Below, one piece after another: positions 1-64,000 of a stretch of DNA of 64,000 bases. The position numbers and the translations under genes are program-made. Below the pieces are notes generated by a model. It was not told the origin of the DNA. It saw only the letters and a list, made by a program, of their open reading frames with translations, and made no database searches. The first letter of the stretch is position 1, and each line of letters starts with the position of its first letter. The DNA lies in contig OU015567.1 of the NCBI GenBank assembly GCA_907165135.1, positions 3,224,001 to 3,288,000 on the forward strand, read 5' to 3'. The DNA is from Oikopleura dioica (taxonomy: Eukaryota > Animalia > Chordata).

Positions 1-858
1 GAAATTGAAAATGCAAAAGTGTCTCAAGTGGAACACAAACGGACGAAGGAGTATCGTGCCTCTCTGGCTTACTAGAACGGGGCTTTTACAGGGCATTTAG
101 AAGATGAGCTTCTTCAAAGATCAAGTCTTCATTTGACACACTAAGAGCTCTTTTCAAGATGAATGGAAATGAATTTTCCGCCGTTCTTAGTTTCGCTCTC
201 GATGAATATTAAGAAGATCAAATTGCTAGTACCGTTAAAATTTGATCCCCAAAAAAGGGTTTTATCGTAAAAAGTCGACTGAAAACTCAACATAGATAAT
301 TTTCAAAAATTTTCACTTACCATGCAAAAAGACCTTTTTTGTCTGAAAAAGTCTTGAAATGATCCAGTGGTTCTCCATGTATGTCGCTTCTCCTAATCGG
401 CATGTTAGAATTTTTAAAATATCAAGACGATTTCCATCCTTCTTTCTCTCTGAATTGGGGAGATGCAGGCATATTGCATTATGAATATTCCACCAGAAGA
501 CTCGGTTTATACGATATTACGGGTAATTTGACAGTAATGGATTCCTAAGGGACGTGCTTTACCTGACCGCTCTTGCTTTTATGCACATTTTCTTATCTGA
601 TTATCTATTTTAGACTCTATTCTCTCTTTTGATAAAAACCTTTTTTCGAAATAAATAAAAGTTGCATATGATTTTTGGGGGTTACTCTCTAGCGCCACCT
701 TTGTTACTTTTATCTCAACGTCAACCCAAATAATGCTGAATAATTCACTGCAACTTGAATCATGGAACTCTTTGAAATGGCGAAAACGACAGAAAGATTG
801 AGACTTATTTTTGATATTTTTATTTTTTTTTTGTATTGTGAACTTTTCAGTCAGCGTT

Positions 859-1460
859 TTAAGACGAAAGTTGAAAAGCACCAATCGCAAAGTTAAAAAT
901 GCTGATAAGCAGAGTGATGCACATCTCAGCCTTCAGCCACTTTTTCCCGAGCTTAGCTACAGCTGGGATTTTCGAGGAGAAATCCCCGACCAATGGAATT
1001 CCTCGTTGTTTTCCGACCGAGATGAGCCCGTAGACTAGCTGCAGAATCAATGACACTATTGACTTTATTGTTTAACTTTTTTGGAATAAAATTCTTACAA
1101 ACAACGATTGCCAACGGAATGTAGAGAATAGATTCGATGCATTGGTTCGGGTTGCGCGACTTTGAGCTCAAGAATTTCGAGCAATCGAGAGAGCTGCGAT
1201 TCTGGCTAAAGCACTCACGCTCGCAAAAATCCCGCTGTTTTAAGAGATCACTAAATGACATTTAGGAAATGTGTTACTAATGTAAATGTTAATAGAACTA
1301 AAAAAATTTTTCGAGACCTGAGATATTTTGAGCTAGAGACGAAAAGAGCAGAGTTGACGGCTTGCCCAGCTGCTCTGGAAGTGACTCCTTCCCTCTTTGC
1401 GATTTCTTCAAGGTTTTTTGAATCTTTGCTCAACAAAGCGCTCTTCCCTGCTATGCTCAT
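859..1460 (-). CDS. Unknown membrane protein 'X', copy 1 (3 exons; Cys-rich segment plus hydrophobic helices)
   Basis: ORFs 1251-1460, 953-1261 and 859-1056 join through short introns: MSIAGKS...AAGQAVNSALFVSSSKYL / RDFCERECFSQNRSSLDCSKFLSSKSRNPNQCIESILYIPLAIVV / SLILQLVYGLISVGKQRGIPLVG...MCITLLISIFNFAIGAFQLSS*. Homologous copies at 3545-4030 and 5965-7572. Confidence 0.6.
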
Positions 1461-1731
1461 TATCTCTTCCTTGGGTAGTTCAAAGTGAAAATCAAATCTT
1501 TTGCCAGTCGTAAAAATCCAATTTTAATATCCTTATTCTTCTTTTCTTGAGATTTCTTCCCGAGAATTTAATTGCTTTATTATCAAAGAAGACTTTTATT
1601 AGAATTGATGCATTTTAATTGAGCAAACTCAAGAGGATTTTCAGATGAAAGTTGGTTAACAAAGATTACCACAAGTTATATTTTTAGTTTGAAATTATGA
1701 AGAGCAAAGCGGTCGCATCTCGATTTACATC

Positions 1732-3412
1732 TCATTTTTCATTCTTTATTTTTTCCGACTTGTAGTCATTGTCGGTTTCCTTTTCTTCATATTTTTCAAC
1801 CTCCATGATGACACCGACGCCAACGGTCTGTTTCATAACTATATCTGTAATGGCGAATCTTCCTAAGCCTGGATAATCCTTGAAGGGCTCAACACAAACT
1901 GGCTCAGTTGGAGTAATCTCGACAAGAGCAAAATCACCGCTTCGTAGCATTTCAGGATAGTTCTCAAGCGATTTATCTGACCTTTTATCTTTTTTCGCTA
2001 TGAGTTTTGTGAACTAAAATTTCAATGAAAGAATCGAACAAAGGAATCGTTACCTCGCAAGTAATGTACTGATTGAAACATTGTAATCTAGGAGAGAAGC
2101 CGCGAGTGATACGAGTTGGGTGATTTGTGATTAGAACTTCAGCTTTAAAAATTTTCGCCTCCTTGGCAGGGTAATTGGAGTCAGAGACAACGCTGCCTCT
2201 TTGAATTTCTTTGATGGAGACGAAACCTTCTGAAGGCTTCATTGATACTCTAACAAGAGTATCTTTGAGGGTGAATCCAACAGTGTCACCGATGGAGGCT
2301 TCAGAAACCTGTCTAGAAGACATCGACTCGGGCCAAGAACCCCAATTAATCAAGTGTATCGATTTAACTTCTCCTTTGAGCTTGAGGGGACAGAAGGAAA
2401 CGTCCATACCAACCCTGATAACACCTGTCTCGACTCGACCGAGAATAAGATATTGACCGTTGTGATACAAAACGTTATAAACAGGAAGTCGTAGTGGCTT
2501 TGGAAGTGATTTTATAGTTGTAAGGGGAGCTACTCGTTTGGGATGGATAATCCTGTCTAGCGCTTCAATCAGCGTTTTTCCGGAGAACGTGCCTTCTTCG
2601 ACCTTCTTATTCCATCCTTTGAACCAGGTCATGTTTGCTGAAGGCTCAACGATGTTGTCACCGTGCAATGATGAGATAGGGATAAAGGGAACAGCTTCAG
2701 GGTCGATGTCGATCTGCTCGAAATATTTGCAAATTTCCGCGGTGATTTCGTTGAATTTTTTCTCGCTTATTCACAGATGGATGGATATTTGAAAATAATA
2801 AAAAAAGGTTACCTATATAACGAATTTGAAGAAGATTCCATGTCGTCAACACAAACGATAAAGTCGATGCCATTGAGAAGATAACTGACAAGACGAAAGT
2901 GTTCTCGAATCCGACCGTCCTTTGAGAAACTTGCTTCGTATTCCTCGGTCTTAGCAGAAAGGATAAGGAGAGCACATTGGATCTTGCTAGCGCCAAGGAT
3001 CATTTTTTCGATGTTATCATGCTCGTCGGAGGCGTCAATGATATTGAGATCATACTAAAGCATATAAGTTTGCTGATATATGAATGTTAATTGAACCGTG
3101 TTCGTCTGAAATTTCCAAATATCTTTATTTCCGCTCATAGTATTTCCTTTCTCGACAATCAGTTTGTCGAGGAGCTTTGCATAGTCAACAGATCCCTTTT
3201 TCTCTGCTGCTTTTTCCCTCTATGAATAAAGCGAATAAATTGAACATTAAATGGAGATTTACATTTTTGACTCTCTCAAAAGCTCGGCCATCTATACCAC
3301 CACATTCGTAAATGAGGTGACCGATAGTTGATTTACATGAATTACTGTGCCCAAACGCCAGGATATCAAAAGTTGGCTTCTCTGGCACACTCCACTTTGT
3401 CTCTAAGCTCAT
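1732..3412 (-). CDS. Divergent eEF1A paralog 1 with degenerate GTPase motifs
   Basis: Multi-exon. Clear EF1A segments: [44 protein letters not shown]...[53 protein letters not shown]1 reads [10 protein letters not shown]3 reads DASD, G4 reads DDME. Confidence 0.85.
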
Positions 3413-3544
3413 GGCTTCAAAAATTCCTCAGAGCACAAATTCGCTACGAAAATAAATGCTTGGACAAAATGAGTCGACTATTTCCGGTTTGCTTTTCAAC
3501 CCTTTTATTACCAAAGATTGCGCCACGAATTTTATGTTGCAGAG

Positions 3545-4030
3545 TTATGATGAAAGTTGGAAAGCACGAATCGCAAAATTAGAAATACTAAGAAGCAAAG
3601 CGATGCACATCTCAGCCTTGAGCCACTTTTTCTAAGCTTTGCTACAGCTGGGATTTTCGAGGAGAAATCTCCAACCAATGGAATTCCTCGTTGTTTTCCG
3701 ACAGATATGAGCCCGTAGACTAGCTGCAGATCAAATGACACTATTGACTTTGTGATAAAACCAGGGCTGGATAATTTGAAATCAACACAAATCTCAACAC
3801 CCGAAAAGGCCCTATTGACCAATCAGGATGGCCAAATTCCCGAAATATGGGTGTTGAGATTTGTGTTGATTTCAAATTATCCAGCCCTGGATAAAACTTT
3901 TACGAAAAAGAACACTTACAAAAAACTACTGCCAACGGAATGTAGAGAATAGATCTGATGCATTGGTTTGGGTAACGCGACTTCGAGCTCAAGAATTTCG
4001 AGCAATTTAGAGAGCTGCGATTCTGACTGA
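3545..4030 (-). pseudogene. Gene X copy 2, 5'-truncated, with a MITE in its last intron
   Basis: Only mid-exon 2 (ERECFSQNRSSLNCSKF) onward is present. At ~4030 it is fused directly to the 3' flank of EF1A-like paralog 2, i.e. the equivalent of ~1230-1595 of the first unit is missing. Confidence 0.65.
3762..3889. mobile_element. hAT-type MITE, 128 bp
   Basis: Perfect ~41-bp terminal inverted repeats (TIRs) starting CAGGGCTGGATAATTTGAAATC; 8-bp TSD GATAAAAC at 3754-3761 and 3890-3897. Confidence 0.9.
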
Positions 4031-4149
4031 AGCACTCACGTTCACAAAAAATATTTTTATTTGAATTGATGCATTTTTATTAAGCAAATTCAAGAGGATT
4101 TTCAGATGAAAGTTGGTTTACATCAGCGGTGCACATCTCAATTCACATC

Positions 4150-5829
4150 TCATTTTTCATATTTTATTTTAGCCGGCTTGAAATCATTGTCGTTTTCCTT
4201 AAAATCATTTGGACAATTGAAAACTTTGTCTTGTAAATTTTACAATGTAAAATATTTACCTCATATTTTTCAACCTCCATGATGACACCGACACCGACGG
4301 TCTGTTTCATGTCTACAACGGTAAATTTTCCTAAGACTGGGTAGTCCTTAAAAGGCTCAACAGAAACTGGCTCCGTTGGAGTAATCTGGACAAGAGCAGT
4401 ATCACCATTTTTAAGAAACTCAGGAGAGTCCTCAAGCGATTTATTAGACCTTCTATCTATTTTTGCCAGGAGTTTTGTAAACTAAAAATTTCGATGAGGG
4501 AATCGTTCGAGGGGATCGTTACCTGGCAAGGAAAGGACCGATTGTTACATTTTAATCTCGGGGAGTAGCCGCCAGTGATACGAGTTGGGTGGTTCAAAAC
4601 TGTTATTTCAGCTTTAAAAGTCTTCGCCTCCTTGGCAGGGTCGTTCTTGGGGTCAGAGACAACGGTTCCTCTTTTTATTTCATCGATGGAGATGGAACCT
4701 TCTGAAGGCTTCGTTGATTTTCTTATCTTTGTATCTTTGAGAGTGAATCCAACTGTGTCACCGATAGAAGCTTCAGAAACCTGTCTGGAAAACTTCGACA
4801 CGCCCAAATTTATCAAGCTTATCGACTCAACTTCTCCTTTGAGCTTGAGGGGAGAGAAGGAGACGTCCATTCCAACCCTGATGACACCTGTCTCGACTCG
4901 ACCAGTTATATGATATTCACCATTGAAATGAAAAACTTGATTGACAGGAAGTCGCAGTGGCTTACGAAGTGATTCTGTGAGAGTATCGAGAGATACTCGT
5001 TTTGGATTGATAATCGCGTCTAGCGCTTCAACCAGCGTCTTTCCGGAGAACCTGCCTTCTTCTATTTTCTTATTCCATCCGTTGTACCAGGCCATGTTGG
5101 TTGAAGGCTCAACGATGTTGTCACCGTGCAATGCCGAGATCGGGATAAAGGGAACGGCTTCAGGGTCGATGCTGATCTGCTTGAGATATTCGGAAATTTT
5201 AACGGTGATATAATTGAATCGATTCTCGCTTTTTTACAGATGGTTAAATATTTGAGAATAAGAAAAAAGAACTTACTTTAATATTGACTCCATGTCATCA
5301 ACACAAACGATAAAGTCAATGCCAAGAAGACTAACAAGACGAGCATCCTCTCGAATCTGACCGTGCTTTGAGAAACTGGCTTCAACTTCCCTAGCAGAAA
5401 GGATAAGGAGGGCACAATCGACCTTGCTTGTAGCAACTCTCATCATTTTTTTGATATCATCAGGTTCGCAAGTATCAATGATATTGGCAGCATACTGAAA
5501 ATTATTGTTCTCCTGATAAATGAATGTTTTTTAAACATTGTTCGTTTTAAATTTCCAATAATGTTTATTGCCGCCCTCAATTTGTTCCTCGTCAACGAGT
5601 TTGCTCAGAAGAGTTTCATAGTCAATGGATCCTTTTCCACCTGCTGCTTCTTCTCTCTATGAATAAAGCAAATAAATTTTGGCATTAAATGGAGATTTAC
5701 TTTTTTGATTCTCTCAAAAGCTCGGCCATCGATACCACCACATTTGAAGATGAGGTGACCGATCGTTGATTTACAGGAATTACTGTCGCCGAGGGTAAGA
5801 ATATCAATAGTTGGCTTCTCTGAGCTCAT
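4150..5829 (-). CDS. Divergent eEF1A paralog 2 with degenerate GTPase motifs
   Basis: Same exon layout as paralog 1 plus one extra 3' intron. G1 GDSNSCKST, G3 DTCE, G4 DDME. Domains II and III recognisable (ORF 4457-5131; [12 protein letters not shown]; [20 protein letters not shown]). Confidence 0.85.
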
Positions 5830-6009
5830 GGTTTCAAAAACTCCTGAGAGCAGAAATTTTCGCTACAAACGACTGATGCTTGCACAAAATGAGTCGACTA
5901 TTTCCGCTTTACTCGTGAACCCTTTTATTACCAAAGATTATGTCACAAAATTTATGTTGCAGAGTTATGAGGAAAGTTGGAAAGCACCAATCGCAAAGTT
6001 AGAGATACT

Positions 6010-6529
6010 TAGGGTTATAAGATGAAAATTTGACCCATTTTTCTAGCTTTGTTTAGGGGTCTTATGATACCGTTTAAAAGAGCTCAGAAGCTGAGCTTTT
6101 ATTTGGGCACAATTTCAAGTGGTCTGGGTCATGCCCGCAAGGCAATTTATGGCACCGGAAGTTCTGAAATCTGCACCAGAACTCTTCAATCGATTTTTAC
6201 TATCGAAATTTACTATTCTAGCGCCTCTAGCGGCCACTAAGTTTCGAGTCAGCAGTATTTTATTGGCTTTTTAGGAAGCTCAGACGATGAGCTTTCTTAC
6301 GCACCTGATTTCGAGCTATTTCGAGTGAACCCCAGCCTCCAAAGATTGATTGAAGAGTTCTAGTGCCGATTTCAGAACTTCCGGTGCCATAAATTGCCTT
6401 GCGGGCATGACCCAGACCACTTGAAATTGTGCCCAAATAAAAGCTTATCTTCTGAGCTTTCTAAAACTGTATCATAAGACCCCTAAACAAAGCTAGAAAA
6501 ATGGGTCGAATTTTCATCTGATAACCCTA
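6010..6529. mobile_element. hAT-type MITE, 520 bp, long TIRs
   Basis: Ends TAGGGTTAT...ATAACCCTA with ~160-bp near-perfect inverted arms; 8-bp TSD GAGATACT at 6002-6009 and 6530-6537. Removing it restores colinearity with X copies 1 and 2. Confidence 0.9.
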
Positions 6530-6720
6530 GAGATACTGATAAGCAGAGCAATGCACATTTCAGCCTTTAGCCACTTCTTTCCAAGGCGAGCGACGGCTGG
6601 AATTTCCGAGGAAAAATCTCCAACCCATGGGATTCCTCGTTGCTTTCCGACGGAGATGAGGCCGTAGATGAGTTGAAGAGCCAAGGATACTAAAATTTGA
6701 TGATAGAGCTTGCTTTAACG

Positions 6721-7195
6721 CAGGGATGGAAATATGACAAAATTTTCCAACGGCACCGGCACGGCACGGCACAACCAAAATACCCGTGCCGGGGCACGGT
6801 ACGGCACGGCAAGGCACGAAATTCGATAATGGGGTGCCTTAAATTCAAAAATCAAGGTACGGGGCTGAAACGGCCCGAAGGGCCGTCAAGCCCTTAAATT
6901 CAAAAATCAAGGAACGGGGCTGAAACGGCCCGAAGGGCCGTCAAGCCCCTTAAATTCAAAAATCAAGGAACGGGGCTGAAACGGCCCGAAGGGCCGTCAA
7001 GCCCCTTAAATTCAAAAATCAAAGAACGGGAATTAATGTCCTTTATATTTACCGATAATAAAAATTTTATGTAAAAATAGTGTTATACTGTGCCGCGGTG
7101 CCGCCACCAGATTTTATTCTGCGGCACGGTACGGCACGTGCCGTGCCGTACCATGCCGCTGTGCCGTGCCGTGCCGTGCCGCTCAGATTTCCATC
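6721..7195. mobile_element. hAT-type non-autonomous element with GGCAC/GTGCC subterminal arrays and internal ~56-bp tandem repeats
   Basis: Left end CAGGGATGGAAAT, right end ATTTCCATC (last 4 nt missing); 8-bp TSD CTTTAACG at 6713-6720 and 7196-7203. About 3.4 copies of a ~56-bp unit (6837-7030), full units carrying the hairpin ACGGCCC-GAA-GGGCCGT. Confidence 0.8.
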
Positions 7196-7914
7196 CTTTA
7201 ACGTTGAAAACTTACGAATCACGATGACCATTGGGATGTAGAGAGTTGACTGAATGCATTGATTCGGGTTTCGAGATTTTGAGCTCAAGAATTTCGAGCA
7301 ATTCAAAGAACTTAATTCCTGACTGAAACATTCGCGCTCGCAGAAATCCCGTTGTTTCAGCAAATCACTAAAAAACCATAAACTCTTAGAATCTTCATCT
7401 TCAAATACCTGAGGTATTTCGAGCTGGAGACGAAAAGAGCGGAGTTAACGGCTTGCCCAGCTGCGTTCGAAGTATTTCCCTCTTTCTTCGCATTTTCCTC
7501 CGAGCTGTTGTTGTCCGGCCCTTTCCTCAACTGAGGATTCTTGCCGCCACCTTGAAGACCTGGTATGTTCATTTTTCTCTCTCTTTATCTGTCAGCTATG
7601 AGACTTCTGAAGTTATGACATGCTGCGCAAGTCGTTAAGTTAGACCTGTTTTATTATTTTCTTTCCGCCCAACTTTTATTGCTGCTCAGAAGACTTTCAT
7701 CAAAAATTTATGCTCCAGCTTTTTATACTCAAGTTTATTATTATCAGTGAGTTGAATTAATAAAATTAAAAACAGCACGATTCTCCGTTAAGAAAACAGC
7801 AGTGTGCAGCAGGCTCATCATCGCAGAAACAACCTGTATTTTGTTCTTCGAAAAATGTAGATTCTGAAATAAACGACTATAAAATATGGTTAAAAACTTA
7901 CTTATTACCAGTTT

Positions 7915-8555
7915 TTATCGCATTTGGATCGTTGGGAAATGAAAGTGATGAGTTTTTCTTGACTGTCTTGCACCTTTTTCGAAAATGCAATCATGTCGAC
8001 TTGTCATGTGAGTCTTCAGATATTCCATTCTAACAAGAAATCATTATCTGATGAAATCGAACCCGTGAAAATTTACCGAGTAGCAGTGTAGGTACAAAAA
8101 GCGCATTTAAATTTCCGAGCTTCTTCTTGAAAATGCAGGACTCGGTGACGCGTCAGCTCGGCTTTTCTTTTATACTTTCGCTCGTCACCGAAAATTGGGC
8201 ATAAATCGCAGGTGTACTTGAAGAATGATCGATCTCTCCACTTAAAAATCTGTCAATCTTTCATCCAAAGAAGGCAACAAACCGGGTTCCAGCGCCGCGG
8301 AAAAACGCGAGAGCAAGTTCGACCGTCAGAAAGCTGAACATGTCGGGAGAACACAGGATAGCTACTGTATGCTCTCTCTAAACTGCTGGGTGAATTCACG
8401 GGAAATTCTTCTTGATTAGGCTCAATCTTCGGCTCTATTTTCGGCTCTATCTTCGGTTGGATTGAGTGTTTGTCTTCAGGAAATAAAATTGAATCATTCT
8501 CTGCAACAAGCAAACTTAAATTTTGTCCAGGTGGAATCGTGACCACTGTTATCAT
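7915..8555 (-). CDS. C2H2 zinc-finger protein (2 fingers)
   Basis: Splicing two short GT-AG introns gives ...PKIEPKIEPKIEP...RRWNPWRDRSFFKYTCDLCPIFGDERKYKRKAELTRHRVLHFQEEARKFKCAFCTYTATRMEYLKTHMTSRHDC...*. Start codon uncertain. Confidence 0.75.
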
Positions 8556-8662
8556 GACAATTATCAAAATTTTGCCATCAGTGATGCTTTTTAGGTTTTA
8601 TTAACGGCTTATCTAGAGAATTTACGTGCATTTTGCTTGTCTAGGCGACCTGCTTCGACTAA

Positions 8663-10983
8663 GGACGGAAAAAATCCAAATTTAAAAACTTTTTTGGAAC
8701 TTCAATTTTTATTGCTACCATCGAATTCTCCATATTTGAAAACCTAGAAAAAAATTATTTGTTTAGACAGGAGGTCTTCTAAATCTTTTCTAACTATCAT
8801 CTGAAAGAGCAAAAATGCCCTTCAGGAAAAGCTACTTTTAGGAGGGTTGCCGGATTTTTTCTTTTGATTTCTTTGTTGGATCATCAAGAGACAAGTCTAG
8901 GGCAGTCGGCAAACCAAAGAAAATAAGAAAGTTTTGATGTCTTCATGTTTAAAATAGGCATTTAAAAACGTGAAATTCGTCAAAAACAACGAGAAACGTG
9001 AAAAATCGCTTGACGGTCAATAATCGGCATACTAATGAGCTAAAAAAGTCGAACAAGTCAAAGGGAAGATATTTCGAAATAAATGCCTATCGAAATATAT
9101 TTATATATATTAATATATCTATTAATATATATTATCTATATATTATAATATATATTAATAATATATTATCTTCGGGCCTCCAGTCTGATTTTTCTCGAGC
9201 TGGTTCTAATAGAGTCACTTATCATGTACACAAAATTTCACGCGTTTTGAAGTGCAGCGCGACCATTTTTACTATAAATTATTAGATAAGCTTTTATCAG
9301 CTCTAGAATCTGATTTTTCGAGCCTCCAAGCTAATTCCTCTTGACTGAAGTTTGGTTACTGTTAGGTACCCGCATGCAAAATTTCATACAATTTGAGACG
9401 CAGCGCGACCTTTTTGACTTAATTGTATCGAAATTTTAGTAAAATAGCCATTTATAAGTAAGTTTTGGCCCTAGAATCCGAATTTCTAGGGCCTCCGATC
9501 TCATTTTTCGAAAGCAAAGTTAACTGAGTGCATTCTATCATATTGCAAAATTTCAATCGATTTGATGCGCAGCGCGACCATTTTTTAAATAAATTTATAG
9601 AAATATGCATTTATTATTTAATTTTTGCCCCAGAATCAAAACTTGGAGGGCCTCCAACCCAATTTCTCTCAAGCGAGCTAAAATGGGTGTTTTCTATCTG
9701 TCTACAAAATTTCAATCGATTTGATGCGCAGCGCGACCATTTTTTACAAAAATAATAATTATAACCACTATAAAGTAAGTTATCGAAGAAAATTAGTCGC
9801 GCTGCGTCTCAAATCGATTGAAATTTTGTAGACAGATAGAAAACACCCATTTTAGCTCGCTTGAGAGAAATTGGGTTGGAGGCCCTCCAAGTTTTGATTC
9901 TGGGGCAAAATTAAATAATAAATGCATATTTCTTTAAATTTATTTAAAAAATGGTCGCGCTGCGCATCAAATCGATTGAAATTTTGCAATATGATAGAAT
10001 GCACTCAGTTAACTTTGCTTTCGAAAAATGAGATCGGAGGCCCTAGAAATTCGGATTCTAGGGCCAAAACTTACTTATAAATGGCTATTTTACTAAAATT
10101 TCGATACAATTAAGTCAAAAAGGTCGCGCTGCGTCTCAAATTGTATGAAATTTTGCATGCGGGTACCTAACAGTAACCAAACTTCAGTCAAGAGGAATTA
10201 GCTTGGAGGCTCGAAAATCAGATTCTAGAGCTGATAAAAGCTTATCTAATAATTTATAGTAAAATGGTCGCGCTGCACTTCAAAACGCGTGAAATTTTGT
10301 GTACATGATAAGTGACTCTATTAGAACCAGCTCGAGAAAAATCAGACTGGAGGCCCGAAGATTTCGACCATCTTTAAAATAAATGGTTATTTTTAAGCAT
10401 TCAAAAATAATAATTTTCTTGAAAAATTAGTCGTGCTGCGTTTTGAAGAAGCCTAGATAATTTATTTGATTGAAAAGAAGCGAAGTAGTCGAATCTGTGT
10501 TTATTGAAAGAGGAGATCTGAAAGATTAATATATATAAATATATTTCGATAGGCATTTATTTCGAAATATCTTCCCTTTGACTTGTTCGACTTTTTTAGC
10601 TCATTAGTATGCCGATTATTGACCGTCAAGCGATTTTTCACGTTTCTCGTTGTTTTTGACGAATTTCACGTTTTTAAATGCCTATTTTAAACATGAAGAC
10701 ATCAAAACTTTCTTATTTTCTTTGGTTTGCCGACTGCCCTAGACTTGTCTCTTGATGATCCAACAAAGAAATCAAAAGAAAAAATCCGGCAACCCTCCTA
10801 AAAGTAGCTTTTCCTGAAGGGCATTTTTGCTCTTTCAGATGATAGTTAGAAAAGATTTAGAAGACCTCCTGTCTAAACAAATAATTTTTTTCTAGGTTTT
10901 CAAATATGGAGAATTCGATGGTAGCAATAAAAAATTGAAGTTCCAAAAAAAAAGTTTTTTTTAAATTTGGATTTTTTCCGTCC
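8663..10983. mobile_element. Nested foldback element, PIF/Harbinger-like ends, no transposase
   Basis: Ends GGACGGAAAAAATCC...GGATTTTTTCCGTCC flanked by TAA on both sides. Outer arms 8663-9113 / 10527-10983; inner arms ~9168-9745 / ~9795-10362, each made of four diverged ~150-170 bp units with core AAAATTTCA...GCAGCGCGACC. Confidence 0.85.
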
Positions 10984-11052
10984 TAAGGTAACAAATTCCT
11001 CTCGAGAATCATGATGTTTTATTCATCTTTAATTTACAGTCACATGAGAGTT

Positions 11053-11920
11053 TCAGTCAAGAAGAGTTTTGTAACAAAATTTTGCATATTTTTCTTCAAA
11101 GCCGCTCGATTTGATGATCATTCCGAAATCATTTCCTCCCGGTTGAAGAATTGCGTTCCAATCATGAGAAGTGAGGGAGCCGTCAGCGTAAACAGAAGTC
11201 CACGGCGAAACATCAGAGTCGTCGGGAATAGGCAAGACGATTCTCCATTCGTAAGCGCTAGTTTCCAACTCGAAGCTGATCTTTTCCCGGGTCGTTTCAA
11301 TTTTTTTAAAAAATGAAACTGAAAATTGTCATCTTTTAATACTTTATTCATGCAATTTAACGACCCTGTCCTTATATTGTCCGGCCATTATTTCTCCTTC
11401 GGACCAAACATTTGTAGGATTAAAGGAAACGAGGTCACATGACTCTTCCGAAAGATTGAGTGGCGTTTTGGTTGTCGTGGCAAATGTTAAGGGCTCTCCA
11501 ACAACTTAAAAAATATAAACCAGATGGCATCGAACTGAACTTACTTGTCTGTGTCGTCATTTTGAAGGTCGTGTAGTCAGATCGATCTGATTCTTCTGCC
11601 GCTTCCGTGCATAGCGAAAGATTTTCAATCGGATTTACCGCTGAGCAGCTTTCTTCTGATTGAACTTGAATCGTGAAATCCATCAAATCGTCGACATTGA
11701 AATACGCAGCTTGGAGCTCGTGGCTTGAAGCCTCTGCTGCGTCAGTTCTTGCTCGCCAAAGACCATGAATCGAAACTGGGGAAGACCAGTCGATGTTTAC
11801 TTTCCAAGAATTGACGGGGATGTCGGGAAGTTGGACGGAAAACTCGTAGAAGCAGTTTGAGTCGGTGGAGTTCCAAGTGTTTGTGATGAAAGTAGCATTT
11901 GCCACATCAAGAAGCTGAAA
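11053..11920 (-). CDS. Protein with two CBM2-like (cellulose-binding-type) domains; 5' end unresolved
   Basis: Domain 1: TFITNTWNS..FYEFSVQLPDIPVNSWKVNIDWSSPVSIHGLWRA..YFN. Domain 2 after splicing: CDLVSFNPTNVWSEG..AGQYKISFE..AYEWRIVLPIP..VSPWTS..SHDWNAILQPGGNDFGMII. Thr-rich linker between them. Confidence 0.6.
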
Positions 11921-12298
11921 ATTTTTGATTATTCAGAAACGATTTTAACGATTTTACTGGCCCAGCAGGTGGTAGCGGACTCCAGAGACAGTTTCAGGCA
12001 AACACAATCAATAAATCTTTGACCGTAAAATTTAAAAGGGTTTAAAAGCGCCAATGTTCCAGCGAATATCATAAGAAATCAAAATGACTGACAAAAAGAT
12101 ACAAAGCTTTTGTTAAGCTTTTCATAGAAATATCACAGAATTTCTCTCTTTCAAAAAATAATTGGTTTTCCAGCGGATGAACTCAAGAAAAATTAAAATG
12201 AATAACGTAAATCCTTATTTGTACTGCAACCATGTTCGTGTTCAATAAAATATGCTTAGTTTTATATTTTGGAAATCCTTTTCCATAGGAAAATTTTC

Positions 12299-13245
12299 TC
12301 AAGTTAGAACTGTAGTAATGATCTTTACCTCGCAGTTGCAATCTCCAGCACCTTCAGGATGACAGGCTCTTCGTTCAATGCAGAAGTTGTAATCATCTCC
12401 AAACAGGCCATCCTCACACTGGCAAGAGTGACTTCCTTCCTCATTCGTGCAAATTGAGTTCATCGGGCAGGCATCTCCCCTTTCGCATTCATCGACATCA
12501 ACGCACTCGGTATCGTCTTCATTTGCTTCGTAACCAGCTTCGCAAATCAAGCAGGGCTCTTCTCTCGTTTCGTACTCGACTTCGACTTCGCAAAATGGCC
12601 CTTCACAGGTTCGGGTTCGGTTGTAAGAGTCATCGTAGCACTCGCCCCAGTCAGACCAATCCGACCAGACTTGAAGGTCTTCTTGGACGGTGTGGAATTC
12701 AACGCCACTGAAATCGACGCATTTTCCCACTTTGTTCTTCTTGATGTAAACTTTAGCTTCATCGGCTAGTCTTCCCAACTTTTTGGTTTTCCCAACACCT
12801 TTGCAGTAAAACTCAATCGTGTTGTCATCCTGCTTCTTGATGTATTTCGCGGAGTATTTCGATCCGCAGCGGACAGGCTTTTTGAGGTCGGGATGGTCGA
12901 GGCTGACTTCGTAGTCTTTGTAGTCTTTGGCTTCTCCGTCGACAGGAATGGTGATGACAGTGTTGTGGACGAAGACTTCCGTGACGAATTTCGCGACGAG
13001 AGCAGTACCTAAAGGATGAGAAATTAAATGATGATTTTGACCCAAAAAAAATCTTGAGAAAAAAAAAAATTTTATGAAAAACTTCTGAAAGCAGAATTTT
13101 AAATAAAATATTCTCAGTTCTTTCCCTTACCTTGAGTAATTGGGCAATTTTTGCCACCCAAAATCTCTACTTCAAAAGGAACGTTGATTCCTGGAGCATC
13201 TTCGCCAGCAAACACGGTCGAAAAAACGAAAGCGGACAACTTCAT
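12299..13245 (-). CDS. Secreted TSP1 + calcium-binding EGF protein
   Basis: Signal-like MKLSAFVFSTVFA at 13245, one intron, then WSDWSDWGEC..RTRTC (TSP1) and CVDVDEC..CPMNSICTNEEGSHSCQCEDG (cbEGF). May splice onward into the CBM2-like exons. Confidence 0.75.
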
Positions 13246-14092
13246 AATTATCTTATGAAGAAAGTCGGAGTTATGAAACGAGCATCATGCGCGGTTGGTT
13301 TTATGTGAACGGGAGACGTGATCATGCGCCGCTTCGGGCAAAACACGTACAAAGTGCTCGACGTTTAACGTTACCGCATTTTCTGGGGAATTGAGTAACG
13401 ACTTTATTTTTCAGGAAAAAGAATCAACACGTCCACTGTAAAGGGAATTGACCCCAAGAAGGAGTTTCTTTTTCCTGAGGAAAATCGCCGAAGATTTTCA
13501 TTTTTGCGGACGATCAAGATTAAAAATATAGATTTGCGAACAGATGGTTTGTTTTTTGGAATGAACCTAGGCCAGATGCAGCGTTCTTTTGAAGCAGATT
13601 TTTATCAGATTCCTTTGGAAATAAATACGCAGAAGATCACATTTCGAGCTCAGTCGAGAAAAAACCTTTATTTTTGAAATGATTTTTGAATAGTGGAATG
13701 ATAAAATTTGCAAAAATATAGTTAATTGATAAAATGATTCAAGAACGCAAGAAGAGAGTGAAATCTTGTAAAAGCATTTATAAAATGAGACATTTACATA
13801 TGCTTTCCCGTGAAGGGGGGTTTTGAATAAAGTTAATTAAATAAACAATTATTCAATTTCTGCGTCATCTTATTATTCTGAATAAAGGCTGTTGAAATTA
13901 ATTTTCGAATTTATGTTGATTTATTACGAAACAGTCGAAACATTCGGTTAGACTCTAACCGTTAGAGAAAGTGTTTTCTCAAATTTGAAGCGAGAATTTA
14001 CTCGCGAGAAGATTCCGGCGTCACGATAATCAACAATCTGTCGTTTCTCATGCTGATGAGTTCTGATCAAGTTTACCCTTGTATTTTTGAAA

Positions 14093-15625
14093 ATGAGAGT
14101 TTTGAGTAACGTGATAGCATGTCTTGCTTCTGCTGAGGTAATTTCTCCAACAGGTAGTCTGACAAGTCTGTATCTGAATTGATCTTTTCCTTTCAAAGGA
14201 AGTTATACTGACTCAAGAGGACTACAACGAGACACTTTCCAGATCAACAAAACCCTCTCTACTGATGACTACCATTTCGTCGTTCTTGGCGATTGGGGAG
14301 GCCGACCAGCTCCGCTTTACACATCCCCGCTTCAAGTTTCTGGGGCCGTTGCGTTGATGAAATACGCAAAACTCTACAAACCAGAATACGTCGTCTCCAT
14401 CGGCGATCATTTCTATTTCAACGGAATCGAATCCGTCCAAGACAGACGCTGGGAAAGAACGTTCGAAAATGTCTATGACTCGGCAGAAATGATGGTTCCT
14501 TGGTACCCAGCAATGGGGAATCACGATTGGGACAAACTCCCGGAAGATACCGAAGGAGATCGACTTGGAAATGGCTGGGCGCAAATTGAGTACTCGGCTC
14601 ATGGAACCGGCCGATGGACTCATCCGGATTTGTTTTTCACGACGGAATATACAACTGGCGATGGAACAATTGTTAAGACAATCGTGATTGATACTCCGAC
14701 GCTGACGGGGGTCTACAGCGGAGAACCTCCACTTCCGGATAGAGATGACCCAAGGTATACTTTCTTTGAAAATCTAGAAAGTCTTTTTTCGCAAATTTCG
14801 GTAACCATAAGATGTCACTTTTATCAAGAAAATTGACATAAATTTTTTTCAAAATTTTGATTGAATTGACCTAAAAAACTTTCAATGTATATCTCTGAAA
14901 ATATCTTCAGGTGTTCAAACTTCTACAATCTCGATTGCCCACTAAAACGCCTCAACCCACTCTTCCCGGAAATCTCTGCCTGGGCGTTTGAATGGATCGA
15001 AGAAGAACTCGTAAAATCTGAGCACGCGGATTACCTCTTCGTTGCCGGCCATTACCAAATTGTTGATACTGGCGGAATTTACGACTACGAGCTATTCCGC
15101 CGCCTCGACCCTCTTTTCGAGAAATACCGCGTCAATGCATTCTTCCAGGGACACAAGCATACCCATGAACACGCAATCAGATCGCCAAAGCTTTTTCCAG
15201 AAAGCGGCGAGGAAAATGAAGGTAGAGAAAGCTTTTCTTTCTGAATGAAAATTATTTTTCAAGGTACTGTTCATTACATAACTACTGGCGCTGGAGCACT
15301 GTTAGGACTGTGTTGTACTTCTAGTGGTTAAATTCAAAGTTTATCTCAAAAACACCAGAAAGACGTAGAAGCAGTCATCTTTGAAATCCTCCAAGCCGGT
15401 CCAAGCCCCCGATCTGGCTGTCACGAGCGCTGGGAAAATTCCGGAAACGACAACGGCCAGGCAATTTGCAAGTACTACTGGTCTACGAGACACATGAACA
15501 GCGGCTTCACCTCCGTTCACGTGACGAAGGAGAGGGCAAAAGTGAGCTTTGTAACTGCAGAAGTAGAGAACCCCGCGGACGATTTTATTGTTGGACATGA
15601 ATATGAACTCTTCCCAAGAAAATAA
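14093..15625 (+). CDS. ACP5: Purple (tartrate-resistant) acid phosphatase, ACP5-like
   Basis: Signal MRVLSNVIACLASA; metallophosphoesterase motifs VLGDWGG, SIGDHFY, MGNHD, AGHY, FQGHKH; short GT-AG introns; stop at 15625. Confidence 0.9.
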
Positions 15626-15627
15626 AT

Positions 15628-16110
15628 TTATCCGATGACAATCGGTCTTCGAATTGCTGGTCTTCCGAAAACTGGCGGCCGCGGTCGTTTTGAAGGGAGA
15701 AGTTGCTTGACGACGGCCTTCGCGACGAGCTTTTTCGGCAGAGAAAGAGGTCCTAAACGAGGCGGAGTCGGCGGTCTGGGAAATCGACAGCCAAACTCAA
15801 GAAATTCCCCGCAATCCTCGAAGCTGCCCTTTCAGAGTTTCAGGTCCATCTTCGCGCAGTTTTCATCCCCAGTATCTAAAATTGATCTATTGCCCCTCTC
15901 TCTCTAGAATTTTCACGTACCCATCCAAATCGTAGCCGGAGAAATTTTATCCTCGGAAAGTTTTTGCCACAAGAAATCTAAATCTTCTTTTGAAGCAAGT
16001 TTGCCCCCCTTTCTCGCACATGCGAATTCCGCTCCTTTCCGTGTCCGTTTTTTATTGAAAAGGGTAACGTACGCATTTGAAATTGAAACAAGCAAGAAAA
16101 GAGTTCTCAT
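15628..16110 (-). pseudogene. Small secreted C-type-lectin-like gene with an in-frame TGA
   Basis: MRTLFLLVSISNA..AEFACARKGGKLAS..IWM / DTGDENCAKMDLKL*KGSFEDCGEFLEFGCRF, then a Pro/Lys-rich tail. TGA at 15832-15834 lies inside the domain. Confidence 0.55.
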
Positions 16111-16386
16111 TATATTTTCACTTTTTTTGACCTGATTTCGACTGAAATGAAGCATTTTCTTTTTTAAAGTGGTCTTGGGAATTGTGTTTATAACATTGTG
16201 GTCGTTTCATAACAAATATTTCTGGGCTAATGGATTCCTTTTACAGGAACACTGGAAACTGCAAGACGCTCATACTTTTCAAATTATCCAATCATCAATA
16301 TGAAAGAAAATTAAGTCAAAATGATCATAAGTTTTTTTTCTGTATTATGGTATTTTTCTCGCGACGCAAAAATGGGAAAGCTATAT

Positions 16387-17702
16387 TTAGGCTCTGTAGT
16401 AATCAACAAGACTGTGCAAAAAGTGAAATTTCTCCAAGATCTCTTCATCATCCTCATCATTCTTAATTGCTTCCATCGAGTTTTTAAGCGACTGGCACAT
16501 TTCTACTGGAAATTGCTTATTTGGTTGGCGTGGTTTTCCGAAGACTGGAGCTGAATCTGCATCTCCGGTGGCGGAAAAGCTCATCCGACGCTTTTTCGAA
16601 AATGTAGATTCTTGAAGTTCAGGGGCAAAGCTTGGCATTGACCGTCTTCTTGATTTGGTTGTTGAGGGGTCTCTTGAAGAGACGAGCTGTTTTAGCTTTG
16701 ATGCTACTTCTGGGAGGATGTGAGAGGAGCGCCGGGAGGAATCAGAAAAGTTGTTGAACCCAAGGCTGCCAGAAACGGACCCGCGGCGGGAGGTTTGAGC
16801 TGAGCCGAACGCGCTTTTCGGGTTAAAACTTGCCTCATCAAAATTATAAAATATTGGCAATCTTCAACCCTAACTATCGTTGTCTCCGAAATCCCCGTCA
16901 TTGGTAGAGAAGCACCTCGCGATATTGAGCGACCAGAGCGAACTTTTTCCTTCTTCTGGATTTTGCTCCTTCTTGAATCGCGATCGATGAAGACTCAGAT
17001 TGTGACGAATTGAGTTTTGCCACTTTTTCGCGTTTCCATCGTGGAATTCGGCGACATTTTCGAATAGCCAGTCGTAGATTTCTTTCAGCGTTAGTTTTCC
17101 GTTTTCAGAGTGGGTAAGGGCGGTTTCGATGAGCTCGTAGTAGGTCATTGGGATGCCCTAAAGAAAATAGCTTCTAAATCGAATGAGTAAGGCCTACCCG
17201 AAAGCTGCCAGGGCGAGATGAGCAAAATTTCATATCCGAATTGATCGATTCTTGGTTTTGGGAGGAAGTCTTTTCCACCTCAAGATCGACTTCGTTTTCC
17301 ACCTCCATTTCGGTCTGAAGCATTGTCTCATTTTCAGGCTCTTTTGTTATTTCCTGTCTATCAAGTCTACAAACGAATTGTTAGCTAGTGTAAAAAGGTT
17401 TGAAATTTACTCAAGAAAGTCGTAAGTTGGCGTATCAAAAAGCTCGGCGAGGAAGGGATCATCAGCTGATTTTTGATCATTGAAGTTTGTGAAATCATGA
17501 TCTGCGTCGGGCCTTAGCTCAGGCATCAGATCTTCAAGCTATTCTTGGGTAATCGAGAAAATATTATCGTTGTTATCTAGTTACTCTTTTGTATTTAATT
17601 CACTTAGTAATTGGCTGAATACTTCAAGAACGCAAAAATATTTTGCTTTTTATGGTTTTCCAAAATTTTACCCGTTTCCTGTAAATTGATCAAGCCGCTC
17701 AT
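16387..17702 (-). CDS. Forkhead transcription factor, most similar in motif to FoxO
   Basis: ORF 16870-17148: MTYYELIETAL..LTLKEIYDWL..WQNSIRHNLSLHRSRFKKEQNPEEGKSSLWSLN (cf. FoxO SLHSRF..QNEGTGKSSWW.LN). C-terminal exon rich in RRxS motifs. 5' exons uncertain. Confidence 0.8.
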
Positions 17703-18255
17703 TTCAAGAGTTTGCTATTTTGTTTCTTCTCCTAATTGAAAAAAGCTTTCTTTAGGGATTGGACTTTCTCTTTCCAGAGGAACAAAATATTGAGCCAAAA
17801 AGGATGAAGTTTCGTCGTTGTGAATCATTTTCCCGTTTTCAAACGTGTTTTATCCCCGAGAGGATAGACTGTCTCTTGCAAATGTCTGTCTCGGAGACGA
17901 AAATTTCAGAAAATCCGCAAATTTTGACTATTCAAAAAACGACTTTTGAGGGACGTGTAACCTCAATTAAGTTTCAGCAGAAAAAAACTATGGCAGATAT
18001 AAAGAAAATCAATGTTTTCTGCATGGAATGCATCCTTTTTTAGCATATGCCCCGGGGGCAGCGAACCTTATGATGTCTTCATCGGCTCTTTGATGAGCTT
18101 CTCGGAACATTTAGGAGGCGATCAATACTTTTAAATAACGTGTTTCCTTGGGAAAGACGGTGAAACAACTTATTTACTACTAGGAAAAATATAAAAGTCG
18201 CCGAAAAATTAAAATGATTATCAATATTGAAATTCAAAAAAAACAAATATTTTTA

Positions 18256-18555
18256 TTAAGCATCGATAGAAGTAACAACAGCCCTACATGGACAAGTCAG
18301 ACATTTCAGCGAATTTTTACAGAAGCAATAAATTGTACCAATGATAGACAATATACTGAAAGATACAAAAGTTATAGTAACGATCAGAATGATTTTGAAA
18401 GAGTCTTCTACAGCTTCTACGATTTCTTCCGAGTCGCCAAACTCGCCAAGAAAATCGGAAACAGTCTCATTTATCTTGCCCATTGACAGCGTTAAATTTT
18501 CAACCGGAAAAGAACCAAGTTCACGAATAGCTCCATGAAGAGCTTCTTTATCCAT
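18256..18555 (-). CDS. Last exon of a small single-pass membrane protein
   Basis: Acidic juxtamembrane region, then FKIILIVTITFVSFSILSIIGTIYCFC and a Cys-rich tail. Upstream exons unresolved. Confidence 0.45.
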   Translation of the reverse strand: MDKEALHGAIRELGSFPVENLTLSMGKINETVSDFLGEFGDSEEIVEAVEDSFKIILIVTITFVSFSILSIIGTIYCFCKNSLKCLTCPCRAVVTSIDA

Positions 18556-19084
18556 TTTTTCTCAAAAAGATGTTTCTTGAAGAAAAAAAAGATTAATTCC
18601 CGACTGCAGGTATCTTATCTCGAAACCCTGGTCAACTGAATAAATAATTCTGAAACATCAGTTCTCATTCATCAATTCTTATTCACTCGCAGAAAAGGGC
18701 ACTCGATTTTAATATATGCGGACGGCGATATAATACCGTAGTATCTGTGCAAACGCAAGTGAACTGCACATTGTTGCCTAGAAAATCTAATTTGTTATTA
18801 GCATCTTGTGGACAACATCACATGACATAACAAATAAGGTGACTCGATTCGAAAAATCAAATTATAACAAGCAATAAATATTTTTTGCTAGTGCGCTCAT
18901 TTATGATCAATGATATAATTTTTATTAAAAAATGCTGATTTTTCGAATTTCATTATCATTTTTGAACGCGATATCATGCGATCCTCCACCAGTCTGATGC
19001 TTATTCATCCGAGGATAAGGAACAGCTCGAATGAGAAATCAATTTGATAACTATTAGTTGTTCTCAAAGAATATAGGTATTTAT

Positions 19085-19491
19085 CGACGGTACTGAATAT
19101 GTAACGAATGTAACGAATGTAACGAAAACTCAAAAACATGTCTTTTTCTCGTTACATTGTCAGTAAAATTCTAGAGATTTTTTGTTTATCTTATTTCATC
19201 CCCTTGAGTTTCCTACAAATTTACCCGCGGAGCGGGCGTTTTTAATCATTCAGAGCAGGTTTGGAAAACGAATCTACCATATTTATGCTATTCTGCATTC
19301 TTTTTGTCTTTTTTTGCTCTTTTCGATATGTTCAATTGTTGAATAAAGTAAAACTCCCCAAGATCGCTCTTTAGAAAAAGTTTCTAAAATCAGCTAACAA
19401 AAAAACAACATGTCTCCGTTTTCGTTACATTGTCAGCAAACTCGTTACATTCGTTACATTCGTTACATTCGTTACATATTCAGTATCGACC
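19085..19491. mobile_element. Probable MITE with 9-bp subterminal repeats
   Basis: Inverted ends TACTGAATATGTAACGAATGTAACG (19091) / CGTTACATTCGTTACATATTCAGTA (19485), TGTAACGAA x3-4 per side; flanking 8-bp direct repeat GTATTTAT at 19077-19084 and 19492-19499. Outermost bases imperfect. Confidence 0.7.
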
Positions 19492-19549
19492 GTATTTATT
19501 CAGTAAAGAGATAAGGCAGTAACATGGATTTGGCATATTGAAAGCTGCT

Positions 19550-19768
19550 TTAGTCAAAATGTGTTTTGGACACTCGACAGCTAAATACTCTTTTTAGATT
19601 TTTGATGTATTCTTGGATTTCAAGTTTCTTCTTTTTAAAGGTCTTCACCGTTTTTGTTGCAGAAAAATGTCGCTTTTTCATGTGTAAAAATGCGTTGTTT
19701 CGTAATCTGTTGAAAGCAATCGAGTCCGCTGAGGCTCCAAAAATAAAGAAAAGCTTGATCAACAGCAT
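19550..19768 (-). CDS. Small secreted peptide precursor candidate (72 aa)
   Basis: MLLIKLFFIFGASA signal-like start; basic sites KKR, KKKK and KR; single exon. Confidence 0.4.
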   Translation of the reverse strand: MLLIKLFFIFGASADSIAFNRLRNNAFLHMKKRHFSATKTVKTFKKKKLEIQEYIKNLKRVFSCRVSKTHFD

Positions 19769-19779
19769 TTTTGTTATTG

Positions 19780-21777
19780 ATTGATTATACTTATTTTTAG
19801 ACTTTGTCTCCGCTGACGGCATTTTATGAAACTGGCGCTCTCATTTCGGAGCATGTTGAGGAGAAAATCGGAACAGTCGGACGCAATGTGAGCGGAAAAT
19901 AAAGACTCACGACGGACCGAAAGCTGATTCCGGTAGATGCTCGGACGTAAAGAGAATCCTTCTGAGGAAAATTTGACAAATTTGAAACAGGGCTCATTCT
20001 TACAAAGGAAATTTATTCGGCAATAAAGGACTTGACAATTTAACTAAACTGCTGACTGTCAAAAGAAGTGTCGCGCTCTTGATAAGCTCCCATCGCCACA
20101 AACGAGCCAAAAAAGAACAAGAACATGTTGAAGCAAAGAGAAGCGGAGGCAGTTGGATGCGGATTCTCCCTCACGATCTAGAATTTCTTTCAAAATTTGT
20201 TTTGAGGGCAAAAACTCACGTATTTTGACATTCCGCAGCAATCGATGATGATAAGAGCAAGCAGACAGAGGAACATCGCCAGAACTGCTTTGTTGTAAGG
20301 AGGAGTAATTGCTGAATACAGTGAGAACGAGTTTCTTGATGAGATTGAACCTGGTCTGACTTGAAAGTTCCACATAAGGGCGAAAAATGCAGAAATGCAT
20401 AGATGCAGCATGAAAGAAGCCCAAGCCCACGAAACAGCGTAATTATTCGTTGGAATCATTTTGAAAGCGACTGGTAATTCTTCAATTCGGTCAGCTCTGT
20501 TTTCTGGAGTTAATGTGCAGTCGCAAATTCTCATTCGATAATGGATAGTCTCACTTGAATTTGCGTCTTTGCATGAGTCTTCAATAACCTACAAAGAAAG
20601 AAAATTTTTTTGAAGGAAGGGGGATGAAACTTACAGTGACTACAAAGCCGGCTAGTTCTGGTGCTGGCTTTTGAGTTGTAGTGGATTGAGTGGTGGTCGT
20701 TGTTGACTGAGTTGTAGTTTGTGATGTGGTTGTTGTTGTGGTTGTAGTGATGGTTGTAGTTGTTGTTGTTGTTGAAGTTGATGATGTCGAAGTTGTTGGT
20801 GATTCGTTTTCTTCAGCCTTATTTTTTCTTGATAAAATGACCTTATTTAATCAATACTTGTGAAAAGCGTGCAAGCTGTGTTCATTCATGCAACAATTTG
20901 GATAAAAATTGTTCTCATAATTTAAATCAAGTTTCCTTTACGACAGCGAAATTCGCGGTGAGCGCAAGAATCGTCGTCAAGCGTACCATGGTTGTCAGGC
21001 AATGTGGATACACCTCAGGAAAACCAATTTCACAAGGCAGGGGAATTTCTTGAGAAGAATATAAATTAAAAAGCAATAGGTGGCGTATTTTCATTCTCTC
21101 ATAGTCCGCGCTGGTCGAAAATTAAGCGATGTCTCCTTCATGGTCAAATATTTGCGATGAGTCGTAACATTTGATCCTGCTCTCAAGAGGTCTTTCTATT
21201 CAAACATAATGAATATTTTTATTTCTTGATAATATTTATGCCAACTTACATAAGTAGTTTCGAATTGGGATATTTATCAAATCTCAAGTTATAAATGATT
21301 AAAAACAGTAAAATAGTCAGCACAGGTTTTTCACAAAGAAGCTGGCATCTGATTTTGAATAAATTATCGAAGGAAAGAGTCACTGGATCAAGTATAAAAC
21401 CAAGTTTGTGAAAAATTCTCCCATTTTTAAAATAAGGCTGATGCGCATTTTCTACCTTTTTTGCTCGATTTTTGTTAGCGTCAATGCAGTTATACCAAAA
21501 TTACTACAGGCAAGACTGGATTGGCCTTATACAGACAGGTTTTTTGACCAGAAATGACGCACGATTTTATAAATCATATTTACAGTGAAATCAAAAATCA
21601 TCTTTCAAACTGGAAGAAAATAACGAGTAAGGACCCAGCTGAGCCAGAAATAAAGGGTAAGTCTTGGTTCATCAATGATGAATCATCATGCTTTTTTAAA
21701 CATAATTTAAGTTTTCCCGGATGATGCTCTGAGCCGTATCCCTCGATACACAGCAGTAAGAGAAGAAGAGACTTCAT
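19780..21777 (-). CDS. Membrane protein with a Thr-rich mucin-like stalk and several TM helices (model uncertain; may be more than one gene)
   Basis: Signal-like MKSLLLLLLCIEG at 21777; Cys-containing exons; poly-Thr exon at ~20640-20810; hydrophobic helices in ORFs 20190-20534 and 20059-20430. Confidence 0.4.
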
Positions 21778-21990
21778 TAACCTAATCTTTTTAAAGTGGA
21801 ATTCACTAGTAAGCCAAAGAAGAGACCGAAAAAATGTCAATAGAATGCTGCGAATGCTTCGAGGTTACTGAAATTCTAGAAAACAATAAATAAATATCTT
21901 TCAATCTTTGACTTTTTGAATCATCTGTTTCTTTCCCACGCCTATTTTTGCAATAAAAAAGTCAGAGGAACTGAAGTGTAAAGAGAAACC

Positions 21991-23648
21991 ATGAAGTTTT
22001 TCAGCAGTTTGCTTGCATTTTCGCAGGCATATCTTGTCGACGACATTCCAGAGCCGAATGAAGAGCTGAATGTTTACGCCCTTCCAATGGGCCACGGAGA
22101 TGGCACGATCATCCAATGTCCTGGTGGACCGGACGGATCGGGCGGAGAACTGAGCATTTTTGACCTTGGAACGATTGTGAAGTACTACGAGTGGTGGGAT
22201 GTTGTCAAATTTCTCGGCGATTATCCGATCAGGTCTTGAAAAAAACCAAAAGAGGGGGTATAATTTTTTCCTCAGATACATGTTTCTGACTCACGCCGAC
22301 GAGACCCACGTGAGCTTTTTCCCAAAAGTCTTCCCGACTGACCAAGCTGAGACAGAATCCTACCCGAATCTCTCTCAACTGCAGCAGATCTACCATACTT
22401 GTCCCTTTGACAATTACTCTTTCGGTTCTTGCAATTCTTGCCCTCAAGATACATCAGTCATGGACTGGCTTGAAGACAACAAGGAAAAGACATTCATGAT
22501 CAACGAAGGCGAAGCCTGTGGAACTGCAGCTTGTCTTGCTAACGGAGGTGATTTGAAGAAGTGCACTTGCTCAGGAACTGATCTGATATCTTTTGAGCAT
22601 TAATTTTGCTCTGAATAATTTTTAATCAACACGAAAGATGATAGAGGAATCTCCCTCTGTCCTGGCCATCTCGATATAAAATTGGATTTTGTGGCAGCAA
22701 ATTTAAATAATTGCGAACGGGATAGATTTGGGCAACTTAATTCCGATAAGGTAAGAACCACGATGATGATTTTTTCTGAGAAAAATAAAAGGACAGTCTT
22801 GTTGCAAAACTCTCCTGGAATGATTTCTCAATGATGCTGATGGGAGACAACAAAAGCCCCGATCAAGAGCGAGTTGTTGACTTCTATGATTCGATCGATC
22901 CCGGCTACCTTAGTTCTACTGTTCTCAAACTCTCACATCATGGAAGCCTCTACGGAACGACCTTGGATTTGGTCGACGCTGTTCAGCCAGAGGTTGCATT
23001 TTTCAGCGCAGGGAAGAGGTTTTGATAATAATTTCAATTGAATTAAATTTATAATTTATTAAATTTTTTTATTTGATTACGATCGTCACTTCTTAGAGTC
23101 TATCAGTAGTAAGGTGTTTCATTCAATTGTAGAGTTGAATATAAGATTATCAGGTTTTTGAAAATTACCATAATCTGGTTTCTTTATCAGATATTAAATC
23201 TCTAGAAAGCTCACTTGAATCAAGATTGGAGCTCTGGAGAATGCGCGACATTTCAAAAGGTCAAGGACTCACTCCGTAAATACGATTCCTCTTCTTCTGA
23301 CAAGCAGTATATCCAGGTGACTCTACATTTATTCAGAATGAAGAGAAAACTGAACTTCCCTAGGATGAAATAATCTGCTACGATGCTTGGGCACCTGATT
23401 TGCCTGACGACCAGCCGATCCGAACCAGAGAAAACACCGATGGCCTTGCTTATTACAGCACTACCTACGGCTCGCGTTTCGTGAACCAGGATACCCACAA
23501 TCCTGCCGGGCTCTACACCTGGCCATGCATTATCAATAGACTTGATTTGAGCACTGATGGAACTTCCGAGGGCACTCACATGACACCAAGAGGTCAAGGT
23601 GAAATGCCTTTCCCGCCTTGTTCGAAGCCTGATTTTTGGAATCCGTGA
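21991..23648 (+). CDS. Secreted ComEC/Rec2-type metallo-beta-lactamase-fold protein
   Basis: Signal peptide, then VYALPMGHGDGTIIQCP, IFDLG, FLTHADETH, SLVAKL, MLMGD, VLKLSHHGS, VQPEVAFFSAG in the order typical of the ComEC C-terminal domain; spliceosomal introns. Confidence 0.8.
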
Positions 23649-23701
23649 ATAAAATGCTTTCGACCAAAGAACTAAATCTCGGTTTAATCATTTATTTTTA
23701 T

Positions 23702-26700
23702 CTAAGAAGACAAAATATTTTGATATCTTGCAAGCCAGTAAGGAAGCAAATACCAGGGTTCGGTAATTTGAGCTCAAGCTAAAACTCATTTTGGCTGGAC
23801 GCTCAAATTTCCTCAAATTGAGAACTCAGAGTGACTTGAGAAATCATTTTGAGAAGATTTGACAGTTTTGAGAGTTTTGAGTTTTTGGGAGATTTGAGAG
23901 TTTTGAGTTTTCAAAACTCAAATTAAGCGAGCGCTTCCTTGATTGGCTCATGGATCGCCAGAATTGATTTTCACGCGAGCTCTCAACTCTGAGTTCTCAA
24001 AACTCAAATTAAAAAACGTGAGTCTCAAGCTTTGTTTCCTTGAGTTTTAGCGTGAGCTCAAATTACCGAACCCTGGCAAATACACAGTTCCCGGGAATTC
24101 AAAGTTCTGACCGTTACTGGGTCCATACATAAATGGGTCCTTGTTCCATTGCAGATATGCTTGCTCGTCTTTTGGGATGGGAATTGTCACGTGGGTTCCA
24201 AAGTTTCCTCGTCGATCTGAAAAAATGAAATCGCAGCGTTGAGATGAAAATTACCTTCTTGTGGATCAAGATACATGTCTTTTCTGTTACTTCCCGGAGT
24301 CGCGTCGTAATCCCAGGTGACTTGAGAAATCGGAATCCTGGTCAAGTCCTTGATCAGAATATCTCTTGTGAATTTCTTATCAGTGTCCGATAGATCGTCT
24401 CCTAGAAACGAAAGAGCGACGCCAGCAAAAACGGAATTTTCGGAGAAGCTGACGTGCTTCCAGGTCTTGTAGATAGAATTTTTAAAGACAGTAATTGTCT
24501 CTTTATCTAAAAAAATCTTAAGAGACAGGAAACTTTAAAGAACAAACCAAGGCTAGAAAGATGCTCGTTCTTCAAAACAGTGAAGTAGAACAAGTAATAA
24601 GCGAGAAACTGCTGCTCATCGTCACTGTAATTATCCTCGCTTGCTGCCTGTAATTTTACGTTTCCAAGGTTTCGCTTGTAGTCCATTTTGTTGTAGAGGT
24701 AGTCAAAATGCGACATGTAGTTATTCTTTGCTGTCATTCCATATTTTTTCGTGAGAACTTCTGCTCCAGCGAGGTAGGTTAAGATTTGTAAGGAGTTGAG
24801 GCCTCGCTCAGAATATCGGTCCATGTCGAAGTTGACTGAGTACGGGTCCCAATGACCCCAGCGAGTCGGGATCCCATCGTAATCCGGCATTGTGTAACTT
24901 TTTGGTGATTTTCAGAAAACAGGCTGATCATCAGTTGATTTTTTGTAAATTCACCCTAATCATGAGCTTATCGTCAATTTAATTATTGGCCATATTCAAA
25001 TGTATTGAAAAATTTTATATTTGATAAAAATTTAATTTGTTTATGGTTTATATTTTTATTAAATCCTTTCCCATTCTCCACTATTCTGTCCAAAACGTCC
25101 AAGAACAACTGAATCGCTTCAATTTTCTCATCGTTGTCAGCAACAAGTTCAGCAAAGATCGGATACATGAACATATGACCAATAATGCTATCCTGGCTAA
25201 TTGTTGATTTCCACCAAAGCTGGTCACATTGATCACACGGAATCTCATTTGCTTCCCATTTCTGCCAAATTGAGCTTTCTTGTGTCGTCGAGACTGCCCG
25301 AGCAATGAGCCCGGAATGACCAGTCACGTGCTGCAATAATCTTGTTCCATTGAACATCTTGTATGCATTCGTTTTCGCTCGCTCATCTCCAGTAACAGAA
25401 AATCTAAAGCATTCAGCAGCAAGAAGCATTGACGTCCAAAGACTATCATTGTCATTTGCACTTTGAGAAAAGTTTTTCTCCGGATTTCCGAACTCTGGGA
25501 AGCTGATCTGCGAAACGAGCCCGTTCATTGGATGGTCGACTCCGAGATTTCGCTGACCGTGGCGGCCAGAATTGTAAACTTCAAGCACCTGATCAGATTT
25601 GTCCGCAAATGATTGCGAAGTATTCCTCGTAATCCAGCTCAGACCGTCCTGAGTTCTGACAAATGCGCCGGGATTATTCCCGTTCAAGACATTTAACTGC
25701 TCTACTTCATTTCCAACTAACCAGCGATAACCTTCAAGCACTCTCCAAGGGGATTGACTTCCATCTTCGAGATAAAAAACACCCGATTTGGTACCAACGA
25801 ACGCAACGATTCCAGCATCTTCGAGAGTTCTAGCCTCCAAGCTCTAGAAATGTATTTAATTTATTCGGTCTTAGATCCTCGTACCTTTTCTGTTTGTTTC
25901 TGTCCCCAATCAACAACTCCCAATGCAGTTGCATTTCCGAAAGGAACTCCTTGTTTTGTACTTCCCATTCTCCACCAAGTCCCGTCTTCATATCGAATAT
26001 TCACTGATGCGACATCGACAGACATGATCTTGGCAAGAGAGTCGGTATAATTTCCGCCCGCGATTTGAAAATCAAAGTCCGTGATGACTCCGTCTGTTAC
26101 TTGCAAAGTCCAATCCCAGTTCCAGTTGAATTGGTACTCGACATTTTCTCCAGAAAGAAGTTCTCCGAGCCAGAAGTATGTGGTGTTGAAGCCTTGATCC
26201 GTTGACATATGAAAGTAGACTTTTCCGGTGTCTTCGTCATCCTGGCTCTTCAGAACGGCCGCTACAAAGGATAAAGATCTTTAGATTGTTAGCATGAGCT
26301 CACTTGTTATTGGCATAAAGAATTCATTAATAATGTAAGGCTCAGTCATCCTCAAGTTGTAATAGAAAAGTCTTCGGGAACTCGCCAAAAAGACGATTTG
26401 TGGAGAAATTTGCGCGATTGAAATGATGTCAGGGTCTTCGAAAACATATGAAGTCGAAAAAAGCGGCTGGAAAAGGGTGTCGTCAATAAGCCATTGATCG
26501 ATCTGAAACTGTGCGTTTCCAGGGCAAACTCGAGTGACCACGCGCTGCGGAGTTCCACTGGTGTCGATGGCTGAGCCGGCGTCTATGAGACATCCAGGGG
26601 AGTTGTTAACATCCCCGGTTTGAAGACGAAGCTTGGTGAAGTTCGCCGGAGAGTCGGAAAGCCAAAGCCAGAATGTCTCAGCGGAAGAAGAAGTATCGCG

Positions 26701-26914
26701 AAAAATGACGGCATCGTCGTCGATTTTCACCATTTGAGAGGTCTTGGAGAAAGGAGTGACAGGGATGTTGAGTTGTCGCGAGTTCCCATCGGGAAATCGG
26801 ATTTTATCGCTAAACACGATGAGATTTTTTCACAGCCTATTTGTACCTGTAAAGCTGAGTAAATGTCTCCTGGGAGAAAACAAAGGGCAGAAATGCCCAA
26901 AAGTAGCCTAACAT
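23702..26914 (-). CDS. Secreted bacterial-type propeller + six-hairpin (alpha/alpha)6 glycosidase-like protein; C-terminus interrupted by a MITE
   Basis: Signal MLGYFWAFLPFVFS at 26914. Motifs GYRWL..V..L, DNDSLWTSMLLAAECFRFSVTGD, TISQDSIIGH, PTRWGHW, ERGLNSLQILTYL, DNYSDDEQQFLAYY, WNKDPF, and (after removing the MITE) VYLLPYWLARY..*. Confidence 0.75.
23754..24075. mobile_element. hAT-type MITE, 322 bp
   Basis: TIR CAGGGTTCGGTAATTTGAGCTCA at both ends; 8-bp TSD GCAAATAC at 23746-23753 and 24076-24083; internal GAG(A/T)TTT / CTCAAA repeats. Confidence 0.92.
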
Positions 26915-27023
26915 CTCTCAAGAATGGAAAATCAACAAAAAATTTCTGAAGGTGCACCGGGGCAGATGTCGGCTTCTCATCGAATATCTTAACAACAAGT
27001 AAATAGCCTTTATTGAAAGAAAA

Positions 27024-28221
27024 ATGAGAGTTATTCACTGCTTTCTTACGATTTGCTTTGGTTTTCCCGACGATTGCATGTAAGTTGATTAGGTTTTCTT
27101 CTTTTCAAATAGGTGATTTAATAATTTTGATAGAGACGCTGATTTATACGAAGAATGCGAGGCAAAATGTCGACTGGAGTACTCGAGCTGTCGGCGTCTT
27201 TGCGAGACTGAATATTGCCTCGATATTTGCAACGATATCTTCGAAATTTGTTTAAAATCTTGCCCTTGTGGTGAGTTTTGCCCAGATGGTTGCGCTGGTT
27301 GCGAAAACAAAATATGTCCGGTTCCGACAACTACTCAAGAAAAAACAACGACAACTGCAGAACCTCGGATCTGGTTCGAAAATTATGAGGAGGAATTGAC
27401 CATGGAAGGAGCTCAGATGTTTTGCGAGGATCAAGGCGGAAACCTCGCTTTCTTCAAGTCGCAAGAGGAGTACGATCAGTATCTTAGTGAGCTCCCAACA
27501 TTCCGCCAAGAGCACTTTGGCTATCGACAAGTTATTTGGAACTCCGAAAATGATTATTTTTACCGGAATACTGACGGAACCAACTCAACATTCGACTTAT
27601 TCTCAACTGGTCGCTCGCCAGGAAGAGAATTGTGTTTGTTTCACGATTCTCCTGGCATCTGGTCATCTGGCCACTGGTATGCAAGAATTTAAAAAATAGT
27701 CTAGCAGGCTATTGTAGCTACACGAACAGGCCCTTTTCATGCAGATTCGAAGAAGGCTCTGCAGCGGCTCCTTTATCTTCGAAGCCGAAAGCTGTCAATT
27801 TCGTGCCACAAAAGGAAAAAGCAAGCATGGAACTCGCTGAGTTTAGGGTAAATTAAGCTTCAGCGACAGTTTTTTAGCGTTTAGTGTAATCAACAAGGAG
27901 GTCACTTGGCATATTTTGACACAGAAGAAGAATGGAAGGAATTCAAGAGATTATCAGCTGGGTTGATTTCTGAATTCATCGGTTAGTTTTGATTCGAAAA
28001 AGATTTACAGAACAGTTTTTGAAGGAGTTCGTGAGGGGAAAAACAACATGCTGTATTCAACTGTTTCCGGAAATCGAGAATCTTTCCTCAAATGGTTCCC
28101 TGGTGAGCCGAATACTCAAACTATGCCGTGCGTTATCATCAATTACGGGCTTCCGGGGCAACTTGCAGATGTTCATTGCTACTCAGAGTACCATTATACC
28201 TGCAGATTTGAAATAAACTAA
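27024..28221 (+). CDS. Secreted protein: Cys-rich module, Thr linker, two C-type lectin domains
   Basis: MRVIHCFLTICFG signal; CEAKCRLEYSSCRRLC..CLKSCPCGEFCPDGCAGCENKICP; CTL1 FCEDQGGNLAFF; CTL2 CNQQGGHLAYF..WFPGEPN..CVII..LADVHC..YTCRF* (EPN motif). Confidence 0.75.
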
Positions 28222-28412
28222 AGAAAACTTCTTACAACAATCGAATTCAATTCAAAATAAAGCAAAGATTTCCAAGTATCAGAGCGTGAAATTTTCCAAC
28301 ATGAAAAAATCCTTAGAACACGACCACAGACCCGCTCTTTTCTTGGCGACGAAACAAGGCGAGTTCATTTCATTAATCATTTCTGAAAAACTCGTAAATC
28401 AAAGTGAAAAAA

Positions 28413-29183
28413 ATGATTGATTTATTGACATTTTTCTTATTGTTTTTGAACGCTAGAGCAAAAATATGCGGACAAGGAGTTGGGCAAAATGGAACGCTTC
28501 AAGCAATAAATACTCTTTCTCCCGGGGAGTTTTGTGTTTTCAAGGTATTTCCAGAGACTCAGAGGAAAATCAGCTTTCTGAACATACAATTGATGGATGA
28601 TAGTGGGATGAGTGTACCATGTGATGTCGGAAAGGCGTTTCTTCTGACGAAGAAGGAAAAAATTGGGCCGTTTTGTCCAAAGTCTGACTCAGGTATCAAT
28701 TTTCTATTTGACTATGCTGATTGTCTTCTAGACAAAAATCGCCATCGACGAGAAATAACCGATGATCTGATCGCTATTGGTGGCGATGAAATCGACGTCG
28801 TTTATTCCATCGGCGACGCTGGCAAAGATCTCAAGCTAAAATTTCTCTTCGAATGGGAAATCGTCGACAAAAACTGCTCCGCACATGATTTTATAAAATC
28901 AGCAAGAGAAGTTTCTTTCGGCTTCGAGAGAAATGAGCGATCGCGAATCGGTCAAATTCTGGATCATCTCTCCGGGGCAGAAAGATCAAGAAAGTGCTCA
29001 GAAATTCGCAATGAGGTAAGTTGCTCAGATCTTAACAAAATACAGGAAAAACCGGACTTGGAAGACTTTCTCGACGCCCTGGATAAGTCTGCTTCGCAGA
29101 TCCTTGAGAAATGCACAGATGCATTCCGAGAATTGATTTCAAAAGGGATCCAGGCAATCAAACCCATCAAGACAAAGATATGA
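28413..29183 (+). CDS. Secreted protein with an N-terminal CUB-like domain
   Basis: Single long ORF; signal MIDLLTFFLLFLNARA; C..G....NGTL....PGEFCVFKV..C..GPFC spacing. Confidence 0.55.
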   Translation: MIDLLTFFLLFLNARAKICGQGVGQNGTLQAINTLSPGEFCVFKVFPETQRKISFLNIQLMDDSGMSVPCDVGKAFLLTKKEKIGPFCPKSDSGINFLFDYADCLLDKNRHRREITDDLIAIGGDEIDVVYSIGDAGKDLKLKFLFEWEIVDKNCSAHDFIKSAREVSFGFERNERSRIGQILDHLSGAERSRKCSEIRNEVSCSDLNKIQEKPDLEDFLDALDKSASQILEKCTDAFRELISKGIQAIKPIKTKI

Positions 29184-30083
29184 AAGTTTTCAAATTTATT
29201 CAAAAATGGCAAAATCGTGGTCTCTCTTTACCCCCTCGTACAAGATCAACTCCATCAATTTGCAGGCTATCGTATTGTCTCCAATAGGTTCGATTCTTAG
29301 GATATCTTGCCAGAATGAACACTCATCTGGATCAAAACGTAAGTTGTCGGATCTTCCAAGGACTAGAAATTTGTCAAAAATTATACCTTACTCGGCCTAA
29401 CCTGATAAATGAAGAATCGAAAATGACTTCATGGCACTTTTCTTTATCTCTCAATAATATTATAAGGGCTGCGTATAATTTTCATTTATACAGGTGTGCC
29501 TACAACGTATCGACTGAATATCAATATGCTTCTCAATAATTCATTGGCTTAGTGCTCTCGATTCAAGATAATGTACCTTCCTGTTAATAAGAAAACATTG
29601 TTTTACCCGATTTTGACCTAGTATCGATGCAAGTTTATTCTCAAATGCAGAAAAAACATCTTTATTCAAAAATGACAAAATCGTAGTCTTTGTTAATTTT
29701 GTCGTGTAGGATCATTTCTATCAGTTTACAGGCTCTTCTGTTATTGCCGATATTGTTCACCTTGAGAACACTTTGCCAGTATGAGCATTCATCATGAACA
29801 AAAAGCAAATTGTCGGAATTTCCAATGACTTAAAAATGGACAACCTTAGAAGAAGGTATTATACCATGTTTCTACCTGAAATGATGAGAAAAATAAATGT
29901 GTTCATTTTAATTTCTCTTTTTTTTCCGAAGCTTTCTTTCCTGATAAAGCTTACTTTATTTGAGTAAATGAGACCAGATTTCGATTAGCCTAAAAATGTT
30001 TGCGAATGAGATCATGATAATATATTTACAAGATGCCTCTGAGGAACACGACAAAGGGGGAACGTTTAACTTGTAAATAACAG

Positions 30084-31520
30084 ATGATTACATATGAGTT
30101 TTTTTCGTTTCCTTTATTCTATATCTTTTCAAAGGAGCCTTCCGTCCAGGATTTCACAACTTATGACTATGAAGACACATTTTACCAATTTGTGAACGAC
30201 AAAGCTCAGGATACAGACTACATCGACATCGTAACAGAGTCACCATTCCTTACGACTGAAAGACCAAAACACATTTGCTCCATGTCAATTTTCGGAAAAT
30301 GCAACGACGAAGAAATGCTCTTCTGCAACTCGCAAATCTTCGAAAACTCCCTGGACAAGAACTGCCCATCGAAGCCCGTAGCAGTTGGCCAATTCATGGC
30401 CATTACCAAGAAGCTACTCGAACAGACGGATTCATGTTCGAAAAAGTTTGTTGGGTGCGACGATTTGCGTCTTGACCCGAATTTGAAAAAGGGGACCGCA
30501 GCTTTTAAGAAAATGAAGCAGATTGTCAAGTCGTTGGAGAAGAGATGCGGGGTCGAGATTGATGGAATGAGCGAGCTTTGGGACAGCATGAAGTGCAAGG
30601 GCGAAAGCGGCTCGATCGAGGACGGCCTATCTTCGCTTTCCCGATCTCTTAAAACTCCCGAAAAACTCTGCGGTTTGAAACAGTATGCTTCCCGCAACAT
30701 CGAGCCCTTCAAAAATCGTCTTTTCTCCTCATCGAACCCCGACCGCGCTCTTGACGGATTTCGAATTCTCGCTGAATTTATTTCTCAAGCTCCCAAAAAA
30801 TGCGATTTTCATCGAGCACCTTGTGATTTGACGTACTTTCCGAAGAATGAAAACGTCTGTCAACTTGGGGATAGAGCGATTGAGCTTTTTAAAATGGTTG
30901 AAAAAGAATGCGGAGAAAAAGTAGAAGCAGATTACGGAAATGTCTTGAAGAATTTCAAAGAAGACTTCAAGATCGGGTTTTTGATTCTTTATTGATTCTA
31001 AAAGAGTGTGAAAGCAAAAACCCTGAAAAGCCAAAGTCCGGAAAATGCCCAAAAACACTAATGTCTTCTTCCGAGCGCTCAAAAATTTCTCAATTCAAGC
31101 AAAACTCAATTTCTGACGAAGATATTCGCCAACTCGTCGTTGGAGAAATCGCTTTTCCTGGCAAAAAATGCTCACTGAATGAGCTTACCGCAGAAATTCC
31201 AAAAATTCAGAAGCATCTTCTCGACAAGAAAAATTCGCTGAAGAAGAGTGTCAAGAAAATTGTCGACAGAGCGGATGAGATTTTAGACTACATGGCCTTT
31301 GCTAATTTTCAGAAGAAATGTTCAGAGGAGGTATTCTATAATCTGCTTCCTTTTCTCATTTTGCATCAATAGATCCGGGTCCCGTGTGAGTTTTTATCGT
31401 CCCCACGAAAACACGAAGAAGTCGCGCGAAGAATCGCAATGCTAAGCCATTACTACAGCCAACATTGTGACAACTACGATTTCGTTGCTCAATATCTTTC
31501 CAATGCTTTCACAAAATAAG
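30084..31520 (+). CDS. Unknown Lys-rich, Cys-punctuated helical protein
   Basis: ORFs 30084-30995 and 30908-31372 join across a short intron; final exon ends ...AQYLSNAFTK*. No family recognised; start uncertain. Confidence 0.55.
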
Positions 31521-31775
31521 GAGCGTTTCTACTGTTCTCATCTCTGACGTATTCTGAAAATGGAATAGAAATAAAAAGTTTTATGATTTTAAGGCCTAGG
31601 AAATGCTTCCTACAGTTTTTTCATGGAAAACTATAAAATCGAGGTCACGGAAAATTGCGTTTCTATAGTTGCGTCAATAAAATTTCCGCAAAATATATAT
31701 TGCTCAACTAATGCTGCCTCATTTTAAAGCAAGCTGGTTTCTCAAGTCTCTCATAAGTCTAAAACAGCAACAGAA

Positions 31776-32365
31776 ATGTCGAACCCTTATTTGTCTGAGA
31801 AAGAAAAAGCCGATCTCGAGCTGCTCAAGCAAGAATTGACGAAAACCACATCCCCTCCAGCATATTCTGATTCTACCAACCAACCCTCAACTTCTCCCCC
31901 AGCTGCTCCTGTTGTTCCAGTTGCACAAGTCATTTCTGAGCCAGTTATTGCACAAGTACCAGTAGTGACTCCGGGGGTCGTAGTCACTCAACCGACTGGT
32001 ATGTGGAAACGGCCATACAATTCATTGAGCTGGTGTGACTCTGAAGTCTGTCTTGCTTTTTGGGCGCAGCCTTGCTATTATGGAAGAGTTCATGCGAAAT
32101 TCGAAGGCGAACAGGCCTGTTTTAGTGCTTGTTGTGCAAGTAAGTACCTAGATGACTTTTCTTCGACACAAAAAATAGAGTAAGAATTGTGCTAATCAAA
32201 CCTCTAGGAAGCTGTTTGCCTTGGTGCTGCTGGCTTCAAATACAAATGAACCTTCATGACAACATAGCTGCGCGAAGGGGAATTCAGCAAGAGACTGGTT
32301 GCTGCGCTCATCTTTACTGCTCTGCTTGTGTTCTTGCTCAGATGTTTTATGAAATCAGCGAATAA
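31776..32365 (+). CDS. PLAC8/cornifelin-family protein
   Basis: VVTQP..W...WCD..VCLAFWAQPCYYGRV, then IAARRGIQQETGCCAHLYCSACVLAQMFYEI*. Confidence 0.8.
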
Positions 32366-32551
32366 AATTATATGCCTCGATTGTCAATGAATAGAATTTC
32401 CAACACTTTAGTGCATTCCAAACAAATAAAACTTAACCGTTTCTAGCGTTACAGTAGAGGTCATGACTTTTCCGTGAAGCAAATTTACTGTCGAGCAAAT
32501 TCTACGCATAGATCTTTATTCTTATTCATTATTGTTGTGAGATCGAAAATA

Positions 32552-32974
32552 ATGTCGAACAGAGTTGATCCTTATCCAGATATCGAAACAGAAAACACCG
32601 ATGAAGTCGTCACAACTCAACCTATTTCTGAGACTTGGACACCTCAAAAAATAATCATTGAATCTTCAAAGACCGAAGAATCGGAAAAGATAGTGGAAGA
32701 AGAAGATATTCCAGTAGCGGGAGAAACAATCGATGAGGAAATTGTCTCAACGAACGAATTCGAGAGCACTGGTTTACCTGATTACTACGAAGAGGTTGAT
32801 GTTGCTGAGTCAGACTATGGATGCTTTCGTGATTGCTGTGTTGATTGTGCTTCTGAAGCAACATTCTGCGAAACCCATGGAATATGGGAGGCGATTGTTG
32901 ACAGCTTATGTGACTGTTTATGTGACTGCTTAGGTGACTGCTTAGATGACTGTTCATGCGAATGCGAAGACTGA
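32552..32974 (+). CDS. Acidic protein with a Cys-rich C-terminal tail
   Basis: Single ORF; Glu-rich body with TTQP motif; tail GCFRDCCVDC...LCDCLCDCLGDCLDDCSCECED*. Confidence 0.65.
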   Translation: MSNRVDPYPDIETENTDEVVTTQPISETWTPQKIIIESSKTEESEKIVEEEDIPVAGETIDEEIVSTNEFESTGLPDYYEEVDVAESDYGCFRDCCVDCASEATFCETHGIWEAIVDSLCDCLCDCLGDCLDDCSCECED

Positions 32975-33880
32975 TACGAATAAAAAAAATATTTTCACGA
33001 TTTTACGCTTTATGAGAATTTCTTATTAATTTTAATATTTTCATGGCTGTTTTGATGGCTATAAATAAACAGTTACATAAATAACGATAAAGTATATCTC
33101 CAGCACTAAATACCTTTCCGCGCATGTCAATCCTCTATAATCTTCTCGTGCCTTATCTGCCGTGCAAAACGTGTGCAACAAGGCGATAAAACAAATTAAT
33201 GACTTCCCGTCTTTCGGGATTAAAAATTAAATCCTGATAACAAACAACGGAGCACAACGTGAATTGAACTTTATCTCCCTTCTTTTTCATAGACTTAAAA
33301 AAAGTTCATCGGGTACGAAAGTTATAACTTAGAGAATATTCTCTAAACACAGTTGACCGAATCAAAAAAAGTAAGAAAAAGAGAGTTTCTAGCATGGCTT
33401 GGCTAAAAAAGGAAAAACTTCAGCAATTTCAAGAAAAAGCGTACTTCAAAAAGGATACGCGACATTTGCACACAACACTGTCGACAAGGTGTAGATCGCT
33501 GGCAAAATAGTTCGTCCGTTCAAGCAACCGAAAACACCCTTCCCGTGCGGGAAAATAGATAACTCGCCTTACTAACGAGAGCTCTCAAACGTCAACAAGA
33601 GCCAAAATCCGCTTTTGCCGAGTTTAGACTCGCTAAGCCACCCTGGAGAGGAGATACGGGAGTTCGAAATTTTGCATGTGTCCTGAAATAGTGCTTAGAA
33701 AGGACAAATTGAAAAGACAGCGATTATGCTCGGCAACCTATGCATATATCTGATTCAGGGTCTCTTTATTTTTGCTCGGCTTTTGATCAAATCTGTTTTG
33801 GGACCCTGACTCAGGTTTTTAAACAGGTTGCCGACCAAGGTGCAGGGAGAACCAAGTAAGATAGAATAAGTTTATTGAAA

Positions 33881-34471
33881 TCATTCAAATTCCTCGTCAT
33901 CTTTAGGATCAGAAATATTATATCCAAGCGGCATTCTACCGTCAAGTTCTCGCGCTTCGTTTTCAGCTGCTTCGAGTTCTGCGTAGAAAGAGTCCCTCTT
34001 GAAGATCTCAAGAGTGTACCAGTAGATGTAGCAAACAAGACCCAAAATTATACTAAAAAGAGTGAGTAGACTGAGAAAGAAGATAAATACCTGAGCCAAG
34101 CGACTTTTTTCTTCCAGCCGCCTTGTAACTTCCATCGCGTGTGCTGGATATCTGTTTGTTGCTGAACAAAAGAACTTATGATTGTTGAACTCTACTATCG
34201 AAGCCGTTTTTTAGAGGAAAAATAGGCTAAAATGGCCATTCTAGGATGGTATTCTTACCATCATATGAAGATATTGCCTTGGCGCGAGAATATCATCAGA
34301 TGGCCTGACTGGTCGCATCATTTTATAGCTCTTCCTTAATTTCTCCGGCTGCGGGCCGACTGCTGTAGCATCCGAACTTTGGAATCGCATTGAAACGTGA
34401 AGTTGTTCCACTTGCGATGGGCATCTTGATAAGTGAAGAAAAGGCAACCGCGCCGACAACAATCTCGACAT
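33881..34471 (-). CDS. COA3: Cytochrome c oxidase assembly factor COA3/CCDC56-like
   Basis: Mitochondrial-presequence-like MSRLLSARLPFLHLSR; TM segment then IYWYTLEIFKRDSFYAELEAAENEAR, matching the COA3 pattern [26 protein letters not shown]. Confidence 0.65.
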
Positions 34472-34539
34472 TCTAGTTCTACAAGCAACTAGCGATAAGA
34501 TAAAAGAAAAGGTACAAAGATAAATTGGGGGATCAGGAG

Positions 34540-35027
34540 CTACATATTTGTCATTAAAGACTCAATCTCGTCCGTCGCAACTTCCGCGGGTAAACCGATC
34601 TTTTCCACTTTCTTCGGCGCGCTTTTCAGAGTTCCATTCGTTGTGGTTACTAGAAATAATTTATTGGATTGAAAATCGAGAAGCCGCTTGCGGCTTTGAT
34701 TCCCCGAAAATATAAGCCGCGCGACACGCGGCTCTTCTTCCTGATTCTCAAAGCTACTTGCGATTTCAATCAAATCGTTCAAATTGGGACCTTTTTGAGC
34801 AACAAACTGTAAAAAATAGCCCCCACAAAATCGTGTCCCGTCAAGAAGGGGATAAACTATTCAATTTCAGTTGTAAACTAATGGTTACCTATTAAATCAA
34901 TCTGATCATTCAGCATCTTCCTTATTTCCTCCTCTTTGTCCTTATTCTTCTTTTGCGTTTTCGTCTTTTTCATATTTCGATGCTTCGCCACTTTATTCTG
35001 CGCATTTCCGTTCTTTTTCTTCCCCAT
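34540..35027 (-). CDS. Small basic, probably nuclear, protein upstream of COA3-like gene
   Basis: MGKKKNGNAQNKVAKHRNMKKTKTQKKNKDKEEEIRKMLNDQIDLI / ...EVATDEIESLMTNM*. Stop lies 68 bp before the COA3-like ATG. Confidence 0.55.
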
Positions 35028-35321
35028 TTTTCTCTGCACCGACGTTCTTTCTTTTCAATTCTAAAATAATCGGAATAAATAATGATAGAGGGCGATTTTT
35101 CCAGAAGAAAATAATTGGCGCGTGGGAGCGGCCAATCCGAGAACAGAGAGAAAAGAGAAATTTGCTGAAATGAAGTCAAATATAGGAAGAAGACAAATAA
35201 TGTGCAGAACGAAATACAATGGCTGTTGTCAGAAAATTGAACTGCTATTTTTCTAGAGAATGTTCCTTCTTTTCGTTTTATTTTTTATTCAGAAAAATAT
35301 TCTTCAGAAAAAGCTCAAAAG

Positions 35322-37996
35322 ATGAAAAACTCGAGCGAAAAAAGGATGTCTCCCAGATTTTTCCACCTCCGCCGACTCGTTCCTCTTCTCGTCTCGTTTT
35401 TCCTCGGCTGCTTCGTTACCGTGAAAATACTGGATTATCGGCACCCGACACTTGAAACGCTGAGGCAAGAAAGAAAACTAGAATTCAACAATGAAGCTAA
35501 CAATCTCCTCGATCCAAAATTGCTGAAAGCAAAGCGGGTCAACACTGATCATCCGTTTACGGCCTGGGATTTAAAATTGCCCGAGTTTTATACGAAACAT
35601 GAAGATATTTATTCACAGGTTCGTCCGCAGACAGAAGTTATACAGAAAGATATTTTTCGTATTGTTTCGGGGAAAGAAATTGAGTCTCCTTACTATTCAA
35701 AGTTGGGTCTTTCTTGATTATATCTTTGAATTCTTCCGATTGATCGCCAACTGAATCATCTGTCATGCTTTTGTTACTAGTATAAATCGAAATCTTTACC
35801 TTTTCGAACAAGATTTTAGTTAAACGCTACTGAACTTTCTATACTCCGAGTTTCTCAGCTTTTTGGTAAATAATGATCATTATTTTGTTCGAAAAGGTTA
35901 AAATATTTCTATTGCTCTTCTTCCAGAGTACCGTTCAATACAATATTCGACAGAACCCTTGTCATTCGCATTATTTGAAGACTGGAGTTTCGCCTCGTCT
36001 TCTCTTTGTACTCTTCAACTACAGTAATAACTCATATCAAATTTGAGGAGATTGTTTTTAGTTAACTCATTTTGGAAATGTAGAATTTGTAAATACAAAG
36101 CAGGGGAATAGAAGAGATGATGTAGAAAACGAGAAAAACTTTATTTTTCTCTTCTCGGTCGATTTCGAATCTGTCCATTTTCGCGTTTTTAAAAATGGAC
36201 AGAAATCAAATCTCATCTGTCGCAATTTGCGACTCGCAAATCTAGCCATTTATCGATCATTTTCGATAACCAGTTTCGTTTGATCGACAGATCGGGACAT
36301 AATTGACGCAATGGGTGCCCTTGTTTATTGAATGTGTATCTCCTTTCAAATCTAATGCTCTCTATGTTCAGTTCACATGTTCCTGCCAAGACGCTTCAAA
36401 AAACGTTCTTCCCACTCCTTCGCCCGAAATCGTCGCCCAGAGAAAGTCCGACTTGTCCCGCTTCGTCAAATCCAATTATTTCCAACAAGCCAAAATGCCT
36501 CTCGTTCTTCAAAAGCCAAATCAACCTATAGAATTCGTTTCATCTGGATACGAAATCGAGCCGGACGAAGAATTCACGCCTTTTATCCGCACTCACTGTG
36601 GAATTTCAGCACAAAGACCTGTTCGGATTCAGCTTCAGTCGTTTTTCGGCAAATTCTTCTTCAGTAGGGAAAGTGAAAGGACTTCTTCTGCTTCTATAGT
36701 TGAAAGAGCCGCTGCTTCGGATGAAGAACTCGCCAAAATCCTCGAAAACCTACGCTACTCGACCTTCGTTTTCGACGGAAAAACACTCCAAGACTTTGTT
36801 CAAGTTACTGTAACTTGCAACGACAAAACCCCTCGATCCACCTCCCACCTCGCAATCTTCCCGATTCTCATTCGTCGCCGCCCTCTTCCTCAACTCTTTC
36901 CAGCCACAACAGCTTCCCTGAATGATCGACTTACAATCGTCACCAAAACGTTTCTGCGTTACCCTTGTCTTTACACCCTTCTGGACTCAATTCTCGACAA
37001 ATACCCAGGAATAACTGTGATTGTTGCCGATGATAGCCCAAGAGAAGAGCAACAAGACATTGACAAGGAAAAATATCCTTCGGTGAAGCATTACAGATTG
37101 CCAGAGAGCGAGGGCTGGTTTGCGGGACGAGGATTAGCAATAAGCCAAGGTATTAGACGATTTGAAGGAAGCCCCTTCTGGCTTCGAGTAAATAAACGAA
37201 AAGCCGCGGTCTTCGCGGCTTCTATTATGTAGACTCGGAGCCGCCAGCGGCTTCTCGATTATTTCATTTCACATTATCCACCCTTTACTAAAACTGATTC
37301 TAGTACGAACAGAGTACTTTCTCTGGGTCGACGACGATTTCGTCTTCAACTCTCACACCGACCTCTCCTACATGATCGACGTTGCAGACAAAAGCGGCTA
37401 CGACATCATCGGCGGCGGCGTTTCAACCGACAAAAGAAACACCTGGGCAGAACGAGATCATTTCGTGGTCGAGCGCGCTTCAGAGGGATTTTGCTATCAT
37501 CGAGTTAGATTTTCTAATGAAATCAAATTGCCGGGTTTCGAGGAAGAATGCCTCGTTGTTGATGTGTTGCTGAACTTTTTTGTTGGAAGAACGTCCTCGG
37601 CTGGTCGGATAAGAATGGGTAAGTGTCTGTGACATCATGCGACGCACGCTGTTTCCGACCATCAACGGCAATTAATCTAAAATAATTGATTTTAGATCCG
37701 AATTTCGATCACATTGGGCACCCAGAATACTTCCTCGATGGTTTGGGAGACCTGAGAACAGCTTGGTGCGGCAAGTCCTGGGTCGACCACTTCGGAGAGG
37801 TTGGCTTGAAAACTCGTTGCGCTGAATCCCAGGAATATAAAAAGCATCGTGGGAAGGGAGAAGCCCGGGCTGGTATGACTTTTTAACGACGTTGATGTGT
37901 ATAATTTCTATTCCTCTAGGGATCTTGAAGAGAAATGCCGAGCTCTGGTTTTATCGAAGCTATCTTCAGTGCTCTTCCGATTTCGATGGGTCTTGA
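35322..37996 (+). CDS. B4GALNT: Beta-1,4-N-acetylgalactosaminyltransferase, B4GALNT1/2 family (GT2 fold)
   Basis: Type II TM anchor; LTIVTKTFLRYPCL, VIVADDS, GWFAGRGLAISQV.TEYFLWVDDDF, VDVLLNFFVGRT, FDP..DHIGHPEYFLDGLG, end WFYRSYLQC. Confidence 0.9.
37201..37260 (+). repeat. Double GC-hairpin element in a 154-nt intron; second copy at 34674-34735 (- strand)
   Basis: AAGCCGCG-GTCTT-CGCGGCTT, spacer, AGCCGC-CA-GCGGCT-TCTCGATT. The other copy shares AGCCGCnAGCGGCTTCTCGATT (21/22). Confidence 0.65.
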
Positions 37997-38663
37997 TTAG
38001 AACGGCCATGTTTTTGATCGACAATTGTACGGAACTCCACCCTTTTTGGGTAGTCTACTGGTTGGTCTCAGTTATTAAGCGAAGTTTTATATCACCAAGT
38101 GGTATTCTGTTGCCTAGAAGCTGTGAACATCCTTGACCTACCCTCTCTTCATCGCAAAATCACCATGTTATAGAAATCAAAGTACTCTTATGGTTTTCAT
38201 ATCACCAATTCACCACTGTTTTCCTTCAAAGCCATTTATACCAATCAAATTTTTTCATTTCATATTATATTTACTGCCCAGTTACCGTTCCAAACATGTT
38301 TAATAAACATGAATAAGATTTTTTGAACTTTTCATCGCGATAAAACGAAACGTGGCTTACGGAACGCTTTATCAAGCTTATTGCTAAAGGAGGTTATTTA
38401 TATTCATTTATCAACTTCTTGCACACGTTTTTTGTAATGTTGATAAAATGAGAGCTGCTTATTTACAGGGGAATAAGAGGCACGGAAACGATAAAGCAAG
38501 GCGATTCGTTTATCATCGTTTCATGCAACAATCGCTTTTTTCCTGTTATGAAAATGCTCGTAAGAAAAAAAAGCTTTAAATTGATTGAAATAATTTATTT
38601 TTTGATTTTGTGAATATAAAAGCAGGGAAGAGCGTAAGAGCAGTAAAAAAGAAATCGAATGAT

Positions 38664-39200
38664 TTATGCACACCAGGAAGGCTTCGAAAGCTTGGCGGCA
38701 ATCTTTCCCCATCGTTTGGCGGTTCTGGTATCGACAGCGTCGTTGCAGCCGAAGTTCTTGAGATAGAGGTCGACTCCTGTCTGAAGGGACTGAGAATCAT
38801 CGCACCGATCGCCGGTGTTAGCGGCCGAATCAGCCCAGAGCGCGAAATCGTCGCCGCCGAAATTGTCAGAATCGTAAGGAGCAGAGCAGGCAGGATCGGC
38901 GGATGAAAAGAGACCGACTGAAAATGGTTGTTAGAAAAATGCAAGGTTTCTATGAGACTTACGATCTGCGAGTTCTTGCATTCGTCTAGTCATGGCTTTG
39001 ACGCTTTCTCCGCTGGAAGAAGCAGCAGCTTCGATTTCGCCAACAAATGTATCAACTGCGGCTTTGGCTTCTTCAGCTGTGACTGGAGCGACTCCAGATC
39101 CTTCGCCAGAGCTTTCCTCGACGACAGCTTGGTTTTTCTTCTTTCGTCGTCGGGCGTCGGCGGTGGCGGCGAGGAGAACGATGGTGGTGAAAAGCTTCAT
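38664..39200 (-). CDS. Small secreted protein, copy A (2 exons; oikosin-like by inference)
   Basis: MKLFTTIVLLAATADARRRKKK...MQELADR / ...DPACSAPYDSDNFGGDDFALW...CDDSQSL..YLKNFGC..RTAKRWGKIAAKLSKPSWCA*. Confidence 0.8.
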
Positions 39201-40929
39201 TTTCAGTTTTTGTTTTTGACTTTTTACTTCGTTAGATTAAAAAGTATTTGATGAGGAATTGCTAGATAGTGGTGCTTTTTATAAGAGCCCTTATCGCTCA
39301 AGACCGGATTTAATGGAGCGCCATAGACGGTGGAGGAGCTAGCGAGTGCCAGCGCTTATCACCAAGTCACTTTCTTACCGTTAATTTTTCCAGTTTGGCT
39401 ATTCTTCAGAAAAAATCTGTTCAAACAATGTTCGAGGGTCGCTTTGACTTTGATTCATTGTTGAAATCTTTTCACAATTAGAATTAATTTACGGATTGAA
39501 TTCAGCTTGAGTTGGATTTACTGATCAAAATCAGACTCGAAGAATTTTTACTTAGGAAAAAAGTCAGTTCAACTCATAAACTTGTCAAAAGCACAAAGTT
39601 CTCACGGAAAAATTACCTTTCGCGGCGTTTCCGAAGAAGGTCAGGCCGAATCCGGGCCCACATCTACCCTTTAATGGTCTGTCAACAGCAGATTTGCAGA
39701 CGCAACGTCACAAAGTCAGGTTTTAAACGTCAATCATAAATACGCACGATTATGGCCCATAATTTATGAGCATTTTTCCTACTGACCACGAAGCGGACAC
39801 GATAAATTTTACCATGGAGTTGAGCTCTAAAGGGAGATTGGAGAATCTGAGCGACGCTGGCCCTGAGCGTCGCTCGATCTGGAGCGCGCGCAATTTCGCG
39901 GCAAGAGCAACTAGTCATTGCAAAAACCCTTGTCGGCTCTCTGATTGGCCGAAACATCAGAAAATCTCGAGATTCACATCTTCAGAATCTCGAGATTCTC
40001 CTCAAGCGCAAACCAGGCGCTAAGGAAAATTTCTAGACTTCCCCGAGAGTGATCTGCGCGGGAAACGGGGAAGCGGATCGGAGGCCTTCTCCCTAAAGCG
40101 TTAAACTCCATGGTATATATGACTCGACCGCTCACGCTTTGTGTTGTTCGATATTTAATAATAATCAGCAACTTTTGGCAATGTCAGAACAGATGATTTT
40201 AGCATAAGAATAGGCTTTACCTTTTTGACAATTTTTTGTGGGTTCTCATTTTTTCATGCTGAAAAAGATCCCGAAAAGAAAAAACTGTATTTCGAGCAAA
40301 AACCAAATGAAAAAGGTTCAAAAAATTGACCCGAAAAATGCTGATTTCGATGCAAAAAGCATCCTTTCTGACGTCATCGGGCGCTAGAAACTCGGAAAAT
40401 CCTTTTGGTAATTCATCGATAAAACCATTAATAATGGGCCATTATCGTAATAATTACTTGATACAATGGGTAGATTACCATTGAAGTTCAATGATTGAAC
40501 ATTTTCTCCAACGAATCATACAATCGTTGGTTTTGCGTGGCAAGTTGGTGATTCTCCGCTTCCGTATTAACAAAGCAAAGTTATGCGCGAATATAAAAGT
40601 TCTCTGATTCACGCGTGAATTTTGGTGGCGCTCCCGTTTCGAACACAAGCGACTAAAAAAGCTTCAGCAGGAAAAAAATATACGGAAGCGGGTAAAACAA
40701 CTATTTGAATTTTGAAAATGAAAGTGCAAATTTATTTATCAGAGAGAAAGAAAAATTTAATCAAATTGGTGGTTCGGATTTTGATTCCGATCTTGACCGG
40801 AAGTTTCTTTAGTCTTTTGGTACCGGTGGAGACGAGATGCTCGGATAGTCCTTATTCGATCGGGGCGAAAAGAGTCAAACTTTTCAAGGTGATTTCAAGC
40901 TATATGAAGATATATTAATTAGTTCTGAT

Positions 40930-41102
40930 CAGAGTTGCAAATTTTGTGAGCTAGCTGAGCTAAAGCTTAGCCTAGCTAAGCTCAGTAATTTTGAGGTGAG
41001 GGTCAGCTCAGCTCAGCTCAGCTCAATTTGACCTCAGTTCAGCTAGCTCAGCTCAATGGTTCTTCGAAAAGAGCCAGCTCAGCTCAAAAATTTGCAACTT
41101 TG
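40930..41102. mobile_element. hAT-type MITE, 173 bp, with AGCTC pentamer arrays
   Basis: Ends CAGAGTTGCAAATTTT / AAAATTTGCAACTTTG; 8-bp TSD GTTCTGAT at 40922-40929 and 41103-41110. Confidence 0.85.
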
Positions 41103-41655
41103 GTTCTGATGACGGAAGGTACCGAATGGTTAATTTATTTTTTTCAAAAATGAAAGAAATGAGAATTTATTATCCGATAACCATTATTTATTTACCTAGC
41201 TACGAATTGAATCCGAGAGAGTATTAGGTTACTAAGTAGATTATGAACTTAGTAATTTTCTTCTTTATTCGTTAATGAGTATCTCTAAGCATTTTCTCAA
41301 ACAGTAAAGCTGTCAGAATTTAACGCTTTACGGCAGTCGTTTATTTTTAAATCGAAGCATTTATGAACCTATCGATTTAATTTTCATCCATTTTTTCCTA
41401 GAGCGCATGACAAGATATGATATTACTGATATCCTAACCTACAGTAGAGGTCCTCTATCATAATCTGTAAATCTAGACGATTTTTTTTCTATTCAAGCAG
41501 AATTTTAGCAGACTAAGGGACACGGGGATAGAGAATATAAAAAGGCGTTTAAAGAGTTTAAATCCTCTATAAAGCGGGCCATTAAGTCCTCGGAATTACG
41601 AATGTTTTGTTCGGTCGAAATTCACGAGCCGTTTGATCGGAGATACGGTCTAATA

Positions 41656-44129
41656 TGAACCGTAGTTCTCCAGATTCAAAACAAAGTTCATCGTTAAGCG
41701 CGGATCGTTTAATGAGTCAATTAAATCAGCAGAAAAACCCAATAAATCATTTATTTAGTTGACAGCTTGCGACAAACAAGCTGTAATCCATCAATTTCGG
41801 TAATCTAACCGAAATTCATATTATATGAATCATATATCTTCTGCCCAAAATGACCACTTATCTCATTTTTAGCCCGTTAAAAATATCGCTGCTCGGCTTG
41901 ATATTGACTATGAAGATTTCGAGCCGGTTCGAATTACGAATGAATTGGTCCTTCACGAAGCCCTGGGAGATCCGGAGGAAAATAAAAAGTTTATAAAACG
42001 ACCTGCTCGTCTCAGCGAAGAACTCGGGATCAAAAGACATTTGCTGAGTATAACTGTACTTTCGCCAGATGAATACCGACAACGAGCAAGGTTTATCACA
42101 GAAACACTTGGTGACAATTTCGACGACATGGTCTTTGTCATTTACACCCAAAATCATCATCTATCCATGATCGACGGAATCAACACCATTCTCCTGCCAG
42201 ACGTCGGGACGAGATCACAAAATGAGCAAATTTTAATGGAGCTCGTTTCGACCGATTTCGCTGATCAATTCAATTTCATCTTCATTTCCAACGGGGCAAA
42301 ACTGGGGACGTATCAAATGAAGTCGTTTTTGGAAGATAAAATGTCTTATCGAGAAGAACTTTTTGGCTCCAATCTTGACTCTGGCATTTTGTATACTACA
42401 AAGATCTTACGCGAGAGAAAAGAAGAGCTGGTGAGCAAATGTCAGACGGGATTAAATAGCGGCTGGAAGGTGGAGTCCTGGCTCGTTTCGTGCCTCAAAA
42501 AGATCAATGACCCGGCGATTTTGTTAACCCCTCTTCTACCGCAGACCCTTCTTGGTTCCTTCGAAAACATAGCTTCTGCGCAAAAAGCTTCGATCGCCTC
42601 TGAGATCGAAAGTCTCCGCGAAAAACTGACGGAAATTGAGGTTTCGATGCATTCAATGACCGCTCCAGAAGTCACCCAACAAGCAGAAGAAATGAATCAA
42701 ATTCTCTACAGAGATCTGCTTCCAGCGACAAGATGGGACGTCCTTGAATGGAAATACTTTGAAGAAGATGAGTTATTTTCCTGTCAAAGTCAAGGCAAGG
42801 GATTTTTATGACGAGAGTGTCAGAATTATTGAGAACGCCGCAAACGAGCAATTTTTTATTATGATGAGGAAGTTCGGATCGTTACCGGCTCTTGTTATTT
42901 TCGTTTATGGGACTGCGGTCAAATAAAATCGCGGATACGAATAACGAAATTTTCAGGGTCGAGTAAAATTTTTCGTCAAAACTTTCTTGAACGTTTTTTT
43001 TTCATTGACAAAAATCCCGATTTGCAGAAGTAAAATGCCCCTTCCCAAACTGGCTTGAATCAGAACTCGCCGACGCGAAAAACTTCATCCATTCCATCTC
43101 CGCTCATTCTTGCCTTTCATCCGATTCCATCACCATTTCCGGCTACTACGCAACTCTGAACGATCACACCCGCTACCTGCTGGACTTCGACGGTCCCGAA
43201 TGCGAAGCGTCAATGAGATTCGATCTCATTCGCAAAACAATCGGCTTTGAACTCGTCAATGCGCTGGAATTTTCTCAAGCTCCGATGCCTCTCATTGTTC
43301 TGCTTTTTGTTTCTTCTCATAACGTCGACTACTTGCCAAAGTTTTTGAACACGCTGCAGTCGTTTCAAAGTAAGTAACATCTTTATAATATTATTTTTCA
43401 AGAAAACATAAATTACTAAGCTGACGATATTGAACTGCTTCCAATCTTCATCTCAAATCCTAAAACCTCGTATCGTGCTGCCAAAGATCGCCTTGCCAAA
43501 TCCGGCTTAGCTCTTGTTAACAAAAACGCTGAATCAGCTGATTTCACTTGGCATTTCACTTCTTCAGGGAACGGATTAAGACTCCTACCATCACAAGAGT
43601 TAATACTAGCTTAACAAAATACAATTCTTCTTCGCGGAATAAATCGACCGAAATCCGGAAATGTCATTTTAATCCGACAATGAAGATGTCCTTTTTGAAC
43701 AAGAAAATAGGCAGAAATACTTGAAAACCCTTCTGGACGGAATTAACGAAGATGCAGCTTTTATAACGCTGGAACCAAGCGACTTGATTTCCGAAGATTT
43801 ACTGGAGAGCTGCAGGAAAAACGCGGCGAAAGAAAATCTATCGACAGTGAATATTGGTAACCCATCTTTTTCCCCGTCAAAAATGATGAGAATTTAGGCT
43901 TTCAACTTTTTGGACGAAAATTTCGCGAAGGAAAAGATCAAGAAATCGCGAAAAACGAAGGAATTTTCCATGCGATCAACGAGAAAACTCTTTGCTCTAG
44001 AATTTCTCACCTGACAACTTCTTCGAAGGTAAAATAATCAATTGAACTTGTTCATTTTTTAACAAAATTTAAGAAATTGAGAATATTAGACCCAAGCTTA
44101 CGATTTCGGTCAATCGTTTTCAACTGTAA
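41656..44129 (+). CDS. CHPF: Chondroitin polymerizing factor (CHPF)-like glycosyltransferase
   Basis: RPARLSEELGIKRHLLSITVLS and PATRWDVLEWKYFEEDELFSC match CHPF motifs (RYISTELGIRQRLLVAVLTS; PASRFEVLRWDYF..FSC). Both ends approximate. Confidence 0.7.
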
Positions 44130-44699
44130 TGAGTCGTCTTTGTCGAATAAGTGCATCAAAATACAGTCAAAAGGTTATTTCAAAAAATGAAATCAATAAT
44201 AATCTCACTTTTAGCTCTTGGAAAAAGGTCGTCACTGGGAAAATGGTACACCGAAAATAGCCTGTAATTATTTCTCCGCTGAAATTTCAGCACTTTATAG
44301 AATTCACTTTTTGTACTTTGTAAATACTTTGTCATCATATTTATCAATCCTCAATCACTGCAAAATCTTCAAACTCGTTCAAAGCGTATTTTTTCTTATT
44401 TATACTTCTTCATTATTTAAATAAATGCAAACTACTATAAAAAAAAACAAGTATCGAAGGCTCCTTTTTTCAACCTTTGTAATTCGGCAGATAGATAGAT
44501 TAAACAATCTGCGTGCTTAAAAATTCAACAATGCTCATTTTTTTCCGTAACTCAGCAACGATAAAAAACTGATCCTTTTCCAATTCCCGGGGATCTCGCT
44601 CAATCCAGTTATCTGTTTACTACAACGTGTTCAACACTGCGATAAAGAATCGTCTATTAAAAAAAATGCAACGGTGCTTGCTGGCTCCATCGAGTGCTC

Positions 44700-44770
44700 T
44701 TATCCGGTGGCGACGCGATAACGGTCCTTATAAAAACCTTGGCGCTCCTTCAGTTTTCATCAAATACTTT
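44700..44770 (+). promoter_or_regulatory. GATA + TATA core promoter conserved between the inverted gene copies
   Basis: GCGATAACGGTCCTTATAAAAA here versus GCGATAAGGGCTCTTATAAAAA upstream of copy A (~39275-39297, - strand); both followed ~25-30 nt later by TCATCAAATACT. Confidence 0.6.
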
Positions 44771-44817
44771 TTAATCTAACGAAGTAAAAAGTCAAAAAAA
44801 AAAACAAAAACTCAAAA

Positions 44818-45354
44818 ATGAAGCTTTTCACCACCATCGTTCTCCTCGCCGCCACTGCCGACGCCCGACGACGAAAGAAGAAGAACCAAGCTGTCGTCGA
44901 GGAAAGCTCTGGCGAAGGATCTGGAGTTGCTCCAGTCACAGCTGAAGAAGCCAAAGCCGCAGTTGATACAATTGTTGGCGAAATCGAAGCTGCTGCTTCT
45001 TCCACCGGAGAAAGCGTCAAAGCCATGACCAGAAGAATGCAAGAACTCGCAGATCGTAAGTTTCTTAATAGCCAAGCACTTCTTTATCATCACATTTCAG
45101 TCGGTCTCTTTACATCGGCCGATCCCGCTTGCTCCGCTCCTTACGATTCTGACAACTTCGGCGGCGACGACTTCGCAGTCTGGGCTGATTCGGCCGCTAC
45201 TACCGGCAATCGATGCGATGACTCTCAGTCCCTGCAGACCGGAGTCGACCTCTATCTCAAGAACTTCGGCTGCAACGATTCTGTCGATACTAGAACCGCC
45301 AAACGATGGGGAAAGATTGCCGCCAAGCTTTCGAAACCTTCTTGGTGTGCATAA
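44818..45354 (+). CDS. Small secreted protein, copy B (inverted paralog of 38664-39200)
   Basis: ORF 44818-45354 reads through a short in-frame intron; nearly identical protein to copy A. Confidence 0.8.
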   Translation: MKLFTTIVLLAATADARRRKKKNQAVVEESSGEGSGVAPVTAEEAKAAVDTIVGEIEAAASSTGESVKAMTRRMQELADRKFLNSQALLYHHISVGLFTSADPACSAPYDSDNFGGDDFAVWADSAATTGNRCDDSQSLQTGVDLYLKNFGCNDSVDTRTAKRWGKIAAKLSKPSWCA

Positions 45355-45680
45355 TTTTTTTTACTAATTTTTACTGCTTTTTCGCTGATTTTTCTTGCTT
45401 TTATATTATCAAAAATAAATCATTTATTCTTACCCAAACAAGTTTTCTTGCTGTGATCGCGCAGTTATTTGCTTCTTACAATGAGGAGAGACAAAAGTGT
45501 GAAAATCTGATTTTGGAAAGCAGTTCATTTTGAACCAAATATTTTTTCTATGCTTCTTCTCGATCTACTTACGCGCTTTCTTCCCTTTGATATTCCGGGA
45601 ACAGTCTTGCAAAAAGACATTATTTTTAGAGAAGTATTTACATAGTTTTAATTATCAATTAATGTAAAATTATTAATTAA

Positions 45681-46005
45681 GGACCCCCGTCAACACTTTT
45701 CGAAAAATCAAATTTCGGAATTTTAAAATTTTGACCCCGGAAATGGATGGTTAAAAATCGATTTTGATGCTTCATTTTTTGGGGGTCTATCTCGACTTCT
45801 TCACCCTCAAAATCGCAGTTGAAAATTTGACTTTTCGCCGAAAATTGACGAATTTGCCCTAATTTTGGCAAAAATATTGATTTTTCTTCGTCAAAAATTC
45901 CTCTTATCAAGTTTTTGAAGCAAGTTTAACTTGAGAACGCATCAACGACCAAAAAATACGGTGTTTTTCAAAATTTCCATTTTTTGACGAAAAATCTGAC
46001 GGACC
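45681..46005. mobile_element. Possible TTAA-flanked MITE (Kolobok-like GG...CC ends)
   Basis: TTAA|GGACCCCCGTCA ... TGACGGACC|TTAA; short imperfect TIR; interior rich in A/T tracts. Confidence 0.45.
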
Positions 46006-46149
46006 TTAAATATAAAGATTTTTGGTCTGAGAACAAAAATTTACTCACCCTCCATGCATTCGCCCTCTATTCTATGGTGCTTTGAAAATCTCAGCGGGTA
46101 AGAACCCGGAAATATCTCAAATAATTGAAAATCCGGAAAATCAGCTGCT

Positions 46150-46626
46150 TTGACAAATAAGCATGAAATTCATGTCCAGTGGTGGAAAATTGTGTCGCAG
46201 TATAAAATTGTGCCGTGGTTGTTTTATACACTTTATACCTCAGTATTACCAAAAAAAATGCAACTAAAACTCGTTCAGAAATATTCCGATGTCGCAGAAA
46301 AAGGAACAGAAGTTGCTGCAAGAGTTCCCAATGCAGAAAATCAGAGAAGAAGGCTTCATCGAGTGGTCAACCGGATTCTACAACAAAAAATTGCCGCCAA
46401 GCGAGAATTGATAGGCAAAAATGAAGAGAACGAGCAAAAACGTAGAAAAAACGAGAAGAATTCTCAGCTGTCCATTCCAGCTGAAGATTCAGAAGAATCA
46501 GATGATGAGTACGAAATGATCTCGACCCTTTGCGAACCAGTAACGAGAAAAGAAAGAGGAAATTATGCGATTGTTAAGCTGACGAAAAACACCTTTCTAC
46601 GCGTTGAAGACAAAGAAGACAACTAA
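46150..46626 (+). CDS. Unknown charged protein
   Basis: 158-codon ORF, basic coiled-coil-like then acidic; no family recognised; start uncertain. Confidence 0.4.
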   Translation: MTNKHEIHVQWWKIVSQYKIVPWLFYTLYTSVLPKKMQLKLVQKYSDVAEKGTEVAARVPNAENQRRRLHRVVNRILQQKIAAKRELIGKNEENEQKRRKNEKNSQLSIPAEDSEESDDEYEMISTLCEPVTRKERGNYAIVKLTKNTFLRVEDKEDN

Positions 46627-46804
46627 TGATAAAAGAAATAATTTGTGATTTTCAATAATTTTTTGCTGAATAAAGTCAAAAATAAAAAAACAAAAATAAG
46701 ATAAACGAAATTGCTTCATAATTGAATCGCGCGATTTTATCTTTATTTTGACATTCAATTATCCAAACCTCATTTCTCAATTCTTTGAAATTGAGACAGA
46801 AAAA

Positions 46805-48313
46805 ATGAAAATTTCAGGTTTTCTCTTGATCTCTCGCGGGTCGGCAGAAGTCACCTGGGAATATGATGGAATCAAGAAAGAGATTTTTGACGAGCACTTG
46901 AAGATGTGGGATGTCTTTAGAGATCCAGTAACTGGACTGTACTGCGATAGTGAGAAAATTGATAGTGGAAGGAGATGTGGAAGATGGGGTAATTTGTACA
47001 ATCAGGGAGCGACTGGATGGGGTCTCCAAGTTAATTGCATTGAGGTCGAACTTGGGTATGGAAAATAATATTTTCTTCAAAAAGAATTTTTTCAAGAATC
47101 CGAACAAGAGAAGAAGGCATCAAAAGATCGCTCCAAACCATCCAGTCGTTCAAAAATTGGCCTCGAGATCCATGCACTGGGATGTTCTCGCGATTTACTT
47201 CGAGAAAATGGCAATTTTCTGGCGAATGGGCGACGATTGGAAGTGCTTTGGCAACAAGCGGAATGATGTTTGCTGGCAATTATTTTGGAGGGGAGGTGTT
47301 GGAAGAAGCGAGGAAGTTGCTAGACGTTTCTGCTTACGATAGAACTGTTGTGGCGAATGATTCGATTTCGATTATGATGGTGGCAGATGGTGATGACACG
47401 ATGAGCGCTACAAATGCAGCACTTAGGTATTAGAAACAAGTTTTCTTCATAATTTTTTCTGTTGTCTAGTGAGTACGCCGCTCTTGCTTACCTAGCTGCC
47501 GTGACAGAGGATTCCGAAGTTGATACAAAGGTGAAAACTTTCTTTAAATTTCTCCGGTTTCCCCCTTTTTCAGTGTGCCCAATTCCACGAAAAATTCCAC
47601 ACCTCAATTAACGGCGCCGACCCAGCTGGAATGGCCGAGCATGGTCGACCTGATCGTTTCGACTACTTTGGACACGATGTCATTTCCGGCCCGTATGGTC
47701 CTTACAGTACCTTCACTCCGCTTTTCGCCTGGCTGTCGAACAGGGCCCTTCGTGTTGGGGAAGAAAACAAGGCTTTCTGGAAGAACGCGCTGAACAACTG
47801 GTATCTATCGGAACTCGATTCTTTCGAAGAATTCAACTCCGATCCCGACCAAGTCATGTGGAGTCTTGGAAACAACGCTACTGATCGTGGAGAACCTGTC
47901 AACATTCACGGTAAAGTCTTTGGCTGTGGAGCCGGCTCATCTGCTGGAGGATACGAAGCAACTACAATGAAAAATAACGAATTAAAAACTTACAGCCCGC
48001 ATATTATGATGGCCTTTTTGAGAGTCGTTGACGATGGTGCTAAGGTTGACATAAATGACAAAATCGAGGTGGGACTTGAAATGAAATACTGCTTCTTTAT
48101 CGTTTTAAGTATTTATGGACAACAAAAGCCGGCCGATCGAGGAAAGAATGGGGTCTTTTCAAAGAGAAACAAGCCGACTTTCTTTGGAGAAATTCCCTTC
48201 TGAATCCTGAACTTCAAATTAATCGAGTCGAAGCGGTTGATTACGGATCGGGACTCGTCGGTTATGCCGCTAATTTCTTGCCTGATTCTTGGTTTGAACA
48301 GTTTATGATTTGA
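46805..48313 (+). CDS. Secreted GH144-like / glucoamylase-like (alpha/alpha)6 glycoside hydrolase
   Basis: Spliced protein: FRDPVTGLYCD..ATGWGLQVNCIEVELG/IRTREEGIKRSLQTI..DPCTGMFSRF..EWATIGSALATSGMMFAGNYF..YSEYAALAYLA..YSPHIMMAF..LWRNS..VEAVDYGSGLVG. Parallels GH144 motifs NP.TGL.RD / AATGFGL..LCI..ERGWITREEA / ELSTIDTA.L..G.L.A..YF / YNE..ILY.LA. Confidence 0.7.
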
Positions 48314-50280
48314 ATATAGTCTGATTAAAAGCAAAAAATGAGTATAATTGATAAGTTATTCAATAAATTGACGATGATTAGGAAAAGAAAACGTCAGAAA
48401 ATCGCTCTATTCAATTCTGAATAGAGAAAGATTAAGATAAGTCTGTGAAAAAAAGGAAAAGGCCGTTGCCCAGCAGGGCACAATCATTTTTCGAACAAGG
48501 AATTTACTACGCTCAATATTGAACTTGAACCCCGGAGAAAAATATTTTCCCCAATCTCCAAGGGCGGGCGACTCAGCCAATGAAATCCCGGTTTTTCGCT
48601 TGACCTGATTTGAAAATCTCCTCCCGCGCCAAAAATAATGTAAACAGCCATCCCTTTTTTGCAATTTTTGTTAATTGACGATTTTGCGAAACTCGAAAAG
48701 TTCAAGAGAGAAAAAACGTAGTACGATAAAGAAAGAAAGAGACAGAAAGTTGAAGAATGCCCCGCGGAGGGATGATTCAGCGCCGGAATTTTGTGGGATG
48801 AGCTCAAGAATTCCATCATTCGCACTTTTTCTCAAAGGTAATAAAAAAGGGGGGTAAGGATTTCACTCAGAATTCCTTATTGAAAATCGTCCTTATATTT
48901 GCCAAGCATTTTTTATGAGAGAGTTTTTAATAAGAAGAAGAGTTCTTAATTGTTAAAGCCAAGGTAAATGTTCAAAAGGGTTTAATATTTACAGTATGTT
49001 TTGCTCTTGTTAGTTTACTTTTACTTCAATTGAAAAATCATGCCTCTAACTTTGAGGCTCGAACAAGTCATGAATACACTTTTGTAATGTGCCCTGATTT
49101 GAATTGCTAATTAAGTCATTTGCTAAAAACTACCGTCAATCAAGTCAATTAGGCGTTAAGACCAATTACTGTGCCCCAAGGCTACAGTAACCCTATTCCT
49201 CATCCTGACGTATCCAAAAGGGATGATCCATCAGTAACTAAGGACTCCTTAGTCTAAGGAGGATTGGCATCCGAGAAAGAAAACGAGCATTTTTTATTAC
49301 CAGTGGAAATTTTCCACTGAAAATCCGCTAAAAAGAAAATAAAGCGAGAGAAATAAGATAACATCGGTCGGAAATAGAAGATCTTTTACGATTTCCGAGA
49401 TTTCCGGAAGTAAGACATGTAAGTCAATTTGAGCTTTACAAATCGAAAAGTCACCCGAGCGTCAAAAAACTGACACTTTCTTAAAAAAACCGAAACGGGC
49501 ACACTAACATGAATAAGGGTGCCCCCTCTCTTTTAGCACGGTTATTTTTAAACTTGACGTAGCTCTCCCCTAGCGACGTATTTAAATCGCTTTTCTGTGA
49601 TTCAAAAAGGTGAACGTCATTATCGTAAAATCGTTAATATTGTTTGCTTTTCCGAAATCGAAATTTTTCCTTTTTCAGCAAAAAACATGGGCTTGGTCGA
49701 TGATCTCTCTTTTTTGCGCTTTATTTGCATGTTTAAATTGTTTTATGATTGCGCTTTACGACGTCCCTCAAGATTAAATTGACTTTCACAGAATTGCCTT
49801 TCACTTATTGATACATTAGCAAATTTACAGAACAAGTTCTATTCAGCGTCTGTTTTCTTAGTGATTAGTTTTGTGACTGACGTTTTTTACGTTTCCGGGG
49901 TAAAAAATTTTCTTCGTTTGGAATATTTTTTGATTCGGTTTCTACGGTAACAAGTCATCTCCCTTTGACCTTGTATGAATGAGCGTAAAAGGCCCATCAG
50001 CAACCGAAAAATGACGGGATTTCTTGTCAGCGCCAGGTTTTTGGTATCATCAACAGACACTGATTTACCAAGAGGGTTTTGATGATTTGTAAAGGACGAA
50101 TAAAGCTGCGATCTATTGACTTTTTTGTTCGTTTCATGACGATTCGTGGCGACCTCCAGCGCGGTGGTGATTCAGCCCAGGCCCGCGTCTGCGCGCGGCA
50201 CCCCTACTATGCGACCAGTTCCCTTATTCACAATTTTCAGAGCATTAAAAACGAGATAAGAAAAAAGACGAAAAATAAAT

Positions 50281-52838
50281 ATGAAGATTTTCTCCTTGTT
50301 GTTGGCAGTGCTCCTCACAGAAGCCTCCGGAAAAGCAAGCGAAGAGAAATTCAAGCTCAGCGAAGATTGTATACACAAGCATCCAAATCATCAACTGCCA
50401 AATATAGCAGGTAAGAATCTTTTTAACGACCGCGGGAAACAATTGACCGGATATGATTTGACTTGCTCGTTTGAAATTAATAGTTGTTGAGAATGTAAGT
50501 ACTTGACTAGACAAACTTCATTTAACTGTATAAAAATTTAAATAACTGAAAAAATAATCGATGCTTGAGCTGCCTTTTTTGACATCTATATAACTAAAAG
50601 TTTTAGGCTAAAAACATAAATTTTTCAATACAGTGAAAACCCGAAAATTGGCCGGTTTTCAGATATAAATTCCCGAAAAAAGCGGCCAAATTTTGGGTTT
50701 TTTGCCGGGTAGCCAAGTTTCTCCTTCAAAAAAACAAAGTTTCGAAATTTTCGAAAATCGGCATGATTTTCATATTTTTGATGAATTTTATTCAAATTTT
50801 TCCTTGGTTGAAGACATTGTAATTAGAATTCACTCATTTTTAATGATTAAAACACTTTAAAAATGCTAAAAATGATCAGAAATAGCATCATTATGGCCCA
50901 ATTCTGATATGAATTTTTATTTTTGAAAAAGCGGCCAAATTTTGGGTTTTTTTCAGGTTCCAAAAAAGAAAGATTTAGAGAAAAAAGCGGCCAAATTTTG
51001 GGTGGGCAATTTTTGGGCTTTCACTGTATTTAATGAAAATCGAGCGTTTTATCTTTAAGTTTGCACAGTAAGCTTTCACTGAAAAATTCTCCCGAAATGA
51101 TAATGAGTCGTTTGTAATTAGAAAACTTAAAATTCATACTGTATAATTCATGCGGTATTCATTGATCTTGTGCTATTCTTTCCTTTTGTTCCGGTATCCT
51201 AAACTTCTTCTTTCAGAAATTCTTACCTTGACCTCAAATCAAACACTGCTCGTCCGCAAAAACCGCCCAAAAGAGTTCAGGGGTGACACAAAACTTTCCA
51301 GCGACCAGAAAAAATCCTTTGCGAAGCTCCTAAAATCCGCCTCTTCCAGCTGCCAATTCACCTCAAAAGACAAGCTCTTCGCATTCGTTCAATCTGCCAA
51401 CGGAAATGTAAGAAAAATCCTTTCGGAGCTCATTTAATCCTCTTTTAGGATCAAATATGGCTATTGGAGCATGACAAAAAGCGCGAAAAGCGAATTAAAA
51501 TGGCCAAGAAAAGCATCCATTACGAAATCAAGAAGCCAAAGAAAGTACAGACATTGGAAAATCGCTCTCGCGTCACCTTCAGAATTCCGATAACGCCCCT
51601 CGATGGGAATACCGCAAAGCTGGGTAAAAACTTTCAGCCATTTATGCTGGATTCAAGGGCTACGAACTCGCATTGTTTTGAAAATCCTATCTGGAAAGCA
51701 ACGACGAAAAAAGTTACGAAAAAGTACATCGAATACTCCATCAAATCTTTCAATGAAGATGTAAGTTTTTCCTTTTCAGGCTTAATTTTCTGGCCATTTA
51801 AGTCATAGCAATAATTAATTATTAGTGTCACGGAGCTGGATTCGATTTCAAGTTCTTCTCGTCTTCTGGTCCCATCGAAAAATTGATAAAACTCGAGTCA
51901 AAAGCGACCCAAGAAACTTGCTCCAACAACTTTGACTTGATAACCAGGCTGGATAAATCATCTTCTGCTTCGTACGTCTTTAAAAGAGACGTTCAAAAGC
52001 CACACGAAGACTGGTGCAATGCAGGACAAGAATGCTTGGAAAACGGAGGACAAATATGCTTCAACAAAAAGCTTCAAGAAGCTAAGTGCGAGTGTCCATC
52101 AGGAAGAGAAGGAAAATGCTGCCAGCAGCTGGTCGATATAGTTAGAAATACCACTCCTACTACTCCTGTTCCTGCGATAACGACGCAATGGGCAGCGATT
52201 GGGCTCTCCATTTTCATTATTACAGTGATGCTCTTCGGCCTGGTGGTCTATCAATGCTTCAATCAACGAAGACAAACTCAACGACGCAATTTCAGCCGAA
52301 AAGCCAAGTCGCACACTACCGGAATCGTGGCCCCATTGCCGAGAAGACCATCACAAGCTGTTTCGGGAATGACGCAGTCTAGCAGACATGACGATGTTTT
52401 GTCGAATAGCAATTCGAATGGAACTGGAAACGGCTTTCTTCACGAATCGCTCAATCATGGCGACTTTGACAAGACGATTAGGAAGCCGAATTGGTATGGA
52501 AACAAACCCAGCCATATGTAAGTCTCCAAGTTTTTCCAAAGTTTTCTCCTCATTTGTCAAAAGTGAAATCATCGAGTGGAGTTAATAGCAGTTAGTAACG
52601 GTCGGAATTAAGGCCCGGCAGCGGGATGAACAATGGTCTCTTTCATCCGAACCAGTCAGTCGTGAGCGACGAGACAACTCTTCCCAACATTTCACAAATC
52701 CAGCAAGACCAGAATCAGTCAAGATCAAGGGTAAGCCTGACAAGGCGCGTGAACAAATCAGCAAGGATTTTCTTTCAGAAACCACTCATCTACGCGCCCT
52801 CCGAAGGTGATATCGACGACAAAGAAAACATGCTGTGA
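50281..52838 (+). CDS. Type I membrane protein with one juxtamembrane EGF domain (EGF/neuregulin pro-ligand-like)
   Basis: Signal MKIFSLLLAVLLTEASG; CNAGQECLENGGQICF..KCECPSGREGKCCQ; TM WAAIGLSIFIITVMLFGLVVY; cytoplasmic tail ending KENML*. Confidence 0.65.
50631..51026. mobile_element. Tc1/mariner-type MITE, 396 bp, intronic
   Basis: TA|CAGTGAAAACCCGAAAATTG ... CAATTTTTGGGCTTTCACTG|TA; internal AAAAAGCGGCCAAATTTTGGG x3. Confidence 0.8.
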
Positions 52839-54034
52839 ATATTTTATTTTACCTCTAACCTACTTAATCCTCTCATTCATCTTATAAATTATGACGGGTA
52901 AATCATCGTAAAACCTGGTTTTACCCAAAAACTCTTTTTGTACATATTAACTTTATTACCTTACATCTTAATTATTAATATGATCCTATCATCAATTTCC
53001 ATGGAAAAGAAGACCTCCATCACTGTTCTAGAATAACGGAAAAAATTATGAAGGATACAACTTTTTTTGGCAAAAATGCGCTTTCCTGCCCATATTCCTG
53101 AAAAAAAAACAGAACAATTAGTATATTACCTTCCATTTTACACTTCACGCTTGTCACTACACTACTTCTGACTACTGTAACTGTATCATCTGCTGTACAT
53201 CTCCTTACTTCTTCATATCGGGCTCGACTGAAACTCTTTACTGTCTTGAGTTCCAGAGAAATAAAACACTTTTGAGACCTGACACTTTGAAATTGACAAA
53301 GATAAAATTTATTGATGTTAGTTTCATTATTGAGTTTTTCCAAGAAGAACATTTTGGAAAAGCGTCGTTTTCTTGAGATTCTTCAGATAGCTGTCAAGAA
53401 AGTTTGACGCACCCGGTTTCTTAAATAATGATTATTCTTTAGAAAAAGTTAAAGAAAACCAACCATCATGTAACTTCTCAGATTTTCGCCTTTGGTCGGG
53501 TTCATTTTCGAATTTTCCTTTTCCTAATGATCATTAAAAATATTTTTATTTTCCTTTGATTTGTACCTGAAGAAATTTTTCGATAAAATTCGCATGAAGA
53601 GAGGAAATAAGAGCAAAAAGAAAGGCGAATTTCATTTTAGGTTAGAAAAATAAACTCAAGCAACATTTATATCATGCAAAATGACAACTCTGACAAATGC
53701 AATCTTTATTAATTAACATATTGAACAGGTTATGCTTCCTTGATGTCGATCCATGGCTTGCATCTGTATATGAAGAGAATTTGTTGAAAGATAAAGCGAA
53801 AATAAATCGGAGCTGTAGAAATGTCAAAACCAGAAAGATCAACTCTTCGGGCCCCTGTCATGGGGTGCCTGTCAAAAACGTTCTTGAGAAACAAACACAC
53901 GAACTTAGTCTCACGAACTTCGCCTTCACGAACTTTGTTGTCGATCCCTTCAGCTCAAATCGAATAAACAAAAATTGTTTATTGACACAAATACTGAATA
54001 ACAGTTCACTCAGCACTTCTCAGCCGATGATAAA

Positions 54035-56101
54035 ATGAAGCTCTTTTCCGTTGTACTTTTATGCTTTTTCAAAATTTACGAGTCGCTAGGAAGAGAATGC
54101 TTGGATCGAAATGATCCGCTGGGCATAAACTACAACGGAACTTAAAGTACAACAGGCGCAGGTCTTCAATATCCACAGCGAAAATGTGGCATGTGGAATC
54201 CTCGAACTGGCATGTTTCATAATTATTGTAGGAATCCAAGAGGCAATCCAAAGGTTTGTTTTAAAAAAAAATAATAATATCTAAAAAGCGGCAAGGGCCC
54301 TTTGTGTTTGGTTGCAAGAAGTGAGTGGCGCGCTGGTATGCCCAAATATGTCGGTGTCAATTTGAAAATTTTGACCATAATTTACGATTGAACAAGAACT
54401 TTGTGTTTAGCAAGAAAGCTAAGACATTATTGTCTTTTGACAGCCATAAAAAGGGATTCTGTAATATCCCCTTCTGTGATGAAGTTTATCCACTAACAAC
54501 GAAACCAACAACAACAACAACAACGACAAGGAAACAACTAAGAGCAGAAACAACCCGACAAACAACAACTCAAAGATCAAAAACAAGAGCAACCAAGTGG
54601 ACAAATGGAAATTGGGTTTTCATACAAGCGCATCTTCAGACGATTCTAAAAGTCAATTTCTCTTTAAAAATCCTAAATAAGCGCAAGTTGGGCTTCTCGG
54701 CCAACAATGCCCCCAACAACAAAAACAACCACGATTAGTTATCGTCAGAGTTTGTCCAGCTGTCACTTGGATTCGAAGTCTTGCGGTCAGATTTCTCTAA
54801 TCTCCTGCGTCTGCGTTGGAAAGCGCACCGGCCCGGGATGCAATTGTAAGACGCAATTTTTCTTCGACGAGCTGAAATATGTTTAAGTCAAGGATCCAAA
54901 GGATCAATTTTCGCACCAGCGCGCTGCTCTGACTTTTATCGTGAACGGAAGAATCGCGAGAACCACCTTCGAAATGTGCCCAGATCCGTATCACCGAAAG
55001 CGCCGATCAATCGATTACGATAATTTTTACGGATACGATAGCGAAGAAGAACAACCGTCGGACGACTACATGGATCAGCATTATGACGAGCTGGAAAAAG
55101 AATACGATGCCTATACAGCCGAGGAGAATGCAAGGAGAAACTCTTCGGAATACATGGTCGCCGGATACCGACGAGTTCATCATGGAGAAGAAGGATTCTT
55201 GCCATTTTTTGTCTCCATAAGATATTCAAAGAGTTCAAGGATTCATTTTTGCGGCGGAGCGAGTGAGTTAGAATCAACTGATTCCGAGCGGCCTTATTTT
55301 TTCAAGTGTACGATGAAAATACAGTTATTACGGCAGCTCTCTGTTTCGCCGACCGAGGAACGATTGCCTCTAAATTTCGAGTCACCATGGGTCACAAACA
55401 GCGTAAATGGAGATATGCAAGAAGGGAAGATGGATTTCAAGAATTCCGTATCAAAGAAATCATCAGTAAGAGGGGTCTTATGAGTCTCAAGAATATTTTT
55501 AGTGCATAAACGATTCCAACGCATTGATTTTTTGAACGACATCGCGATCGTCAAGCTTAGTAAATCAGGTTTCAGAAATTATTAAACCCTCCTCCTATCT
55601 TTTAAGCGAAATTCACCGAATTTGTCCGACCAATTTGCCTCCTCCCGGATTGTTACGAGCTTCCACCCGGCACTACTGCTATCGTTGGCGGGTGGGGGGA
55701 AAACGAAGGCCATGAGGCGACCCAAGTGCTCAACTTCGCAACGGCGCATGTTTATGAAAGCAGAGAGTGCACCAGATTCGCAGGAGCCGATTATCTGAGG
55801 AGAGACGGAAGCCAACTATGTATCGGATACAAGGAGGGCGGGATTGATACTTGCCACGTAAGAGAAAATGAGGATATTTTTGGAGGAGGAAATTTCTAGG
55901 GCGATTCTGGAGGACCTGCAATAGTGAATATCGACGGAAAATGGACTCTGATTGGAGTTGTTTCTTACGGGTAGGAATTGAAGGTATCCTCCCATTATTA
56001 ACGGTTATCCAAGCGTCAGCTGTGGACAATTAAACAAACCCGGTGTCTTCACGAATATCATTCACCGTTCTGTTTCCGGCTTCTTGAAGGCGAATTTATA
56101 G
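54035..56101 (+). pseudogene. Kringle + trypsin-like serine protease gene with a premature stop and catalytic His->Leu
   Basis: Signal, then kringle CLDRNDPLGINYNGT*STTGAG..HNYCRNP..FCNIPFC with TAA at 54143-54145. Protease domain HFCGGA, VITAALC, NDIAIVKL, DTCHGDSGGP, GVVSYG, CG..KPGVFT. Confidence 0.7.
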
Positions 56102-57800
56102 CAATAATTTTTCCTGGCAAATTTCTTAATTAAAACAATTAGAAATTCTCTTTGGCGATACTCAATTCGCTTTTTAGTTCTTTAGCTATCAATGATAGCC
56201 TATCATGCACGATAATAATTCGTTTCTGGGAAAAGATCGGAAAGTTTTCTAGAGTCGGAAAGGATAAGTTATTATGAACGAAAATAGCAGTCAGTTTGAA
56301 AATCACTTTATTCTTTGCCCTGATGGGCAACTGCTTCAGCGGCTGTGGGGTAAAAACGAGTGCGACTGAATAAGAATGATCATTTTTCTCTAGAAAGCAT
56401 GGAATCACGACCAAAAAATAATAAAATCCACCCGCTCATGGATCTCTGAGGACGAAGCAGAGGAAGAAGAAGAAAGACTGAGAACAGAGGAGCTAGAGAA
56501 AATCCCCACTGTCCCTGAAGAGTCTCCAGATTTGGACATCAACTCGACCACTTCTTCCTTCCATAGCCAGTCCAAGTGTGAGACTATGTACGAGCAGGAT
56601 CAAATGCGAATCAGAAAAATGTCGACGATCAGCGTAAACAGATTGGGGGACAACATAAACCAAATAAACAGAAAAAAGAGCAATCAGAGTATGCGATCAA
56701 GAAAATCACTGTAAGTCTAGGGTTAACTCTAGAATCTAGGGTGGGTCCCTTACCCTCAAAGTGACCCCCAACTTTTTACCCACCATAGCCTCTAGAAACT
56801 TATTTCAGTTGGAAATAACGAGCCTCCTTTCAGAAATAGCATCGGTAAATCCACAAAACGAGAGAGCAAAATAACAATCGACGCGGTCTTCTCCGAAATC
56901 ATCAGTTGCCGAAACGAAGACGAAAAAGAGCGAATGGAGACATCGATGAGAATCGCGCGAAATAGCTTCAATAAATGGCGAACAAAAGCCAGAAATCCTT
57001 CTACGATTACAGAAACAACTGAAACTGAAATAAATGCATAATTATTTAATTTAAATGGCCTTTTCATGGAAAATTTTTCATCAATAAAGAGCAGACTGTA
57101 TAATTTTCACAAATAAGGTGGCGAAAGGTGCGTGATGCGTGCCCTTTGCCAGCAGTCCACCATGCTTCTGCTCTTATCATCAGGGTTTGATAAGAGCGAA
57201 GATTTGCGATTTTTTTGAATTGCGCTACAGATTTTCGCATCACCTCCTTAACACGCTGGAAACGAGCGCGCTTTGTGGTCGAAGAGTGTCACACAGCTGC
57301 CCCTCAACCTCAAACCTTTAACAGAGTAAGAGAGACTTTATTATTGCTTTATAGGTATTTCCAGGGAATTTACTGATCTTTATAAGAGTAGGATGAGAAC
57401 TTACCTGCGGTCTATGAAGAGTGGTGTCGGAATTCCGATTTGGCACCATTGAATTTTATCCAATAGAAATTTCTAAAAGGGGAATAAAACTGGGTCTAAT
57501 CGGCTAGTCAATAATTTGATGAATTTATATTGACGTGCTTTTTTTAAGGTTAACGAAGTTTTCCAGCCAACTTCCGCCTTATAGACCCCCCAACACCATA
57601 AAATTATACTCAACCAGTCTACGGCATTGAGAGTTATGATAAGTTTGTTCCTTCAATAAATAAAAAGTTAAAAAAATCAACAATACTAAAATAAATATTG
57701 CTTTTATGGTTCTCTCTCGAATGAGAATTTCTTAAATAGTCATTTTTCTATAAAATTTTTATAAGATTTCTTCTTGCTAAATATATATTCTAAGTCGACA

Positions 57801-58442
57801 ATGGGAGACAAAAAATTGGACCAAAAGCGAAAGCTCTTTCTCAAATCCAAATTGCTGGACTACGCCAAAAAGCGCGCCGAAGAACTGGCGAAAGACAAGG
57901 CCGAAAAGAAGGCTGCCAAGATTGCTGAGCGACTTCCCCCTCTTCCTGGTACTTTTGAGACGTCTTTTAAGACCATGAAAACGTTTTCCTAGATATTTCC
58001 ACGTTGGATGAAGACGCAATTCGACAACTTTGTAGAGAGCTCCATGGTAAGCTCATTTTAATGACTTCTAATTTGATCGTATATTTATCGCGTCTAAGCC
58101 TGACTAAGCCTGTTTTTAAAATGAGTCGCATGACGTAGCATGAGTTTATCATTTACCAACTTTTAGCCCAAACCGATAAGACAGATGATAACCGATACGA
58201 CCTTGAAATCAAGAACCAAAAAATGAACAAGGAAATCGATGAGCTTCGAAAACGAGTACAAGAAGTCAAGGGTAAATTTCACATTTCTATGATGCAAATT
58301 CCTATCCCCTTTTCTAGAGCGATTTAAGAAGCCCGCCCTGAAGCGCGTCAGAATCAGCGCCGACCAGATGCTCAAGACTCTCCTTGGCGGCAAGGGAAAA
58401 GCCCAGCAGATCGATATGCGACAGAATTTGAAGAAAAAGTAA
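57801..58442 (+). CDS. TNNI: Troponin I, short C-terminus type
   Basis: KRKLFLKSKLL, IRQLCRELHAQ..DDNRYDLEIK, FKKPALKRVRISADQMLKTLLG, IDMRQNLKKK*; three short introns. Confidence 0.92.
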
Positions 58443-58530
58443 TCTGTTTCCATGTTTCTTTTACATGCTTTTTTATTGTACCAATCGTTTATTAACTATT
58501 AACAGGGGTAGAATATAGTTTGAGTTAATA

Positions 58531-61318
58531 TTAGTCAGAAACTGTTGTTGTGTTTCTTCCTTCTCTTCTGATGTCGGTTGAGTGCTCGACACAGTGGATA
58601 TAGTCCATTGCTGGCTGATTATTTGCGTACCAGGCGCATTCTTGGCCGACTTTGCATTTACTAAAGAGGGTAAGGATTGAATCGAGATTCTCAGTTTTAC
58701 CATTCGAGCCAACCATCCCACTTCACAAAGTTCTGAGTTCCGAATCGAAGCTCCCAGTTCTTTCCATCCCAGCTAGGACACTGTAGATGACAGAATTGAT
58801 CTGTTTCGAGGCACGGAACCACGACTTTTTCTCCAATGAGAAGGGAGTCCTTTGGATCGCCACACTTGCCGACGCAGTTGCATTGATGAGTTTGGTCAAA
58901 TGTTGGCCTGAAGTAAAAATCTTGCTTAACGATCATTTTCTTTTTTTTTTACTTGTAGCTGGTGTTGATACTGCAGGTTGTATATTTGTTCATGCCGTAG
59001 CACTCCAAATAATGAGAATCTGGGCATTTTGCTTCGCAAACTGTTCCAAGCGGATTCTTTCTCAAATACGTCTTACTGACGATTTTATTCAGCTCAGGAT
59101 CAGGATGCATGCAATCGTAGTAGCTTCCGACAACGTTCAGTTCTCGTTTCGTAAAGAGTGTTTTTGGTGCCATACAATCGTCTTTTTGGCACTTGCAGGT
59201 TGGGAAGTAATCCCAGGTTCCTGTGGAAAGACATCTGATTTTTCCCGGTTGATGTTCTTTCTCGAACATGGGGTATTTATCCTCGGGTCCGCAGATTCCG
59301 ACGCGATTGTTGACCTTGCACTCGATTTCGCAGATGGTTCCGGCAAACCAATGGACGTTCTTGCCTTTTTGAGGATATTTTTTGCATATTTATATCAGTC
59401 GTCTTGTAGACGTAGTATGTCATGAGTCCTGACTCAGGACTACAAAAAACATCTAAACAATAAATGGTTTATGGTTATGAAATCCTTTCCTTTCGAAAGC
59501 TCATGATTCTTCCTTCCTTTGCATTTCCAAACACCTCCAAGAACTTTGCTCTGATCACCAATATTGCAAGTTTGAAGTTCAGGCAAGTCTGTAGGTCTCT
59601 GAGTTGGTGCTGCAACAGTTGGCCCGATTGGAGCATGGACGCTGTCTGGTTTTATATGGCCGCCAACTTGTCCGGGAATTTTCGTAGCAGCAGGTTTATG
59701 AGGAATCTCAAGAGGATGTCCAGCCTCTGGTTGACCAGCTGGTGGTGGATGGTCACCACCGTCGATACAATTGTCAAGTTTGAAAAAGACGCGGACGTTG
59801 ACAGTCGATCGGAATTCAAGCCCATCAGGACAGGGCTCGTCGAACATGGTCGGCTTCTCAACTTCTCGATTTGATCCCAAGGAAGCAAAGAGACTCGCTT
59901 GATCAATTTCAGCATCGTCTGTCCAGTACCATGCGTATTGGCCGCCGAGCAGCTCGCCGATCGCCCATTTTCCTTGACGGAAATAAAGATATTTTCCGTG
60001 AGGATGATTAGAAATGTACGCCATTCGTCCATTGTACATCCCGATATGTTGGAAAATCACATTTGTGTCCGATTTGCCCAAATCAACGGAGAATTTAGTA
60101 CAGCAACTTGTGAAAATCGTATCATTGCAGCCGTCCTCATCACTTCCATCTTCGCAGTCAACGTAACCGTCGCAATGACGATGGGCAAAAAGAGGCTCTC
60201 CGTTTCGACAGGTGGTCCATTGATGACCGCAGCCGTCATTGCAACCATAGGCTTTGCAGATCTTTGCTGCATCCATTGAGGTGAGTCGAAGTCGATTGGG
60301 TTTTATTTCGGACCCGTCTTTTTTCGTCATGACGGGGTTTCGAGAACCGTCTCTGTTGACCTGCCCGAGGTGGTAAGTACCAAAGTGGAGGACCGACCGG
60401 TAATCGTATGGCAATCCAAGATCTTCATTCAGCTCAAACGGCAGCTTGAGAAAAGCGTAGTCCCTGCCAACTCCGACGGAGGACCAATCAATGTCGACGT
60501 AATCGTCTCGGTCCGGCCGCATGTGTTCGTAGGTGAAGCCAAGCGCAGTCATCAAATAAGCACCGATGTGTCCTCCTGAAGAGCATTTTTCAACCCAGCC
60601 GATGTCCTGATCTCCTTCTTCCTGAGCGCCAATGTACGAGAAGCACGGAAGCTTTTGATTTCCGACCAATCGAAGACGATGAGTGTATCGTCTTCGATGT
60701 CTTCTTTCAATTTCTACGAATTTGACGCATTTGTTGAGCTCCTTGTTGATCCAATCAACTCGCTCCCAAGTGTTCAGAGGGGTGAGAATGTTCTCGACAA
60801 AACTGTCGTCTTGCCAAATTGGGACGATCCAGGCACCTTCTTTGTCTTTTTTGAACTGCCATTTTTTGATGTCAGCGCGCATCGCTCCTCGACCCTCTAA
60901 AGTAGGACGGGGAGGATCAGCGGCGGAAATCCAGGCGTCGATAGGCTTTAAAAAGGGTCGAGAAATCATCCTGGAAAATATGTGTGCTGAGAAATATTGT
61001 TTATTTAATTGTTTTTTTACTGAAAACCTTAATTTATTCCAAAAATTTAATCTTTTAAATTTTTTTCAAGGCCGAATTTCGATGTCAATTACAGACCATG
61101 ACTGACCGACATATGCGGAGGGTCTTGACTTCCATAAACCCTTCCTTGACCATTCTAGCGTTCGGCGGAATTCCCATAATTTCTTCATACGTCTCAGCCA
61201 CATTTGGCGTGATCAGCGCTTCCCCGACAACTTCATTAAAATCCCCCAAATCTTCTCTAAGATCAACTTTTTCTCTCGCCGAAGCCTGCAAAATCAAAGC
61301 ACTAGAAATCAACTTCAT
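58531..61318 (-). CDS. Astacin-like pseudo-protease with LDLa and Cys-rich/CCP-like C-terminal modules
   Basis: ORF 59440-60969: CFSYIG, GAYLMTALGFTYEHMRPDRDDYV, PYDYRSVLHF; LDLa WTTCRNGEPL..HRHCDGYVDCEDGSDE; further Cys-rich exons down to 58531. Confidence 0.8.
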
Positions 61319-61749
61319 ATTCCCGTCTTATCGAAAGGAATATTTTTGCGTTGTGAAGGTTTTTGCGGGAATCTTGGCGGAGCTGGACTAAGTTTGGAGG
61401 AATAATATTATGGTTTCTTGTAATCGGGGCTCGATTTTCCAAATCCTCTTTATCGTTACCAAATACACAACCACGTCAGAAATCTTTTTGGAGGAAACGA
61501 CCCCAACCAGGTTTTGCGCGTAATACAATTTTTTGATCAGAAGAGTAAAGAGGGGAAATGCAGCGTCATTCACGAGAAATTTCGATAACTGATGCCTTTT
61601 TTCGCAATAAATTATATGCTCTTTTTGATAAGGTCCACTTTCCACTAGCGATTAAATTTTATTTGATGAGCAACAAAATATATTGCCCGATTAGGTTATT
61701 ACGGAGAAATTTATTGAACGAATAAACGGGTAACAAAAAAGTGATTATA

Positions 61750-62680
61750 TAATCATACTAAGCCCGGGTGGACCAGATCAAAGACCGGAACCTTCAGGCT
61801 CACAGAATGTTAAGAAATCCTCTTCGTTGTAAATCTTGTGTTTGAACTCGCCGGTCATTTTCTTGCAAATGATGTTTCCATCCATCTCTGTTCCCAGAGC
61901 CGGACAAATGAGCTACATTAATACTTTATCGGGCCATAAATTCGACCACTGACCTTGAAAACTCGGTCTCCGTTCTGTTTCTGCTTGACAAAGATCCACT
62001 CTCCTCCGATTGCTTCTGGAGGGTCACAGTAAGGAAGACAAAGAGTTTCCAAAAGATTTGATGGTTTTACTTTGAGCGTGCCGATGTTTGACATGCACGT
62101 TGCTTTTGCTTTTCTGCCATAGTCGTGGCATCGAAGCTCGAATCGGGCGAGCTTGTGTGGCGGTCTTTTTCCGTGGCGCTTGAGAATGAAGGCACCCTAG
62201 AATCAGCTTTTGGTGAGGACTCTTCCAATTTCTACGTTACCATTGGAAAGAGAGTTTCATCATAAAATGGCTTGCACTTGTCCTCCAAAACTTCAAAGCA
62301 GCTTTGTTCTCCTTTAATTTTCGTCACTGTCTTTGGCTCTGGTCGGCATTGAACGAAAAACTCGGACTTTTTCCATTGGGCTTCATGTTCGATGTCGTCG
62401 TCACAGTGCGCTGCGCACGAGATAGTATGATGAGGGACAGGAGAATCGAGAAAATCGCAACTGAATTCGCCGTTTTGGATCGGATTCGCGTAGAGAACGT
62501 CTTGAACAGCTGATTTGCAAGCTTCGAACTAGGATTTAACGCTTTTAGCAACTGGGTTCCTTAATTTTCCAATATTCTCTTTGTCAATACCTGAGCAAAT
62601 TGAGCTACTTCATCCATTCTTTCAAAGTCGATCTTCCATCCCGCCCAGATGGTGGCTAGAATAACTGCTAGAATCTTCAT
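61750..62680 (-). CDS. Secreted protein with CCP/sushi-like Cys modules
   Basis: Signal MKILAVILATIWAG; exons with PIQNGEFSC..ISCAAHC..QW..VQC and LCLPYCDPP..LICP..GNIICK. 3' end approximate. Confidence 0.5.
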
Positions 62681-63213
62681 TTTGACTCAATATTGAAAAA
62701 AGACGAAACTAGTCAATTGTCAAAATGAGAAAGATTAATTCTGAGGCTTAGCGGAACGTCTTCAAGATATTTATTTTACAATTCTCCACTTTTTAGTAGA
62801 ATCATAAAACTCACGGCTTCACCTTTCGCCATTCCGCCTGAGCGTTGCAAAATATAACAACATAATCATCACCCGAAAAATGTGCTTTCTTGGGAAATTG
62901 CTTTATTGCTCTGAGTTTCGTCACAAACCACTTTTATCTTGCCTGCTCAATCATCGTCTTTTCCTCCCGATACGGGTTTCACAACTTTATGAAAATCCCA
63001 AAAGGTTAACCCATCAATATCAGATACGAAAGAAACAAATTGGAAGTAAAATAATCATAAAAATTTATTAAAAATAGAAATTCGAATAACTATGAGGAGT
63101 AAACAGATTGAAGACCAGCTTGAAGACTTGTAAAAGAAGCGACAGCTGAGTGAAGATTTTGACTTGAATTCTGTCGCAGAACATTTGACGTTTCGTTTCG
63201 CTTTACTTCTTTC

Positions 63214-64000
63214 TTAAAATTTATTTGATAACTGAACTGGTTGATGTTTTCTTACGCTTGCTCTTGCTTTAAGAATATCATTGAAGATCAAGTCTAATCC
63301 CCTCTGCTTCGAAGCTCGTGGTTCCTCGAAGGAGTCCACGGAGGAGTGCTGGGACAAGTTTCCAGTCTGCGATGATTTTTCATCTTCCTTTAACATGTCT
63401 TCAAAGCTGTCAGATCTGTTTGAGCGCTGAGCGCGTATGGTCGAACAAGATGAGTTTCTTGAAGCCGTGGTCAATGATAAAAGAGACGTCTTCCCCGCTG
63501 CTCGTTTTGATTGGCGGCTTGTTCGGAGCGCTGATGTTCTCACTTCGCTTTTTATGGGTTAGAAATTGTCAAGGAAGAAAAATTAAAAAAGAAATCATTA
63601 AATTTAACCCTTCCTTTCATAATCTGATTCGAACTTGTCCATATTTTCTGCTTCTTCGTCGAATATTTCCGGGCATTTTTCTCGAATAAGTTGCATTGCT
63701 TTAGTTTGTCGTGAGGCTGATCCTCCAGCGAATAATTCTATTCCAGTTGCTGATGCAGCGAATTCTAAGTCTCCTTGCTCCGTTATACTGAAAAAATGCA
63801 ATCAAAAAAAAAATGGGAAAGGTACTTACGCGTTTAAATTTTTGTATCTGTTCTCGTCAAGCCCCTTTCGTTGGAGACTTCGTCTATTTACTGGCATTGA
63901 TTCTGATCCGACACTTGATCTCTTCTCTTCATCGGATAATCCCAATTTTTTCTTTCTCAAGCTAACTCGCTCTTTCTCTGATGCTATTGACTTCACTGGC
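63214..64000 (-). CDS. 3' part of an unknown low-complexity Ser/Arg/Glu-rich protein running off the window
   Basis: Open exons at 63214-63543, ~63604-63790 and ~63830-64000 linked by short introns. Confidence 0.45.

Follow-up and report, generated by a model that had tools for sequence, protein, structure and literature searches.

Positions 13245 to 11053 of the stretch of Oikopleura dioica DNA analysed here (64,000 nucleotides, hereafter the window) hold, on the minus strand, a five-exon gene read from open frames and splice sites, with a product of about 510 residues (Table 1). From N- to C-terminus, the predicted protein consists of a signal peptide, an N-terminal domain (N-domain), a WSxWSxW (TSP1-like) motif, a calcium-binding EGF domain, a first module (A), a Thr/acid-rich linker and a second module (B). 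Its last three exons, which end at the stop codon 11055-11053, make up the segment (11053-11920) that an earlier note had described as tandem CBM2-like repeats in an intron-containing animal gene. The exon-intron structure agrees with that description: all five exons recur, in the same order, in the spliced mRNA of a relative, contig L002. The same mRNA, together with fitting phases, upholds a point that the note had left conditional, the splicing of the upstream WSxWSxW/EGF exons to the repeats, and more than ten relatives carry the entire layout in a single ORF.

Table 1. Features of the five-exon gene (window coordinates; a slash marks a splice junction)
Feature	Coordinates	Strand	Description
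Exon 1	13131..13245	-	Start codon and signal-peptide-like N-terminus (MKLSAFVFSTVFA...); frame reading
Intron 1	13009..13130	-	122 nt, GT..AG; junction confirmed by L002 mRNA
Exon 2	12329..13008	-	N-domain, TSP1-like motif, EGF, Cys-rich connector; colinear with L002 136-813
Conserved N-domain (exon 2)	13006-12668	-	Aligns with P0005, P0008, P0011
WSDWSDWGEC... TSP1-like motif (exon 2)	12667-12590	-	Motif only
Calcium-binding EGF (exon 2)	12499-12398	-	Pfam EGF_CA
Cys-rich connector ACHP..CNCE (exon 2)	12367-12329	-	Source of module A's N-terminal Cys
Intron 2	11915..12328	-	414 nt, GT..AG, phase 0; between EGF exon and first CBM2-like exon
Exon 3	11545..11914	-	Module A (11914-11603) and first half of linker (11602-11545)
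Intron 3	11505..11544	-	40 nt, GTAAGT..AG, phase 1
Exon 4	11362..11504	-	Second half of linker and start of module B; conserved with respect to L001
Intron 4	11281..11361	-	81-90 nt depending on donor choice; acceptor aaaag/ATC
Exon 5	11053..11280	-	Remainder of module B and stop codon (11055-11053)
Poly(A)-signal-like hexamers	11018..11033	-	ATTAAA 11033-11028, AATAAA 11023-11018; motif match only

Exon 1 ends at the donor CAAG/GTAAGG in phase 1 and is colinear with positions 66-138 of L002, whose product runs continuously over this junction. The joint left by intron 2 lies at L002 positions 813/820, corresponding to 12332/11911 in the window, and the intron 2 acceptor is kept in L001, a contig that carries a genomic ortholog. 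Intron 3 has diverged from its counterpart in L001, while the adjoining exons are conserved. Three in-frame 3' ends are available to exon 4, at 11371 (GA donor) and at 11365 or 11362 (GT donors); the end at 11371 is favoured because in the L002 mRNA the exon 5 sequence follows QYK directly. Exon 5 cannot start before the ATC of its acceptor, since a TAG stop directly precedes the homologous ATC in L001. The poly(A)-signal-like hexamers lie 20-35 nt past the stop codon. In four RNA runs assigned to this species, the only matches at this gene were to a motif of a paralog, an outcome that speaks neither for nor against expression.

Comparison with the ortholog in L001 (about 90% nucleotide identity) shows exons that are kept and introns that have diverged. 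The summed dN/dS is 0.088 at a dS of 0.6, with 0.145 for exon 3, 0.04 for exon 4 and 0.04 for exon 5. The gene is real and under purifying selection. Bacterial contamination was rejected on account of the EGF domain and of introns that the ortholog shares, and a pseudogene on account of the open frames and a dN/dS of 0.09.

Upstream of the repeats, the EGF domain is recognised by Pfam EGF_CA (PF07645) with 29.2-30.1 bits at 12499-12404 (minus strand), above the cut-off of 27 bits. The TSP1 domain that the note had also listed fares less well: the WSxWSxW..C motif is present, but Pfam TSP_1 (PF00090; cut-off 21.6 bits) has no match at E<=1 anywhere in the window, so that the call is one of motif alone. 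A relative, P0047, scores 14.2 bits (E 0.05) with the same model. The N-terminus resembles a signal peptide, in keeping with the secretion proposed earlier, and the N-termini of P0008, P0009 and P0011 have hydrophobic segments like that of exon 1. Judging by these features, the protein is probably secreted and of the matrix type.

The two modules had been described as repeats of about 90 residues separated by a Thr-rich linker. Both modules and the linker were found, but the modules measure about 100 residues each; the linker, of about 41 residues, contains 11 Thr and many acidic residues, and is probably flexible and O-glycosylated. Module A lies wholly within exon 3 and contains the three Trp previously ascribed to repeat 1, in NTW (11881-11873), NSW (11812-11804) and GLW (11764-11756), as well as YFN (11704-11696), an aromatic motif at the position of the third face Trp of CBM2. 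Module B is interrupted by a short intron. The full motif pattern attributed to repeat 2 was located in its two exons: exon 4 contains SCD (11442-11434; Cys 11439-11437) and NVWSEG (11412-11395), and exon 5 contains YEWRI (11253-11239), SPWTS (11208-11194), DWNAILQPGG (11163-11134), FGMII (11127-11113) and KFCY (11082-11071). Exon 3, which holds repeat 1, has no significant BLAST match to exon 5, which holds the C-terminal portion of repeat 2. An hhalign comparison of A with B matched the two sets of Trp position by position (E 7.7e-5). No paralog of either module was found by tblastn of the exons against the 64-kb window.

The window's own pieces stay below the gathering cut-off of Pfam CBM_2 (PF00553, 24 bits). 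With module B scored as separate exon pieces, exon 5 obtains 13.3-13.4 bits (E 0.1) over profile positions 28-89 of 101 (about 60%), and neither exon 3 nor exon 4 is matched by this profile. Searched singly against the PDB, the window's exons returned noise only. In an ESM-Atlas feature search, the top match of exon 3 was a CBM_2 cluster, at a value (0.79) that makes it only a lead, and exon 5 (11056-11289, including three intron-encoded residues at its start) had no match.

Relatives of the gene are more informative. A search of the whole library recovered about 15 relatives that share the layout, every one from a marine metagenome or metatranscriptome. With exon 3 as a phmmer query against 1.84 billion representatives, 13 matches were obtained at E<=0.001, ten of them relatives: the ortholog's ORF P0001, and P0002, P0003, P0005-P0009, P0011 and P0013, which have either the EGF-A-linker-B part or the complete layout. 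An additional word search added five further full-length members, while a word-index homolog search retrieved one ORF only with exon 3 and three proteins only with the family alignment A4. The gene belongs to a small family, known from marine plankton sequence, in which this layout is shared.

It is in this family that the CBM_2 profile passes its cut-off, for each of the two modules. Module A passes in P0009 (27.1 bits, residues 112-187), a protein to which exon 3 itself aligns at residues 111-207 with a library-wide E of 1.9e-6; module B passes in P0008 (28.5 bits), P0021 (27.8), P0023 (27.4) and P0024 (29.3), the last of which contains two CBM_2 stretches. Altogether CBM_2 was matched in 15 of the 19 relatives scanned, five above the cut-off and ten below it, and in these ten it is the sole match on the module regions. 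In the HMMER comparison that had been suggested as a check, window pieces reach E 0.1 at best and relatives pass for both modules. Against the PDB, the family profile of module A (A2) has a single match, the CBM2 chain 3ndy_E, and that of module B (A3) matches only archaeal chitin-binding CBM2 domains (5dhd, 5dhe and 2cwr). Single modules of the best-scoring relatives gave nothing useful with phmmer against the PDB, so that the link to CBM2 is visible at the profile or fold level only.

For the fold, we used an AlphaFold2 model of the relative P0002 (residues 44-289, with the family alignment), a protein 66-76% identical to the window's exons and not the window's own protein; exon 3 without an alignment gave a poor and unusable model (pLDDT 50). 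The P0002 model (pLDDT 76.8) has two beta-sandwiches joined by a disordered linker. Compared by VIA-align with 48,161 chains, its module A has three CBM2 domains as top neighbours, 3ndy_E (Z 9.0; 88 aa, 2.4 A), 2xbd (Z 8.8) and 5dhe (Z 8.3), with 1exg further down (Z 7.5). The best two neighbours of module B are 8ose (Z 7.3), a C. perfringens chitinase whose module family is not stated, and 6f7e (Z 7.2), the CBM2 of ScLPMO10C. Z values of 7-9 can also be reached by unrelated beta-sandwiches, and sequence identities with solved bacterial CBM2 structures lie at 10-18%. All ten fold rows from ESM-Atlas are CBM_2 clusters, for instance 98 residues of module A at 2.0 A. Foldseek ranked bicupins first for the two-domain model, an artefact of the two-sandwich query (rmsd 17-20 A); its single-domain CBM2 rows have a probability of 1.00 and E 5e-3 to 9e-3. 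As far as a relative's model can tell, the fold match anticipated in the note is thus present, and the family profiles agree that both repeats are diverged members of CBM2. We hold the homology of modules A and B to CBM2 with high confidence; the match is clearly beyond chance at the level of the family, though not on the window's pieces alone.

CBM2 modules bind cellulose, chitin or xylan through a row of surface aromatics, which comprises three Trp in cellulose- or chitin-binding members; in C. fimi Cex we take these to be W17, W54 and W72. By alignment, the corresponding residues are W/W/F in module A (11875-11873, 11758-11756, 11701-11699) and W/W/W in module B, within NVWSEG, SPWTS and DWNAIL. 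Across the family, W14, W37 and W53 of module A are invariant, and W21 and W44 of module B nearly so. The same holds for the terminal cysteines, which are near-invariant in module A (CNCE at the end of exon 2, and SLCTE) and in module B (SCD and KFCY), and which we infer to pair as disulfides. Both modules thus appear from the alignments to have retained the aromatic face and the terminal cysteines.

We consider it fairly probable that the gene encodes a secreted modular matrix protein whose two CBM2 modules grip the animal's own cellulose, the whole acting as a non-enzymatic adaptor. Each module would bind through its flat aromatic face to the surface of a crystalline beta-1,4 polysaccharide, with cellulose microfibrils made by the animal itself as the likeliest candidate, and two modules on a flexible tether could provide avidity or bridge neighbouring fibrils. 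The end that carries the EGF, the TSP1-like motif and the N-domain may contact other matrix proteins, and the protein would in this way connect cellulose scaffold and protein matrix, either in the house or in some other structure that contains cellulose. As to the ligand itself, cellulose in the house is our preferred candidate, with moderate confidence.

The same protein, with the same fold, might instead bind chitin or another beta-glycan and take part in a chitinous structure or in the recognition of food or microbes. We regard this as rather unlikely, although several observations point that way: chitin is among the ligands of the family, module B's profile finds chitin-binding domains only, and chitinase-borne modules (8ovr, 8ose and 2rtt) are among the fold neighbours. 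Module A, on the other hand, has the cellulose binders 3ndy_E and 1exg among its best neighbours, and planar faces of three aromatics in CBM2 usually bind both crystalline cellulose and chitin. A 2026 preprint describes chitin synthase expression in house-building cells, the genes being found in perioral and giant Eisen cells (10.64898/2026.03.31.715263), whereas the animal also produces much cellulose (PMC3390340).

Less probable still is that the modules derive from CBM2 and no longer bind carbohydrate, serving as beta-sandwich spacers or protein-protein modules within a matrix protein. Such a loss would be compatible with the extreme divergence that leaves the window's pieces below the Pfam cut-off, with the replacement of the third face Trp by Phe in module A and, in most relatives, by Tyr in module B, and with a conserved N-glycosylation sequon directly after module A's first face Trp, a glycan on which could mask the binding face. 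However, both replacements exchange one aromatic for another, what stays invariant among relatives only 23-37% identical is the Trp of face and core together with the terminal Cys, and dN/dS is 0.04-0.15.

The note had also raised a horizontal origin, and this part of it found no support. No close bacterial relative was found in the whole-library search or in 185,579 prokaryote genomes, the latter screened with a single peptide pattern of limited sensitivity, and animal GH9 cellulases are already known to carry CBM2 (PMC5977491). Horizontal transfer is no likelier than the shuffling of a module already resident in animals, and the label 'bacterial-type' is for this reason overstated. A separate and fairly recent transfer from bacteria into larvaceans, followed by fusion to animal EGF/TSP1 exons, would have precedent in tunicate CesA and GH6, both accepted transfers (PMC3390340, PMC7464555), and would suit a family that is overwhelmingly bacterial and whose ESM-Atlas neighbour clusters, where taxa are recorded, are all bacterial. 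We nonetheless judge it decidedly improbable: besides the missing bacterial relative, all module-bearing matches occur in an animal-type EGF context, identity to solved bacterial CBM2 is as low as given above, and the GH9 endoglucanases with CBM2 include those of amphioxus (PMC5977491).

Finally, a chance resemblance of generic beta-sandwiches unrelated to CBM2, as might be suspected from the weak Pfam value and insignificant PDB matches of the window's own sequences and from middling Z values of a kind common among beta-sandwiches, is very improbable, since four approaches (Pfam passes in five relatives, PDB profiles, VIA-align and the Atlas) give CBM2 alone; three of these are mutually independent, as VIA-align and the Atlas use the same AlphaFold model.

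To our knowledge, no animals other than tunicates make cellulose. The houses of larvaceans, composites of cellulose and protein, matter for ocean carbon flux. If the reading of the protein as a cellulose-binding adaptor is extended to its relatives, we arrive at a more tentative proposal, which we put forward as possible but short of probable: a plankton-tunicate family of non-enzymatic 'cellulose adaptors', in which the tandem CBM2 clamps cellulose and the other end recruits matrix proteins, helping to set the spacing or cross-linking of the house filter mesh. Were this true, an animal would for the first time be known to possess a dedicated linker between cellulose and protein, one assembled by shuffling from a module that elsewhere serves to digest cellulose. 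For the attachment of house proteins to cellulose, the published proteome offers only lectin and chitin-binding domains (PMC3390340). The present gene is a concrete and clonable candidate, with two CBM2 modules next to classic animal matrix modules and with face Trp that can serve as mutation targets. It would also be a case of a 'microbial' carbohydrate-binding module reused in an animal matrix architecture; in the literature searched, which left subscription journals mostly outside its scope, we found no description of CBM2 in non-enzymatic larvacean proteins.

Three known systems invite comparison. The first is CBM2 (PF00553) of bacterial and archaeal glycanases, for which we considered C. 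cellulovorans EngD (3NDY), Cex (1EXG) and XynD (2XBD) of C. fimi, T. kodakarensis ChBD (5DHE) and ScLPMO10C (6F7E). Shared features are a beta-sandwich of about 100 residues with Cys near both ends, core Trp and aromatics at the alignment positions of the surface row, and tandem copies on Thr/Pro-rich linkers. Unlike these domains, module A has C21/C90 as an additional conserved Cys pair, a Phe at the position of the third Trp and an N-glycan sequon next to the first Trp; the modules are fused to animal EGF/TSP1-like modules and to no enzyme, in a gene with introns; and identity is 10-18%, with the window's pieces under the Pfam cut-off.

The second system is that of the oikosins, the secreted and modular house proteins of Oikopleura, of which 80 are catalogued; they contain EGF_CA, TSP1 and lectin-type modules, and some of them coat cellulose microfibrils (PMC3390340, PMC3071929). 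The protein described here, probably secreted, shares their modular architecture with an EGF_CA domain and a TSP1-like motif, but the published candidates for cellulose contact have lectin and ChtBD2 domains, CBM2 being unmentioned (PMC3390340). The third is the animal GH9 endoglucanases, which carry CBM2 at their N-terminus, in chordates as elsewhere (PMC5977491), and which are a plausible in-house source of the modules: theirs is a single module on a cellulase, whereas here two modules form the end of a non-enzymatic matrix protein.

Translation of positions 10700-13400 of the window, together with its reading frames and splice sites, reveals a five-exon gene on the minus strand, whose features are collected in the table. 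Its introns measure 122, 414, 40 and 81-90 nt, and ATTAAA and AATAAA hexamers lie downstream of the stop codon. Splice phases are compatible for intron 1 (phase 1), intron 2 (phase 0) and intron 3 (phase 1). Intron 4 (window 11371-11281) offers three candidate donors, all in frame: a non-canonical GA after QYK, which agrees with the length of a relative's mRNA (L002), and two GT located 6 and 9 nt downstream. The acceptor of exon 5 is fixed, because a TAG stands immediately upstream of the ATC taken as its first codon in L001, an 847-nt ENA metagenome contig from a relative. The motifs of the CBM2 pattern listed in the earlier note were all found where it placed them, and the span 11053-11920 that it assigned to two CBM2-like repeats (hereafter modules A and B) corresponds to exons 3-5. 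The region of exon 2 at 13006-12668 has no Pfam match and is conserved in the relatives P0005, P0008, P0011 and L002, with motifs such as VSLDHPD and PVRCG, always upstream of the TSP1-like motif.

Features of the minus-strand gene (window coordinates)
Feature	Position	Strand	Content
Exon 1	13245-13131	-	Met start and hydrophobic, signal-peptide-like segment
Exon 2	13008-12329	-	~115 residues without Pfam match, WSDWSDWGEC motif, EGF, Cys-rich connector at end
WSDWSDWGEC... motif	12667-12590	-	In exon 2, between the Pfam-less region and the EGF
Calcium-binding EGF	within exon 2	-	Pfam EGF_CA, 29-30 bits (cut-off 27)
Exon 3	11914-11545	-	Entire module A and beginning of Thr/acid-rich linker
Exon 4	11504 to 11371, 11365 or 11362	-	Remaining linker and first third of module B
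Exon 5	11280-11056	-	Rest of module B
Stop codon	11055-11053	-	

The earlier note raised the possibility that the upstream TSP1/EGF exons splice to the CBM exons, and several observations point to such a chimera. The 1564-nt JGI contig L002 is colinear with exons 1, 2, 3+4 and 5 of the window at 68-84% nucleotide identity and lacks the introns; it therefore represents a spliced mRNA of a relative. L002 reads ...ITQ-G-TAL... over junction 1, and its Cys-rich connector passes directly into module A. In more than ten relatives, a single ORF spans the full layout or its EGF-A-linker-B portion. With the fitting splice phases, these comparisons provide strong, indirect support for splicing of the EGF to the CBM exons. 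RNA reads from four runs annotated with the same species name cover only the WSDWSDW motif (12637-12670) and are uninformative on the expression of this copy: the 34-nt match (runs X4, X6 and X1) carries T>G at 12651 and is flanked by sequence unlike the window. Because their ends are loose on both sides, these reads were attributed to an expressed paralog with the same motif. In L002 itself the reading frame is broken within the EGF (682-685), with two gene calls overlapping by 4 nt; the cause is an assembly error or else a genuine frameshift.

Taken alone, the window's pieces would make a weak case for CBM2. With exons scored singly, Pfam CBM_2 matched exon 5 at E 0.1 (13.3 bits, profile positions 28-89 of 101) and matched neither exon 3 nor exon 4; PDB sequence searches with the window's exons returned only noise, and BLAST showed no significant similarity between exon 3, which holds repeat 1, and exon 5, which holds the C-terminal part of repeat 2. 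A whole-library phmmer search with exon 3 gave 13 matches at E<=0.001: three unrelated repeat proteins and ten relatives (P0001, P0002, P0003, P0005-P0009, P0011 and P0013), which, apart from P0001, share with the window either the complete layout or the layout from the EGF onward. Five further full-length members (P0046-P0050) came from a word search with P0005. All relatives originate from marine metagenomes or metatranscriptomes (JGI, ENA/TARA, Logan, MERC). CBM_2 was matched in 15 of the 19 relatives scanned. Matches exceed the Pfam cut-off of 24 bits on module A of P0009 (27.1 bits, residues 112-187), on module B of P0008 (28.5 bits) and P0021 (27.8 bits), and in P0023 (27.4 bits) and P0024 (29.3 bits; two stretches); in ten other members CBM_2 is the only sub-threshold match on these regions, at 15-22 bits. 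Exon 3 aligns with residues 111-207 of P0009, the segment recognized by Pfam CBM_2, at a library-wide E of 1.9e-6.

Family profiles lead to the same modules in the PDB. For module A, the 16-row profile A2 matches only 3ndy_E, the CBM2 of C. cellulovorans EngD (E 0.074), and the module B profile (A3) retrieves only CBM2 chitin-binding domains (5dhd, 5dhe and 2cwr, E 0.025-0.058). Aligned with each other by hhalign (E 7.7e-5, probability 62%), the two profiles bring their Trp positions into register.

Since module B is split between exons in the window, folding was performed on a natural relative, P0002 (residues 44-289), with family alignment A5; P0002 is 66%, 76% and 71% identical to exons 3, 4 and 5. 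The AlphaFold model (mean pLDDT 76.8) consists of two beta-sandwiches, with values of 80-90, and a linker that scores below 50. Foldseek with this two-domain model gave mainly artefactual matches to two-domain bicupins (rmsd 17-20 A), and it matched the single-domain CBM2 chains 3ndy_E and 6qfs_A with probability 1.00. When the model was compared to 48,161 PDB representatives with VIA-align, the best matches of module A were all CBM2 (3ndy_E, Z 9.0 over 88 aa at 2.4 A; 2xbd, Z 8.8; 5dhe, Z 8.3), with 1exg (Z 7.5) and 2rtt (Z 6.8) as further CBM2 neighbours. Module B matched 8ose (Z 7.3), a C. perfringens chitinase with no stated module family, and 6f7e (Z 7.2), the CBM2 of ScLPMO10C. In an ESM-Atlas shape search, all ten rows were clusters whose members carry PF00553; one, for example, superposes on module A over 98 residues at 2.0 A, and others on module B over about 90 residues at 2.8-3.2 A. 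VIA-align and ESM-Atlas count as one line of evidence, because both use the same AlphaFold model. Pfam, PDB profiles and fold searches name CBM2 and nothing else; the earlier reading of the repeats as CBM2, for which a fold match had been proposed as a check, is borne out through the relatives, with the window's own exons sub-threshold.

A word search with exon 3 yielded one ORF, P0001, on L001. This contig is a genomic ortholog of the window at ~90% nucleotide identity, with conserved exons and introns that diverge with indels. Computed exon by exon (Nei-Gojobori), dN/dS between the two is 0.145, 0.040 and 0.043 for exons 3, 4 and 5, and 0.088 when summed (dS 0.6), a pattern indicating that all three CBM-coding exons are under purifying selection.

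Putative ligand faces were assigned from HMM alignments by comparison with C. fimi Cex CBM2a, whose binding face consists of W17, W54 and W72. In module A, Trp occupies predicted face positions 1 and 2 and the core (W14, W53 and W37 of exon 3), with no exception among 16 rows, and the third predicted face position is Phe or Tyr. Module B of the window has Trp at the core and at each of its three predicted face positions, the third of which is Tyr in most relatives. Nearly invariant Cys lie close to both ends of each module, and a further pair of conserved Cys is present in module A. An N-glycosylation sequon, W-N-S-T (11875-11864, exon 3), immediately follows the first predicted face Trp of module A, and 14 of the 16 family rows retain it as WN[S/N/D]T. 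Glycosylation of this site could modulate binding or mask it.

The gene is selectively maintained and encodes a probably secreted protein whose C-terminal end consists of two modules of CBM2 fold connected by a disordered linker. The flat aromatic faces of both modules would bind a crystalline beta-1,4 glycan, two modules providing avidity or bridging of fibrils, and the N-terminal half may bind other matrix components. Given the organism, cellulose would be the most likely ligand. Chitin is a live alternative, favored by the module B profile, which matches only chitin-binding CBM2 domains in the PDB, and by a chitin synthase preprint (10.64898/2026.03.31.715263).

The possible horizontal origin raised in the earlier note finds no support as a separate recent transfer. 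The whole-library search with exon 3 returned no bacterial protein, and a single-pattern scan of limited sensitivity found no relative in 185,579 prokaryote genomes. In addition, CBM2 has been reported from animal GH9 endoglucanases, where it lies at the N-terminus (PMC5977491); a module already resident in the genome and then shuffled is therefore at least as likely as a separate transfer. In TARA genomic scaffolds L003 and L004-L007 a single ORF without interruption covers the homologous region, so introns 2-4 of the window are not common to the whole family. P0050 (452 aa) is encoded by such an ORF at L004:5123-6481, and also on L005-L007, all 8-18 kb plankton eukaryote scaffolds. On the METAG scaffold L003 (371-5240), a short member of 314 aa (EGF + A + B) occurs as two intronless copies in tandem, each followed by an opposite-strand gene with a faint C-type-lectin match, in a repeat unit of ~3.9 kb.

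The paper on the house proteome names EGF, TSP1, lectin and ChtBD2 modules, with no mention of CBM2 (PMC3390340), and full-text searches of the literature on Oikopleura and larvaceans found no description of non-enzymatic proteins of this kind with CBM2. The CBM2 family and its presence in animals are already known; the two-module, non-enzymatic EGF/TSP1-like architecture appears to be undescribed.
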